Shown here piece by piece: positions 1-41,346 of a DNA stretch of 41,346 nt. The stretch is from a virus. Position numbers and translations under genes: made by a program. The DNA is taken from the IMG/VR virus record IMGVR_UViG_3300005069_000001; one strand, written 5' to 3'. The stretch's first letter is position 1, and each line of letters starts with the position of its first letter. Under the pieces are notes generated by a model. It searched no databases. It was not told the origin of the DNA and worked only from the letters and a program-made list of their open reading frames with translations.

Positions 1-91
1 ACGGTTGAGTCATTCGTTACTGCTTCAACGCTTGTAACAATACCAGTGACATAATTTGTCGCCCCTGCTGTTGCACGAATAACATCAGGAA
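1..91. repeat. Left copy of the exact 91-bp end duplication (circular-assembly overlap or terminal redundancy)
   Basis: acggttgagtcattcgttactgcttcaacg...cgaataacatcaggaa is identical to 41256-41346. Confidence 0.95.
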
Positions 92-248
92 TACCCTTTG
101 CATCGGAAGTTCCTGCTAAAATAACAGGGTCGCCAACGTAAACAGCTGTGGAATCTGATGATGGAATACGAAACCGTGAAGTCGGAATAAGCGACGTACC
201 GCGGTTATACAAGGGAATAAATCCCTTTGGTGAATTTGAATTAGCCAT
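1..248 (-). CDS. N-terminal part of a 188-aa junction-spanning head-module protein (putative capsid decoration/auxiliary head protein); continues at 41255..40937
   Basis: Hand translation: ATG at 248-246 (MANSNSPKGFIPLYNRG...) with an in-frame stop upstream at 257-255. The frame is open to base 1 and continues in frame through the repeat. It overlaps the upstream gene's stop (ATGgcTAA). Confidence 0.6.
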   Translation of the reverse strand, partial: MANSNSPKGFIPLYNRGTSLIPTSRFRIPSSDSTAVYVGDPVILAGTSDAKGIPDVIRATAGATNYVTGIVTSVEAVTNDST

Positions 249-828
249 AATTGCCTATATCTATATTGGTTTGATTTGTTTTGATGTCAGCACGTCCATT
301 CATTTCAAGTCTTGCATCTTGCATGTCCTTTGAAAAGATTTCTGTCGCTTGTTGGTTTTTAACTGCTAAACGCTTGAGCCTGTGTTCACTGATACACATC
401 ATAGCAATCATTTTGCCTTCTGATGTCTGTTTTTCCAGTGCAACGTGTTGCATATCAGGCTTTAAGTCTTGCTTTGTTATTTCTACATAGCCAAGCTCTT
501 TTTTCTTTTGTAGGTTAGAAAAATCATAACCCAAAGAATCACGCTTAACTAATACCCATCGAAAATCTACAATATTATCAGGGTCATTAACTGCTTTTTT
601 GAGTACATCTAATGTACTTTTGTTTAGATTATCATAGATAGGAGCTTGATTCAAGAATTTTCTTAATTGTGCCATACCCCCCGATAATACCTCTGTTTCA
701 CACGGTAAAACCACATCGCTATGTCCGATATTAATATCATCATTGTTTAATGCCCTAACAGTCGCAGGGTGTAATTCTTGTCTTTTTTTAGCAATCATTT
801 GTTTTGCTTTATTTGATACAGTAACCAT
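241..828 (-). CDS. Hypothetical head-morphogenesis-module protein (195 aa)
   Basis: ATG-initiated ORF packed between the scaffold-like gene (2-nt gap) and the junction-spanning gene (8-nt overlap). No family recognised. Confidence 0.6.
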   Translation of the reverse strand: MVTVSNKAKQMIAKKRQELHPATVRALNNDDINIGHSDVVLPCETEVLSGGMAQLRKFLNQAPIYDNLNKSTLDVLKKAVNDPDNIVDFRWVLVKRDSLGYDFSNLQKKKELGYVEITKQDLKPDMQHVALEKQTSEGKMIAMMCISEHRLKRLAVKNQQATEIFSKDMQDARLEMNGRADIKTNQTNIDIGNYG

Positions 829-830
829 AA

Positions 831-1808
831 TTAGCGTCCTTTAATTTCTGCTATTGTTGTTTTTTTATAAGCGTCTAACTGTGCTTTTGTTGCGTTTGGG
901 AACATATCTTTAAACCCCGAAACCCAATAATTGAACACTTCTCTTTGTTCTGCATTAAGCCCGTCAGATTGTTGTTTGGGAGCGTTATTAACAGTACCTA
1001 AAACATTACCACGTGGCGGTGTCTGTGTTTTGGTTGCAAATTTATCAGGATATAAACGCTCTAAATCCTCTTTTGCACCAATTAAAGCATCGTTAATATT
1101 AACGCCTGCATTTAAATACCCTTGCAAGGCGTTATCGTATCGTACTTTCATTATTGCGTTTGTTTCATACCAAGGATTTTCGTCAACAAATTGTTTGACA
1201 GTCTGAAAAACTTCCGCTTGATTATGGTGTGTTTGGTTATTATTAAACTGCTTATCCTCTTGCTCATATTCGCTAAGGCGTTGTTTAACAATATCTTTTT
1301 GTTCATCAATATCATTAACGGTGTCAATGTCTGATAATTCAACAGCTTCAATTTTTCTTTTCTCTAAATTTTTGAGTAGGTTTTTGAATTGTTGCCGTTC
1401 TTGTTCTCGTATCTTTTTTTCACGTTGTATGTTTAATGCTTCAATGCTATCTAGCTTTTTTTGCATTGAATCCATAACGTCTTTAGTTTTAAAAACGTAA
1501 TTATTAGCACCTTTTAACCATTCCTTAGCGGATTTCTTGCCGTTAGGATTCCAACCAATCTCACGAGCTAATCTTTGCACATCATCATCAGCCATTGAGT
1601 CAATGTATGAATTATTTGTCTTTGGTTTTTGTGGTGCTTCGTCTGTATTAATATCAGTTTTAACACTTTCAGGCACATCATCGCTTGTGTCATCAGTTAC
1701 AACATCATCAGGCGTGTCATCGTTAGCAACATCAGGAATATCATTATCTAACGGTAAATCATTGTCAGCATCTGAAAACGATAAGAAACTTTTTGCTTCG
1801 GTGTTCAT
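831..1808 (-). CDS. Putative scaffolding protein (325 aa)
   Basis: Acidic D-rich N-terminus (DDTPDDVVTDDTSDDV). Long charged helical centre (KKIREQERQQFKNLLKNLEKRKIEA). Located between portal and capsid genes. Confidence 0.5.
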   Translation of the reverse strand: MNTEAKSFLSFSDADNDLPLDNDIPDVANDDTPDDVVTDDTSDDVPESVKTDINTDEAPQKPKTNNSYIDSMADDDVQRLAREIGWNPNGKKSAKEWLKGANNYVFKTKDVMDSMQKKLDSIEALNIQREKKIREQERQQFKNLLKNLEKRKIEAVELSDIDTVNDIDEQKDIVKQRLSEYEQEDKQFNNNQTHHNQAEVFQTVKQFVDENPWYETNAIMKVRYDNALQGYLNAGVNINDALIGAKEDLERLYPDKFATKTQTPPRGNVLGTVNNAPKQQSDGLNAEQREVFNYWVSGFKDMFPNATKAQLDAYKKTTIAEIKGR

Positions 1809-2141
1809 CTATTGTCCAATCACTGCTAAAACGTCATGGTCTTTAATCAATCGGTAATGATTACCGTTGTTATCTTGATACAAAAACCCACTATGTAAAT
1901 TTGTTATAACATTATCACCAACCTTAGGGGCAGCTTCTCCGTGGTCTAAAAACGATAAAATACCAATTTTAATTATTTTACCGTTGCCACCTTTAAGAAA
2001 ATCTTTTTGTGTTGCAATCGTTGGAATAATTAAACCGCTTTCTGTTGTTTTATCCTCATGTTTTTCAACCTGTATTAAAATACGGTTAAATGTCACTACA
2101 ACATCATCAATGTTGCCAATATTTACTAATTCTGCTGTCAA
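1809..2141 (-). CDS. GroES/Cpn10-like co-chaperonin (110 aa)
   Basis: TTG start with AGGAG 6 nt upstream. Alignment by eye to GroES: NRILIQVEK..ESGLIIP (cf. DRVIVKR..SAGGIVL), GNGKIIKIG, PKVGDNVI (cf. VKVGDIVIF), LIKDHDVLAVI (cf. IMSESDILAIV). Confidence 0.6.
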   Translation of the reverse strand: MTAELVNIGNIDDVVVTFNRILIQVEKHEDKTTESGLIIPTIATQKDFLKGGNGKIIKIGILSFLDHGEAAPKVGDNVITNLHSGFLYQDNNGNHYRLIKDHDVLAVIGQ

Positions 2142-2142
2142 T

Positions 2143-2460
2143 TTACGCTCCTATTGACTGGTTACTTGCTTGTAGTATTTTGTGAATAGCCTCAACTTCC
2201 ACAATCATATTGTCAAAATCAAACAATGCGTCTGATATTTGACGAATATTCTTTAAAATATCTCTTTCTAACTGTGGATTATATGTTTTAGCAAGGCTGT
2301 CATCTTGCCCTGCCAATACAATATAAGCCGTTCTTAATACGCTTTCAGCCTTAAGCCGTAGGTATTCCTGTAGGAACATTCCCTCGTTGGTTTGTAACAA
2401 CCCCATCAGGGACTGCTCCGTTACCGTTAGGTTGTTGATTGTTAATGTCCTGTTGTCCAT
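2143..2460 (-). CDS. Hypothetical protein (105 aa); its 5' 110 nt overlap the portal 3' end out of frame
   Basis: ATG at 2460-2458 with GGGAG 6 nt upstream. Internal alternative starts exist at 2406 and 2379. Confidence 0.5.
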   Translation of the reverse strand: MDNRTLTINNLTVTEQSLMGLLQTNEGMFLQEYLRLKAESVLRTAYIVLAGQDDSLAKTYNPQLERDILKNIRQISDALFDFDNMIVEVEAIHKILQASNQSIGA

Positions 2461-4426
2461 TTACTGCTCCCATATCTGGTGTATTGCGTAGGTTTATCTC
2501 TTGTAATTGTCTATCTAAATTAGCATCTTCGATTTCAGATATTGCTTTAATGCGGTCAATTTCTAACTTGTCTTGTTTAATTTCATTGTCTAACAACACT
2601 TTAAGCGTATCAATTTTATCTTTAGCATCGCTTATTTGTTTTTGTAATTCTAACTGTGCCTTGCCAAGTTCTAACTGCCCCATCATTAACGGGTCAGGCT
2701 GTGCTTGCGGTGCTTCTGGTGGGTCAGTTAAATAATAATCAGGGTTATCAATGCCCATTAATCGCAATACTTCTTTTCTTGTCCGTTTGCCGTCATAGAA
2801 TGGGTCTTGTGTTTTACTTTCAAAAAATTGCACTTGTGCCATCTGTCTAGCGTTACCGATTGCGTCAATATCTTTATTTGGCAAAAATACAATTTCTTTG
2901 TTTGCAAATACAGAACTATCAACCTCAATTCCTGTTAATTCTGCGTATCTTGCTGTATTAAAATATTCTTTGTTTGCTTCGACAAGTGATTGTATCTCTT
3001 TTTTAAACTCGACATAAAAGCGCTTTAATACCGCCCTTAATTTCTTAGTCGATTCCTCTGCCATAATCATTGCCGTCGTTGGCGCGGTGTTTGATGTAAA
3101 GTTTTCACTGTTCATTTGATTAAGATTTGCCAATGATGATGATTTACTATCAAGTAATTGCATCATACCCATAAGTGTTTGACTAGGTTCAGGATTAGGC
3201 ATAGGCATAAATGAATCACGGATTGATTGTCCTGTTGCTCTAATACCTTTCCATTCCCCCGCACTAAAATTAAATACACGGTCTTTGGTATTTATATCAG
3301 CACTAAATACACCGCCACCCAAAGCGGACTTTGCCCCTGCATCAATGGTTAAATTAAGAATTGATGATAAAGCATTCTGAGACATTTCTAAAATTGAACC
3401 AAAGCCTTTGCCCCAAAAGCAACTACTTGGCAAGAATGAATATTTACAATACCGAGGCTTTGCCTTGACAACAATAGCCTTAGATTTGTCATCATTTTTT
3501 TCAGAACGAATCACTTTTGTAAAGTTTTTTTCTAATCTTAACAATTCAGCTTTATCTTTTAAAACCCATGCGACATAAGGCTCAGGATAATCGTCGCCGT
3601 CTAAATCAAGTCGTAAACTCATTTCAATAATATCAAAATCTGTATCGTCTTCTTGTTCGTCGTCAGTCTCAGGCTCTTTGAAATACATTGATTCATATAG
3701 CGGTATAATATCCTCTTTGCGGTATGCACTACATTCGGATAACCGCTTAGCACCGTCAATCGTCTTTGCTTCTTTATTAACCACAAAATCAGTTGCTTTG
3801 ACTATTTTATGAATAGGGCGTTGCTCAACTGGACAATATGTGTATTTACGTAAAACAGTCCCTTGAACGCACAATAGCTTTGCTAATTCTTGCGTTTCTT
3901 CAACCCAATCAGGCATATCCTCTGTAAATTGATAATTGAGTATTTTAACAGCGTCCTCTGAATCCATTAATGCTTTATGATTTAAAATGCGTGCTTGCTT
4001 AATCGCACCATCAACAATAGGCTTAGCGTCCTGCCCCTCTGGTATTTGCCCAGTCATTGCAAGTGTAACAGCGGTATCCTCTTGACTCGGCACGTCCTTT
4101 GCATTTTTTGCTTTAACAGGCTTATCAAGCGGAAACTCATTGATAAATGTAGTTAAAAACTCATTGCTTGCATCGGTTAACAACATATAATGCAAACGAG
4201 AACCACCATTTACCCGAGCGGTACGCAAATATTCTTCTTCATTGTCACATACGCCAAGATAACGCTTCATCTTGTCATGATGCGGTTGACAATCGTTTAA
4301 ATCTCTATCGTAAAACTCGACAATTTGCGTTGCAATCGCTTTGACATCAAAGGAATCTAATATCTCAACAAGGTTATCTGTTTTATCAATATCGGCAGGT
4401 TTTAATTTATTTTTAATATCCAACAT
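2351..4426 (-). CDS. Portal protein (691 aa)
   Basis: Immediately downstream of terL (14-nt overlap) and of portal size. Long C-terminal helical segment (LELGKAQLELQKQISDAKDKIDTLKVLLDNEIKQDKLEIDRIKAISEIED) resembles a P22-type portal barrel, followed by a Q/N/G-rich tail. Confidence 0.8.
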   Translation of the reverse strand: MLDIKNKLKPADIDKTDNLVEILDSFDVKAIATQIVEFYDRDLNDCQPHHDKMKRYLGVCDNEEEYLRTARVNGGSRLHYMLLTDASNEFLTTFINEFPLDKPVKAKNAKDVPSQEDTAVTLAMTGQIPEGQDAKPIVDGAIKQARILNHKALMDSEDAVKILNYQFTEDMPDWVEETQELAKLLCVQGTVLRKYTYCPVEQRPIHKIVKATDFVVNKEAKTIDGAKRLSECSAYRKEDIIPLYESMYFKEPETDDEQEDDTDFDIIEMSLRLDLDGDDYPEPYVAWVLKDKAELLRLEKNFTKVIRSEKNDDKSKAIVVKAKPRYCKYSFLPSSCFWGKGFGSILEMSQNALSSILNLTIDAGAKSALGGGVFSADINTKDRVFNFSAGEWKGIRATGQSIRDSFMPMPNPEPSQTLMGMMQLLDSKSSSLANLNQMNSENFTSNTAPTTAMIMAEESTKKLRAVLKRFYVEFKKEIQSLVEANKEYFNTARYAELTGIEVDSSVFANKEIVFLPNKDIDAIGNARQMAQVQFFESKTQDPFYDGKRTRKEVLRLMGIDNPDYYLTDPPEAPQAQPDPLMMGQLELGKAQLELQKQISDAKDKIDTLKVLLDNEIKQDKLEIDRIKAISEIEDANLDRQLQEINLRNTPDMGAVNGQQDINNQQPNGNGAVPDGVVTNQRGNVPTGIPTA

Positions 4427-5891
4427 TTACATTGTCCCCTTGGTAACTGTCATAATCATTTTGATAAAAATATTCGTCATCTTTATCATGACTTTTAAAT
4501 TTAACATAGTTTAAAAATTGTGACGTACTATCGACTAAATCATCATTAACAGCGTTGGGAAAAGTGGTCAACTGATACACATAATCATCAGACCAATCAC
4601 TCTCAGCATCAATTAACACACGACCACCCTCAAATAATTGCGTTACGTTCGATAACCGTGTAACCTTATCTTTTATCGGTGTTATTGTGATAATTGGTAA
4701 AGCCGTATTGCGTATCAAGTCCTGTGCAAGTGCGATACCGCTTGCCTTATCCTCTAATAGGATTGTATCAGGCTTATAGATATTAGCATATTTAACAACA
4801 GTATCTCTTAATTCAGGATATTCCATCTGTTTTTTAAACGATAACAACAAATAAAAATGGTTTTTATGTACGCCCCAAACAGTTAAAGCAGAATAATCAC
4901 TGCCTGCATTTGCTTTGCTTGCTGTGTCCCAACTGTGATAAATTGCATCATATGACAATGGTTTAGTAATGATAGGTTTTATCCATGCTTTTTTAACAAT
5001 ACCACCCTCGGCAGGGGCAGGATTCTGCATATACTGCCCTGCGAATGAATAACTACCCATACCAGTTAATAAGGCATCAACTTCTTTTTGTCCTAAGCGT
5101 TCGCCATGTAAAAACTCGCCCTTATCAAGTTCATACTGTTTTTTAGGGGTCTCGATAAACGTCTTTTGCTCAAACTGCACTGGCAATTTAAGCACGTCAA
5201 AGCCCCCTAAATTCTCAAGATAACCAGATACATCATTGTCATGTAATCGTTGCATCACACACACGATTTTTGCGGTTTTAGGATTGTTTGCACGGTTAAG
5301 AAATGACGAACCAATCCACCTGTTAGCACTCTCTCGCATTGTATCACTCATTGCGTCGGCAGGATTAACAGGGTCATCGAGAATAAGATAATCACCACCA
5401 AAGCCTGTTATCGTACCACCGACAGAAGTCGCATATCTATGTCCGTTTTGTGTCGTTTTAAACCATTCTTGGCGGTTTAAATCGTCTGCAAGTTTTAACT
5501 GCGGAAATGTCCGCTTGTACCAATCAGAGCGAATCAACTCCCTTGTAGCGACTGATAACTGGCTTGATAGGTTACTAGAGTAAGACGCCACGATGATTTG
5601 AGTACTCGGATTGCGTCCTAATAAATACGCTGTCCAAGCCTGCGATACGCATATAGACTTCATAAATCGTGGAGGCATATTGATGATAAGCCTTTGTATC
5701 TCACCACTCTCAACCGCATTGAGATAATCACATATTGCGTCTATGTGCCAATTATGGAGATATTCTTGATTCGGGGATAAATGATTGAATGCTTTATGGA
5801 CAAAAGAAGCAAGGTTATTGCCTAGGAGGTAGTGTAATACCGCATGAGGGTTATCAAGTTTAACCGCTTGCATTACTTGCCTCGTTATCAA
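4413..5891 (-). CDS. terL: Terminase large subunit (492 aa)
   Basis: ATPase motifs LIINMPPRFMKS and YLILDDPVNP. C-terminal RNaseH-like nuclease motifs SWDTASKANAGSDYSALTVWG, LLEDKASG and VNDDLVDS. Overlaps terS. Confidence 0.9.
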   Translation of the reverse strand: MITRQVMQAVKLDNPHAVLHYLLGNNLASFVHKAFNHLSPNQEYLHNWHIDAICDYLNAVESGEIQRLIINMPPRFMKSICVSQAWTAYLLGRNPSTQIIVASYSSNLSSQLSVATRELIRSDWYKRTFPQLKLADDLNRQEWFKTTQNGHRYATSVGGTITGFGGDYLILDDPVNPADAMSDTMRESANRWIGSSFLNRANNPKTAKIVCVMQRLHDNDVSGYLENLGGFDVLKLPVQFEQKTFIETPKKQYELDKGEFLHGERLGQKEVDALLTGMGSYSFAGQYMQNPAPAEGGIVKKAWIKPIITKPLSYDAIYHSWDTASKANAGSDYSALTVWGVHKNHFYLLLSFKKQMEYPELRDTVVKYANIYKPDTILLEDKASGIALAQDLIRNTALPIITITPIKDKVTRLSNVTQLFEGGRVLIDAESDWSDDYVYQLTTFPNAVNDDLVDSTSQFLNYVKFKSHDKDDEYFYQNDYDSYQGDNVNVGY

Positions 5892-6312
5892 TAATCACAG
5901 GGTGTCCTAAACCCATTTCGAGGATATTTTTATCCGCAACCGTTATAAAACTATGGACATGACTATGATTTATATCCATTTTTGTATTAAACGCTCCAAT
6001 ATTGACGTGTTTACCTATTAAATCAAGGGCTTTTAAGGCGTTTGTGTGGTCTTTATCTTGTAAAGTCATATTATGCACTTTAACCGCTTGATTAAGTACC
6101 CATTGAGCGTTTATTTCGAGTTTCTGTTCACGTTCAGCTTTAAGTTCTGTTAGATATTCTTGTATAAGAGGTTTTGATAAGTTTTCAGAGGATATTTCCT
6201 GCGCTGTATTTTCACTATACCCAGCACGAATCGCCGCTTGTGTACCGTTTAAATCAATAAGGTATTCTTTGCAAAATAATTGTTGTTTATCTGTAAGTTT
6301 TTTCACTGTCAT
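5860..6312 (-). CDS. terS: Terminase small subunit (Terminase_2-type, 150 aa)
   Basis: MTVKKLTDKQQLFCKEYLIDLNGTQAAIRAGYSENTAQEISSENL is the classic Terminase_2 N-terminal HTH. The ATG at 6312-6310 is preferred to the longer hydrophobic extension in the ORF track. Confidence 0.85.
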   Translation of the reverse strand: MTVKKLTDKQQLFCKEYLIDLNGTQAAIRAGYSENTAQEISSENLSKPLIQEYLTELKAEREQKLEINAQWVLNQAVKVHNMTLQDKDHTNALKALDLIGKHVNIGAFNTKMDINHSHVHSFITVADKNILEMGLGHPVIIDNEASNASG

Positions 6313-6364
6313 AAATAAAAAATACACCACAATGAAAAAAAATGCAAACAAATAAAAAAAGGTG

Positions 6365-6393
6365 TTGACTTTACTGTAAAGTTACAGTATAAT
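6365..6393 (+). promoter_or_regulatory. Near-consensus sigma70 promoter with a palindromic operator in the spacer
   Basis: TTGACT (6365-6370), 17 nt, TATAAT (6388-6393). The spacer contains the perfect inverted repeat ACTGTAA-AG-TTACAGT (6373-6388). Confidence 0.8.
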
Positions 6394-6438
6394 GATTTTA
6401 CAAGGACGCAATCAAGCGGACGATTAAGGAGAACGACA

Positions 6439-7086
6439 ATGAATATCAATAATTGCCATGTAGTAGCAAGCACAAACCAAGCTTACGGACGCACATATAT
6501 CAATTTAATAGGCAAAGACGCAAGTTTTGCTGGTGACCGTAATTATAAAATATGGACTGACGGCACAAAAATTAATTTTGAAAAAGGTAAAGGCACGTTA
6601 TCACCTGCGTTTGAGGCATCTTTGGAGATTTTAAAAGATTTAAATGACAAGGGAGTTTTTGCAAGTAAATCACAAGCAGAGATTAACTATGATAACCTAC
6701 ATAACGAGGGTGGAGAGGGTTACAATCCACACCGTGACACGGCTAAAAATGATACAACTGATTTAAAGCCTGCAAGCGACACAACAACTAAATTATACAT
6801 AAACGCATACAAATCACATGATATTATGCACGGTGATTATTGTGTAGCTTTTACAAGCGAGCAAGACGCAATAAACGCATCATTTGATGATTACACCCAT
6901 GATGAGATTTTATGTGGTGCTTACAATGCCCCAGATGGATATACATTTACTGAGACTGGATTTGGAGATTGGGGTATATCAAAACTAGACAGCCAATATG
7001 TTGACTTTGCAATCAAAGATATGCAAGTCAACTTAGACGGCACAATAGCAATTGAAGGAGAATCTGTAAATTTGGTAAAAGCATGA
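6439..7086 (+). CDS. Acidic hypothetical protein (215 aa); candidate early anti-defence / DNA-mimic-type protein
   Basis: ATG with AAGGAG (6426-6431) 7 nt upstream. By my count about 33 D/E versus 18 K/R. No family recognised. Confidence 0.7.
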   Translation: MNINNCHVVASTNQAYGRTYINLIGKDASFAGDRNYKIWTDGTKINFEKGKGTLSPAFEASLEILKDLNDKGVFASKSQAEINYDNLHNEGGEGYNPHRDTAKNDTTDLKPASDTTTKLYINAYKSHDIMHGDYCVAFTSEQDAINASFDDYTHDEILCGAYNAPDGYTFTETGFGDWGISKLDSQYVDFAIKDMQVNLDGTIAIEGESVNLVKA

Positions 7087-7274
7087 CCCCCCAATCACAA
7101 ATCCAAACCCTAGAATCGCTAGGTATAACACGGTATCGCATTGCTTGCGATACTGGCATCAATCAAAAGACATTGTGTAATTGGTTAAATGGTAAAGCAC
7201 CGATGAAAAGCAATAGCAATGTTATTGTTTTAAATGATTATTATGAAAAATTAATGCAGGGGATGCAGGAATAA
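7083..7274 (+). CDS. Small HTH DNA-binding protein (63 aa), aca-like position
   Basis: ATGA start/stop overlap with the upstream gene. HTH-like segment ITRYRIACDTGINQKTLCNWLNGK. Confidence 0.7.
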   Translation: MTPQSQIQTLESLGITRYRIACDTGINQKTLCNWLNGKAPMKSNSNVIVLNDYYEKLMQGMQE

Positions 7275-7280
7275 TCTTGA

Positions 7281-7305
7281 GGGTGGGGACAAATTGTCCC
7301 TGCCC
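7281..7305 (+). terminator. Hairpin terminator after the acidic-protein/HTH operon
   Basis: gggtggggac-aaatt-gtccctgccc forms a 10-bp stem including two G.U pairs. The U-tract is weak (ttaaccgtatttta). Confidence 0.5.
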
Positions 7306-7366
7306 TTAACCGTATTTTAACAATTCCATGTTATATTTGTATTATAGTAAATGTAAGGGGTTATTT

Positions 7367-7597
7367 ATGTATAAATTTTTATTATCAGGTGATGCGTTTT
7401 TCAATAAATTAGCCTTTTGTGCCATGTTAATTTTTATAGGCTTTGTTTTAGGTGGTTGCAGTCCACGTCAACACGGCAATACACACCAGTTAGCCAATCA
7501 ATACACACCAGCTATCAGCACAGCACGGAGCGAATACGAGGCTATGCAAAAGTTTAAAGCCCAGCACGTGGCGTTTTATAGCAGTTTGCGTAAATAA
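7367..7597 (+). CDS. Small lipoprotein (76 aa); moron, possible superinfection-exclusion factor
   Basis: ATG at 7367 with AAGGGG (7355-7360) upstream. Signal peptide plus lipobox: MYKFLL...AMLIFIGFVLGG|CSPRQ. Confidence 0.65.
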   Translation: MYKFLLSGDAFFNKLAFCAMLIFIGFVLGGCSPRQHGNTHQLANQYTPAISTARSEYEAMQKFKAQHVAFYSSLRK

Positions 7598-7601
7598 GAT
7601 A

Positions 7602-7633
7602 TCCACCACGTAGGTAAACCAAGAGGTGGTGGA
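7602..7633 (+). terminator. Possible hairpin terminator
   Basis: tccaccac ... gtggtgga forms an 8-bp stem with a 16-nt loop. No clean U-tract. Confidence 0.35.
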
Positions 7634-7840
7634 GCTATTAAATTATTTATACCAATTTTACAAAAAATGCAAGCGTTTTATAACAGCTTTGGAACGGTAA
7701 CTCACAACCATGCAACCATACCAAAAAATCATTTACCATTTTTTTATTAGCTAACTTACTTACGCAAACCGCATTTTTTTGCGTTTCTAGCGGTGTAAAT
7801 CTTAAAACCATAAAATATACCAACCAAACAGTAAACACGC

Positions 7841-8206
7841 TTAAAAACGCATATTTAAGTAATCTGTGATAATTTTAACCGCTTCTTTTGCACCATATGC
7901 CACGATTGCCAAGTAACCTGCTTTGTTGAGGCGGTTAATCCAATTTTGCTGTTGGGGTGATACCTTGCCACCGTCACGGCGTTTGAGTTCGATAAATAAC
8001 CCGTGATATTTGCCACTGGGTGCGGGTAAAAACAAATCAGGACAACCCGAGCGAACTCCCTCCGCTTTCAGCATTGCCCCTGTAACCCGTGACCTTTGAC
8101 CACCATTCGGGATTGCAAACATATTTTCAAGCTGTGGATATTTTTCCATGTTCAATTTTGCCCATTCAAAAATTGCGACTTGTTCGTGGTGTTCGGATAG
8201 TGCCAT
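7841..8206 (-). CDS. VRR-NUC domain nuclease (121 aa)
   Basis: Motifs FAIPNGGQRS, GVRSGCPDLFL and GLFIELKR (PD-(D/E)XK-type D...ELK pattern). Typical VRR-NUC size. Confidence 0.8.
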   Translation of the reverse strand: MALSEHHEQVAIFEWAKLNMEKYPQLENMFAIPNGGQRSRVTGAMLKAEGVRSGCPDLFLPAPSGKYHGLFIELKRRDGGKVSPQQQNWINRLNKAGYLAIVAYGAKEAVKIITDYLNMRF

Positions 8207-8269
8207 GATTAAACCTTAAGTTGTGTTAATAAATTGTAATAAAACTTTAACATTGTGAATTAGTAGCCT

Positions 8270-8555
8270 AGTGTCATGATAGCCAGTGTCATAGCGAGCC
8301 GAGCGTCATTCACGTCATGTCACGGGTCATATACAGCTAAAGCTGTGTATATGACCCTGTGACCCTAGTGTCTGACAACGCTAACCCCTTGACTTTATTA
8401 GCTTTTTTTGTGTGTATTCTATGTGACATTTTTATGATTTTCCATATTTTTATTAAAATTCTTTTAAAATCAATGGTTTATTTAGGGGTCACGGTTTTTT
8501 ATATTGTCGTGACCCTTGACCCTAGCCGTGACCCCAAACCTTGACCCTTGTGACT
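8270..8555. promoter_or_regulatory. Origin-of-replication-like region: iterons, palindrome and an AT-rich core
   Basis: GTCAT x5 (starts 8273, 8288, 8305, 8314, 8326). Near-perfect palindrome gggtcatataca..gct/agct..tgtatatgaccc (8324-8357). TGACCC x6 direct (8352, 8360, 8510, 8517, 8529, 8542) and x2 inverted (8324, 8486), flanking a ~95-bp AT-rich stretch (8391-8485). Confidence 0.55.
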
Positions 8556-8603
8556 ATGGCATTAAATAACCTATTTATGACATTTATATGTCAAAATTCA
8601 CAA

Positions 8604-10736
8604 TTAGAACGGTATTTCTTCGCTTCCCTCTTCATTGTCACAATTCTCCTCTTTTTTAATATTTATGAGTGCAAAATTGGTGGCAGGGTCTAAAAAGAAA
8701 AAGCACAAGTCATTTTGATGTGGTATTTTCTCAATGATTTTGGCTTCAATTAGCCTCCCAATAAATCTATTTGATGCTGTCTTTAGCATATTTTTAGCAT
8801 CGTCCTCTTTCTTTCCCATTTGCTCCATAGCGTATTCTTTTAATTGTTTAGGGCTTACGTAAGCCCTGTTTGCGTCAACACTTCGGTAGTGTCTCCAACA
8901 CGCTTTTAAAGTATTAGTATCTTCTTTAACTTTGTTTTCGGTTTCTTTATCTCTTGGTTTTGGTGGTTCTTGATTTTCTGCAAGTTCTAACAATAGCGTG
9001 GTTACTGGTTTCCCTGTTTTGTGATTGATACCGATTAAATCCACGCATTTAAGATTAAATACGATTGGTTTATGCTCTTCACTGTCCTTCATTTTCTTAC
9101 AATATTGAGTAAGTACATTTCCGCTTTTCTTGATGTTATACTCAAAGTCCATAGCACCTTTCCAGCTGGACGACCCCCTCGCTCTATCGTCTGAATTTAA
9201 GCCTGTATGGTGTACTAAAATAACAGTGCAGCCAAACTCATGCTTTAAAATATCGCAGGAATCAATCATGCTTTTTGCGTCTTTACTGGAATTTTCGTCT
9301 CCCTCAAGGAATCTGTGAAGTGTATCAACAAATATTACTTTGGGTGATTCGCCTGTGGTCTCTATGGTTGCATTGATTGCGGTTCGTGCTAATTCTAATC
9401 CCTCGGGCGTATTTAAATTACAGCCTGACTGCGAAACATGAAGCCGTGATAATGATTGACCGTGTTTTTGTTTTAAGCCTATTAAGCGATATTTTAAGCT
9501 ATGGTGTCCCTCCCCTGCAAGATAGATAACATGACCGCCCTCTGTTTTTTTACCGTGCCAATCCATGCCCGTTGCAATATGATAAGCCATGTCCATAACA
9601 TAAAATGTTTTACCATGCCCTGACTGACCATGAATCATGCCAAAGCCATAATCTGGTATAATTTCGTCAATGATAAATGACGGTGGTGATAAATCGGTTA
9701 TCATGTCCTCCGCATTGATTAACCAATTACGCTTGGCAGGGGGGAATATATAATCTTTAACACTTTGGCCGCTGCAAGCCATATCATTAAAATCATAGCC
9801 ACTGGTTGGACCTTTAGGGGGTATAACAACCTCGGCATATTGCTTCCAATCATTAAGCCTATTGGTGATTCGCTGTTGTTCTTTTTGGTCGTTTGAATAA
9901 TCATTATCAGCACAAATAATAAAGCGTGATTGTGCAAAGCGTGGATTTTTTCTTAAGTCTTTTACAACTGGTAAAATGTTGCCCGAATCCATTGCACAAA
10001 TAACGGTTTGTCCTGTGGTTTCATGTAAGGTTGCACCTGTGGAATAGCCCTCGCATATTAATATAGTGTCATCACGTCCGTCTATTGGATAAAAGCAACC
10101 CTGCTTGCGTCCTGATGCGTCTTCGGTTGGTTTAAAATAACGCTTCTCAAATCGCCCTGTGCTTGCGTCAAGATATATTTTTTGCCAATTCCAAAGTTTA
10201 CCTGTGTAGTCCCAAAGCGGAATAAATAAAGTATTGTCAATATTACGTAAATTGTGGTATATATTAACTTGCTTACTGTTGATATATTCGTGGGTAAAGT
10301 GTTGAGTTGGTGTGTTCATTAATTCTGATGCTTTACCTGCAACAAAATTATGCTGTTCTAAAAGCAAGCGTTCATTTTCTTTTTTACGTTCACTGATTTT
10401 GTAATTAATCTCATGCTGTTGTACTGGTGATAATTCACGATAGGAACGAGAAGTAAAAGAAATTGAATCAAGGTTACGCCAGCAACCGAACGCACCATAT
10501 AAAACATTATCCTGATAATCAAATATGCACCAACCGCTTTTGTCATTGCGATTGCGTTCGTGGGTACTAAAACGAATCATTTTACCTAAAACAATGTTTT
10601 GCACAATTAATTTATGTGATGCCATTGCTGCAATTGCCTCACTGATACAATCTTGTAATGACTTTTGATTGTTTTGATTGATTGCCTCTTCGTTTGGGAG
10701 GTCTTTTGTGTAAAATACTTGTGGGAGCAGAGCCAT
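8604..10736 (-). CDS. Bifunctional DNA primase (Toprim) / RepA-like (AAA_25, RecA-fold) replicative helicase (710 aa)
   Basis: Toprim motifs ILICEGYSTGATLHE ... FIICADNDYSND. Helicase Walker A GMIHGQSGHGKTFYV, Walker B KVIFVDTLHRF, and VILVHHTG..RGSSSWKG. The C-terminus is acidic and ends ...EEGSEEIPF. Confidence 0.85.
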   Translation of the reverse strand: MALLPQVFYTKDLPNEEAINQNNQKSLQDCISEAIAAMASHKLIVQNIVLGKMIRFSTHERNRNDKSGWCIFDYQDNVLYGAFGCWRNLDSISFTSRSYRELSPVQQHEINYKISERKKENERLLLEQHNFVAGKASELMNTPTQHFTHEYINSKQVNIYHNLRNIDNTLFIPLWDYTGKLWNWQKIYLDASTGRFEKRYFKPTEDASGRKQGCFYPIDGRDDTILICEGYSTGATLHETTGQTVICAMDSGNILPVVKDLRKNPRFAQSRFIICADNDYSNDQKEQQRITNRLNDWKQYAEVVIPPKGPTSGYDFNDMACSGQSVKDYIFPPAKRNWLINAEDMITDLSPPSFIIDEIIPDYGFGMIHGQSGHGKTFYVMDMAYHIATGMDWHGKKTEGGHVIYLAGEGHHSLKYRLIGLKQKHGQSLSRLHVSQSGCNLNTPEGLELARTAINATIETTGESPKVIFVDTLHRFLEGDENSSKDAKSMIDSCDILKHEFGCTVILVHHTGLNSDDRARGSSSWKGAMDFEYNIKKSGNVLTQYCKKMKDSEEHKPIVFNLKCVDLIGINHKTGKPVTTLLLELAENQEPPKPRDKETENKVKEDTNTLKACWRHYRSVDANRAYVSPKQLKEYAMEQMGKKEDDAKNMLKTASNRFIGRLIEAKIIEKIPHQNDLCFFFLDPATNFALINIKKEENCDNEEGSEEIPF

Positions 10737-10772
10737 GTTATTTGCTTTCGTTATTATTGATTTAAAAGGATT

Positions 10773-10793
10773 AAAAAAGCCCTAAAAAGGGCT
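10773..10793 (-). terminator. Intrinsic terminator after the AT-rich 153-aa gene
   Basis: On the minus strand: agccc-ttttta-gggct followed by TTTTT. Confidence 0.5.
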
Positions 10794-10803
10794 TAATCTT
10801 TGA

Positions 10804-11265
10804 TTACTTAGAAACGATAGAAAAATATTCGTTCATAAGATTGTTATAGATTTTTTTTGATTGACTATTTAAGTGTTCTATTGTTCTTTTTATAAAGAAA
10901 TTAAATTCTTCGTTTTTAATATCTACTGCGTATTCTTTTATAAATTTAACGTGTATTTTTCCTGTTAGGTTTACATTAACCCTTATTATAAAAGGATTGC
11001 CATAAATAATAGTTGATATAGCTTTTTGATGATTTTTTATTACCTTTTGATATTCATTATCAAGTAAAAGTGGGTACACAACTTTGCAATCATTGTAATT
11101 AAAATCTTTAAAGAAAAAATCTAATATATATTCTTCTGCATCATCATTAAAATCTTCTTTTGCAGAGCTAAAAGAACCAATAAATGATTTTGTGTCTTGA
11201 TTGGTTAGTAAAACCCATACAAGTTTGTTAATGAGTTTTTGGTCTTTAAAATAAATATTTTGCAT
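10804..11265 (-). CDS. Hypothetical protein (153 aa) in a strongly AT-rich insert (moron-like)
   Basis: ATG ORF. 11/60 G+C at 10861-10920 versus 25/60 at 9361-9420 in the neighbouring primase gene. Has its own terminator. No family recognised. Confidence 0.6.
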   Translation of the reverse strand: MQNIYFKDQKLINKLVWVLLTNQDTKSFIGSFSSAKEDFNDDAEEYILDFFFKDFNYNDCKVVYPLLLDNEYQKVIKNHQKAISTIIYGNPFIIRVNVNLTGKIHVKFIKEYAVDIKNEEFNFFIKRTIEHLNSQSKKIYNNLMNEYFSIVSK

Positions 11266-11286
11266 ATATACTCCTAATGCAAGTTG

Positions 11287-11469
11287 TTAATTTTCGTTTT
11301 TGTTTATGAAGTCAATCATTGCGTTAATAAATTTACTCGTTGGATTATCGCTTATACCTCTTAAAAAACGGTAAACGTGGCGATATGTCACCCCAGTTTC
11401 TTTTGCAACCGTGCAAGGGGGGTAATTTTTCAACTTTTCTCTAATTTCATTTATATCTATTTTATCCAT
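11287..11469 (-). CDS. Small HTH regulator (60 aa)
   Basis: HTH-like CTVAKETGVTYRHVYRFLRG. First gene leftward of a divergent promoter region. Confidence 0.65.
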   Translation of the reverse strand: MDKIDINEIREKLKNYPPCTVAKETGVTYRHVYRFLRGISDNPTSKFINAMIDFINKNEN

Positions 11470-11503
11470 GTTAACCCTTTATAAATTATTTTAAATTATC
11501 CTC

Positions 11504-11537
11504 TTGACATGATGACATATATGTCGTATATTGTCAA
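11504..11537 (+). promoter_or_regulatory. Rightward sigma70 promoter of the recombination/replication operon with a 12-bp palindromic operator, and an inverted TTGACA for leftward transcription
   Basis: TTGACA (11504-11509), 17 nt, TATATT (11527-11532). The spacer contains GACATATATGTC (11514-11525). TGTCAA at 11532-11537 is TTGACA on the minus strand. Confidence 0.7.
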
Positions 11538-11580
11538 TACGATTTATAGGTCGTGATGTTAATCAATACTAGGAGTAAAA

Positions 11581-12264
11581 ATGATAGAGCCAGTAATACA
11601 ATCGACACAAGATTGTAATTTAAACAAACCATATAAGATGCTTGTTTACGGTGCGGCAGGGGTAGGAAAGACCGCCTTAATTCCCACACTTAATAATCCA
11701 TTAATTTTAGTTACCGAATCAGGCAATCCGTTAATGGGACTGTCAGGATATAACTTTCCTTTTGTAAAAATCAATGATTTTAATCACTTTTTGGACTGCT
11801 TGCGTTTTTTTAAAAATGATGCACGTTTTAGTACGATTGTTATTGATAGTATCAGTGACTTATCACAGATGCGAATAAATGACTTGTTAAAGGGTAAAAG
11901 TAACGGCGGTAAAAAGATTCATGGTGAACAAGCATACGGCTTATTATTGCAGGATTTTGACGCTGTCTTTGATTTACTCAATGAGTGTATTCATGATGTT
12001 GTTTGTTTTGGTAAATTACATACATTTGAAGCAGAGGATAAGAAGCAATTATTTTATCCATTGTTTGCAGGGAAAGCACTCAATCCGATTGCATTACATT
12101 ATTTTGATGCAGTTGTTGCACTGGATAAGCAAGGCGGCAATCGTCAATTAATCACTTCACAGAATTATCAATGGCAAGCTAAGGCACGCACGCCGTTTGT
12201 TATTGGTGATAACCACGAGCCACATTTAGGTAAATTATTAAACAAAATAAGGGGGATACAGTGA
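11581..12264 (+). CDS. Sak4-like / AAA_24 RecA-fold ATPase (ssDNA annealing/recombination), 227 aa
   Basis: Walker A YGAAGVGKTAL, Walker B TIVIDSISD. Typical size, and synteny with a DUF669 gene. Confidence 0.75.
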   Translation: MIEPVIQSTQDCNLNKPYKMLVYGAAGVGKTALIPTLNNPLILVTESGNPLMGLSGYNFPFVKINDFNHFLDCLRFFKNDARFSTIVIDSISDLSQMRINDLLKGKSNGGKKIHGEQAYGLLLQDFDAVFDLLNECIHDVVCFGKLHTFEAEDKKQLFYPLFAGKALNPIALHYFDAVVALDKQGGNRQLITSQNYQWQAKARTPFVIGDNHEPHLGKLLNKIRGIQ

Positions 12265-12665
12265 CATTAACACTAGAACAGCAATTTCTTGAATTAAGAG
12301 CAATGGAGGCACAATTAAAAGAAGACCGCTTTGCTTTAGAAACTAAAATTGCAAGTGCATATCAATATGACACTTTAAGCGGTAAATCTAAAAGATTTAT
12401 TACAGAAACCGCAAGCGGTGAAAAATTAGATATTCAATTTTCAGCTTCACAAGTTAAAAAAGTGGATTGCGATAAATTGCGTGAGATACAGATGAAAAAT
12501 AACATTCCGCAAGAAGTTATTGATAGATTGTTTCGTTTTAAAGCAGAGGTTAATTCAACAGAATTTAACGCTTTACCACAAGCAAATAAAGACATTTTGA
12601 ATGGTGCAATTACCATTCAGATTAACAAGCCAACATTAAAAATAACCCCAATTAAAAAGGACTAA
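12261..12665 (+). CDS. Hypothetical protein (134 aa) of the recombination module
   Basis: GTG start overlapping the upstream stop (GTGA). AAGGGGG SD at 12249-12255. Confidence 0.6.
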   Translation: MTLTLEQQFLELRAMEAQLKEDRFALETKIASAYQYDTLSGKSKRFITETASGEKLDIQFSASQVKKVDCDKLREIQMKNNIPQEVIDRLFRFKAEVNSTEFNALPQANKDILNGAITIQINKPTLKITPIKKD

Positions 12666-12669
12666 AAAC

Positions 12670-13293
12670 ATGGCACAATTCGGACAAGTTTTTTATACAG
12701 CACAACTACCAAAAGAAAATACAAGAGAGGTTTTGCCAGCTGGTGAGTATATTGCAGTATTGGATAAAGCAGGAATAAAAGATACAAAAGCAGGTGATGG
12801 ACAGTATCTTAATTGCCAGTTTAAAGTTGTTGATGGACAGCATAAAGGCGGTGTTTTTTTTGATATTATCAATATTGCAAACCCTAACGCACAAGCGGTT
12901 GAAATTGGTTTAGCACGTTTAAACACAATTCTTACGATTGGTGGATTAAGTGCTTGTGGTTCGACAGAGGACTTAGAACACGCAAGAATTCATATTTTAG
13001 CAGTGTTGGGTGTAGAGGAATATAACGGCAACAAAAAAAATAAATTGATTGCTATTAAAAACCCTAATGCACAAAGTCAAAAATCACCACAACCAACGAT
13101 GCAACCGATACAGTCACAGTCTTACGTTGCACAGCAACCGATACAAGCACAATCGGCATACCAGCAACCGCAACAACAATACGCACCAGTTGCACAGCCA
13201 CAGCAACAATGGCAAGCACAGCCGCAGCAACCAGTTGCACCAAGCATACAAAGTACGCAACAAATGCTTAATGATGAAATACCTTGGAATTAA
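12670..13293 (+). CDS. DUF669-type ssDNA-binding-like protein with a Q/P-rich linker and SSB-like acidic/aromatic C-terminal tip (207 aa)
   Basis: N-terminal pattern LPAGEYIAVLDKAGIKDTKAGDGQYLNCQFKVVDGQHKGGVFFD is typical of DUF669. The linker QQPIQAQSAYQQPQQQYAPVAQPQQQWQAQPQQP ends ...MLNDEIPWN. Confidence 0.7.
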   Translation: MAQFGQVFYTAQLPKENTREVLPAGEYIAVLDKAGIKDTKAGDGQYLNCQFKVVDGQHKGGVFFDIINIANPNAQAVEIGLARLNTILTIGGLSACGSTEDLEHARIHILAVLGVEEYNGNKKNKLIAIKNPNAQSQKSPQPTMQPIQSQSYVAQQPIQAQSAYQQPQQQYAPVAQPQQQWQAQPQQPVAPSIQSTQQMLNDEIPWN

Positions 13294-13296
13294 TGA

Positions 13297-14898
13297 ATGT
13301 TAAAACTTAGGGATTATCAACAGCAAGCAATATCTGAATTATACGGATATATAAAAACTAACAAGGGGTTAAACCCTTGTCTAGTTGCCTGTACAGGTTT
13401 CGGAAAATCTGTACTTGTTGCAAAAATTTGTTATGATTTTTTTATAAAAGGCACAGGAGAAATGCTTGTTTTTATGCCAAGCAAAGAACTTGTAGAGCAA
13501 AATTACAATAAAGTAATCGAGTTTATTAATCCTCGTGATGTCGGTATTTTTTGTAGTGGGTTAGGTAAAAAAAACCTTGATAAAAAAATCACCCTTGCGA
13601 CTATTGGTTCTATTTATAATAAAAAAACACCTAATTATAAAGTAATAGTACTTGATGAAGGACATTTAGCTCTTGTTAAAGAAAAAGGTTTATACCGACA
13701 ATTTATCAGTAAATTTCCTGATGCCTTAGTGATTGGATTAACTGCCACGCCTTACAGAATGGATAACGGATATATTAACGTGGGTGACAACCCATTGTTT
13801 AATGATTTGATTATTCCTGATGGCACAACCATTCCCGAGCTAATTGCAGGGGGTTATTTATCCACGCTTAAATCAAAAGTATCAGATACTGGATTATCGT
13901 TTAAGGGCGTTAAAAAAAGTAAAGGTGATTTTAATGAGAAGCAAGTAGGGGAGATTGTTAATCATTTTGATGCGATTGAGAAGGTTATTGTTGATTTAAT
14001 CGAACGGACAAAAGATTTTAAGCACGTTTTAGTTTTTTGTTCTGGTATTGACCACACGGTTAATATTTCACAAGCGTTATGCGATAAAGGGGAGCGTTCT
14101 TTTTATGTACACGGTAAAATGTCAAAAGCAGACCGCAAAATGGCAATCGATAGCTTTAAGGGTGGAATCTTAAAATATTTATGCAATCCAAACATATTGA
14201 CCACAGGCTTTGATTATCCTGATATTGATTGTGTGGTTATGCTTAGACCTACTTATAGCGTAGTTTTATACGTTCAAATGGCAGGGCGTGGATTGCGTTT
14301 AAAATCACATACAGACCATTGTGTAATATTGGATTATGTGGGGAATATTGAGCGACATGGTACGATTATTAATCCAAAAGTTAAAGACAAAAAAGAGGAG
14401 GTAGCGACTAAGATTTGTCCGCAATGCTTAGAAGTAAATGACAAAGAAGCTGAAATTTGCATTGATTGCGGGTATGATTTTAATGTAGAAAAAAAAGCAA
14501 GCAAGGGGGGCGGTGAAAGAGAGCCAAGTCAACAATACGCATTATCTAATCAAGATATTATGTATGATGAGAATAAACCAGAGGAGATAAATATTTTTCA
14601 CTGGATTTGGAAAAAATACACCAGCAAAAAAGACGGGAGTAATGGCATAATATGTGAATTTTTACCGTTTAATGGCAAGCCAATACCAATGATATTGCCA
14701 ATAGAAAATGAAAAAGCACAATATCCAGTTAAAAGAAATTTAAAATTAATATCAGAGTATTGCTATGAATCTTTTGTTACTTTTAAATTAGATATAGACG
14801 CTTTTATTTATTGTATGAATAATGACGTAACAAGGCCAGAATCAATCACAGTCAAAAAAGACGGTAATTTTTACAAGTTTTTAAAGATTAATTATTAA
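13297..14898 (+). CDS. SF2 DEAD/DEAH-box DNA helicase with an internal zinc ribbon (533 aa)
   Basis: Motif I ACTGFGKS, II VLDEGH, III LTATP, VI QMAGRGLR. Zinc ribbon CPQCLEVNDKEAEICIDCGY. Confidence 0.85.
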   Translation: MLKLRDYQQQAISELYGYIKTNKGLNPCLVACTGFGKSVLVAKICYDFFIKGTGEMLVFMPSKELVEQNYNKVIEFINPRDVGIFCSGLGKKNLDKKITLATIGSIYNKKTPNYKVIVLDEGHLALVKEKGLYRQFISKFPDALVIGLTATPYRMDNGYINVGDNPLFNDLIIPDGTTIPELIAGGYLSTLKSKVSDTGLSFKGVKKSKGDFNEKQVGEIVNHFDAIEKVIVDLIERTKDFKHVLVFCSGIDHTVNISQALCDKGERSFYVHGKMSKADRKMAIDSFKGGILKYLCNPNILTTGFDYPDIDCVVMLRPTYSVVLYVQMAGRGLRLKSHTDHCVILDYVGNIERHGTIINPKVKDKKEEVATKICPQCLEVNDKEAEICIDCGYDFNVEKKASKGGGEREPSQQYALSNQDIMYDENKPEEINIFHWIWKKYTSKKDGSNGIICEFLPFNGKPIPMILPIENEKAQYPVKRNLKLISEYCYESFVTFKLDIDAFIYCMNNDVTRPESITVKKDGNFYKFLKINY

Positions 14899-14915
14899 CA
14901 CAAGGAGAGTAAAAA

Positions 14916-15101
14916 ATGAAAGATAATTTTGTAGATAAACTTGAAGAACTTATTAATAAATCACAAAAAATGCAAGAAACGACAGGAAAAAAAGTTGCAA
15001 GGTCTTTTATTTATAAAACGCCACCAGATGGAATACCACCTGAAACTTTTGCTATGGCGATGCAACTTAATAAAAAACGAAAAAAACGAGGTAAAAAATG
15101 A
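14916..15101 (+). CDS. Hypothetical small protein with a basic tail (61 aa)
   Basis: AAGGAG at 14902-14907. C-terminus KKRKKRGKK. ATGA overlap with the next gene. Confidence 0.55.
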   Translation: MKDNFVDKLEELINKSQKMQETTGKKVARSFIYKTPPDGIPPETFAMAMQLNKKRKKRGKK

Positions 15102-15922
15102 CACAAAATAAATTTTGGTTAGTTCGTGGTTTGAACATAGAAAAAAAGCACGAAAACAAAGAGCAAGCTGAATATAGTGCTAAAGAATTAGCAAAAGAAC
15201 ACGCCTCAGAATTTGGCGTGTTTGAATTGGTGAGCAGTTTTAAGGGGGTAGTCACAAAGACTGTTAATGTTATTGAAACTTTGCTTGAGGTAACGCCCAA
15301 GGAAACTTTGGCAGTTACAGAGCAAGACGACATAATAAGCGTTAAGCCTGTGTTAGGATTGCCAACCATAGACGAAACACCAAAGTTTAAAATAGGTGAC
15401 ATTGTTACCATTAATGCTATTGGTTTTAAGGGAGAAAAATTTGAAATAACATATTGCGTCAACGATATAGATAATTATTATTATGATGTAAAAAATATAG
15501 AAAACCAAGATGAAAGAAGCCACGGCATTAATGAATGTGACATAACGCTTGCAGAACCAACCGTCGACAAAACGGAGACAGTTAAGCCTAAATTTAAAGT
15601 TGGTGATATTGTTAATCACAAACACTATGGAAAATGTACGATTCAACAGTTTAATTGTATTGGCAGTCAAGGTGCATGGTATGCTGTCACTAATAAGGAA
15701 AGCCCTGAATGGTTTTGCATAAAAGAAGAAAAATTAACACTTGCAGAACCTGAAACACCTAAGCATGAGTTTAAAATTGGTGATAGGGTTTATCTTGATA
15801 ACTATTTTGATTGCATTGTAGATGATTATATTGACGAAACAAAATCTTACAAAGTATCGTTTATGGGAAGCGGTGGATATGCAATAGTTAATAAAGTTAG
15901 GGTGTCACACCGCAAACAATAA
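15098..15922 (+). CDS. Hypothetical protein with three tandem SH3/Tudor-like repeats (274 aa)
   Basis: Repeats begin PKFKIGDIVTI, PKFKVGDIVNH and HEFKIGDRVYL. The first two end in (I/L)TLAEP. Confidence 0.65.
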   Translation: MTQNKFWLVRGLNIEKKHENKEQAEYSAKELAKEHASEFGVFELVSSFKGVVTKTVNVIETLLEVTPKETLAVTEQDDIISVKPVLGLPTIDETPKFKIGDIVTINAIGFKGEKFEITYCVNDIDNYYYDVKNIENQDERSHGINECDITLAEPTVDKTETVKPKFKVGDIVNHKHYGKCTIQQFNCIGSQGAWYAVTNKESPEWFCIKEEKLTLAEPETPKHEFKIGDRVYLDNYFDCIVDDYIDETKSYKVSFMGSGGYAIVNKVRVSHRKQ

Positions 15923-15935
15923 ACGCATAAAAAAG

Positions 15936-15962
15936 AAAAGCAGGTGTTGAGCCTGCTTTTTT
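15936..15962. terminator. Bidirectional intrinsic terminator between convergent genes
   Basis: aaaagcagg-tgttgag-cctgctttt forms a 9-bp stem flanked by an A-run and a T-run. Confidence 0.8.
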
Positions 15963-15963
15963 G

Positions 15964-16191
15964 TTACCCAATGACAATAGCATCAACGGCAATATCACCT
16001 TCTTCTGGTTCATCATGTTTGCCATAATACCACGACGTATTTTTATTAAGTGCTATTTTAATTTTTACAATGGCTGATAAATTAACATCAGAATAACCTC
16101 CTTCATACCCCATCAAAGTAACCATTGTGTCTTGGTCAAATTCTTTCAACTTCTCAATCAGTTCTCGCACTGTGGTTTTTGTTTCAGTCAT
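15964..16191 (-). CDS. Hypothetical protein (75 aa), last gene of a 4-gene coupled cassette
   Basis: ATG overlaps the upstream stop (ATGA at 16188-16191). Confidence 0.6.
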   Translation of the reverse strand: MTETKTTVRELIEKLKEFDQDTMVTLMGYEGGYSDVNLSAIVKIKIALNKNTSWYYGKHDEPEEGDIAVDAIVIG

Positions 16192-16337
16192 TTTTTATCT
16201 CTTCCTTCGTATAAATCCCATAGGTTATCCTTTAATACTTTTGCAAAATCATTACCTAAAGGTTCTTGATTAGCAGATAATTCTGCATAGAAATTAGATA
16301 TTTTTTCCACAAAATCATCATTTTCATTATTATCCAT
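16188..16337 (-). CDS. Small acidic hypothetical protein (49 aa), not in the ORF track
   Basis: Hand translation MDNNENDDFVEKISNFYAELSANQEPLGNDFAKVLKDNLWDLYEGRDKK*. TAATG overlap upstream and ATGA overlap downstream. Confidence 0.5.
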   Translation of the reverse strand: MDNNENDDFVEKISNFYAELSANQEPLGNDFAKVLKDNLWDLYEGRDKK

Positions 16338-16813
16338 TATCTCACCTCTCTATTTTTATTAATTGCTTCGATTAATTCGTCTATTGTGTACATTGACACA
16401 ATAGATTTGTTGTTATCGCTTGGAATAGCAGAACGCCCCAGCCGATAATAATAAGCCTCTATATCCTGATATTCCTGTGCTACCTCAGCAAACGCTTGGA
16501 TAACATCAAGGCGTTGGGTGGTTGCAAAGATTTGATATTTGCTGAATTTAACCATAGTGCCTAAATAATGACTAAAATAAGATTTTAATTCTCTGCAATG
16601 AACATTGTGTAAAAAATTTTCTTTTAATAAGAATTTTTTATTTCTGTCGTTATTTGGCTCAATAATATTATCATAAATTGCTTCAATAATATTATCATAA
16701 CCGTTTTCTGATTTATTAGAAAATAGGTTGAAATGCCCTAGCTTTTCAATGGATAGATTATTCACGCTTTCAAATGACATATTTTCTAATTTTGTGATGT
16801 GTTTTTGCATCAT
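16337..16813 (-). CDS. Hypothetical protein (158 aa) with an in-frame micro-duplication
   Basis: ATGA overlap with the HTH gene. Peptide YDNIIEAIYDNIIEP is encoded by a tandem ~24-nt DNA repeat around 16658-16700. Confidence 0.6.
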   Translation of the reverse strand: MMQKHITKLENMSFESVNNLSIEKLGHFNLFSNKSENGYDNIIEAIYDNIIEPNNDRNKKFLLKENFLHNVHCRELKSYFSHYLGTMVKFSKYQIFATTQRLDVIQAFAEVAQEYQDIEAYYYRLGRSAIPSDNNKSIVSMYTIDELIEAINKNREVR

Positions 16814-17028
16814 TCCCCCCTTAAATTAAAAATAACTTGCTTGGCATAATCAAATTCAGACACAAAATAATCTGATAATTTTTGCAATGTTTTTGTATCA
16901 ATATTCGCAGTATCGTTCCTTGCAATCCGTGATACGGTCGCACCAGTAACACCAACCTTTGATGCAATAGCTTGATGATTGCGTTCTCGTTTTAATAAAT
17001 CACTTATTGTTTTGACTGTTAATAACAT
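16810..17028 (-). CDS. XRE-like HTH regulator (72 aa)
   Basis: ATG at 17028 with AAGGAG 5 nt upstream. HTH QAIASKVGVTGATVSRIARN. Confidence 0.7.
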   Translation of the reverse strand: MLLTVKTISDLLKRERNHQAIASKVGVTGATVSRIARNDTANIDTKTLQKLSDYFVSEFDYAKQVIFNLRGE

Positions 17029-17046
17029 TTTAACTCCTTTAATGTA

Positions 17047-17110
17047 TTTTATAAAAACATAATACATTTTATAAAAATATATTGCAAGTTATTTTTATGT
17101 GTGTTATTGT
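17047..17110. promoter_or_regulatory. Back-to-back divergent promoters sharing one palindromic -35 hexamer, plus two palindromic operators
   Basis: TTGCAA (17082-17087) is self-complementary. Rightward: 17 nt then TATTGT (17105-17110). Leftward: 17 nt then TATTAT (fwd ataata 17059-17064). TTTTATAAAA occurs at 17047-17056 and 17067-17076, 20 bp apart. Confidence 0.6.
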
Positions 17111-17135
17111 GATTTTGTTAATAAGGAGATACAAA

Positions 17136-17465
17136 ATGATTTTTAAGAATATAGAACTAGAAATTGATTTAACCATACACGGCATTTCAAAGCCATATTT
17201 TGTTTATGCAGAAGCCGACATTGAATTTGAATTTGATGAGGACTGGGACGTTTGGATTAAATCCATTGATGTAACCGAAGCAATCGTAGTTGACAGATTC
17301 GATGACGCTTGGCAGTTTAAAATCGTTCCTGATAAAAACAATTCGCTATATGCTGATTTACTAAAACAAATTGAGAAAGCCATTGAAGATAAAAACGGTG
17401 AAGAGTACATAGATTATTTTATTATTAACGAAATGGACGATTTGAAAGGGGGCAGACATGACTAA
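17136..17465 (+). CDS. Acidic hypothetical protein (109 aa)
   Basis: ATG at 17136 with AAGGAG (17124-17129). The longer TTG-initiated version in the ORF track is unlikely. Confidence 0.6.
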   Translation: MIFKNIELEIDLTIHGISKPYFVYAEADIEFEFDEDWDVWIKSIDVTEAIVVDRFDDAWQFKIVPDKNNSLYADLLKQIEKAIEDKNGEEYIDYFIINEMDDLKGGRHD

Positions 17466-17883
17466 AAGAATGATTGACGCTGATGAGTTAATTGAATTTA
17501 TATTTAATTGCGACAGTATTCTTGATTTATCATTGGGAATATTAAGCAAAATCAACGAACTCGCAACCCCTGCTGAACCACAGGAAAGCATTTTTGATGC
17601 TGACGGGTGGTGTTGGGATATGAATTTAGCACCGCATGACGGTTGTAATTTATTGCTAAAAAACTATAATTCAGATGATTTTTTTATAATGTATGATTGT
17701 TATAAAGAAACACAAGAGGATTATTGGCGGTCACATTCACTACCAAATGAGTGTGAACTATGGAATGGTTTTAAAACAGATGACATTATAATTAATAATG
17801 GTTTTAAAGATGTTAGCTTAGATGAATATGAAGAGGTTGCTTGGCAACCACTGCCAAAACTACCAACTGGGGGCAAAGAATGA
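17458..17883 (+). CDS. Hypothetical protein (141 aa)
   Basis: 8-nt overlap with the upstream gene. Trp/Cys-rich acidic protein. Confidence 0.6.
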   Translation: MTKRMIDADELIEFIFNCDSILDLSLGILSKINELATPAEPQESIFDADGWCWDMNLAPHDGCNLLLKNYNSDDFFIMYDCYKETQEDYWRSHSLPNECELWNGFKTDDIIINNGFKDVSLDEYEEVAWQPLPKLPTGGKE

Positions 17884-18113
17884 CAAATAAATATTTATGC
17901 AGCCAAAGCAAAGATTTTGACAAGGTATCTACAATATACGCTGATAATTCTTATCAAGCGGCTATTACGATGTATAAAGAAATTGATGACTATAACGGTG
18001 ACATCAATACAAACGGACGTGAAATATACGTTAAAAACGAAATTGGACATATTAGAATGTTTAGTGTGACAGTAGATGTCCAACCAAAATATTATGCCGT
18101 GGAGGTTATATGA
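17880..18113 (+). CDS. Hypothetical protein (77 aa)
   Basis: ATG at 17880 overlapping the upstream stop (ATGA). Confidence 0.55.
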   Translation: MTNKYLCSQSKDFDKVSTIYADNSYQAAITMYKEIDDYNGDINTNGREIYVKNEIGHIRMFSVTVDVQPKYYAVEVI

Positions 18114-18185
18114 CATGCTTTTTATTATCCGCTTGTGATTTAATTATACCACAATTGTTATTGTTAATTATTTTAGAGGGTTTCA

Positions 18186-18710
18186 ATGATGATTAATAAA
18201 AAAGAAATAGATTCTTATTTTATAAAAAAACAAGTTTTTAATGAAAAAGAATTTTATTTTATGGACATGCTATGGCTTAAAGATAATCAGAAACTACCTA
18301 ATAATTTAGAAGTTAATGAATTGTTTTTAGGTCGTTCTTATTTAGAAAAATTACCGAAAAATTTAAAAATAAATAAAACATTGTTTTTAAATGATAAAAT
18401 AAAAACACTCCCTGAGTGTTGCGATATAAAATCTGTTAAAAGTATGTATATATCGCAATATTCAAATTTTAAATGTAAATCTTTTGATTATTTTGGTGGT
18501 AAATATGACATAGAAACGCTTTTTGTATTTAAGCATAATAATTATGTGTATTGTGTTGTTGAGGGTATATTAATGATTTATCAAGACGCTTATCTTTACA
18601 TATCAGAAAATTATTCTAAAAGGCATTTGAATATTTTTGAAAACCTTGTTGAGCAACTTAATGAAAAATCAATATTTAAAAAAATAATCAATTATATTAA
18701 AAATTTTTAA
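18186..18710 (+). CDS. AT-rich hypothetical protein with leucine-rich-repeat-like segments (174 aa)
   Basis: LPNNLEVNELFLGRSYLEKLPKNLKINKTLFLNDKIKTLPE. 16/60 G+C at 18241-18300. Confidence 0.55.
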   Translation: MMINKKEIDSYFIKKQVFNEKEFYFMDMLWLKDNQKLPNNLEVNELFLGRSYLEKLPKNLKINKTLFLNDKIKTLPECCDIKSVKSMYISQYSNFKCKSFDYFGGKYDIETLFVFKHNNYVYCVVEGILMIYQDAYLYISENYSKRHLNIFENLVEQLNEKSIFKKIINYIKNF

Positions 18711-18723
18711 AATGGAGTCAGTA

Positions 18724-18834
18724 ATGATAATTAGCGTAATAATAGGCTTGTTGTTATTTGCATTAACAGCATACGCATTTATGAAAGCGTTTTTGCCTTG
18801 GATAAACAAAATGGACGATACCCACAAAAAATAA
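18724..18834 (+). CDS. Small single-TM membrane protein (36 aa), not in the ORF track
   Basis: GGAG at 18714-18717. MIISVIIGLLLFALTAYAFMKAFLPWINKMDDTHKK*. Followed directly by a terminator. Confidence 0.45.
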   Translation: MIISVIIGLLLFALTAYAFMKAFLPWINKMDDTHKK

Positions 18835-18840
18835 AAACAA

Positions 18841-18875
18841 CCCCTGCCAGTTTTAATTAGCAGGGGTTATTTTTG
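18841..18875 (+). terminator. Intrinsic terminator of the 17.1-18.8 kb rightward operon
   Basis: cccctgc ... gcagggg stem followed by ttatttttg. Confidence 0.7.
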
Positions 18876-19068
18876 TCTTGACCCTAGTGGCACTAGAACC
18901 AAGACAAGCAGATAATGCCTAGGACAAAATCAGAAATGCAACATACCTAAGGTATATGCAAGTGTATAAGCCGAAGCCGATACATCGACGCAATCCATAA
19001 CCCCCGATAAACAGTAATCACAGACTTGCAGGGTTATTATACCTTTTTTGTGATGTTAGGTAAATGGT

Positions 19069-19263
19069 TTAAAATTTTATATTTTTTGTTATAATCATTT
19101 TTCTACATTTTTTGCAATCATAAATGTGCCATAAATGCCTAAAATTATGCACTTTGTCAATTTCACTCATGCCTATTTCAGATTTAATATACAGTTGTCT
19201 AATTGCTCTTTGCCATTCCCATTCATGAAAACAGATTCCAAATAACAGTAATATTTTAATCAT
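19069..19263 (-). CDS. Small Cys/His protein (64 aa), DUF1660-like pattern
   Basis: Hydrophobic N-terminus, then CFHEW ... CKKC. Confidence 0.5.
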   Translation of the reverse strand: MIKILLLFGICFHEWEWQRAIRQLYIKSEIGMSEIDKVHNFRHLWHIYDCKKCRKMIITKNIKF

Positions 19264-19426
19264 TTTCTATCCTTTTCTTTTCAGTGTCACTAAATGGTTC
19301 ACCACAAAAATAACTAAACCATATGCGATTTAATAATTCGTGTGGTGTGTTGTCAGGTAATTTACGACCGCAAGCACCCACGCAATCAGGCGATGCACAA
19401 TAGGTTTTATCTAGGTTTATTGTCAT
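19256..19426 (-). CDS. Small Cys-rich protein (56 aa), not in the ORF track
   Basis: Hand translation MTINLDKTYCASPDCVGACGRKLPDNTPHELLNRIWFSYFCGEPFSDTEKKRIEND*. ATGA overlap with the DUF262 gene stop. Confidence 0.5.
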   Translation of the reverse strand: MTINLDKTYCASPDCVGACGRKLPDNTPHELLNRIWFSYFCGEPFSDTEKKRIEND

Positions 19427-19893
19427 GCTCTCTCCCCCTCTTTATGTGCTGTACCGCCAAAATTCATCAGGTTGTAATAGTTTTTAAGATACTCGATGTC
19501 TTCGGAATTAGTGACATATTGAGGGAAAGAACACACATTAAAGCGACCGTGTAAATCACTAACCTCTGAATATAAAACTCCATACACAGGGAATCTATCG
19601 TTAATATATTCACTGATTGTATTGATGCGTTGTTGTCCATCAATTAAAATATTATCTAATTCTTTATTTTTAGAATTTTCATTAATCGTAAATGTGCCAA
19701 TAGGTATGCCACACCATAAAGACTCAATTAGTTTTATTTTTTGTTCTTGCGTCCACACTAAGGGGCGTTGAAAATACGGTATTTTATAACCCAGTATCGT
19801 ATTCGGTAAATGCCCGTACTCTTTATTGTTATAAAATAAGGAGCATAATTGGAGATTATAATGCTGTCCAAGATTAACTTTTGGCGGTATCAT
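19423..19893 (-). CDS. Stand-alone DUF262 / ParB-Srx-fold (GmrSD N-terminal-like) protein (156 aa)
   Basis: IPYFQRPLVWTQEQKIKLIESLWCGIPIGTFTI ... ILIDGQQRINTI is the DUF262 signature including DGQQR. No DUF1524/HNH partner domain. Confidence 0.75.
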   Translation of the reverse strand: MIPPKVNLGQHYNLQLCSLFYNNKEYGHLPNTILGYKIPYFQRPLVWTQEQKIKLIESLWCGIPIGTFTINENSKNKELDNILIDGQQRINTISEYINDRFPVYGVLYSEVSDLHGRFNVCSFPQYVTNSEDIEYLKNYYNLMNFGGTAHKEGERA

Positions 19894-20059
19894 TTAATTC
19901 TCTCATTTGTTGGTGTGTTAATTTTAAGACCGATTCCAAAACATCAAAATGACACACTGGAACTCGATTGCGATAAATCCAAGCCCTTATAGTTTTATAA
20001 GGAATATTGGTTTTATTATGTATGTACGCTGTATCTCGTAAATATTTATTCCAAGTCAT
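19874..20059 (-). CDS. Small HTH regulator (61 aa)
   Basis: ATG at 20059 with AAGGA 8 nt upstream. IPYKTIRAWIYRNRVP. Confidence 0.6.
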   Translation of the reverse strand: MTWNKYLRDTAYIHNKTNIPYKTIRAWIYRNRVPVCHFDVLESVLKLTHQQMRELNDTAKS

Positions 20060-20077
20060 ATCAAGTCCTTTCAAATA

Positions 20078-20143
20078 AATGTAGCACTTTTAAAACAAAT
20101 ATGCAACATTTTTATTGACATTTAGCAATTATCTTGCTAAAGT
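20078..20143. promoter_or_regulatory. Divergent promoter pair with an inverted-repeat operator
   Basis: Rightward TTGACA (20115-20120), 17 nt, TAAAGT (20138-20143), with TAGCAA-N5-TTGCTA (20123-20139) in the spacer. Leftward TTGCAT (fwd atgcaa 20101-20106), 17 nt, TACATT (fwd 20078-20083). Confidence 0.6.
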
Positions 20144-20168
20144 GATTCTATTGTAAGGGAGAGATACA

Positions 20169-20363
20169 ATGATTTTAGATAAAGAACGCAAACGTCAAGA
20201 GTTTTTAAATGCTATGCACGCACAGGATATTGAAAAAATGTCACCACGAGCGGACAGTGAGTACAACCCACAAGAACATCGCATTAACGCCAAGAACACA
20301 ATTACATTGTGGGTATTGTTTTTGTCTGCGTGTGCTTTACTGGCTTGTATGGTGATACTATGA
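20169..20363 (+). CDS. Tail-anchored small membrane protein (64 aa)
   Basis: AAGGGAGAG SD. C-terminal TM ITLWVLFLSACALLACMVIL. Confidence 0.55.
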   Translation: MILDKERKRQEFLNAMHAQDIEKMSPRADSEYNPQEHRINAKNTITLWVLFLSACALLACMVIL

Positions 20364-20674
20364 AGCATAATCTGCATGACAAAAGCGAAGCTATTAGAAA
20401 AATGATTAATAACGGCATGATGTATAAAGAGATTGCATACGAATTAAAAGTTAATGAATACGCTTTAAAATCACACATATTAGATTACTTTGATGTCGTA
20501 AAGGTTGCAACGTATAAAAATAAAGTAAGAACATCACAAATAAAAGAAACAGATAAAAACGAGATTTTAGCAATGTATAAAGACGGCATTACTTGTGGCG
20601 TTATCGCCAAAACGTTTAATGTCACGTACAGTGCTATCTATAGTTTTCTTAAAAAGAATAAGGATAAATCATGA
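20360..20674 (+). CDS. Double-HTH protein, GcrA-N-like paralog 1 (104 aa)
   Basis: ATGA overlap. MKHNLHDKSEAIRKMINNGMMYKEIAYELKVNEYALKSHI, and a second HTH ILAMYKDGITCGVIAKTFNVTYSAIYSFLKK. Confidence 0.6.
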   Translation: MKHNLHDKSEAIRKMINNGMMYKEIAYELKVNEYALKSHILDYFDVVKVATYKNKVRTSQIKETDKNEILAMYKDGITCGVIAKTFNVTYSAIYSFLKKNKDKS

Positions 20675-21000
20675 AACATAATATGCACATTCATAATGAA
20701 CGCATCAAAGAGATGCTTGAAGCAGGATTACTTCACAAAACAATAGCGTACACATTAAATGTGAAGCCTTTTGTTTTGAGAGTACATTTAAAAACATGGT
20801 TTACAATTGAGAAAACCATAATTGTAACCTACAAAGAAAAACTTTTATCAAAAAATAATGCTTTGCAAGAGAACGAATCAGCCATTATGGAACTATACCG
20901 AAATGGTGTCAAAGTAAGAACGATTGCTGATAGGTACGGTGTACCGTATCATGCAACATTCCAATTCATAGCTTATCGCAAGCGGAGGGATAATGTCTAG
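20671..21000 (+). CDS. Double-HTH protein, GcrA-N-like paralog 2 (109 aa)
   Basis: MKHNMHIHNERIKEMLEAGLLHKTIAYTLNVKPFVLRVHL and IMELYRNGVKVRTIADRYGVPYHATFQFI. Same architecture as paralog 1. Confidence 0.6.
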   Translation: MKHNMHIHNERIKEMLEAGLLHKTIAYTLNVKPFVLRVHLKTWFTIEKTIIVTYKEKLLSKNNALQENESAIMELYRNGVKVRTIADRYGVPYHATFQFIAYRKRRDNV

Positions 21001-21364
21001 TGAATTTCTTATGGACAATCTTAAAGAAGTCAAGAGTATGTTAATTGGCAATAAGAGCCATAGATTTATAGCTAAACATTTTAATGTCACATTAGGGTGT
21101 TTATCAGGGTTTATTTATCGTAACTTAAAAAGTGTAAACACAATTTCAAGACCTAAAAAACAACCAAAGAAAGAGATTTATATACCTATGGTTATCGAAT
21201 TTGAAGCCAATCAATGTAAATTTCTTACTGGTGACAGACCATATATCCAGTGTAAGCATGACAGGATTAAAGATAGTCCATATTGCAAAGAACATCATGA
21301 TATTTGTTATATGAAAAATACTAAGAATATTAAAGTTGTGGATAAAGCGTGGGGGCAGAAATGA
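20993..21364 (+). CDS. GcrA-like transcription regulator (123 aa)
   Basis: N-terminal HTH LKEVKSMLIGNKSHRFIAKHFNVTLGCLSGFIYRNL. C-terminal CKFLTGDRPYIQCKHDRIKDSPYCKEHHDICY matches the GcrA motif CxWPxGD...FC...PYCxEH....Y as I recall it for Caulobacter GcrA. Confidence 0.65.
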   Translation: MSSEFLMDNLKEVKSMLIGNKSHRFIAKHFNVTLGCLSGFIYRNLKSVNTISRPKKQPKKEIYIPMVIEFEANQCKFLTGDRPYIQCKHDRIKDSPYCKEHHDICYMKNTKNIKVVDKAWGQK

Positions 21365-21762
21365 CTACAAAAGGACAAGAATTAATCGAGAGTGCAAAGG
21401 AAGCGTTAGTGTTTGCAAGGGGTGAGGTGAATGAGTGGCGTGCATGTAAAATAAAACCCTTATTCATTCCATTAAAAACCGAATATTTTAATGCGTTTAA
21501 AGATGGAACAAAAAAGCATGAATTTCGTGTTGGTAATCGTTGGAATGAAAAACATTGCACAGTAGGGCGTAAAGTTACGTTATCGAAAGGTTATGGCAAG
21601 CACGAACGGTTAAATGGTGTAATAACCAGTTTTGAAGTTGTTAGTGTTAATGACTTGCCAGATAAACAAAAAATAGACGTTTGTACTATTTATAATGGGG
21701 GCATTTACAATGTTTGCGATAGTTTTAAAATTAACAAAATAGGTATTGAGGTTCTGAAATGA
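21361..21762 (+). CDS. ASCH (PUA-fold) domain protein (133 aa)
   Basis: ATGA overlap. IKPLFIPLKTEYFNAFKDGTKKHEFRVGNRW...GRKVTLSKGYG is ASCH-like. Confidence 0.5.
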   Translation: MTTKGQELIESAKEALVFARGEVNEWRACKIKPLFIPLKTEYFNAFKDGTKKHEFRVGNRWNEKHCTVGRKVTLSKGYGKHERLNGVITSFEVVSVNDLPDKQKIDVCTIYNGGIYNVCDSFKINKIGIEVLK

Positions 21763-22016
21763 TGAAACAAAATGAAATAACCTATATCAGTCATTGCTTC
21801 ACTGGTAAAATATCGCAAGAGTCCGCTGAAAGTATAGTGACACATGAAAAGTTATATGAAATGTACGAGATACAGAAAGCAATGAATATTGGTAAAGATG
21901 CCATTATGACAATGCACGAGATGGTCATTGACGAATTAAGGCAAGAAATAAAAAACTATAAAATCTGTTTTGGTTTAATTTGTGCATTATCAATATTCGT
22001 GGCGGTGGTGAGTTAG
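21759..22016 (+). CDS. Hypothetical protein with a C-terminal TM (85 aa)
   Basis: ATGA overlap. C-terminal ICFGLICALSIFVAVV. Confidence 0.5.
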   Translation: MMKQNEITYISHCFTGKISQESAESIVTHEKLYEMYEIQKAMNIGKDAIMTMHEMVIDELRQEIKNYKICFGLICALSIFVAVVS

Positions 22017-22018
22017 CG

Positions 22019-22276
22019 ATGCGGATATACGATATTTCATACTTTCGTAAAGATAAAAAGACCATTGAAACTAAACCTGTAAAGGCTGAAACAATGACAA
22101 GGGCTGTGCAAAAATTACTTGATACGGCAAAGCATCATGGTACTGAAATATCGTCTATATCTGCAACAATTAAAGGTAGTCAGGGCGTGCAAAGATTTTG
22201 CGATGTATGTTTAAAGACAGAGGCTGTTTATGGTTATAAAGATAATTTAATGAAGTGTGAGGAATGCAGAAAATGA
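22019..22276 (+). CDS. Hypothetical protein with a C-terminal CxxC...CxxC zinc-ribbon-like motif (85 aa)
   Basis: ATG at 22019. CDVCLKTEAVYGYKDNLMKCEEC. Confidence 0.5.
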   Translation: MRIYDISYFRKDKKTIETKPVKAETMTRAVQKLLDTAKHHGTEISSISATIKGSQGVQRFCDVCLKTEAVYGYKDNLMKCEECRK

Positions 22277-22449
22277 ATAAATTTTTAAAGTTAATGACTA
22301 TAGGTTTATTATTTATTAGTGGTTTATATGCAATCTCAATGCTATGGCATTATATTTTGTATATAATTATTGCCATTGGTATTTTAGGAATTATTTTTGT
22401 GGGTCTTGTCACTAAGGTATGGTGTGAAACAGAAATAGAAATAGAATAA
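22264..22449 (+). CDS. Two-TM small membrane protein (61 aa)
   Basis: LKLMTIGLLFISGLYAISMLW and ILYIIIAIGILGIIFVGLV. Confidence 0.55.
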   Translation: MQKMNKFLKLMTIGLLFISGLYAISMLWHYILYIIIAIGILGIIFVGLVTKVWCETEIEIE

Positions 22450-22451
22450 AC

Positions 22452-22474
22452 GGACGCTCTAAGCGTCTTTTTTT
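22452..22474 (+). terminator. Intrinsic terminator
   Basis: gacgc-tctaa-gcgtc followed by T7. Confidence 0.65.
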
Positions 22475-22506
22475 ATGTCAACAACAAACTTTTTGAGGGA
22501 GAAGTT

Positions 22507-22686
22507 ATGTTAAGATTGATACTATTAATCATTGTGTTTGCAACGATAGACGATGCAATAGCAAAAGAAACTGTAATGCGACCACATATTTCAGGATTAC
22601 CAAGGCGTGTTATGAGAGTGCATACTAAATATACCGCTATACAATCCACAAAGCCACATCCGAAACTTCGTGTTGACAATGATTAA
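22507..22686 (+). CDS. Small secreted basic peptide (59 aa), just below the ORF-track cutoff
   Basis: GAGGGAG SD. MLRLILLIIVFATIDDAIA|KETVMRPHISGLPRRVMRVHTKY... Preferred over the antisense TTG-initiated 68-aa ORF 22473..22679. Confidence 0.45.
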   Translation: MLRLILLIIVFATIDDAIAKETVMRPHISGLPRRVMRVHTKYTAIQSTKPHPKLRVDND

Positions 22687-22706
22687 TAATGTGTTAATAT
22701 TAATTA

Positions 22707-22801
22707 GGAATCAAATTTCTATTTACCTTTGTGATTGATGATTTTTATTGTACTCTCCTTATATAAAACTACCCCTTGGAGTCATTGCCAAGGGGTTTTT
22801 T
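22707..22801 (+). ncRNA. Candidate ~95-nt small RNA (promoter + terminator, no ORF)
   Basis: TTGACA (22673-22678), 16 nt, extended -10 TGtTAATAT (22692-22700). Strong terminator ccccttgg-agtcattg-ccaagggg-T6 (22772-22801). Contains the anti-SD-like tactctcctt (22751-22760). Confidence 0.3.
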
Positions 22802-22811
22802 ATTATTTGTA

Positions 22812-22833
22812 AACAGGTTGTCCTGTTTTTTTT
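22812..22833 (+). terminator. Second tandem intrinsic terminator
   Basis: aacagg-ttgt-cctgtt followed by T8. Confidence 0.6.
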
Positions 22834-22885
22834 GAGTATGTCACGCCTGTTATTGGTGATGTTACTGTGTCGTTATCGTCCACAA

Positions 22886-23554
22886 CTACCTCCAACCAAT
22901 ATAAAAATGTGGTGTTGAAAATGGTTTATAAACGCATTTATCTTTTTTAGGGTTTAGCATTCCCTTTCGATTAAAAGACTTATCATCATCAAGGACGTTA
23001 TTATACCATGATACAAAAGGACATTCAGGCAATGGGTTTTTTACATCACCAGTTAATATTTTCTTAGCAAGTTCCACGTCTTCTTTGCGTGGTGGTGCAT
23101 TGCGTTTAGCCCAATTTCCATACCATGACATCTGATATGTGGTTAAACCATTAGCGTTTTTCTTATTTTGTGCAATGACTTGACATATTGATTTTGCCAT
23201 ACCGATTTTAACTCGGTTTATTGTGCCAAAACCAACCGCTATTTTATCTTTTATGTTTTTTGCAACTGGTTCTTGCGTCAAATTGCGTGCCAAGCAATTA
23301 ATCTCTTGCTTATTGACGGCAACCGATAATCCTAAAGGTGGAATTATCTTAATTGGCATCTTTTGACGCTCTTTTATGCTTGTGCAATTATCTTGCGATA
23401 AATTACATAACACAAATTTATCTTGCCCTAGCAATTCAGTTTCTTTGCGTTCTTTTATTGCGTTGGCAGTAGAAACCGCTACACAAACAAGTCCCAAGGC
23501 AAAAGGAACAGCTATATATGATTTATGCAACATATTGATACGCTCCTTGTTCAA
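22886..23554 (-). CDS. Exported cell-wall hydrolase, SleB/Hydrolase_2-like (222 aa)
   Basis: Signal peptide ...GLVCVAVSTANA|IKE. CLARNLTQEPVAKNIKDKIAVGFGTINRVKIGMAKSICQVIAQ ... YQMSW resembles the SleB catalytic-domain pattern LLAR..gEa....AVa.VvlNRV....i..VI.Q..QFS. Confidence 0.55.
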   Translation of the reverse strand: MNKERINMLHKSYIAVPFALGLVCVAVSTANAIKERKETELLGQDKFVLCNLSQDNCTSIKERQKMPIKIIPPLGLSVAVNKQEINCLARNLTQEPVAKNIKDKIAVGFGTINRVKIGMAKSICQVIAQNKKNANGLTTYQMSWYGNWAKRNAPPRKEDVELAKKILTGDVKNPLPECPFVSWYNNVLDDDKSFNRKGMLNPKKDKCVYKPFSTPHFYIGWR

Positions 23555-23840
23555 TGATTACTGCAACAACCATAGATGCCGCCATAAACCATTTTATTAA
23601 GGTGTATGGCTTAAGAGTAAGATTCTCAACCCAATCTCTATGTTTTAATATAAATGTTTTTAATGGTTTTTCATTTACTGGTGTTTTGCGCTTTATAAAA
23701 TCTAACGCTTGGGGGCATTTAATTTTAACACCCTCATTTATTGCGTTTTCTAGTTCGGTTTCAAGTTTTGAAACGTCACCGTTGCGACTTTTGCCGACTA
23801 TTATTTTATGATGTAATACGTCAAATTTGTTGATATTCAT
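23523..23840 (-). CDS. Hypothetical protein with a C-terminal TM (105 aa)
   Basis: The ATG at 23840 (MNINKFDVLHHK...) is preferred to the longer overlapping version. C-terminal IKWFMAASMVVAVII. Confidence 0.5.
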   Translation of the reverse strand: MNINKFDVLHHKIIVGKSRNGDVSKLETELENAINEGVKIKCPQALDFIKRKTPVNEKPLKTFILKHRDWVENLTLKPYTLIKWFMAASMVVAVIIEQGAYQYVA

Positions 23841-23844
23841 AATT

Positions 23845-24075
23845 TTATCCTTTGTAATTGTAATAATTGGCTTCTTGTTTTGCATCATTTTTTGTCTTGT
23901 GAAGCGATAGGATAAAATCACAATTACCGTGGTTATCCGCACAAACAGCAAATGCATTGCCGTATTTTTTTACTCTCGCTACATCTTTTGTTGGATTTAT
24001 AAAATCAAAAAGTATCGCGCCTGCAGCCATTGATGATGCGATGCAAGTAAGCGTAAACATTGTTTTTATTTTCAT
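23845..24075 (-). CDS. Small secreted Cys-containing protein (76 aa)
   Basis: Signal peptide MKIKTMFTLTCIASSMAAGA. Confidence 0.55.
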   Translation of the reverse strand: MKIKTMFTLTCIASSMAAGAILFDFINPTKDVARVKKYGNAFAVCADNHGNCDFILSLHKTKNDAKQEANYYNYKG

Positions 24076-24227
24076 AATTTAATCCTTGCGTTATCGTCAA
24101 AAATATTATGCAATTTTTGTGTTGCATAAGCGATTGCGTGATAATGGCTAGCTTGCGTTTTCACGATGTCACCTTGTTCATTTTCATGCGTCCAAGGGAA
24201 GTTTTCTATGGTGTCAAATATGGACAT
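24072..24227 (-). CDS. Small hypothetical protein (51 aa), not in the ORF track
   Basis: Hand translation MSIFDTIENFPWTHENEQGDIVKTQASHYHAIAYATQKLHNIFDDNARIKL*. ATGA overlap with the next gene. Confidence 0.4.
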   Translation of the reverse strand: MSIFDTIENFPWTHENEQGDIVKTQASHYHAIAYATQKLHNIFDDNARIKL

Positions 24228-24230
24228 TAT

Positions 24231-24443
24231 TTATCCTCCATTTCTAATGCAATGAAGTAAATTAGCTTTGTGAAATGCTTTGCAAAAATCACTAAATAAA
24301 ACATCAATAGATTCCTCCATTTCCTCATCAGTTACAGTTTTTTTTAAAATTTGATATGTATAAAACCCCATATTTGGATTATATTTTTCAATGTATGTAT
24401 TGATTTTTTTAAGCAATAAATTTCTTTTTTTTCTTATTGTCAT
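24231..24443 (-). CDS. Hypothetical protein (70 aa)
   Basis: ATG ORF tightly packed in the operon. Confidence 0.5.
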   Translation of the reverse strand: MTIRKKRNLLLKKINTYIEKYNPNMGFYTYQILKKTVTDEEMEESIDVLFSDFCKAFHKANLLHCIRNGG

Positions 24444-24445
24444 TA

Positions 24446-24631
24446 TTAATACCCCTCTGCTAATAAATTAAGTGCTACATCACGGTCAACGATTGTGACT
24501 GTGGTCTGCTGTGAGTCATATTCTGCACGTGCAATAATATCTGCAACGATGTCACGCTGTAATGTCCGTAACCCTTGAGGGTCACTGGTGCAAGCTGTCA
24601 GCATAAATGCTGTGAGTATGGTGTATTTCAT
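24446..24631 (-). CDS. Small lipoprotein (61 aa)
   Basis: MKYTILTAFMLTA|CTSDP: signal peptide plus lipobox. Confidence 0.6.
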   Translation of the reverse strand: MKYTILTAFMLTACTSDPQGLRTLQRDIVADIIARAEYDSQQTTVTIVDRDVALNLLAEGY

Positions 24632-24685
24632 GTATTCTCCTTTGATTGATTGTAAGGTGGTGACAAAATGTCACCGATTGATTAA

Positions 24686-24862
24686 TTAAGCGTATGTCGC
24701 AATTAATGAATTAATAACAATAACAACAAGTTCCATTGCAATTAATGAAATTGTTATTTTTGTTTTTGAGACTGGTTTTCCGTCTATTGATATTTCTGCA
24801 CAATAGTTGCCAATAATGAAAAGTACCATTATGAATAGTGAATCAAGTGATATTGAAAGCAT
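24686..24862 (-). CDS. Small two-TM membrane protein (58 aa), not in the ORF track
   Basis: AGGAG 8 nt upstream. MLSISLDSLFIMVLFIIGNYCAEISIDGKPVSKTKITISLIAMELVVIVINSLIATYA*. Confidence 0.5.
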   Translation of the reverse strand: MLSISLDSLFIMVLFIIGNYCAEISIDGKPVSKTKITISLIAMELVVIVINSLIATYA

Positions 24863-24935
24863 ATTTAACTCCTTAACTCTCGGCTTAATTGCCTCGATAA
24901 AATAAGAATACCAAAATAAGGTTAAGGAATAGTTA

Positions 24936-24971
24936 AAGAAAAAACCGCTTGCAAAATAAATTACAAGCGGT
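24936..24971 (-). terminator. Intrinsic terminator (minus orientation)
   Basis: accgcttg-12 nt-caagcggt. On the minus strand it is followed by tttttcttt. Confidence 0.6.
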
Positions 24972-24999
24972 ATGATTATTTATAGGCGTTATACGATTT

Positions 25000-25032
25000 A
25001 ACCCTCTTGCACGGTTGTGCCGTCGGAGGGTT
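25000..25032. repeat. Hairpin element copy 1 (loop TTGTG, tail GGGTTATTT)
   Basis: aaccctc/gagggtt outer stem, acgg/ccgt inner stem, loop ttgtg. Confidence 0.6.
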
Positions 25033-25076
25033 ATTTAGTGCCGGATTAATAAAGTGTATTTTCTTTCAAAACATAG

Positions 25077-25103
25077 CCCCCTACATGGTTGTGCCATTGG
25101 GGG
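25077..25103. repeat. Hairpin element copy 2 (loop TTGTG, tail GGGTTATTT)
   Basis: ccccc/ggggg outer stem, atgg/ccat inner stem, loop ttgtg. Lies 10 nt beyond the stop of the 126-aa gene. Confidence 0.6.
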
Positions 25104-25112
25104 TTATTTTAT

Positions 25113-25493
25113 TTACGCTGTTGCTCTTCCTACATAACCTTGTAGGGTCAAATCACTTAAAACCATATTGCGTATAGCATCGCATTTAAAAATACTTGAT
25201 TGCTTGCATATAAAATTATTAACATAGTAATACCCTAAGGGCATTGAAACGTGGATAACACCCCAACCCAACGCCTGCCACAATGGAACTTTCATGTAAT
25301 CAGCATTTTCTATCCAATTAATTCCGCAAAAAAACATTGATACTACCGCCACAGAATAAGATATAAATGCTTTTCTTAAATCAGGGTGAATTACAGAATA
25401 ATTAAACCATAAGTTAACAACACAATAAAAAGCAGACGTAAAGTAACACGATACCATGCCAACACTAAGAACGCCTAAAATCATTTCTTTCAT
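25113..25493 (-). CDS. Multi-TM membrane protein (126 aa), holin/antiholin-class candidate
   Basis: 3-4 hydrophobic segments. 1-nt overlap with the upstream gene. Part of the lysis cassette. Confidence 0.55.
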   Translation of the reverse strand: MKEMILGVLSVGMVSCYFTSAFYCVVNLWFNYSVIHPDLRKAFISYSVAVVSMFFCGINWIENADYMKVPLWQALGWGVIHVSMPLGYYYVNNFICKQSSIFKCDAIRNMVLSDLTLQGYVGRATA

Positions 25494-25720
25494 TATAAGC
25501 CTACTACTTTCGCCACACCAAAAGAGTTAATAAAAGTTTCAATGATTTTTATAACTAAATCAGGTCTTGAACACCACATAATGACAAAAAAGAAAAATAA
25601 AAAAACGATTTTAGCCAAAGACGGTAAATTCTTATTGCCAATCAGATTGGTTTTTTCTAATTCAGACCGCAATAATTCGATACGTTTTTCAAGTTCATTT
25701 ATTTCATGATTATCACTCAT
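25493..25720 (-). CDS. Small protein with an N-terminal coiled coil and a C-terminal TM (75 aa), lysis accessory
   Basis: ELEKRIELLRSELEKTN, then LAKIVFLFFFFVIMWC. 8-nt overlap with the amidase gene. Confidence 0.5.
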   Translation of the reverse strand: MSDNHEINELEKRIELLRSELEKTNLIGNKNLPSLAKIVFLFFFFVIMWCSRPDLVIKIIETFINSFGVAKVVGL

Positions 25721-26147
25721 AAACCATAAAACCTGTGTTTAATCCTAGAATTGATTTATAATCGAATACAGGGCATGCTTTGTTAGATACTTCGCAATGC
25801 CCATGAAATGTGATTTTGCCCTTGTAAGCATCGTTTATTTGCTTGCATAAAGATTTTAATGATTGAAATTGTGCCTGTGTAAATTTATCCTTTTCAAGAC
25901 CATGTAAACATATTGCAATTGTTGCTGTGTTATGCCCCTCTTGTGCAGCAGGCTTAACCTCGATATTGCGTCCAGCGTGGATTATGCCGTCTTTGGATAT
26001 AAAATAATGATAACCAATCGTTGAAAAACCACGCTGTAAATGCCATTCAGTCATTGTCTTAACATTGTCATGCTTTGGGTTATCACTAGCACTACAATGC
26101 AAAAAAACACGGTTTACAAATCTGTTTGGTTTTTTAAATGCCATCAT
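25713..26147 (-). CDS. N-acetylmuramoyl-L-alanine amidase endolysin, T7-lysozyme-like (Amidase_2/PGRP), 144 aa
   Basis: VFLHCSASDNP...WHLQRGFSTIGYHYFISKDGIIHAGR...GHNTATIAICLHG...FHGHCEVSNKACPVFD parallels T7 gp3.5 (IFVHCSAT..WH..GYHFII..DG..GR..CLVG..HHEV..KACPSFD). Confidence 0.9.
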   Translation of the reverse strand: MMAFKKPNRFVNRVFLHCSASDNPKHDNVKTMTEWHLQRGFSTIGYHYFISKDGIIHAGRNIEVKPAAQEGHNTATIAICLHGLEKDKFTQAQFQSLKSLCKQINDAYKGKITFHGHCEVSNKACPVFDYKSILGLNTGFMVYE

Positions 26148-26314
26148 TTATCCTTTGCCTTAAAGTTTACCATAGCAAAAAATTCTATCACTGAATATAG
26201 CTTTTTAATAAAACTATCGTCTTTGGGGGTATCAGTGTAATTGGTAATCGCACTTGCTATTGTTACGATTGCGGTAAATATGCTTATGTAGTCGTTATGT
26301 ATTAATGCGTCCAT
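26144..26314 (-). CDS. Small single-TM protein (56 aa), holin candidate, not in the ORF track
   Basis: Hand translation MDALIHNDYISIFTAIVTIASAITNYTDTPKDDSFIKKLYSVIEFFAMVNFKAKDK*. TGATG and ATGA overlaps on either side. Confidence 0.5.
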   Translation of the reverse strand: MDALIHNDYISIFTAIVTIASAITNYTDTPKDDSFIKKLYSVIEFFAMVNFKAKDK

Positions 26315-26553
26315 CATTCCCCCGTTGGATAGTTATCTTCATCGTATTCCTCTAGCGTGTAGCCTGTATAATCAGCAGGGGGATACGTAAGATATGTCCA
26401 ATCACCATTGGTTTTTTGCTTTGGAATGTCCCACGCTGTCGTTGTTCTTTCATAATCTACATCACTAGATAGTGATATAAATTGAGCATAATCTCTTTCT
26501 TGTAAAGCGTCAGCCTCTGCTTTTGTGTTAAAAACAACTACAGGTTTGTCCAT
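26314..26553 (-). CDS. Acidic hypothetical protein (79 aa) downstream of the fiber gene; possible fiber assembly factor
   Basis: ATG at 26553 with GGAG 7 nt upstream. Overlaps the fiber stop. Confidence 0.5.
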   Translation of the reverse strand: MDKPVVVFNTKAEADALQERDYAQFISLSSDVDYERTTTAWDIPKQKTNGDWTYLTYPPADYTGYTLEEYDEDNYPTGE

Positions 26554-29500
26554 GATGCACTCCATTTTGTATTTAGATAATTGCCTATTAAATTAATGTC
26601 AGAATTACTTAAAGCACCAAAATAAATTAATAATTCATACACCTTAGCTTGAATAGTTCTATCATCAGCACCAGCTAATATTCTACCACCTAAAGCAAAT
26701 CTATCCATAGTTGCAGATGTTAAACGTGTGTATGATTGTGGTGTTGTTCCTGCTACACCATTTTCATAATACGTGATTATAGACCCTGTATCTTTATACG
26801 TCTGTATATGTTTAGTTGTTGGCACCGTATTAGTTCCATTTAAAGGAACATCATTTAAAAGTGTTACGGCATTTACTCTAATTTGAGTGGTTGTATTCCC
26901 CGAACCTGTAAGTCTTTGGAATGTATAAAAATCAAGCGTACCAGTTTCTGCAAACAATGTATCGGCATTAACAATAACCCTATCGCTAGTAACGGCAAAA
27001 CAAGTGGCACTTCCATTGTTAAACATACCAAAAGAAGCACGGTCTAGCCAATCACCACCATCAAAGTTTATTGATTTTGCTGTGCCGTCGTAAGTTGGTT
27101 GTCTTGACCCTGTCGCTTGCACAAGATGATTGTTTTGTCCTGATTTATCGTTAATTTGAGATATTAAGCCACCCGAACTTGTAATTGTGCTTGCATCGTT
27201 TGCATCAATCCAAAGTCTTAATCCTGTTATTGATGTTGGACTAAAAGAAGCGGACGCTGTGCTTATTGTTTGTGTATTACTATAATCGCCACTACCTGCA
27301 CCAGTAACTGCTTTGACCCTTGTGTCGTACGATGTTGACGATGTTAATCCTGTAATCGTTGCAGATTTTGCCGTCGATGTGCTATCAGAAAATACAAGCC
27401 ATGTTCCGCTACTTGACGCTTTATATTCCACGATATAATCTGTAACGCCTGTATCACTTGACATTGTCCAAGTCAAAGAAATCGTGGTGTCTGTTACTGT
27501 AGGTGTGCCTAAAACTGGCGTAACAGGTAAAGTAGCAACTGTGATGCCATAGTATTGACCTTGATCAGCTTCAATGATTCTACGGTTTGCATCAGATAAT
27601 ACTGGCGATGTAACTACATATTCCGCTACCCAACCATTTACTAGTACATTGTTACTTAATGCGCTTGCTCCTCTTGAACCTAAAACAGTAAGAGCTTTTG
27701 AAGCGTTCACTGTAGGAGATAAAGAAGCTGGTGATTGTGCGCCATTAGCCCAGTTATGGGCAGGAGAGCCTGATATAGGATTCCCACTTAACACGTATGG
27801 TGTGTTTGCTAAAATAGTTGTTCCGCTCCCTGCAACTATACCAGTTGCACCTAGGTATAAAATGTTTATTGCTAACCCAAAATCAATGTTTGCTACACCA
27901 GCAAACATTTTATAGCCAGTATTACTTGCATAAGCACTGACTACATTTAATGTTGCTTGTGTTATAGCAGTAGGTAAGCCATCTGCATTAAATAACCATT
28001 GTGTGGCATTACCCTTTATAGCAGGACGTGATGTCATAGGTAAAGTATCAATAACCCCTGCATTAACTATTCTGGGTTGATTTAACGCTGTGGTTTGCGT
28101 TAAATTTAAACCATTACCACTTTGATTATACATTGTGGTAACAAACGCACTATTGGCACCCACAAAACTTGTAATTGTTGCGGTATCCAAGTCCTTGCCT
28201 ACAAACCCTATATTAGTTTCTGCATTGTCATTCGAGCGACGAATACGAATACAATTACCAGTGTAATATGGGTTTAACTTGCGGAGTGAGTAAACAGAGT
28301 TTGCTGTTGAATAAAACGTGTCAGCTGCTGTTAATGTTGTTCTTTGAGTTACTGTATTGCTATAATCACTACTTATATTGCTTGCATTTACCGCTTTAAC
28401 TCTTACGTTATATGATGTCCCTGAAAGCAATCCTGTAATAGTTGCGGTTGTAGCAACCGATGTACCGTCAGAAAACACAAACCATGTACTACTTGATTCC
28501 TCTTTATACTCAATAACATAATCTGTAACGCCTGCATTATTTGATATTGTCCAAGTTAAAGCAAGTGAGGTTTCTGTTGTTGCAGATATTGAAAGACTTA
28601 AAGTAACGGAAATAAAATATTTTTCTTTTGTGTAATTAATTAAATTTGTAATTGATGTGGTGGGGTCTGTGTTAGATACACCTAAAAATGTTTCATACTC
28701 ATCAAGAAAACTAGAAACGTGTGTCTCTGCGGCATTACCTGATTTTATGTTATTTGCTGCATTAGTTATCAACGAATAATTTGTATTTGCAATAGCACGA
28801 TTATTGTAAACATTATTGACAGCGTTAAAACCAATAGTTTCTAATATTGTTCCTGCGGTTTTTGCATAGTCACGTATAAGGACAAATATACCAAATTTAT
28901 TGTTATCATTTAAGGTATCACTAGTAGTTAATACTGTACCGTCGTCAAACCCTCTAAAAAACGCTTTTTCGATGTAAAATAAAATATTACCACTTGCACC
29001 TGTTTTATTATATGTAATCTTTGGGGTACGAGCGATTGCGTGTGCTTGAGTACGATATAAATAGACGTTATTAGTGCTTTCGTTGCTTATCCAATATGTA
29101 CCGCTTGTTAATCGCAATCCTGTATCATTACACGTTGGTGGTACTGATTCGGGAGGTACAAATATTTTAATAGGCATTGACGTAAAGTTTCGTCCTATTT
29201 TTGATTGTTGTGCCGTTTCAAATAATAAACCACTCGAACCGTCCCCAAAGAAAATGCTACCTGCGCAATCAATAATTTGATGATACACGTAATTTGATGG
29301 CGAGAAATCATGTCCGTTAGTGTCTAAAGAACAGACATCATAAATAATTTGCCTTGTGCATGATTCTGTTTGAGCCCCCGCATTATCAACAACATAAAAC
29401 TCACCACTACCCGCACTTGAATAAACATATTTATTGGTATTATTTGTCGCATCGGTTGCTGTTGGGTGTAAAGTAAATGTATCAGCACTAACAGACCGTA

Positions 29501-30407
29501 AATATATATTACTTGCAAATGACACTGTTGGAGTTGGGAAAGTTCCAGTATCACCTATCACACCATAAGCAACCTTAGTTCCTGTAGGTACGCTATGATT
29601 AATCGCGGTAATAACACCTGTGCCAGTATTAACAGCACTTGGCAAAAAGAATTGTCTACGCAAAGAAACTGAATTATTAAACTTCATATTTGCCACAATG
29701 ACAGAATACATGAATCTTTTGCCAGACCATAAACTTCCTAAAGTAGCACCTGAAACATTATCATAAATTACTTTACCATAGAAATCATAATTTGCTTGTG
29801 GTTTACCTAACGCACCTGGTTTTTCAATATATTTTCGTCCTGAACCATCAGTCAACAATCTAAATGTTTCGTTTAATTTACTTCCGACACCAAAATCAAT
29901 AGCGTTTGCGGTCTTATCGGCAATTTTAGTAATTATCGGTTCTGATACTATTTTGTGAACACCAGTACCTTGTGTAGTAAATATTATTTTATTTTTTTTA
30001 AACGCATACGCTTGATGCGGAGGGATAACCTCTCCACTTACATAAGACGGTAACATAGCAAAATCTGCGTCACTTAAAACAGGATATAATACAGCTGTAC
30101 CATTGTTTAAGTCTTCTATTAAATATTCTTTATTTGCATCTAACGGAGCAGGCAATGTGCCAGTTGTGGTAAATTTAACTCTTGTCGAATTGTAATTACT
30201 GCCTCTAACAAATTGTGTAGCAGGGAGTGCAACCGTAATGACACTTGTTGTTGTATTAACATCAGACGGATTAAAAGAAATATCTAATGTTGTTGTTGTA
30301 TTAGCAGGGTTGTCACCACTTAACCACATTATAATACTTGGGTCTGATAATGGGTCAAAAGGAATACCCCCACCGCTATTAATACCGTAATAATAAAAAA
30401 AACTCAT
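26538..30407 (-). CDS. Tail fiber / receptor-binding protein (1289 aa) with two FN3 domains, each followed by a lectin-type (concanavalin/LamG-like) domain
   Basis: FN3 copies LTWTISNNAGVTDYVIEYKEESSSTWFVFSDG...YNVRVKAVN and LTWTMSSDTGVTDYIVEYKASSSGTWLVFSDS...YDTRVKAVT. VYSLRKLNPYYTGNCIRIRRSNDNAETNIGF motif. C-terminal LRLWIDANDASTI...QINDKSGQNNHLVQ...RQPTY (LamG-like). Confidence 0.8.
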   Translation of the reverse strand: MSFFYYYGINSGGGIPFDPLSDPSIIMWLSGDNPANTTTTLDISFNPSDVNTTTSVITVALPATQFVRGSNYNSTRVKFTTTGTLPAPLDANKEYLIEDLNNGTAVLYPVLSDADFAMLPSYVSGEVIPPHQAYAFKKNKIIFTTQGTGVHKIVSEPIITKIADKTANAIDFGVGSKLNETFRLLTDGSGRKYIEKPGALGKPQANYDFYGKVIYDNVSGATLGSLWSGKRFMYSVIVANMKFNNSVSLRRQFFLPSAVNTGTGVITAINHSVPTGTKVAYGVIGDTGTFPTPTVSFASNIYLRSVSADTFTLHPTATDATNNTNKYVYSSAGSGEFYVVDNAGAQTESCTRQIIYDVCSLDTNGHDFSPSNYVYHQIIDCAGSIFFGDGSSGLLFETAQQSKIGRNFTSMPIKIFVPPESVPPTCNDTGLRLTSGTYWISNESTNNVYLYRTQAHAIARTPKITYNKTGASGNILFYIEKAFFRGFDDGTVLTTSDTLNDNNKFGIFVLIRDYAKTAGTILETIGFNAVNNVYNNRAIANTNYSLITNAANNIKSGNAAETHVSSFLDEYETFLGVSNTDPTTSITNLINYTKEKYFISVTLSLSISATTETSLALTWTISNNAGVTDYVIEYKEESSSTWFVFSDGTSVATTATITGLLSGTSYNVRVKAVNASNISSDYSNTVTQRTTLTAADTFYSTANSVYSLRKLNPYYTGNCIRIRRSNDNAETNIGFVGKDLDTATITSFVGANSAFVTTMYNQSGNGLNLTQTTALNQPRIVNAGVIDTLPMTSRPAIKGNATQWLFNADGLPTAITQATLNVVSAYASNTGYKMFAGVANIDFGLAINILYLGATGIVAGSGTTILANTPYVLSGNPISGSPAHNWANGAQSPASLSPTVNASKALTVLGSRGASALSNNVLVNGWVAEYVVTSPVLSDANRRIIEADQGQYYGITVATLPVTPVLGTPTVTDTTISLTWTMSSDTGVTDYIVEYKASSSGTWLVFSDSTSTAKSATITGLTSSTSYDTRVKAVTGAGSGDYSNTQTISTASASFSPTSITGLRLWIDANDASTITSSGGLISQINDKSGQNNHLVQATGSRQPTYDGTAKSINFDGGDWLDRASFGMFNNGSATCFAVTSDRVIVNADTLFAETGTLDFYTFQRLTGSGNTTTQIRVNAVTLLNDVPLNGTNTVPTTKHIQTYKDTGSIITYYENGVAGTTPQSYTRLTSATMDRFALGGRILAGADDRTIQAKVYELLIYFGALSNSDINLIGNYLNTKWSASWTNL

Positions 30408-30408
30408 T

Positions 30409-32901
30409 TTAAGTCCTTAAAGCCATTAAATATGATTTGTTGATTGTTTTATCATCGTATGGCATATCGCCATTCTCCATGGTTATTATTGCTTTTAAAA
30501 GTTCTCTTGCTTGTGTTTGACTTTTCATATTGATTTTATCATTTGGAGAGATACCCATTTTTCTAGCCACAAAAGAAATATATTGTTTTGTGTTGTTTTC
30601 ATTGTTTGGAGCAAACCTATTTAATATTTTTGTTATTGTATTGTTACCATTTTTTTCATAGTTTTTCAATAATTTAAAACCAGCACGCAATCCATGTTCA
30701 GGTGTTTCAAATTGTGCAAAACGTCCATCGGTACTGCTTTGTCCTTGCCAATCATTATTAGCATTATGTTCAATATTAAGGGGATTATTATTTCTTAATC
30801 CACGCTGTTCATATTGTGTTTGATTGCTTGCTTGTGGTTTTTGCGTACGAATACGTTTTAAAATATCCTGCATTCTTGTATCTGTATCAGTAACAGTATT
30901 TTGCTTTTTTTCATAAAAACCACGCTTAATATCATCAATAGTGCGTCTTTGTGGTTGTGATTGTTGGATTTCTGATTGTGGATTACTCATCGCATTCATA
31001 GCCTGCCCAGTCATGCGTGATGATTGCGAGGCTATAGTATCAGCATTGTTTGATATTGCGTCAAGTGTGTTAATGCCACTTTGACCTGCGATAGATTTAG
31101 CAACGTATTTAGGATTTTGATTAATTCCTTTTTGATACGCTCTATTAACAGCAAAAGTACCGCCTGCTATAGGTATTGCGGTTGGGTTATAAATTGAAGC
31201 ACCACCAACCCCTGCTAAAGCACTTTTTTGAAAAGTATCAGAACCGCCTTTTTTAGGTAAAAACTGTTTTGCAATGCGTGCTAAGTCTACTAAATCATCT
31301 TCTCCAGTCGATATTTTATCAGACGGTATAAAATCATTAGCACCAACTTTATTGATTAAATCTGTTGGATTTAATTCACCATCAGGCGATTTTTTTAATA
31401 AAGATTGTATGGTTTTGTAATATTTGTATTGTTGTCTTGCTATTGCTAATTGTGCGGATTTTTCAGGTGATAAATTTTTACTTGCAATGTCATCAATGAC
31501 ATCAATTATTTTTGAAACATATTTTCTTGCTTTGGGGTCAAAATCAGGCATTGATAAAACCAAATCAGAACGAATACTCGATAGTTTTTGTCCATTTAGT
31601 TTTTTTTGTATCTCCTTTATTTCCATAGGATTACCGTATTTATCAACAATACTACTTGCTTTTTTTTCTGTTTGTAAATTTACATTTACATTTTTAATTT
31701 GTTTTTTAACAACATTTAAAGCATCGCTATTGTCGCCGAGTTTGTCTGTTGCTTCGTAAATAATATTATTAATTCTTTTGGCATCATCTGTACTAAATTT
31801 AACGTCAACACCATCTAAAACATCGTTAAACATTTTTGAATTTTTTGTACGAAAAGATTTTATTGAATCAGGTGTTAAATCCTCAATTCCCATAGTGCCA
31901 GCAACTGCTTTATTCCACGTTGTTTTTAAAGCTGTTTCTTGTGCGTCAACACCGCTAAATGGTATTTCTTGACTAACTTTTTGTACGGTATTTCTTACTC
32001 TTGAGGGGTTTATTTGGTCAAGCCTAAGGGGTAATTTAAATTTATCAATTGCAATCTTTGCTAAGTTTTTAATATTTTTATCAACTTTTGGCACAATTTG
32101 TCGTCCAACCGCACCAGCACCTTTTGCAATTGCCCCACCAGCAACACCCACCGCTGTATCAATCGCTTTTCTTTGTGCAAAACTTGACAAATCACCACTT
32201 TCTTTATCAGAGGTAACATAAGGCGTTAATCCTGCACCAATAGCAGACGATTTTACAAGTTTACCTGCCCCTGCTAATTTTGATTTAATGCCGCTTTTTA
32301 AAATTTGTTTACCTGCATTTAACGCATCGTCAACTTTACCAATAGCACCAATAGGAGCTAAAATTCCTGCACCGCCACGAATTAAAGCAGGCGTTAAACC
32401 TGTTCCATAATTTTTTTCAAAATCAGCTTGTTGTCCTTGTGCTACTTTATCAAATTTACCAGTGTAATCTAATTTATTTTCTAAATCAGGATTATAACCT
32501 ACTTTGTTTGCTAAATAATCAGCACCTTTGCCTAATGCTTTTAATCCATAAGCCCCTAATTGAGAAGCACCAGTAACTGTATCAGACATAGCCATATCAG
32601 CATAACCCAATGGACTATAGGGGCTGTAATCACGATAAGGAGACGATTCGCCTTGCGTTGCACCACTTACTTTAAAAGCGTCCATTTCTTTTTTTTGTGC
32701 GTCAGTAAAATCTTGTGTTTTATACCGTTTGCCATTCATAACTGCATCAGGCTGTTCTTGCTGTGAAGTCTGCATCGCTTGCGTTGGTTGTTTTTGTAAC
32801 TGCAAGCCGCCATATTCTTTTTGAATAACCGCTTTTATTGCGTTATCGTCCATATCGTCAGGGAATTGCAAAATATCATTGCCAACACGTATTTTTTGCA
32901 T
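30409..32901 (-). CDS. Internal virion/ejection protein (830 aa) with a C-terminal conserved RNNNPxNI virion-protein domain
   Basis: Position between the ejection proteins and the fiber. C-terminal RGLRNNNPLNIEHNANNDWQGQSSTDGRFAQFETPEHGLRAGFKLLKNY...RFAPNNENNTKQYISFV. Confidence 0.6.
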   Translation of the reverse strand: MQKIRVGNDILQFPDDMDDNAIKAVIQKEYGGLQLQKQPTQAMQTSQQEQPDAVMNGKRYKTQDFTDAQKKEMDAFKVSGATQGESSPYRDYSPYSPLGYADMAMSDTVTGASQLGAYGLKALGKGADYLANKVGYNPDLENKLDYTGKFDKVAQGQQADFEKNYGTGLTPALIRGGAGILAPIGAIGKVDDALNAGKQILKSGIKSKLAGAGKLVKSSAIGAGLTPYVTSDKESGDLSSFAQRKAIDTAVGVAGGAIAKGAGAVGRQIVPKVDKNIKNLAKIAIDKFKLPLRLDQINPSRVRNTVQKVSQEIPFSGVDAQETALKTTWNKAVAGTMGIEDLTPDSIKSFRTKNSKMFNDVLDGVDVKFSTDDAKRINNIIYEATDKLGDNSDALNVVKKQIKNVNVNLQTEKKASSIVDKYGNPMEIKEIQKKLNGQKLSSIRSDLVLSMPDFDPKARKYVSKIIDVIDDIASKNLSPEKSAQLAIARQQYKYYKTIQSLLKKSPDGELNPTDLINKVGANDFIPSDKISTGEDDLVDLARIAKQFLPKKGGSDTFQKSALAGVGGASIYNPTAIPIAGGTFAVNRAYQKGINQNPKYVAKSIAGQSGINTLDAISNNADTIASQSSRMTGQAMNAMSNPQSEIQQSQPQRRTIDDIKRGFYEKKQNTVTDTDTRMQDILKRIRTQKPQASNQTQYEQRGLRNNNPLNIEHNANNDWQGQSSTDGRFAQFETPEHGLRAGFKLLKNYEKNGNNTITKILNRFAPNNENNTKQYISFVARKMGISPNDKINMKSQTQARELLKAIITMENGDMPYDDKTINKSYLMALRT

Positions 32902-34307
32902 TATTCAAAATTCCCTGTTTGTAGATTATATGTTCTTATGCGTTCTTGCGTTTGATTGCTTTGTTGCGTCTGTGGTTGTTGCCCTTGCCCTTGTGATTGC
33001 CCCAAAACACGACCATATTCAGCTTGAAACGCTCTTTCTATAGAGTCTTGTGCAACTCTTAGTTGTCTAATTGCATCGTCCATATTTTGCTTTAATTGTT
33101 CAGGACGCTGCGCTTGCGTTAAATTACTTATAGAATCTTGTAATGCTTCAAATTCTTTTACCGCAACTTGTCCCAATGTACCGCCTTGACTTTTCAATTT
33201 AAGTAACGAATCCAAACCAAAGCGTGAGTTTAAAGTCTTTAATTGCACTTTTAAATCATTATAATCAGATACAGGCATTATTTTTAATAACCCCTCCCAA
33301 CCTGCTGTATTGCTACCTACTTTTGATTTAGCTTGCTCTAATTTACTAATAGTATCATCAATTCCCGAAATAGATTGTGCTGTTACGTTTTCTGCTATTG
33401 GTAAATCTTGGGTTAATTGTTGGATTTTTTTAGCGTCTATTTGATTTAATTCAGCCGTGTTTTTGCCTGTGATTATTTCCTGTTCTGCATTAACACGCAT
33501 ATTTTGTTCTGCTTGTTTAGCAGGAAGTTGTGCATTAGCTTCTGCGCCTTTAACAGTACTATTAATTGTTGCTAATGCAGTGTCATAATTAGGCTTGACA
33601 ACTGTTTTACCATCAACAATTTGCAATCCTTTATCATCTAATTTTAAAGTGTCTCGGAATAAATTATAATCAGTATAATCCCCTGTTTGGTCGCCTTTGT
33701 CTTTTAATTCTTTTAATTTTGCATATGATTGTAAACTAGCAGGAGAGCCATAAGAACGTGCATCTCTTTGCTCTTGAAGCATTGCTTCGGAATATTTTAT
33801 TAACTGATTTTCAGTTTCTGGGCTATATTCTGTAGGGTCTGTTTCGTCTTGAATACCCATATCTATAGCTTTTTGAATTTGACGCTTATAAACGTCCTCT
33901 TTAATGGCAGGGTCTGAACTTTTTAAAATTCGTGCTGTATCTACTATCCATTGATTTTCTAATTCTTGTTTTTTTACATTTTGAGCAATTTCATTTGATT
34001 TTAAAGTGCTTTGTGTTGTTAGGTTATTATTATACCCTGCTGTAGCGTTAGGACTCACACGACTAATTAAACCTGCTTCATACTGATTTAAATCACGACC
34101 CTCTAATTGTGCTTGTCGTATCATGTCATCAACTTTAGAACGTGCAATAGCGTCTCTTGACTGATTAAGCATTTCTAAACCGCCTATATCGGCATATTTA
34201 CTATCTAATACTGGATTAAATGAACCGCTTGGAATTGGTTGTAAATTAGCCATGAAATTATTAAGAATACCACTCATTAAAACCAACTCCCTATCGTATT
34301 TAGCCAA
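32901..34307 (-). CDS. Internal virion/ejection protein (468 aa)
   Basis: Helical, Q/E/K-rich. Syntenic with the P22 ejection-protein block. Confidence 0.5.
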   Translation of the reverse strand: MAKYDRELVLMSGILNNFMANLQPIPSGSFNPVLDSKYADIGGLEMLNQSRDAIARSKVDDMIRQAQLEGRDLNQYEAGLISRVSPNATAGYNNNLTTQSTLKSNEIAQNVKKQELENQWIVDTARILKSSDPAIKEDVYKRQIQKAIDMGIQDETDPTEYSPETENQLIKYSEAMLQEQRDARSYGSPASLQSYAKLKELKDKGDQTGDYTDYNLFRDTLKLDDKGLQIVDGKTVVKPNYDTALATINSTVKGAEANAQLPAKQAEQNMRVNAEQEIITGKNTAELNQIDAKKIQQLTQDLPIAENVTAQSISGIDDTISKLEQAKSKVGSNTAGWEGLLKIMPVSDYNDLKVQLKTLNSRFGLDSLLKLKSQGGTLGQVAVKEFEALQDSISNLTQAQRPEQLKQNMDDAIRQLRVAQDSIERAFQAEYGRVLGQSQGQGQQPQTQQSNQTQERIRTYNLQTGNFE

Positions 34308-35542
34308 CTAGAATTGCCAGTATTAGAACCACCACTAGAACCACCCAGTATATTTTTAAACAAATCACCAATACCGCCGCCAGTAGAACTGCCACTTTGT
34401 CCACCACCTAAAATATTACCTAAAAGATTACCGCCTGTAGTAACTAAATTTGATACTGGTTTAATGTTTGATGTTTGATTGTATTGTTGCTGTGCAATTT
34501 TACCTAAAATATCATTTAACACACCTTGATTTTGCATACCAATATTCGCTTGGTTTTGATTTTTACCCATAATAATATTAGCTAAATCATTGTAGCGATT
34601 ATCTGTAGCACCTGTTCTTTCTTGATAACCAAACTTAATTAAATCATTATTCATGTTTGTGCTGTTATTAATATTAGTCAATGCTTGTTGATTATATGCA
34701 CCTGTATTTTGATTAACAGCATTAGTATAATCTTGATTAGCACCTGCTAAGGCATTAGCTCTATTTGCACTTGTATTGCCTAACGCTGTAGCGTAATTTT
34801 GACGTAAATTACCTTGTGCATTGGTTGCGTTTAATCCTTGTGCCGATTGCCCTGCTAATTGATTAAGATAGCTATCATAACCTTGTTGTGCCATGTCTTG
34901 ACCATACTTCATAGCCTCTTTAATTGCAGCACCACCCAATAAAGCACCCCGAGCAGACGCAGACCTATCAAGTGCATTCATACCCTCTTTATATCGAAAG
35001 TCATAGCCGGGTGTTTTGATATAATCCGCAACACGAGTATTAGGGTCACCAGTTAAAAATCTATCTAACAATCCTTGTGCGTTATTACCACCCTGTGTAT
35101 ATGAATTATATGCATTTATAGCAGGATTCATTTGACTTGATAAATCATTGCGTGAATCATTGTACCCTTGCTGTACAAGGTTTTTTTGTGTGTTTAAATT
35201 GCTTGCTAACTGATTGTTTTGCGTATTTAAATTATTAGCATTAATTGCTGTTGATTTGTCGTATTGATTGTTGCTTTGTTGATTTAACGCATTTGAAGTT
35301 TGTCCAACCATATGCATTAAATCATCATATTTATTCTTGCTATACCCTGCCGTTGCATCATAAGCATTATTCATTAAGCCTATAGCATTATTGCTTGCTT
35401 GCGTATTTTGTGCCATTGCGTCACGATAACGCTGGATAATGTCATTATAGGCTTTTTGATTTTGAAAATAATCGTAAGCGGATATACCAAGATTAGATAA
35501 ATCTGTCATTAAACTTGGAGCAGGGGTTGTTTCATTAGCCAT
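34277..35542 (-). CDS. N/Q-rich internal virion/ejection protein with a Gly-rich C-terminus (421 aa)
   Basis: Low-complexity N/Q repeats (NNLNTQNNQLASNLNTQKNLVQQGYN). C-terminal GGGQSGSSTGGGIGDLFKNILGGSSGGSNTG. Confidence 0.5.
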   Translation of the reverse strand: MANETTPAPSLMTDLSNLGISAYDYFQNQKAYNDIIQRYRDAMAQNTQASNNAIGLMNNAYDATAGYSKNKYDDLMHMVGQTSNALNQQSNNQYDKSTAINANNLNTQNNQLASNLNTQKNLVQQGYNDSRNDLSSQMNPAINAYNSYTQGGNNAQGLLDRFLTGDPNTRVADYIKTPGYDFRYKEGMNALDRSASARGALLGGAAIKEAMKYGQDMAQQGYDSYLNQLAGQSAQGLNATNAQGNLRQNYATALGNTSANRANALAGANQDYTNAVNQNTGAYNQQALTNINNSTNMNNDLIKFGYQERTGATDNRYNDLANIIMGKNQNQANIGMQNQGVLNDILGKIAQQQYNQTSNIKPVSNLVTTGGNLLGNILGGGQSGSSTGGGIGDLFKNILGGSSGGSNTGNSSWLNTIGSWF

Positions 35543-36029
35543 TCATGCCACCATGCTTTGCTTTTAAATTATTAAGAAGCATATCTGTTAATTCTTTCCG
35601 AGGTCTTGATGTAAGAGGAGATTGATTGTTAAGCAATGCCATTTTTTGAATCGGCGTATCTTGCATGATATTGACGCTTGGAGATTGTGGGGCAATAACA
35701 GTACCACCTTGTGCTTGTTGCCCACCGCCTAAAATGCCGCCTAACATACCACCAATACCGCCACCACCGCCAAGGATACCACCAAGACTGCCTGCACCAT
35801 AAGCCATAGCACCATTTAAACCTTGTTTTAGTGCTTTATCCATGTCGCCGTTTAAAACATTAACACTTGCACTACCCATACTTCCCACTGGAGCGCCAAC
35901 GGTTGCCATGCCTGCAATATTATAATACGGCACAAAACCACCGCCGTTAGGGTCAAAACCTAGGGCATCGTCCATAGTTGCATTAACTGCCTTGGTAACG
36001 CCTTTTGTAACTTTTTTAAACCAACCCAT
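35535..36029 (-). CDS. Gly-rich virion protein (164 aa)
   Basis: GSLGGILGGGGGIGGMLGGILGGGQQAQGG. Confidence 0.5.
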   Translation of the reverse strand: MGWFKKVTKGVTKAVNATMDDALGFDPNGGGFVPYYNIAGMATVGAPVGSMGSASVNVLNGDMDKALKQGLNGAMAYGAGSLGGILGGGGGIGGMLGGILGGGQQAQGGTVIAPQSPSVNIMQDTPIQKMALLNNQSPLTSRPRKELTDMLLNNLKAKHGGMNG

Positions 36030-36436
36030 TAACCTATCCTACGCCAGTTTGTACCGTCACTCATAATTGTAGCATAACCATTACTTGCTAAAACCAACGT
36101 CGTTGAACCGTCTATAGTTTCAGTTGAAAAACCGTCGATTGTTAAATTATTTGTGCCAGTATTTTTGAATTTTATGTATCTACCTTGTAGATTAACTGCT
36201 GTAGGCAAATTTGCCGTAATTGCCCCTGATGTTGTATCAATCAAAAGCATTTCATAATCTTTTGTAACAGTTACAGGACTGCTAGAAAACGTATTGATAG
36301 TATAACTTGGATTGTATATTTTATCAAACAATTTTTGCAAGAACAAAAACCAATAATTAGTAAAATACATTCGATTGTTTTTTAATTGAACAGCTTCAAA
36401 ACCTATTATTGGAGGTGCATTATTCGTCATCTTCAA
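36029..36436 (-). CDS. Small tail protein (135 aa), in the position of the P22 gp26 needle/plug
   Basis: Directly after the gp10-like gene. C-terminal beta-rich ...NLTIDGFSTETIDGSTTLVLASNGYATIMSDGTNWRRIG. Confidence 0.4.
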   Translation of the reverse strand: MKMTNNAPPIIGFEAVQLKNNRMYFTNYWFLFLQKLFDKIYNPSYTINTFSSSPVTVTKDYEMLLIDTTSGAITANLPTAVNLQGRYIKFKNTGTNNLTIDGFSTETIDGSTTLVLASNGYATIMSDGTNWRRIG

Positions 36437-37832
36437 CCTCTAATCGTATTTTACAACTTGCAATACTGATAGAAACATTACTCGATGTTTCAAATTTATA
36501 AATTCTCTTTCTTGAAACGCCTAAGTTTCTAAATTCTATTTTGCGTCCATATTGTGTATTTGTGCCAAGAGATAGGCTTCGTTTTGTGCTATATGTAAAC
36601 CCGCCATCATCTGAATATGACATTTCTATTGTAGGTGAAATGCCAACATCTGCTGTACCAGTAGTAATTACAGGTTGTATTGAATGATGTATAACACGTT
36701 TACCATCACCTTGAATAACTGTTGTGGTAAATACTTTTTCAATGTCATCACCATCATCATCGGTATTATCTTGATTAATAAAATAAATTTTACTACCGAT
36801 TGAACAAATTGTGTTTTTAGTATTTTGCTCTAGAAACGCATTTTGCACAAATCGAGGTCTCCAATATGTATAACCTTCACTTGTTCTTTTGTGCCATTCT
36901 AAAGTTTGCAAATTGCAACATACTGTAAACCCTGCATCTTCTACAGTAATTCCATAAAACCATTGACCATTTTCACGAAATGAAAATCCAATAGCATTAA
37001 CAGCACTGATATTTTGAAATAATTTATCTATTGTTTCATTCGATATTTTTGTAAAACTATACCCACTTATTTTATAAACAAGACCATTTCTTGATAAAAA
37101 ATAAACTTCATTTAAAATTGCGACAGGGGTTAAATCTGCACCACACCCCAATGTTGTATTTGCCGTTCCTTTAATTGCTTCAAATGGAAATGTTGAATTG
37201 CCTGTATTTTGAAAAAACTCAATAGAACGTGTACCAAAAGCGTATAATATGCCAGCACAAGATAAAACCCTTATAATATTATCTGATTTTTGCGTTGCAC
37301 TTGCAAAATCCAAAGACGAAAACGTACGACCATTAAGCAATGCCGATATAAAGAATTGTTGTGAACTTCTTTTACGAAATATAAAATAACCGTCCATATC
37401 GGTAAATGTTTTTGGATTATATGGCAATGATGGATTATACAATGTACCCGATTCAAGAACTCTATATACTGAATCAACTCCATATTTCCATGATAAAAAT
37501 GCTATTTGACCAACCGAGTTATCAAGAATATCATAAACCTCCCCTGATGCTGTTGTAAAAGCATAATCAGCAACCAAAGTGCCTGTTAAATCATATTTTC
37601 GTATTTTTGTTGTACCTACAACATAATAAAAGTTATTTATATATGTTAAGCCTCTAATTTCTTCCCCTGTATCTATAAATAAATCTAAACCGCCCCTTTG
37701 ACGTAATGTATATTCACTTTCTTCTCCATACTGATTAGGTATCGAGTACATATTTTGTAACAGTTGATTATTAGGGTTTTTAGCACTATTAACTGATACT
37801 TCTTTTGATAAGGGGATATTTATTTTAGGCAT
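36420..37832 (-). CDS. Tail hub protein, P22 gp10-like (470 aa)
   Basis: Size (P22 gp10 is ~472 aa). N-terminal MPKINIPL.. Beta-propeller-like repeats. The C-terminal ...SIASCKIRLE resembles the P22 gp10 terminus ...LSGCQIRLE (from memory). Confidence 0.6.
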   Translation of the reverse strand: MPKINIPLSKEVSVNSAKNPNNQLLQNMYSIPNQYGEESEYTLRQRGGLDLFIDTGEEIRGLTYINNFYYVVGTTKIRKYDLTGTLVADYAFTTASGEVYDILDNSVGQIAFLSWKYGVDSVYRVLESGTLYNPSLPYNPKTFTDMDGYFIFRKRSSQQFFISALLNGRTFSSLDFASATQKSDNIIRVLSCAGILYAFGTRSIEFFQNTGNSTFPFEAIKGTANTTLGCGADLTPVAILNEVYFLSRNGLVYKISGYSFTKISNETIDKLFQNISAVNAIGFSFRENGQWFYGITVEDAGFTVCCNLQTLEWHKRTSEGYTYWRPRFVQNAFLEQNTKNTICSIGSKIYFINQDNTDDDGDDIEKVFTTTVIQGDGKRVIHHSIQPVITTGTADVGISPTIEMSYSDDGGFTYSTKRSLSLGTNTQYGRKIEFRNLGVSRKRIYKFETSSNVSISIASCKIRLEVEDDE

Positions 37833-38776
37833 TAATCAAAAATCCCCTCTGAAAAACCAACACTCATTGACGAATCTTCAAAATCATGCAATCGTTGCAA
37901 TGAAAATAATCTTTCGACCTCTGCACCTAATAGGCTTGCTTTACTATAAAACCCATTTTGCATAGCAAGCCTTTGAGCAAGCGTATAAATGATAATATCA
38001 TAATATTCATTCGGAGATGGTATTGTATCAGTTGAACTATCTAAATCATCAAAGGGTTTTTCAATAACAAGATTAATGTATTGACTTTCATTTTCTGATT
38101 GCGGATATAAAAACAACCGCCCTTCGTCTATTTTAGGCTGATAATAATATTGCGTTGGATTGCCTGCCATAGCTTTATATGATAACGCTTGATATTCATT
38201 CATTGACATTTTACTAATGCCTATTTCTGAATTAGTGTCATATTGTACTGTAGCGTCTGAAATACTTAAAGGTTTTGTTATGCGTGCTGTATATGAATAC
38301 ACCTTTGCATCAACGGCAAAAGCACTTGTAAACGCACTTGAAACGGTTATTACATTTGTTGCAACATTACTTACAGTACGCCATACAAAGACATTGCTTG
38401 AATTTAATACCCCAATTGTATCAGATACCGCAATTCCTGAACCGCTTGCAACAGTAAAAGACGTATCGCTTGATGCAATAGCAACGCTTAATTTTGTTTG
38501 TATAAAATCGTTTTTTAAAATAAACCTATCGCCTGATTCAGATAGTGTATATTCTGATTGTGCAAGCTTAGGAATTAGAACAGCACTTTCATAAGACCAT
38601 AATCGCAAACCCCTTGCCATAAGGTTTTTCATAATAATATTAAGCGATTGTGAAGCGTTGGTGATTTCCGTTGATGATAATGTTTCAACAGGGTCTATGA
38701 TAGACGCTAGCCTGTAAGCCTCGTAAATAATATCATTACGAGTAAGGCTAAAATTAAAATTATTCGAGACCGACAT
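37832..38776 (-). CDS. Head-to-tail adaptor with a P22 gp4-like N-terminal domain (314 aa)
   Basis: DIIYEAYRLASIIDPVETLSSTEITNASQSLNIIMKNLMARGLRLW parallels gp4 DLVRAALRKLGV....[23 protein letters not shown] (from memory). Sits directly upstream of the gp10-like gene. Confidence 0.45.
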   Translation of the reverse strand: MSVSNNFNFSLTRNDIIYEAYRLASIIDPVETLSSTEITNASQSLNIIMKNLMARGLRLWSYESAVLIPKLAQSEYTLSESGDRFILKNDFIQTKLSVAIASSDTSFTVASGSGIAVSDTIGVLNSSNVFVWRTVSNVATNVITVSSAFTSAFAVDAKVYSYTARITKPLSISDATVQYDTNSEIGISKMSMNEYQALSYKAMAGNPTQYYYQPKIDEGRLFLYPQSENESQYINLVIEKPFDDLDSSTDTIPSPNEYYDIIIYTLAQRLAMQNGFYSKASLLGAEVERLFSLQRLHDFEDSSMSVGFSEGIFD

Positions 38777-38981
38777 ATCCTGTTAAACTCACATCTACAA
38801 GGTTTCTAGGGCGTGGATTTTTAACTGCTATTATTTCATTAATAGGTTTAGCCATTAATTCTTGTGGGTGTTGTTCATACCAATATTTATAATAAACACG
38901 TTTACCGTCATAAGTCATGCGTGTTTGTGATGCAAGCACTACTTGACCGCTAACATCGCATTGAACTTTATAATCAGTCAT
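38760..38981 (-). CDS. Hypothetical head/neck protein (73 aa)
   Basis: Packed ORF in the late operon. Confidence 0.5.
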   Translation of the reverse strand: MTDYKVQCDVSGQVVLASQTRMTYDGKRVYYKYWYEQHPQELMAKPINEIIAVKNPRPRNLVDVSLTGYVGLE

Positions 38982-39319
38982 TATTCAATATCTCTAATGA
39001 TTAATTTTAAATCTCGACTAGCACCTTCTGTGCCGTTAGAAATAACTTTAATCCATTGACTTAATGCCGAAACATCGTTTGCATTAATTTGAACAGTGGA
39101 ACTTGCAACAAAAGGAATTGTTAATGCTGTCCCTGCCGCTATATAATGATTTCTATAAGTTCCTGATTGTAAATGTGATGATGTTAACGTAACGGAAGTA
39201 CCAGTCATTGTTGCAGGGAATTGAATCCCCACAACAACACCTGATGGAACGCCGACAGCAGTCGATGTTGTTGAACCGTTAGGAATGTTAACCGCAACCT
39301 TTGCCGACCTATTAGCCAT
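38981..39319 (-). CDS. Hypothetical beta-rich head-associated protein (112 aa)
   Basis: S/T/V-rich, and 1-nt overlaps on both sides. Confidence 0.5.
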   Translation of the reverse strand: MANRSAKVAVNIPNGSTTSTAVGVPSGVVVGIQFPATMTGTSVTLTSSHLQSGTYRNHYIAAGTALTIPFVASSTVQINANDVSALSQWIKVISNGTEGASRDLKLIIRDIE

Positions 39320-40011
39320 TAAAACTCACCTTGTGAATGAATATAATTGATACTTAATACTCTTGATACCGCAGAAGCGTTTTGCACGCCATACGATAAC
39401 GTAAGAGGAACGGTTGGTAAATTAGTTAAATCTGTTTGTGTAACAGTTTTAGCACCATTTACAAATACTTCAATTTTGCCAGCACCATTGTAATAATAAG
39501 CTAACTCAATAAACGTATCATTAACAACAGTAGCAACAGACGCAAGAGTCGTTAATGTACTTGATTTAGCAAGGATTAAACTCACCGAAGCTGTACTATT
39601 AACTTTTAAGAAATACACGCCGTCAGAAACTGCTAAAGGTGTTGTATCTGTTTTTTGCAATCCAAACACTAATTGTGAATTAGTTACGTTATCGACTTTA
39701 AAACGTGTTTTAAACACAATCTTTTTATTTGCTTCAAATAAAAAAGGCTCTATTGTTGTTGAGTTGCCACCCTTCCATTGCAAAAAGATATTATCCGCAT
39801 TGGAAGCACCATTGGTAAGAGTTAAAAGACCGCCCTTACCTGCTGTAATTGTCGCAGTACCACTACCAGTTGTTGTAACTGTATAGTTCCCTGCAAGATA
39901 TTCTGAACCATTTTGAAGTATGCCATAAGTCCGAGAAGAGTTTAAAGCAGGGAAATCATAATTCAGTCCAAGTCTATCGTCTGAAACCCCATTAGGGAAA
40001 TGACTTACCAT
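39319..40011 (-). CDS. Beta-rich (jelly-roll/lectin-like) head-associated protein (230 aa), possible decoration protein
   Basis: Immediately downstream of the capsid gene. Pattern KIVFKTRFKVDNVTNSQLVFGLQ...GVYFLK...FIELAYYYNG...IEVFVNG. Confidence 0.45.
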   Translation of the reverse strand: MVSHFPNGVSDDRLGLNYDFPALNSSRTYGILQNGSEYLAGNYTVTTTGSGTATITAGKGGLLTLTNGASNADNIFLQWKGGNSTTIEPFLFEANKKIVFKTRFKVDNVTNSQLVFGLQKTDTTPLAVSDGVYFLKVNSTASVSLILAKSSTLTTLASVATVVNDTFIELAYYYNGAGKIEVFVNGAKTVTQTDLTNLPTVPLTLSYGVQNASAVSRVLSINYIHSQGEF

Positions 40012-40015
40012 CTAT

Positions 40016-40933
40016 TTAAGCTCCTGCTGAACCGTTAATAACACGCCAGTCATGATAGTTAAACGCATATGATTCATAACCCATTGTATATTCTACTTTG
40101 GTTGAGAAATCATAATCAGTGTCCAATTCAAGAGAATTAGCAACATAATGAACAAGACCTTCACCCATAGAAACATCATTGATAATGAACCATGCGTCTT
40201 CGTCTGTCAAATATGGTGATTTGATAATTTCTAAAGGATACAATGAACCAACAGCGTTCGCATCATTATCAGAAGTGCCAACTCTTAATTGTGATTTCAT
40301 AATGCGGTGTGCTTCTGCCCAGTTACTTGAATGAACAAGTAATTTTTTAGGCTGAATCATGATTTGTTTACCGTTTGTATCTTTGGTCTTAAGAATATCA
40401 GTAATAACTTGCTCAATACCAGCTTCTGATAAATCAGTGTTACCACTTGATATTAAGTTACCTTGAACCCCACCAGTTGCACTTGGGTGACTTGCTGAAA
40501 TCATAGCAACCCCGTCACCGTCTGAACGTGTATTTGTAAATGCGTTATTAAAGATTAAATGCCCTAAAACTTCTTTTGTTTCACGGAATGAATCGCCTAA
40601 ACGCATTGCACGTTTCATAGTTACTTTTTTATCTTGCCCATATTGCTTTTCTTCTTTGGTAACGCCAAAACCCAAAGCAACAGCAAACATATTTGTTTTA
40701 ACTGTATAGCCTTGTTTTTCGGAAGCAATAGAAGTAGCACCGCCTTCGGCTTTAATTTGTGCCAAAGGAAACGATGAAGCAGATACAACCTCTTCATATT
40801 TGTATTTTGCCGTTAGTTTTTCAAATAACTGTGGACAAATTTCAGGGTTTTTCTTGTAACCCATTTCTAAAAAACCACGAATACCAGGTTTTAAATTTTT
40901 GGGAAAGTTACCCGTTGTAATAATATTAACCAT
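40016..40933 (-). CDS. Major capsid protein, HK97-fold type (305 aa)
   Basis: Size, position in the head module, and the sequence character of HK97-like coat proteins. Confidence 0.7.
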   Translation of the reverse strand: MVNIITTGNFPKNLKPGIRGFLEMGYKKNPEICPQLFEKLTAKYKYEEVVSASSFPLAQIKAEGGATSIASEKQGYTVKTNMFAVALGFGVTKEEKQYGQDKKVTMKRAMRLGDSFRETKEVLGHLIFNNAFTNTRSDGDGVAMISASHPSATGGVQGNLISSGNTDLSEAGIEQVITDILKTKDTNGKQIMIQPKKLLVHSSNWAEAHRIMKSQLRVGTSDNDANAVGSLYPLEIIKSPYLTDEDAWFIINDVSMGEGLVHYVANSLELDTDYDFSTKVEYTMGYESYAFNYHDWRVINGSAGA

Positions 40934-40936
40934 ACA

Positions 40937-41346
40937 TTAAATTCCTGTCGTGTTGTTAACTGAATGAAGATTGATTGCAACAAGATATTTTGCATACGCC
41001 CCAACCTCGTTTGATGGGTCTTGAACAAAGCCAATTATTCGTAATTGTTTTGTCGCACCAGTACCTACTGATGTTGTACTAATTTGAGCCCCAGAATTAC
41101 CGTAAACAGTTTCGCCTGCGACAGCAAATGTGAAGTCTGCATTTGCACCAACATCGCCAGTAGCAGGAGTCGCACTTGCATCACCTTGAATAGCGTAAAT
41201 TGTATCAGGGTGATTTGATACATAAACATAACGCTCAGTTGATGCTGCACGATAAACGGTTGAGTCATTCGTTACTGCTTCAACGCTTGTAACAATACCA
41301 GTGACATAATTTGTCGCCCCTGCTGTTGCACGAATAACATCAGGAA
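40937..41346 (-). CDS. C-terminal part of the junction-spanning 188-aa head-module protein (see 1..248)
   Basis: Frame is open from the window end to TAA at 40939-40937. Ends ...GATKQLRIIGFVQDPSNEVGAYAKYLVAINLHSVNNTTGI*. Confidence 0.6.
   Translation of the reverse strand, partial: PDVIRATAGATNYVTGIVTSVEAVTNDSTVYRAASTERYVYVSNHPDTIYAIQGDASATPATGDVGANADFTFAVAGETVYGNSGAQISTTSVGTGATKQLRIIGFVQDPSNEVGAYAKYLVAINLHSVNNTTGI
41256..41346. repeat. Right copy of the exact 91-bp end duplication
   Basis: Base-for-base identical to 1-91. Confidence 0.95.

Follow-up and report, generated by a model that had tools for sequence, protein, structure and literature searches.

In acr-aca operons, an inverted repeat is located in the core promoter, the cognate Aca represses transcription, RNA motifs occur in the 5' UTR or intergenic regions, and many of the coregulated genes are unannotated (PMC9410906; PMC13551039). 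The dimer of Aca11, one of these regulators, binds an inverted repeat overlapping its own promoter (PMC12658196). In the PeSL arrangement of T4-type phages, variable orphan genes are flanked by a short regulatory sequence that is conserved and recurs between them, which provides homology for the gain and loss of cassettes (PMC2839356; PMC4122927). The C proteins of restriction-modification systems and Cro-type repressors are also small dimeric XRE helix-turn-helix (HTH) proteins, which are autoregulated via palindromes overlapping their own promoters. Another group of phage-related proteins, represented by Ocr (T7 gp0.3) and ArdA, comprises early-expressed, negatively charged anti-restriction DNA mimics; the charge density of Ocr is roughly -0.25 per residue.

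Here, we analyzed a locus in a 41,346-nucleotide stretch of viral DNA (IMG/VR record IMGVR_UViG_3300005069_000001; the whole stretch is referred to as the window) which shares several features with these systems. Our analysis suggests that it is probably a negatively autoregulated, self-contained expression cassette, carried by a tailed phage whose complete genome measures ~41.3 kb. The features of the locus and its surroundings are as follows:

6319..6347, minus strand: candidate leftward promoter for terS and late genes (TTGCAT at 6347..6342, 17 nt, TATTTT at 6324..6319)
6326..6364, plus strand: A-rich block with an ATGCAAA motif, 5' of the -35 hexamer, putatively UP-element-like
6365..6393, plus strand: sigma-70-type promoter TTGACT-17-TATAAT (-35 at 6365-6370, -10 at 6388-6393)
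6372..6389, no strand assigned: dyad-symmetric putative operator TACTGTAA-AG-TTACAGTA in the promoter spacer, with a 2-nt overlap with the -10 hexamer
6394..6438, plus strand: conserved 5' leader with a hairpin (CGC-AATCAA-GCG, 6407-6418) and a Shine-Dalgarno sequence (AAGGAG, 6426-6431)
6439..7086, plus strand: cargo gene for a 215-aa orphan protein (N-domain, residues ~1-76; NEGGEGYNP motif, ~78-100; acidic C-domain, 117-215)
7083..7274, plus strand: gene for a 63-aa XRE-type HTH protein, a presumed autorepressor, whose start is coupled to the cargo stop via an ATGA overlap
7131..7155, plus strand: 10-bp hairpin inside the HTH ORF, CGGTATCGCA-TTGCT-TGCGATACTG, with frozen synonymous sites in its arms
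7277..7319, plus strand: terminator-like hairpin (7277-7309) plus T-rich tail at the operon end, from a terminator scan
7317..7597, plus strand: neighboring unit with a promoter (TTAACA-17-TATTAT, 7317-7345) and a gene for a 76-aa lipoprotein (7367-7597, lipobox LGGC)

A promoter scan of the whole genome revealed that the promoter at 6365-6393 matches 11 of 12 consensus positions, and both hexamers are kept in at least eight divergent related loci. The sequence-only reading had described it as the best promoter in the window; the promoter itself was recovered, but this rank is shared with two other sites (11504-11532 and 20912-20884), which likewise match 11/12 positions. It had also described a perfect 7+7 inverted repeat within the spacer. 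The repeat is indeed present and perfect, but its arms are 8+8, and the final TA of the dyad is the initial TA of the -10 hexamer. Promoter-like sites are found at chance level in this genome (88 observed versus 86.8 expected; 93 versus 92.5). As the window contains 12 perfect 8+8 inverted repeats whose gap is up to 6 nt, in line with the 11.3 +/- 4.2 obtained in Markov-1 simulations, the palindrome alone is not beyond chance. Thus, when taken within the genome alone, the promoter match and the palindrome are both within chance expectation, and their significance comes from the related loci; that of the palindrome comes only from its position together with its conservation and covariation there. 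The dyad is unique in the genome when up to 3 mismatches are allowed, suggesting that the only full operator of the HTH protein in this genome is that of its own promoter.

Comparative analysis identified about 12 related metagenomic phage loci in which the promoter, operator, leader and HTH gene are conserved beside the small-terminase gene terS. The HTH gene has a constant position, divergent from terS, although the phages differ in their terminases (Terminase_2/6/3) and portals (SU10, P22, and Head-tail_con). Between terS and the cassette, a block of 126 bp is conserved over its full length, whatever the terS family. The A-rich block within it is kept in all related loci despite the differing families of the adjacent terS, and includes the -35 of the candidate leftward promoter. 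This element, which might possibly drive terS and the late genes, scores 8/12, under the scan threshold, and lies within the same conserved intergenic block; its -35 is TTGACT in one relative (L013) and TTGACA in another (L039). Similar DNA among GenBank phages was limited to terS fragments. In genome collections, the single match was a 43-kb stand-alone whole-phage contig binned into a Chthoniobacter MAG. Pattern scans of IMG/VR and JGI metagenomes with promoter plus leader DNA gave zero matches, and a 16-mer leader scan of IMG/VR gave 85, just two of them genuine and both known already.

Evidence for the function of the palindrome comes from the alignment of these loci. Across eight of them, 98.4% of the cells of the dyad are complementary, with two-sided changes in 4/8 pairs; the covariation score was reached by 0/500 shuffles, and controls in which the partner was slid by 1-3 columns were 22-50% complementary. 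The operator has a constant register and at least six sequence variants, which differ by two-sided compensatory changes. Every variant accompanies its own variant of the HTH recognition helix (helix 3):

operator CTGTAA with helix 3 IN[QE]KTLCNW, in 3 loci
operator CTCTTA with helix 3 [SN]QDQLRRW, in 2 independent loci
operator GTATAA with helix 3 IPKMQLCNW
operator CTAAA with helix 3 INQMTLSNW
operator CTTTTA with helix 3 LSEATLHRV
operator CTCTAA with helix 3 ITQQSLHNW

Such covariation, both between operator and recognition helix and between the two arms, supports the view that the HTH protein may be a dimeric self-repressor, as in acr-aca operons. It is likely that this protein binds the dyad and represses its own promoter.

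The 63-aa ORF and its ATGA junction with the 215-aa ORF were confirmed as originally described. Its Pfam match, to HTH_19, is sub-threshold (E 0.0028, below the curated cutoff), and it also matches PHROG transcriptional-regulator families (E 5e-5). Among the sequences of this family, for which 22 homologs were found, helix 2 shows no variation, and changes in helix 3 (residues 27-33) go along with changes in the operator. The AF2 model (pLDDT 91) contains four helices (residues 3-12, 17-24, 28-35, and 45-62), and its Foldseek neighbors are generic XRE proteins, including Aca11, the N-terminal domain of AcrIIA15 (DNA-bound), HipB, HigA, 434 Cro, P22 C2, C.Kpn2I, and HNF1-POU. TM scores to the last six are 0.6-0.76, with E-values that are all above 0.1 and non-significant because the domain is small. 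The predicted structure is a generic XRE or lambda-repressor-like fold. Aca11 (Streptococcus, PDB 9lx2) and the N-terminal HTH of AcrIIA15 have the same length of 63 aa and a similar four-helix XRE-type fold. Aca11 is the top neighbor (TM about 0.6), at an E-value of 0.16 which ties it with HNF1, HipB, Cro, and C.Kpn2I. Direct comparison with Aca11 gave an hhalign probability of 3.8% and no BLASTP alignment, and a profile of the HTH searched against all PDB chains, solved Aca structures included, gave nothing below E 0.3. The Aca11 repeat is 22 bp long (24 nt in the printed methods sequence; PMC12658196), compared with 18 bp here. A 60-aa HTH encoded elsewhere in the window (11287-11469) was considered as a relative of the 63-aa protein, but no relation was detectable beyond the motif itself.

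Several features that may act at the RNA level are also conserved. The leader is retained even where the HTH of the locus is only 51-53% identical. Its hairpin has low stability (about -3 to -8 kcal/mol, z about -2), with one compensatory change in L008 and a stronger hairpin at the same place in L039. A copy of the leader precedes the second cargo gene in one relative, L008 (at 3659), to which one tally adds L009; the intergenic hairpins of the remaining multi-gene loci differ from the leader. This recurrence resembles the reported Aca RNA motifs, and the presence of the leader ahead of both cargo genes in L008 may be comparable to PeSL. However, PeSL provides a promoter and a terminator stem-loop for each gene, whereas the element here consists of a leader and ribosome-binding site, transcribed from a single promoter that is operator-controlled and has a dedicated repressor. 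A minus-strand promoter match (TTGATT-18-TATACT, 6415..6386) overlaps the palindrome; the idea that the leader is conserved mainly as the -35 of this element was rejected, as TTGATT is absent in L008 and L039 and the leader recurs between cargo genes. Inside the HTH ORF, codons in the arms of the hairpin at 7131..7155 are fixed in 14 divergent genes (CGG 14/14, TAT 14/14, and GAT 14/14). This hairpin was predicted independently by RNAalifold; its arms show a two-sided compensatory change in one locus and G-C/G-U changes in four.

The hairpin reported after the HTH gene was also found, as a terminator-like structure at 7277-7309. It is shared with L008, and L016 and L036 carry canonical terminators at the same position. 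The lipoprotein unit is kept downstream of the terminator in L008, L016, L036, L040, and L044, and the 76-aa lipoprotein gene is probably a separate accessory gene.

Compared with acr-aca operons (Aca1-Aca14), the locus shares a strong promoter, an inverted repeat within the core promoter (conserved in at least eight loci), and a small HTH regulator gene in the operon, at or near its end. Turnover of small genes upstream of the HTH, many of them unannotated but coregulated, is a further common property. On the other hand, no gene associated with the locus is a known Acr or anti-defense protein, and the HTH lacks detectable sequence similarity to structurally solved Aca proteins and, on direct comparison, to Aca11. 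In addition, at least six operator specificities are present here inside one HTH family, and the locus is fixed beside terS. With regard to C proteins and Cro-type repressors, the Foldseek neighbors of the HTH include C.Kpn2I and 434 Cro, but the operon contains no restriction or methylase genes and no divergent CI-type repressor, its divergent gene being terS.

The interval between promoter and HTH holds different genes in different loci: 215 aa, 113+101, 74, 68+77, 68+86, 70+48, 194, 150+80, 90+80, or none. These genes are mutually unrelated between loci, and the start of the HTH retains its stop/start coupling. The HTH comes first in L015, where the upstream partner is absent; cargo can also sit 3' of the HTH. 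None of the 21 cargo proteins of related loci matches a known anti-CRISPR or anti-defense protein or a significant Pfam family, and solved structures gave no match for the cargo of any locus. Just three cargo proteins could be placed in PHROG families, all of unknown function. PADLOC gave one weak match, to RmrT (E 4e-4), and none for 20/21. A RuvC-like assignment of the 142-aa cargo protein of L044 was rejected, as Pfam gives no support. Together with the 215-aa protein, these searches in Pfam and PHROG revealed no validated or homologous anti-CRISPR or anti-defense gene.

The 215-aa protein was originally characterized as very acidic, with about 33 D/E versus 18 K/R, and as having no recognizable family. 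The composition is exactly as claimed (D+E = 33, K+R = 18) and zero Pfam families were found, but "very acidic" is an overstatement: the net charge is -15 (-0.07 per residue), the pI is 4.62, and the protein ranks 6/51 among ORFs by acidity. The charge sits in residues 117-215 (net -12), and residues 1-100 are near neutral (net -2). A single weak PHROG match was obtained; each of the three modules of the protein was found elsewhere as a stand-alone small protein. Searches for relatives in IMG/VR and for PADLOC matches were negative, and neither the full protein nor an N-domain profile matched PDB sequences. Confidence in the AF2 model is confined to residues 1-75, and the acidic C-terminal half has pLDDT < 60; Foldseek of this model, with its C-terminal half at low confidence, found no match in PDB or BFVD. 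Homologs of the N-domain occur in other phages, at the same location between modules, and in a Pedomonas genome contig, within a prophage-like region; no associated HTH was seen in their genomic contexts. The N-domain alignment is too divergent to serve for locus scanning.

The original comparison of this protein with DNA mimics was based on its acidity. Like Ocr and ArdA, it is probably early and carries a net negative charge. However, its charge density of about -0.07 per residue is confined to the C-terminal half, with a near-neutral N-terminal domain, and it has no Pfam match to either family. There was also no sequence match to Ocr, ArdA, or Acr proteins and no PDB-sequence or Foldseek match, the latter with a model whose C-terminal half is of low confidence (pLDDT < 60). 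Charge density, Pfam, PDB sequence search, and Foldseek thus all leave the DNA-mimic idea without support.

Considering these features, a reasonable model is that the strong host-type promoter would fire upon phage entry and transcribe the conserved leader, a swappable cargo slot (here occupied by the 215-aa orphan), and the translationally coupled 63-aa XRE-type HTH. The HTH dimer would bind the 18-bp dyad between the -35 and -10 hexamers, block RNA polymerase, and shut the operon off, so that the cargo would be made as an early burst. Repression may also keep strong rightward transcription out of the convergent replication genes, among them those for VRR-NUC and primase, with the terminator as a backup. 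The promoter is presumably early and the cargo may act on the host; counter-defense or host takeover is the most likely class of cargo function, at somewhat below an even chance. The regulatory half of the originally proposed acr/aca-style locus is well supported by the conserved regulatory parts and their covariation. Its counter-defense half is not supported: no cargo protein matches anti-defense proteins, the charge density of the 215-aa protein is only moderate, and the HTH is no sequence member of the structurally solved Aca proteins. A more extended version of this model appears doubtful to us: the HTH proteins might form an undescribed Aca-like regulator family with at least six mutually orthogonal operator/helix specificities, which would allow escape from cross-repression by homologous repressors of co-resident phages or the host (an "anti-anti-defense" arms race). 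The leader and the HTH-internal hairpin would then provide extra RNA-level control or cassette exchange, and the slot might be a reservoir of new counter-defense proteins in uncultured low-GC metagenomic phages.

Other explanations of the same features should be considered. The HTH might be a general early/late switch (Cro- or controller-like) that, when bound in the shared intergenic block, stops rightward early transcription and, directly or indirectly, allows terS and the late genes to be transcribed leftward; the variable genes would be ordinary early genes. The 126-bp block, conserved whatever the terS family, does contain a conserved, promoter-like leftward TTG(C/A)(A/C)(T/A)-16/17-TATTTT element, the minus-strand match at 6415..6386 overlaps the palindrome, and the HTH is present in every relative, as expected of a core regulator. 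Moreover, two further promoters with spacer palindromes adjoin other small HTH genes in this genome (11504-11537 and 20115-20143), so the palindrome-in-promoter design may be the general early-operon control of this phage. We nevertheless regard such a switch as unlikely: the centre of the operator falls outside the core of the putative leftward promoter, about 68 bp upstream of its start, L008 and L039 lack the TTGATT -35, and the genome has one operator only. The module also moves among phages with unrelated packaging modules, and full turnover of the cotranscribed genes is atypical of a core switch. In the case of a moron-type hotspot, the cargo would guard the infected cell or lysogen from other phages (superinfection exclusion or phage-encoded defense) or alter host physiology, rather than act against host defense. 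A near-consensus promoter under tight self-repression suits a transient burst over constitutive expression in a lysogen. The scan of ORFs revealed no integrase, none of the relatives turned up as an integrated copy in a host genome, and PADLOC was blank for the 215-aa protein and 20/21 cargo proteins. Such a hotspot is therefore quite improbable, even though the replication and packaging modules flank the cassette, which is transcribed against its neighbors with its own promoter and terminator and adjoins a conserved lipoprotein gene with its own promoter. The weak RmrT match of one cargo protein and the location of the N-domain homologs in other phages and the Pedomonas prophage-like region point in the same direction.

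A higBA-type toxin-antitoxin system, with the toxin gene first, an HTH antitoxin second, and autoregulation via a promoter palindrome, would fit the order and translational coupling of the genes, the small XRE-type HTH, and an operator located within the promoter, and both HigA and HipB are among the Foldseek neighbors. This reading was rejected as very unlikely because the upstream partners are mutually unrelated (48 to 215 aa) or, in L015, missing; furthermore, with 63 aa and four helices, the HTH offers no further domain for neutralizing many unrelated toxins, and the cargo has no toxin-family match besides the weak RmrT match. Finally, the palindrome might have arisen by chance or be a LexA (SOS) box of the host, with the HTH unrelated to it. 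The TACTGT...ACAGTA of the dyad resembles the ends of the gammaproteobacterial LexA box, and 8+8 palindromes are at chance frequency in the genome. However, the spacing here is CTGT-N6-ACAG, as opposed to N8 for LexA, and relatives swap CTGT/ACAG for CTCT/AGAG, GTAT/ATAC, CTAA/TTAG, or CTTT/AAAG, always symmetrically and with a changed helix 3. This is not the behavior of a host LexA site, and on the basis of the N6 spacing and of arms covarying with the phage HTH we rejected this explanation as extremely unlikely.

If the HTH of the proposed autoregulated cassette is confirmed as its repressor, the locus would provide a new anchor for guilt-by-association discovery, with >20 unrelated orphan proteins in one defined, burst-expressed slot of uncultured phages. 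The related repressor/operator pairs would form a natural set with differing specificities, possibly useful as orthogonal genetic parts, and a tractable example of how a recognition helix and its DNA site co-evolve. The palindrome-in-promoter design is not specific to anti-defense loci. Because the same genome repeats it at two other operons and no cargo is linked to a defense system, the combination of a strong promoter, a palindrome, and a small HTH should not be read as anti-defense by default. Another candidate switch region is present elsewhere in the genome, at 16810-17082.

A 91-bp terminal direct repeat (positions 1-91 = 41256-41346) indicates that the window is a complete, circularly assembled tailed-phage genome with a unique length of 41,255 bp. 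Its GC content is 35%, and no integrase was seen among the window ORFs scanned. The cassette is flanked on both sides by minus-strand gene blocks: small terminase (terS; Pfam Terminase_2, true start near 6312), large terminase, SU10-type portal and structural genes on the left, VRR-NUC nuclease and primase/helicase on the right. The promoter, spacer palindrome, coupled ORFs and hairpin described in the sequence-only reading were all found to be real, with small corrections only:

First part of the rightward unit: A-rich block with an ATGCAAA motif
6365-6393, plus strand: promoter TTGACT-17-TATAAT
6372-6389: perfect 8+8 palindrome TACTGTAA-AG-TTACAGTA, whose final two bases also open the -10 hexamer
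Leader of 45 nt with the ribosome-binding site AAGGAG
6439-7086, plus strand: 215-aa ORF
7083-7274, plus strand: 63-aa ORF, with an ATGA overlap with the 215-aa ORF
7277-7309: terminator-like hairpin
7317-7597, directly after the terminator: 76-aa lipoprotein gene (lipobox LGGC) including its own promoter

The inverted repeat does lie in the promoter spacer, but its arms are 8+8 rather than 7+7. The promoter, said to be the best in the window, matches the consensus at 11/12 positions, but three genome sites reach this score. A genome scan revealed promoter-like sites overall at the shuffled expectation, and short-gap inverted repeats with perfect 8+8 arms numbering 12, versus 11.3 +/- 4.2 in simulation. 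Promoter and palindrome on their own do not exceed chance in this genome.

Homologs of the 63-aa helix-turn-helix (HTH) protein (22 sequences, 52-100% identity) were detected in metagenomic contigs, from which about a dozen independent loci were recovered for comparison. In every locus retaining the left flank, the HTH operon is divergent from the small-terminase gene; terminase and portal families vary among loci, yet the whole intergenic block stays conserved. The register of the palindrome between -35 and -10 is constant in every locus, and its sequence occurs in several variants:

Operator variants in the window and in related metagenomic phage loci (L numbers)
TACTGTAA-NN-TTACAGTA: window, L008, L010
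TACTAAAC-TA-ATTTAGTA: L013
TAGTATAA-AG-TTATACTA: L015, L017-L019
TACTCTTA-AA-TAAGAGTA: L016/L035 and, independently, L042
TACTTTTA-AA-TAAAAGTA: L039
(TAC)TCTAA-CT-TTAGAGTA: L044

When eight distinct promoters were aligned, 98.4% of cells proved complementary, with two-sided changes at four of the eight operator positions, one of which shows all four pair types. The observed covariation score was reached by none of 500 shuffles, and sliding the partner by 1-3 columns as a control reduced pairing to 22-50%. The operator is located upstream of the expected transcription start, and thus its symmetry is a feature of the DNA, as would be expected for the site of a dimeric binding protein. No second operator site within three mismatches was found in the genome; therefore, the only full (putative) operator of the HTH protein would be that in its own promoter.

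The confident AlphaFold2 (AF2) model of the 63-aa protein (pLDDT 91) contains helices at residues 3-12, 17-24, 28-35 and 45-62. Helix 2 (TRYRIxxDTG) is invariant across the family, and positions 27-33 of helix 3 are its most variable part. Three phages, with 77-81% identity among their HTHs, combine a helix 3 of the type IN[QE]KTLCNW with operator CTGTAA; QDQLRRW is found with CTCTTA twice, at independent loci; and each remaining variant is paired with a different operator. Such pairing would be expected of an HTH protein that reads the dyad, but is a correlation and not proof. The predicted fold is generic XRE: the top Foldseek match, Aca11 (9lx2; E 0.16, TM about 0.6), is in a statistical tie with HNF1, HipB, HigA, AcrIIA15-NTD, 434 Cro and C.Kpn2I. 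Aca11 also has 63 residues (PMC12658196). Direct comparison revealed no sequence similarity between the two proteins, and the HTH profile had no match below E 0.3 among PDB chains.

A 10-bp hairpin, CGGTATCGCA-TTGCT-TGCGATACTG, was found inside the HTH ORF (7131-7155) and was independently predicted by RNAalifold. Codons in its arms are synonymously frozen among 14 divergent genes (CGG 14, TAT 14, CGC 13, GAT 14, ACT 13); at each loop position and each of the other invariant residues, 2-4 different codons occur. In L042 both arms carry a compensatory change (CGC to CGG and TGC to TCC), and three loci have G-C to G-U changes.

The genes between promoter and HTH are mutually unrelated across loci. 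Cargo sizes (aa) are 215; 113+101; 74; 68+77; 68+86; 70+48; about 96+48; 194 with a poly-Glu run; 150+80; 90+80; and 142+80, or there is no cargo. In most loci the HTH start is coupled to the stop of the cargo, and additional unrelated genes follow the HTH in some. None of 21 cargo proteins has a significant Pfam family, three match PHROGs without assigned function, and one weakly matches a PADLOC model (RmrT, 4e-4). The lipoprotein gene is kept in L008, L016, L036, L040 and L044 despite differing cargo; its product, which has no family match, could serve an accessory role in exclusion or at the membrane. The cargo of about 190 aa at L020 2415-2999 has 14 consecutive glutamates and is locally far more acidic than the 215-aa protein.

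The 215-aa protein is a fusion, and each of its parts also occurs on its own elsewhere:

Residues 1-76: small domain that by itself makes up proteins of 75-120 aa elsewhere
Residues 78-100: NEGGEGYNP-type motif, shared with the C-terminal ends of small, unrelated proteins
Residues 117-215: similar to a stand-alone 102-aa protein

In a near-identical copy, 22 residues of the C-domain are missing. The N-domain belongs to a rare, wholly unannotated family; in two other genomes its gene lies, with no adjoining HTH, between the genes for replication and those for packaging in a phage or prophage-like region. Upstream of a stand-alone N-domain homolog (P0002) on contig L001 (400-800), we observed several TTGGTTACAA-like motif copies resembling iterons, and a good promoter with an inverted repeat of 10 bp after it, TATATCAAGA...TCTTGATATA. 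AF2 was confident for residues 1-75 only, and nothing meaningful was obtained from Foldseek (PDB, BFVD), from phmmer and profile searches against PDB, or in Pfam, PHROGs and PADLOC. The earlier amino-acid counts were exact and the protein is negatively charged (pI 4.62, net -15), but "very acidic" overstates the case, as it ranks sixth among 51 ORFs. Nearly all of the excess charge falls in residues 117-215. The suggested DNA-mimic activity found no support, Foldseek being uninformative for this poorly modelled acidic half. Elsewhere, an 85-aa repressor-like HTH gene (16810-17082, minus strand) diverges from a plus-strand operon for two very acidic small proteins (17082-17465, pI 4.4; 17458-17883, pI 4.1); the 215-aa protein is less acidic than either.

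The best reading of the cassette would be simple negative autoregulation, in which the HTH protein occludes the promoter. The promoter would fire and co-produce cargo and HTH; an HTH dimer would next occupy the spacer and -10 region, resulting in a burst of cargo. Repression would also curb strong rightward transcription toward the convergent VRR-NUC and primase genes, and the terminator may serve the same end. Anti-CRISPR (acr-aca) operons work by such autoregulation (PMC9410906), and the cassette appears to work like them; comparative genomics gives good support to the previously proposed self-shut-off operon. The cassette was not assigned to acr-aca operons because a search for the defining link to a known anti-defence gene found no association. 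A putative counter-defence role of the 215-aa cargo is a reasonable guess. The main value of the cassette lies in its co-diversified operator/HTH pairs and its pool of orphan cargo genes.

That the HTH is an ordinary early regulator is a live alternative, sustained by the recurrence of the palindrome-in-promoter design at two other sites beside small HTH genes:

11504-11537 (region 11500-11540): overlapping divergent promoters, TTGACA-17-TATATT (plus) and TTGACA-17-CATCAT (minus), around palindrome GACATATATGTC
11287-11469, minus strand: adjoining 60-aa HTH gene, heading the minus-strand replication operon
20115-20143 (region 20101-20170): third promoter of the same design, TTGACA-17-TAAAGT, with ATGCAA upstream
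20121-20141: palindrome TTTAGCAA-TTATC-TTGCTAAA within its spacer
20169-22276: small-gene operon after this promoter, including HTH-like proteins of 121 and 109 aa

The region at 11500-11540 is probably a second autoregulated control region. Given these two further sites, the design seems to be a general habit of the phage, and inferring function from architecture alone is therefore weakened.

As for the autoregulated cassette itself, its conserved leader parallels the RNA motifs in leaders and between genes by which the acr-aca paradigm was recently extended, together with many unannotated co-regulated genes (PMC13551039). The leader is kept in L020 and L021, where the HTH is 51-53% identical and the promoter spacer differs. 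A second copy (ACAAGGACGCAATCAAGCGGACGATAAGGAGAACGACAATG; L008 3645-3700) lies between the two cargo genes, ahead of the second, as though a gene carrying a leader variant of its own had gone in downstream of the promoter and ahead of the older leader. The leader hairpin is weak (-3 to -8 kcal/mol, z about -2), with one compensatory change in L008 and a stronger hairpin at the same place in L039. The leader may act as an RNA target, may stabilise the mRNA or may just supply homology for cassette exchange; in that last role it would be akin to the PeSL elements found in T4-type phages (PMC2839356, PMC4122927).

A conserved leftward promoter-like element, TTGCAT-17-TATTTT (6319-6347, minus strand), is located ahead of terS; its -35 is TTGACT in L013 and TTGACA in L039. 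The predicted start is at or adjoining the ATG of terS, an ATG that lacks a Shine-Dalgarno sequence, and the late terS transcript could be leaderless.
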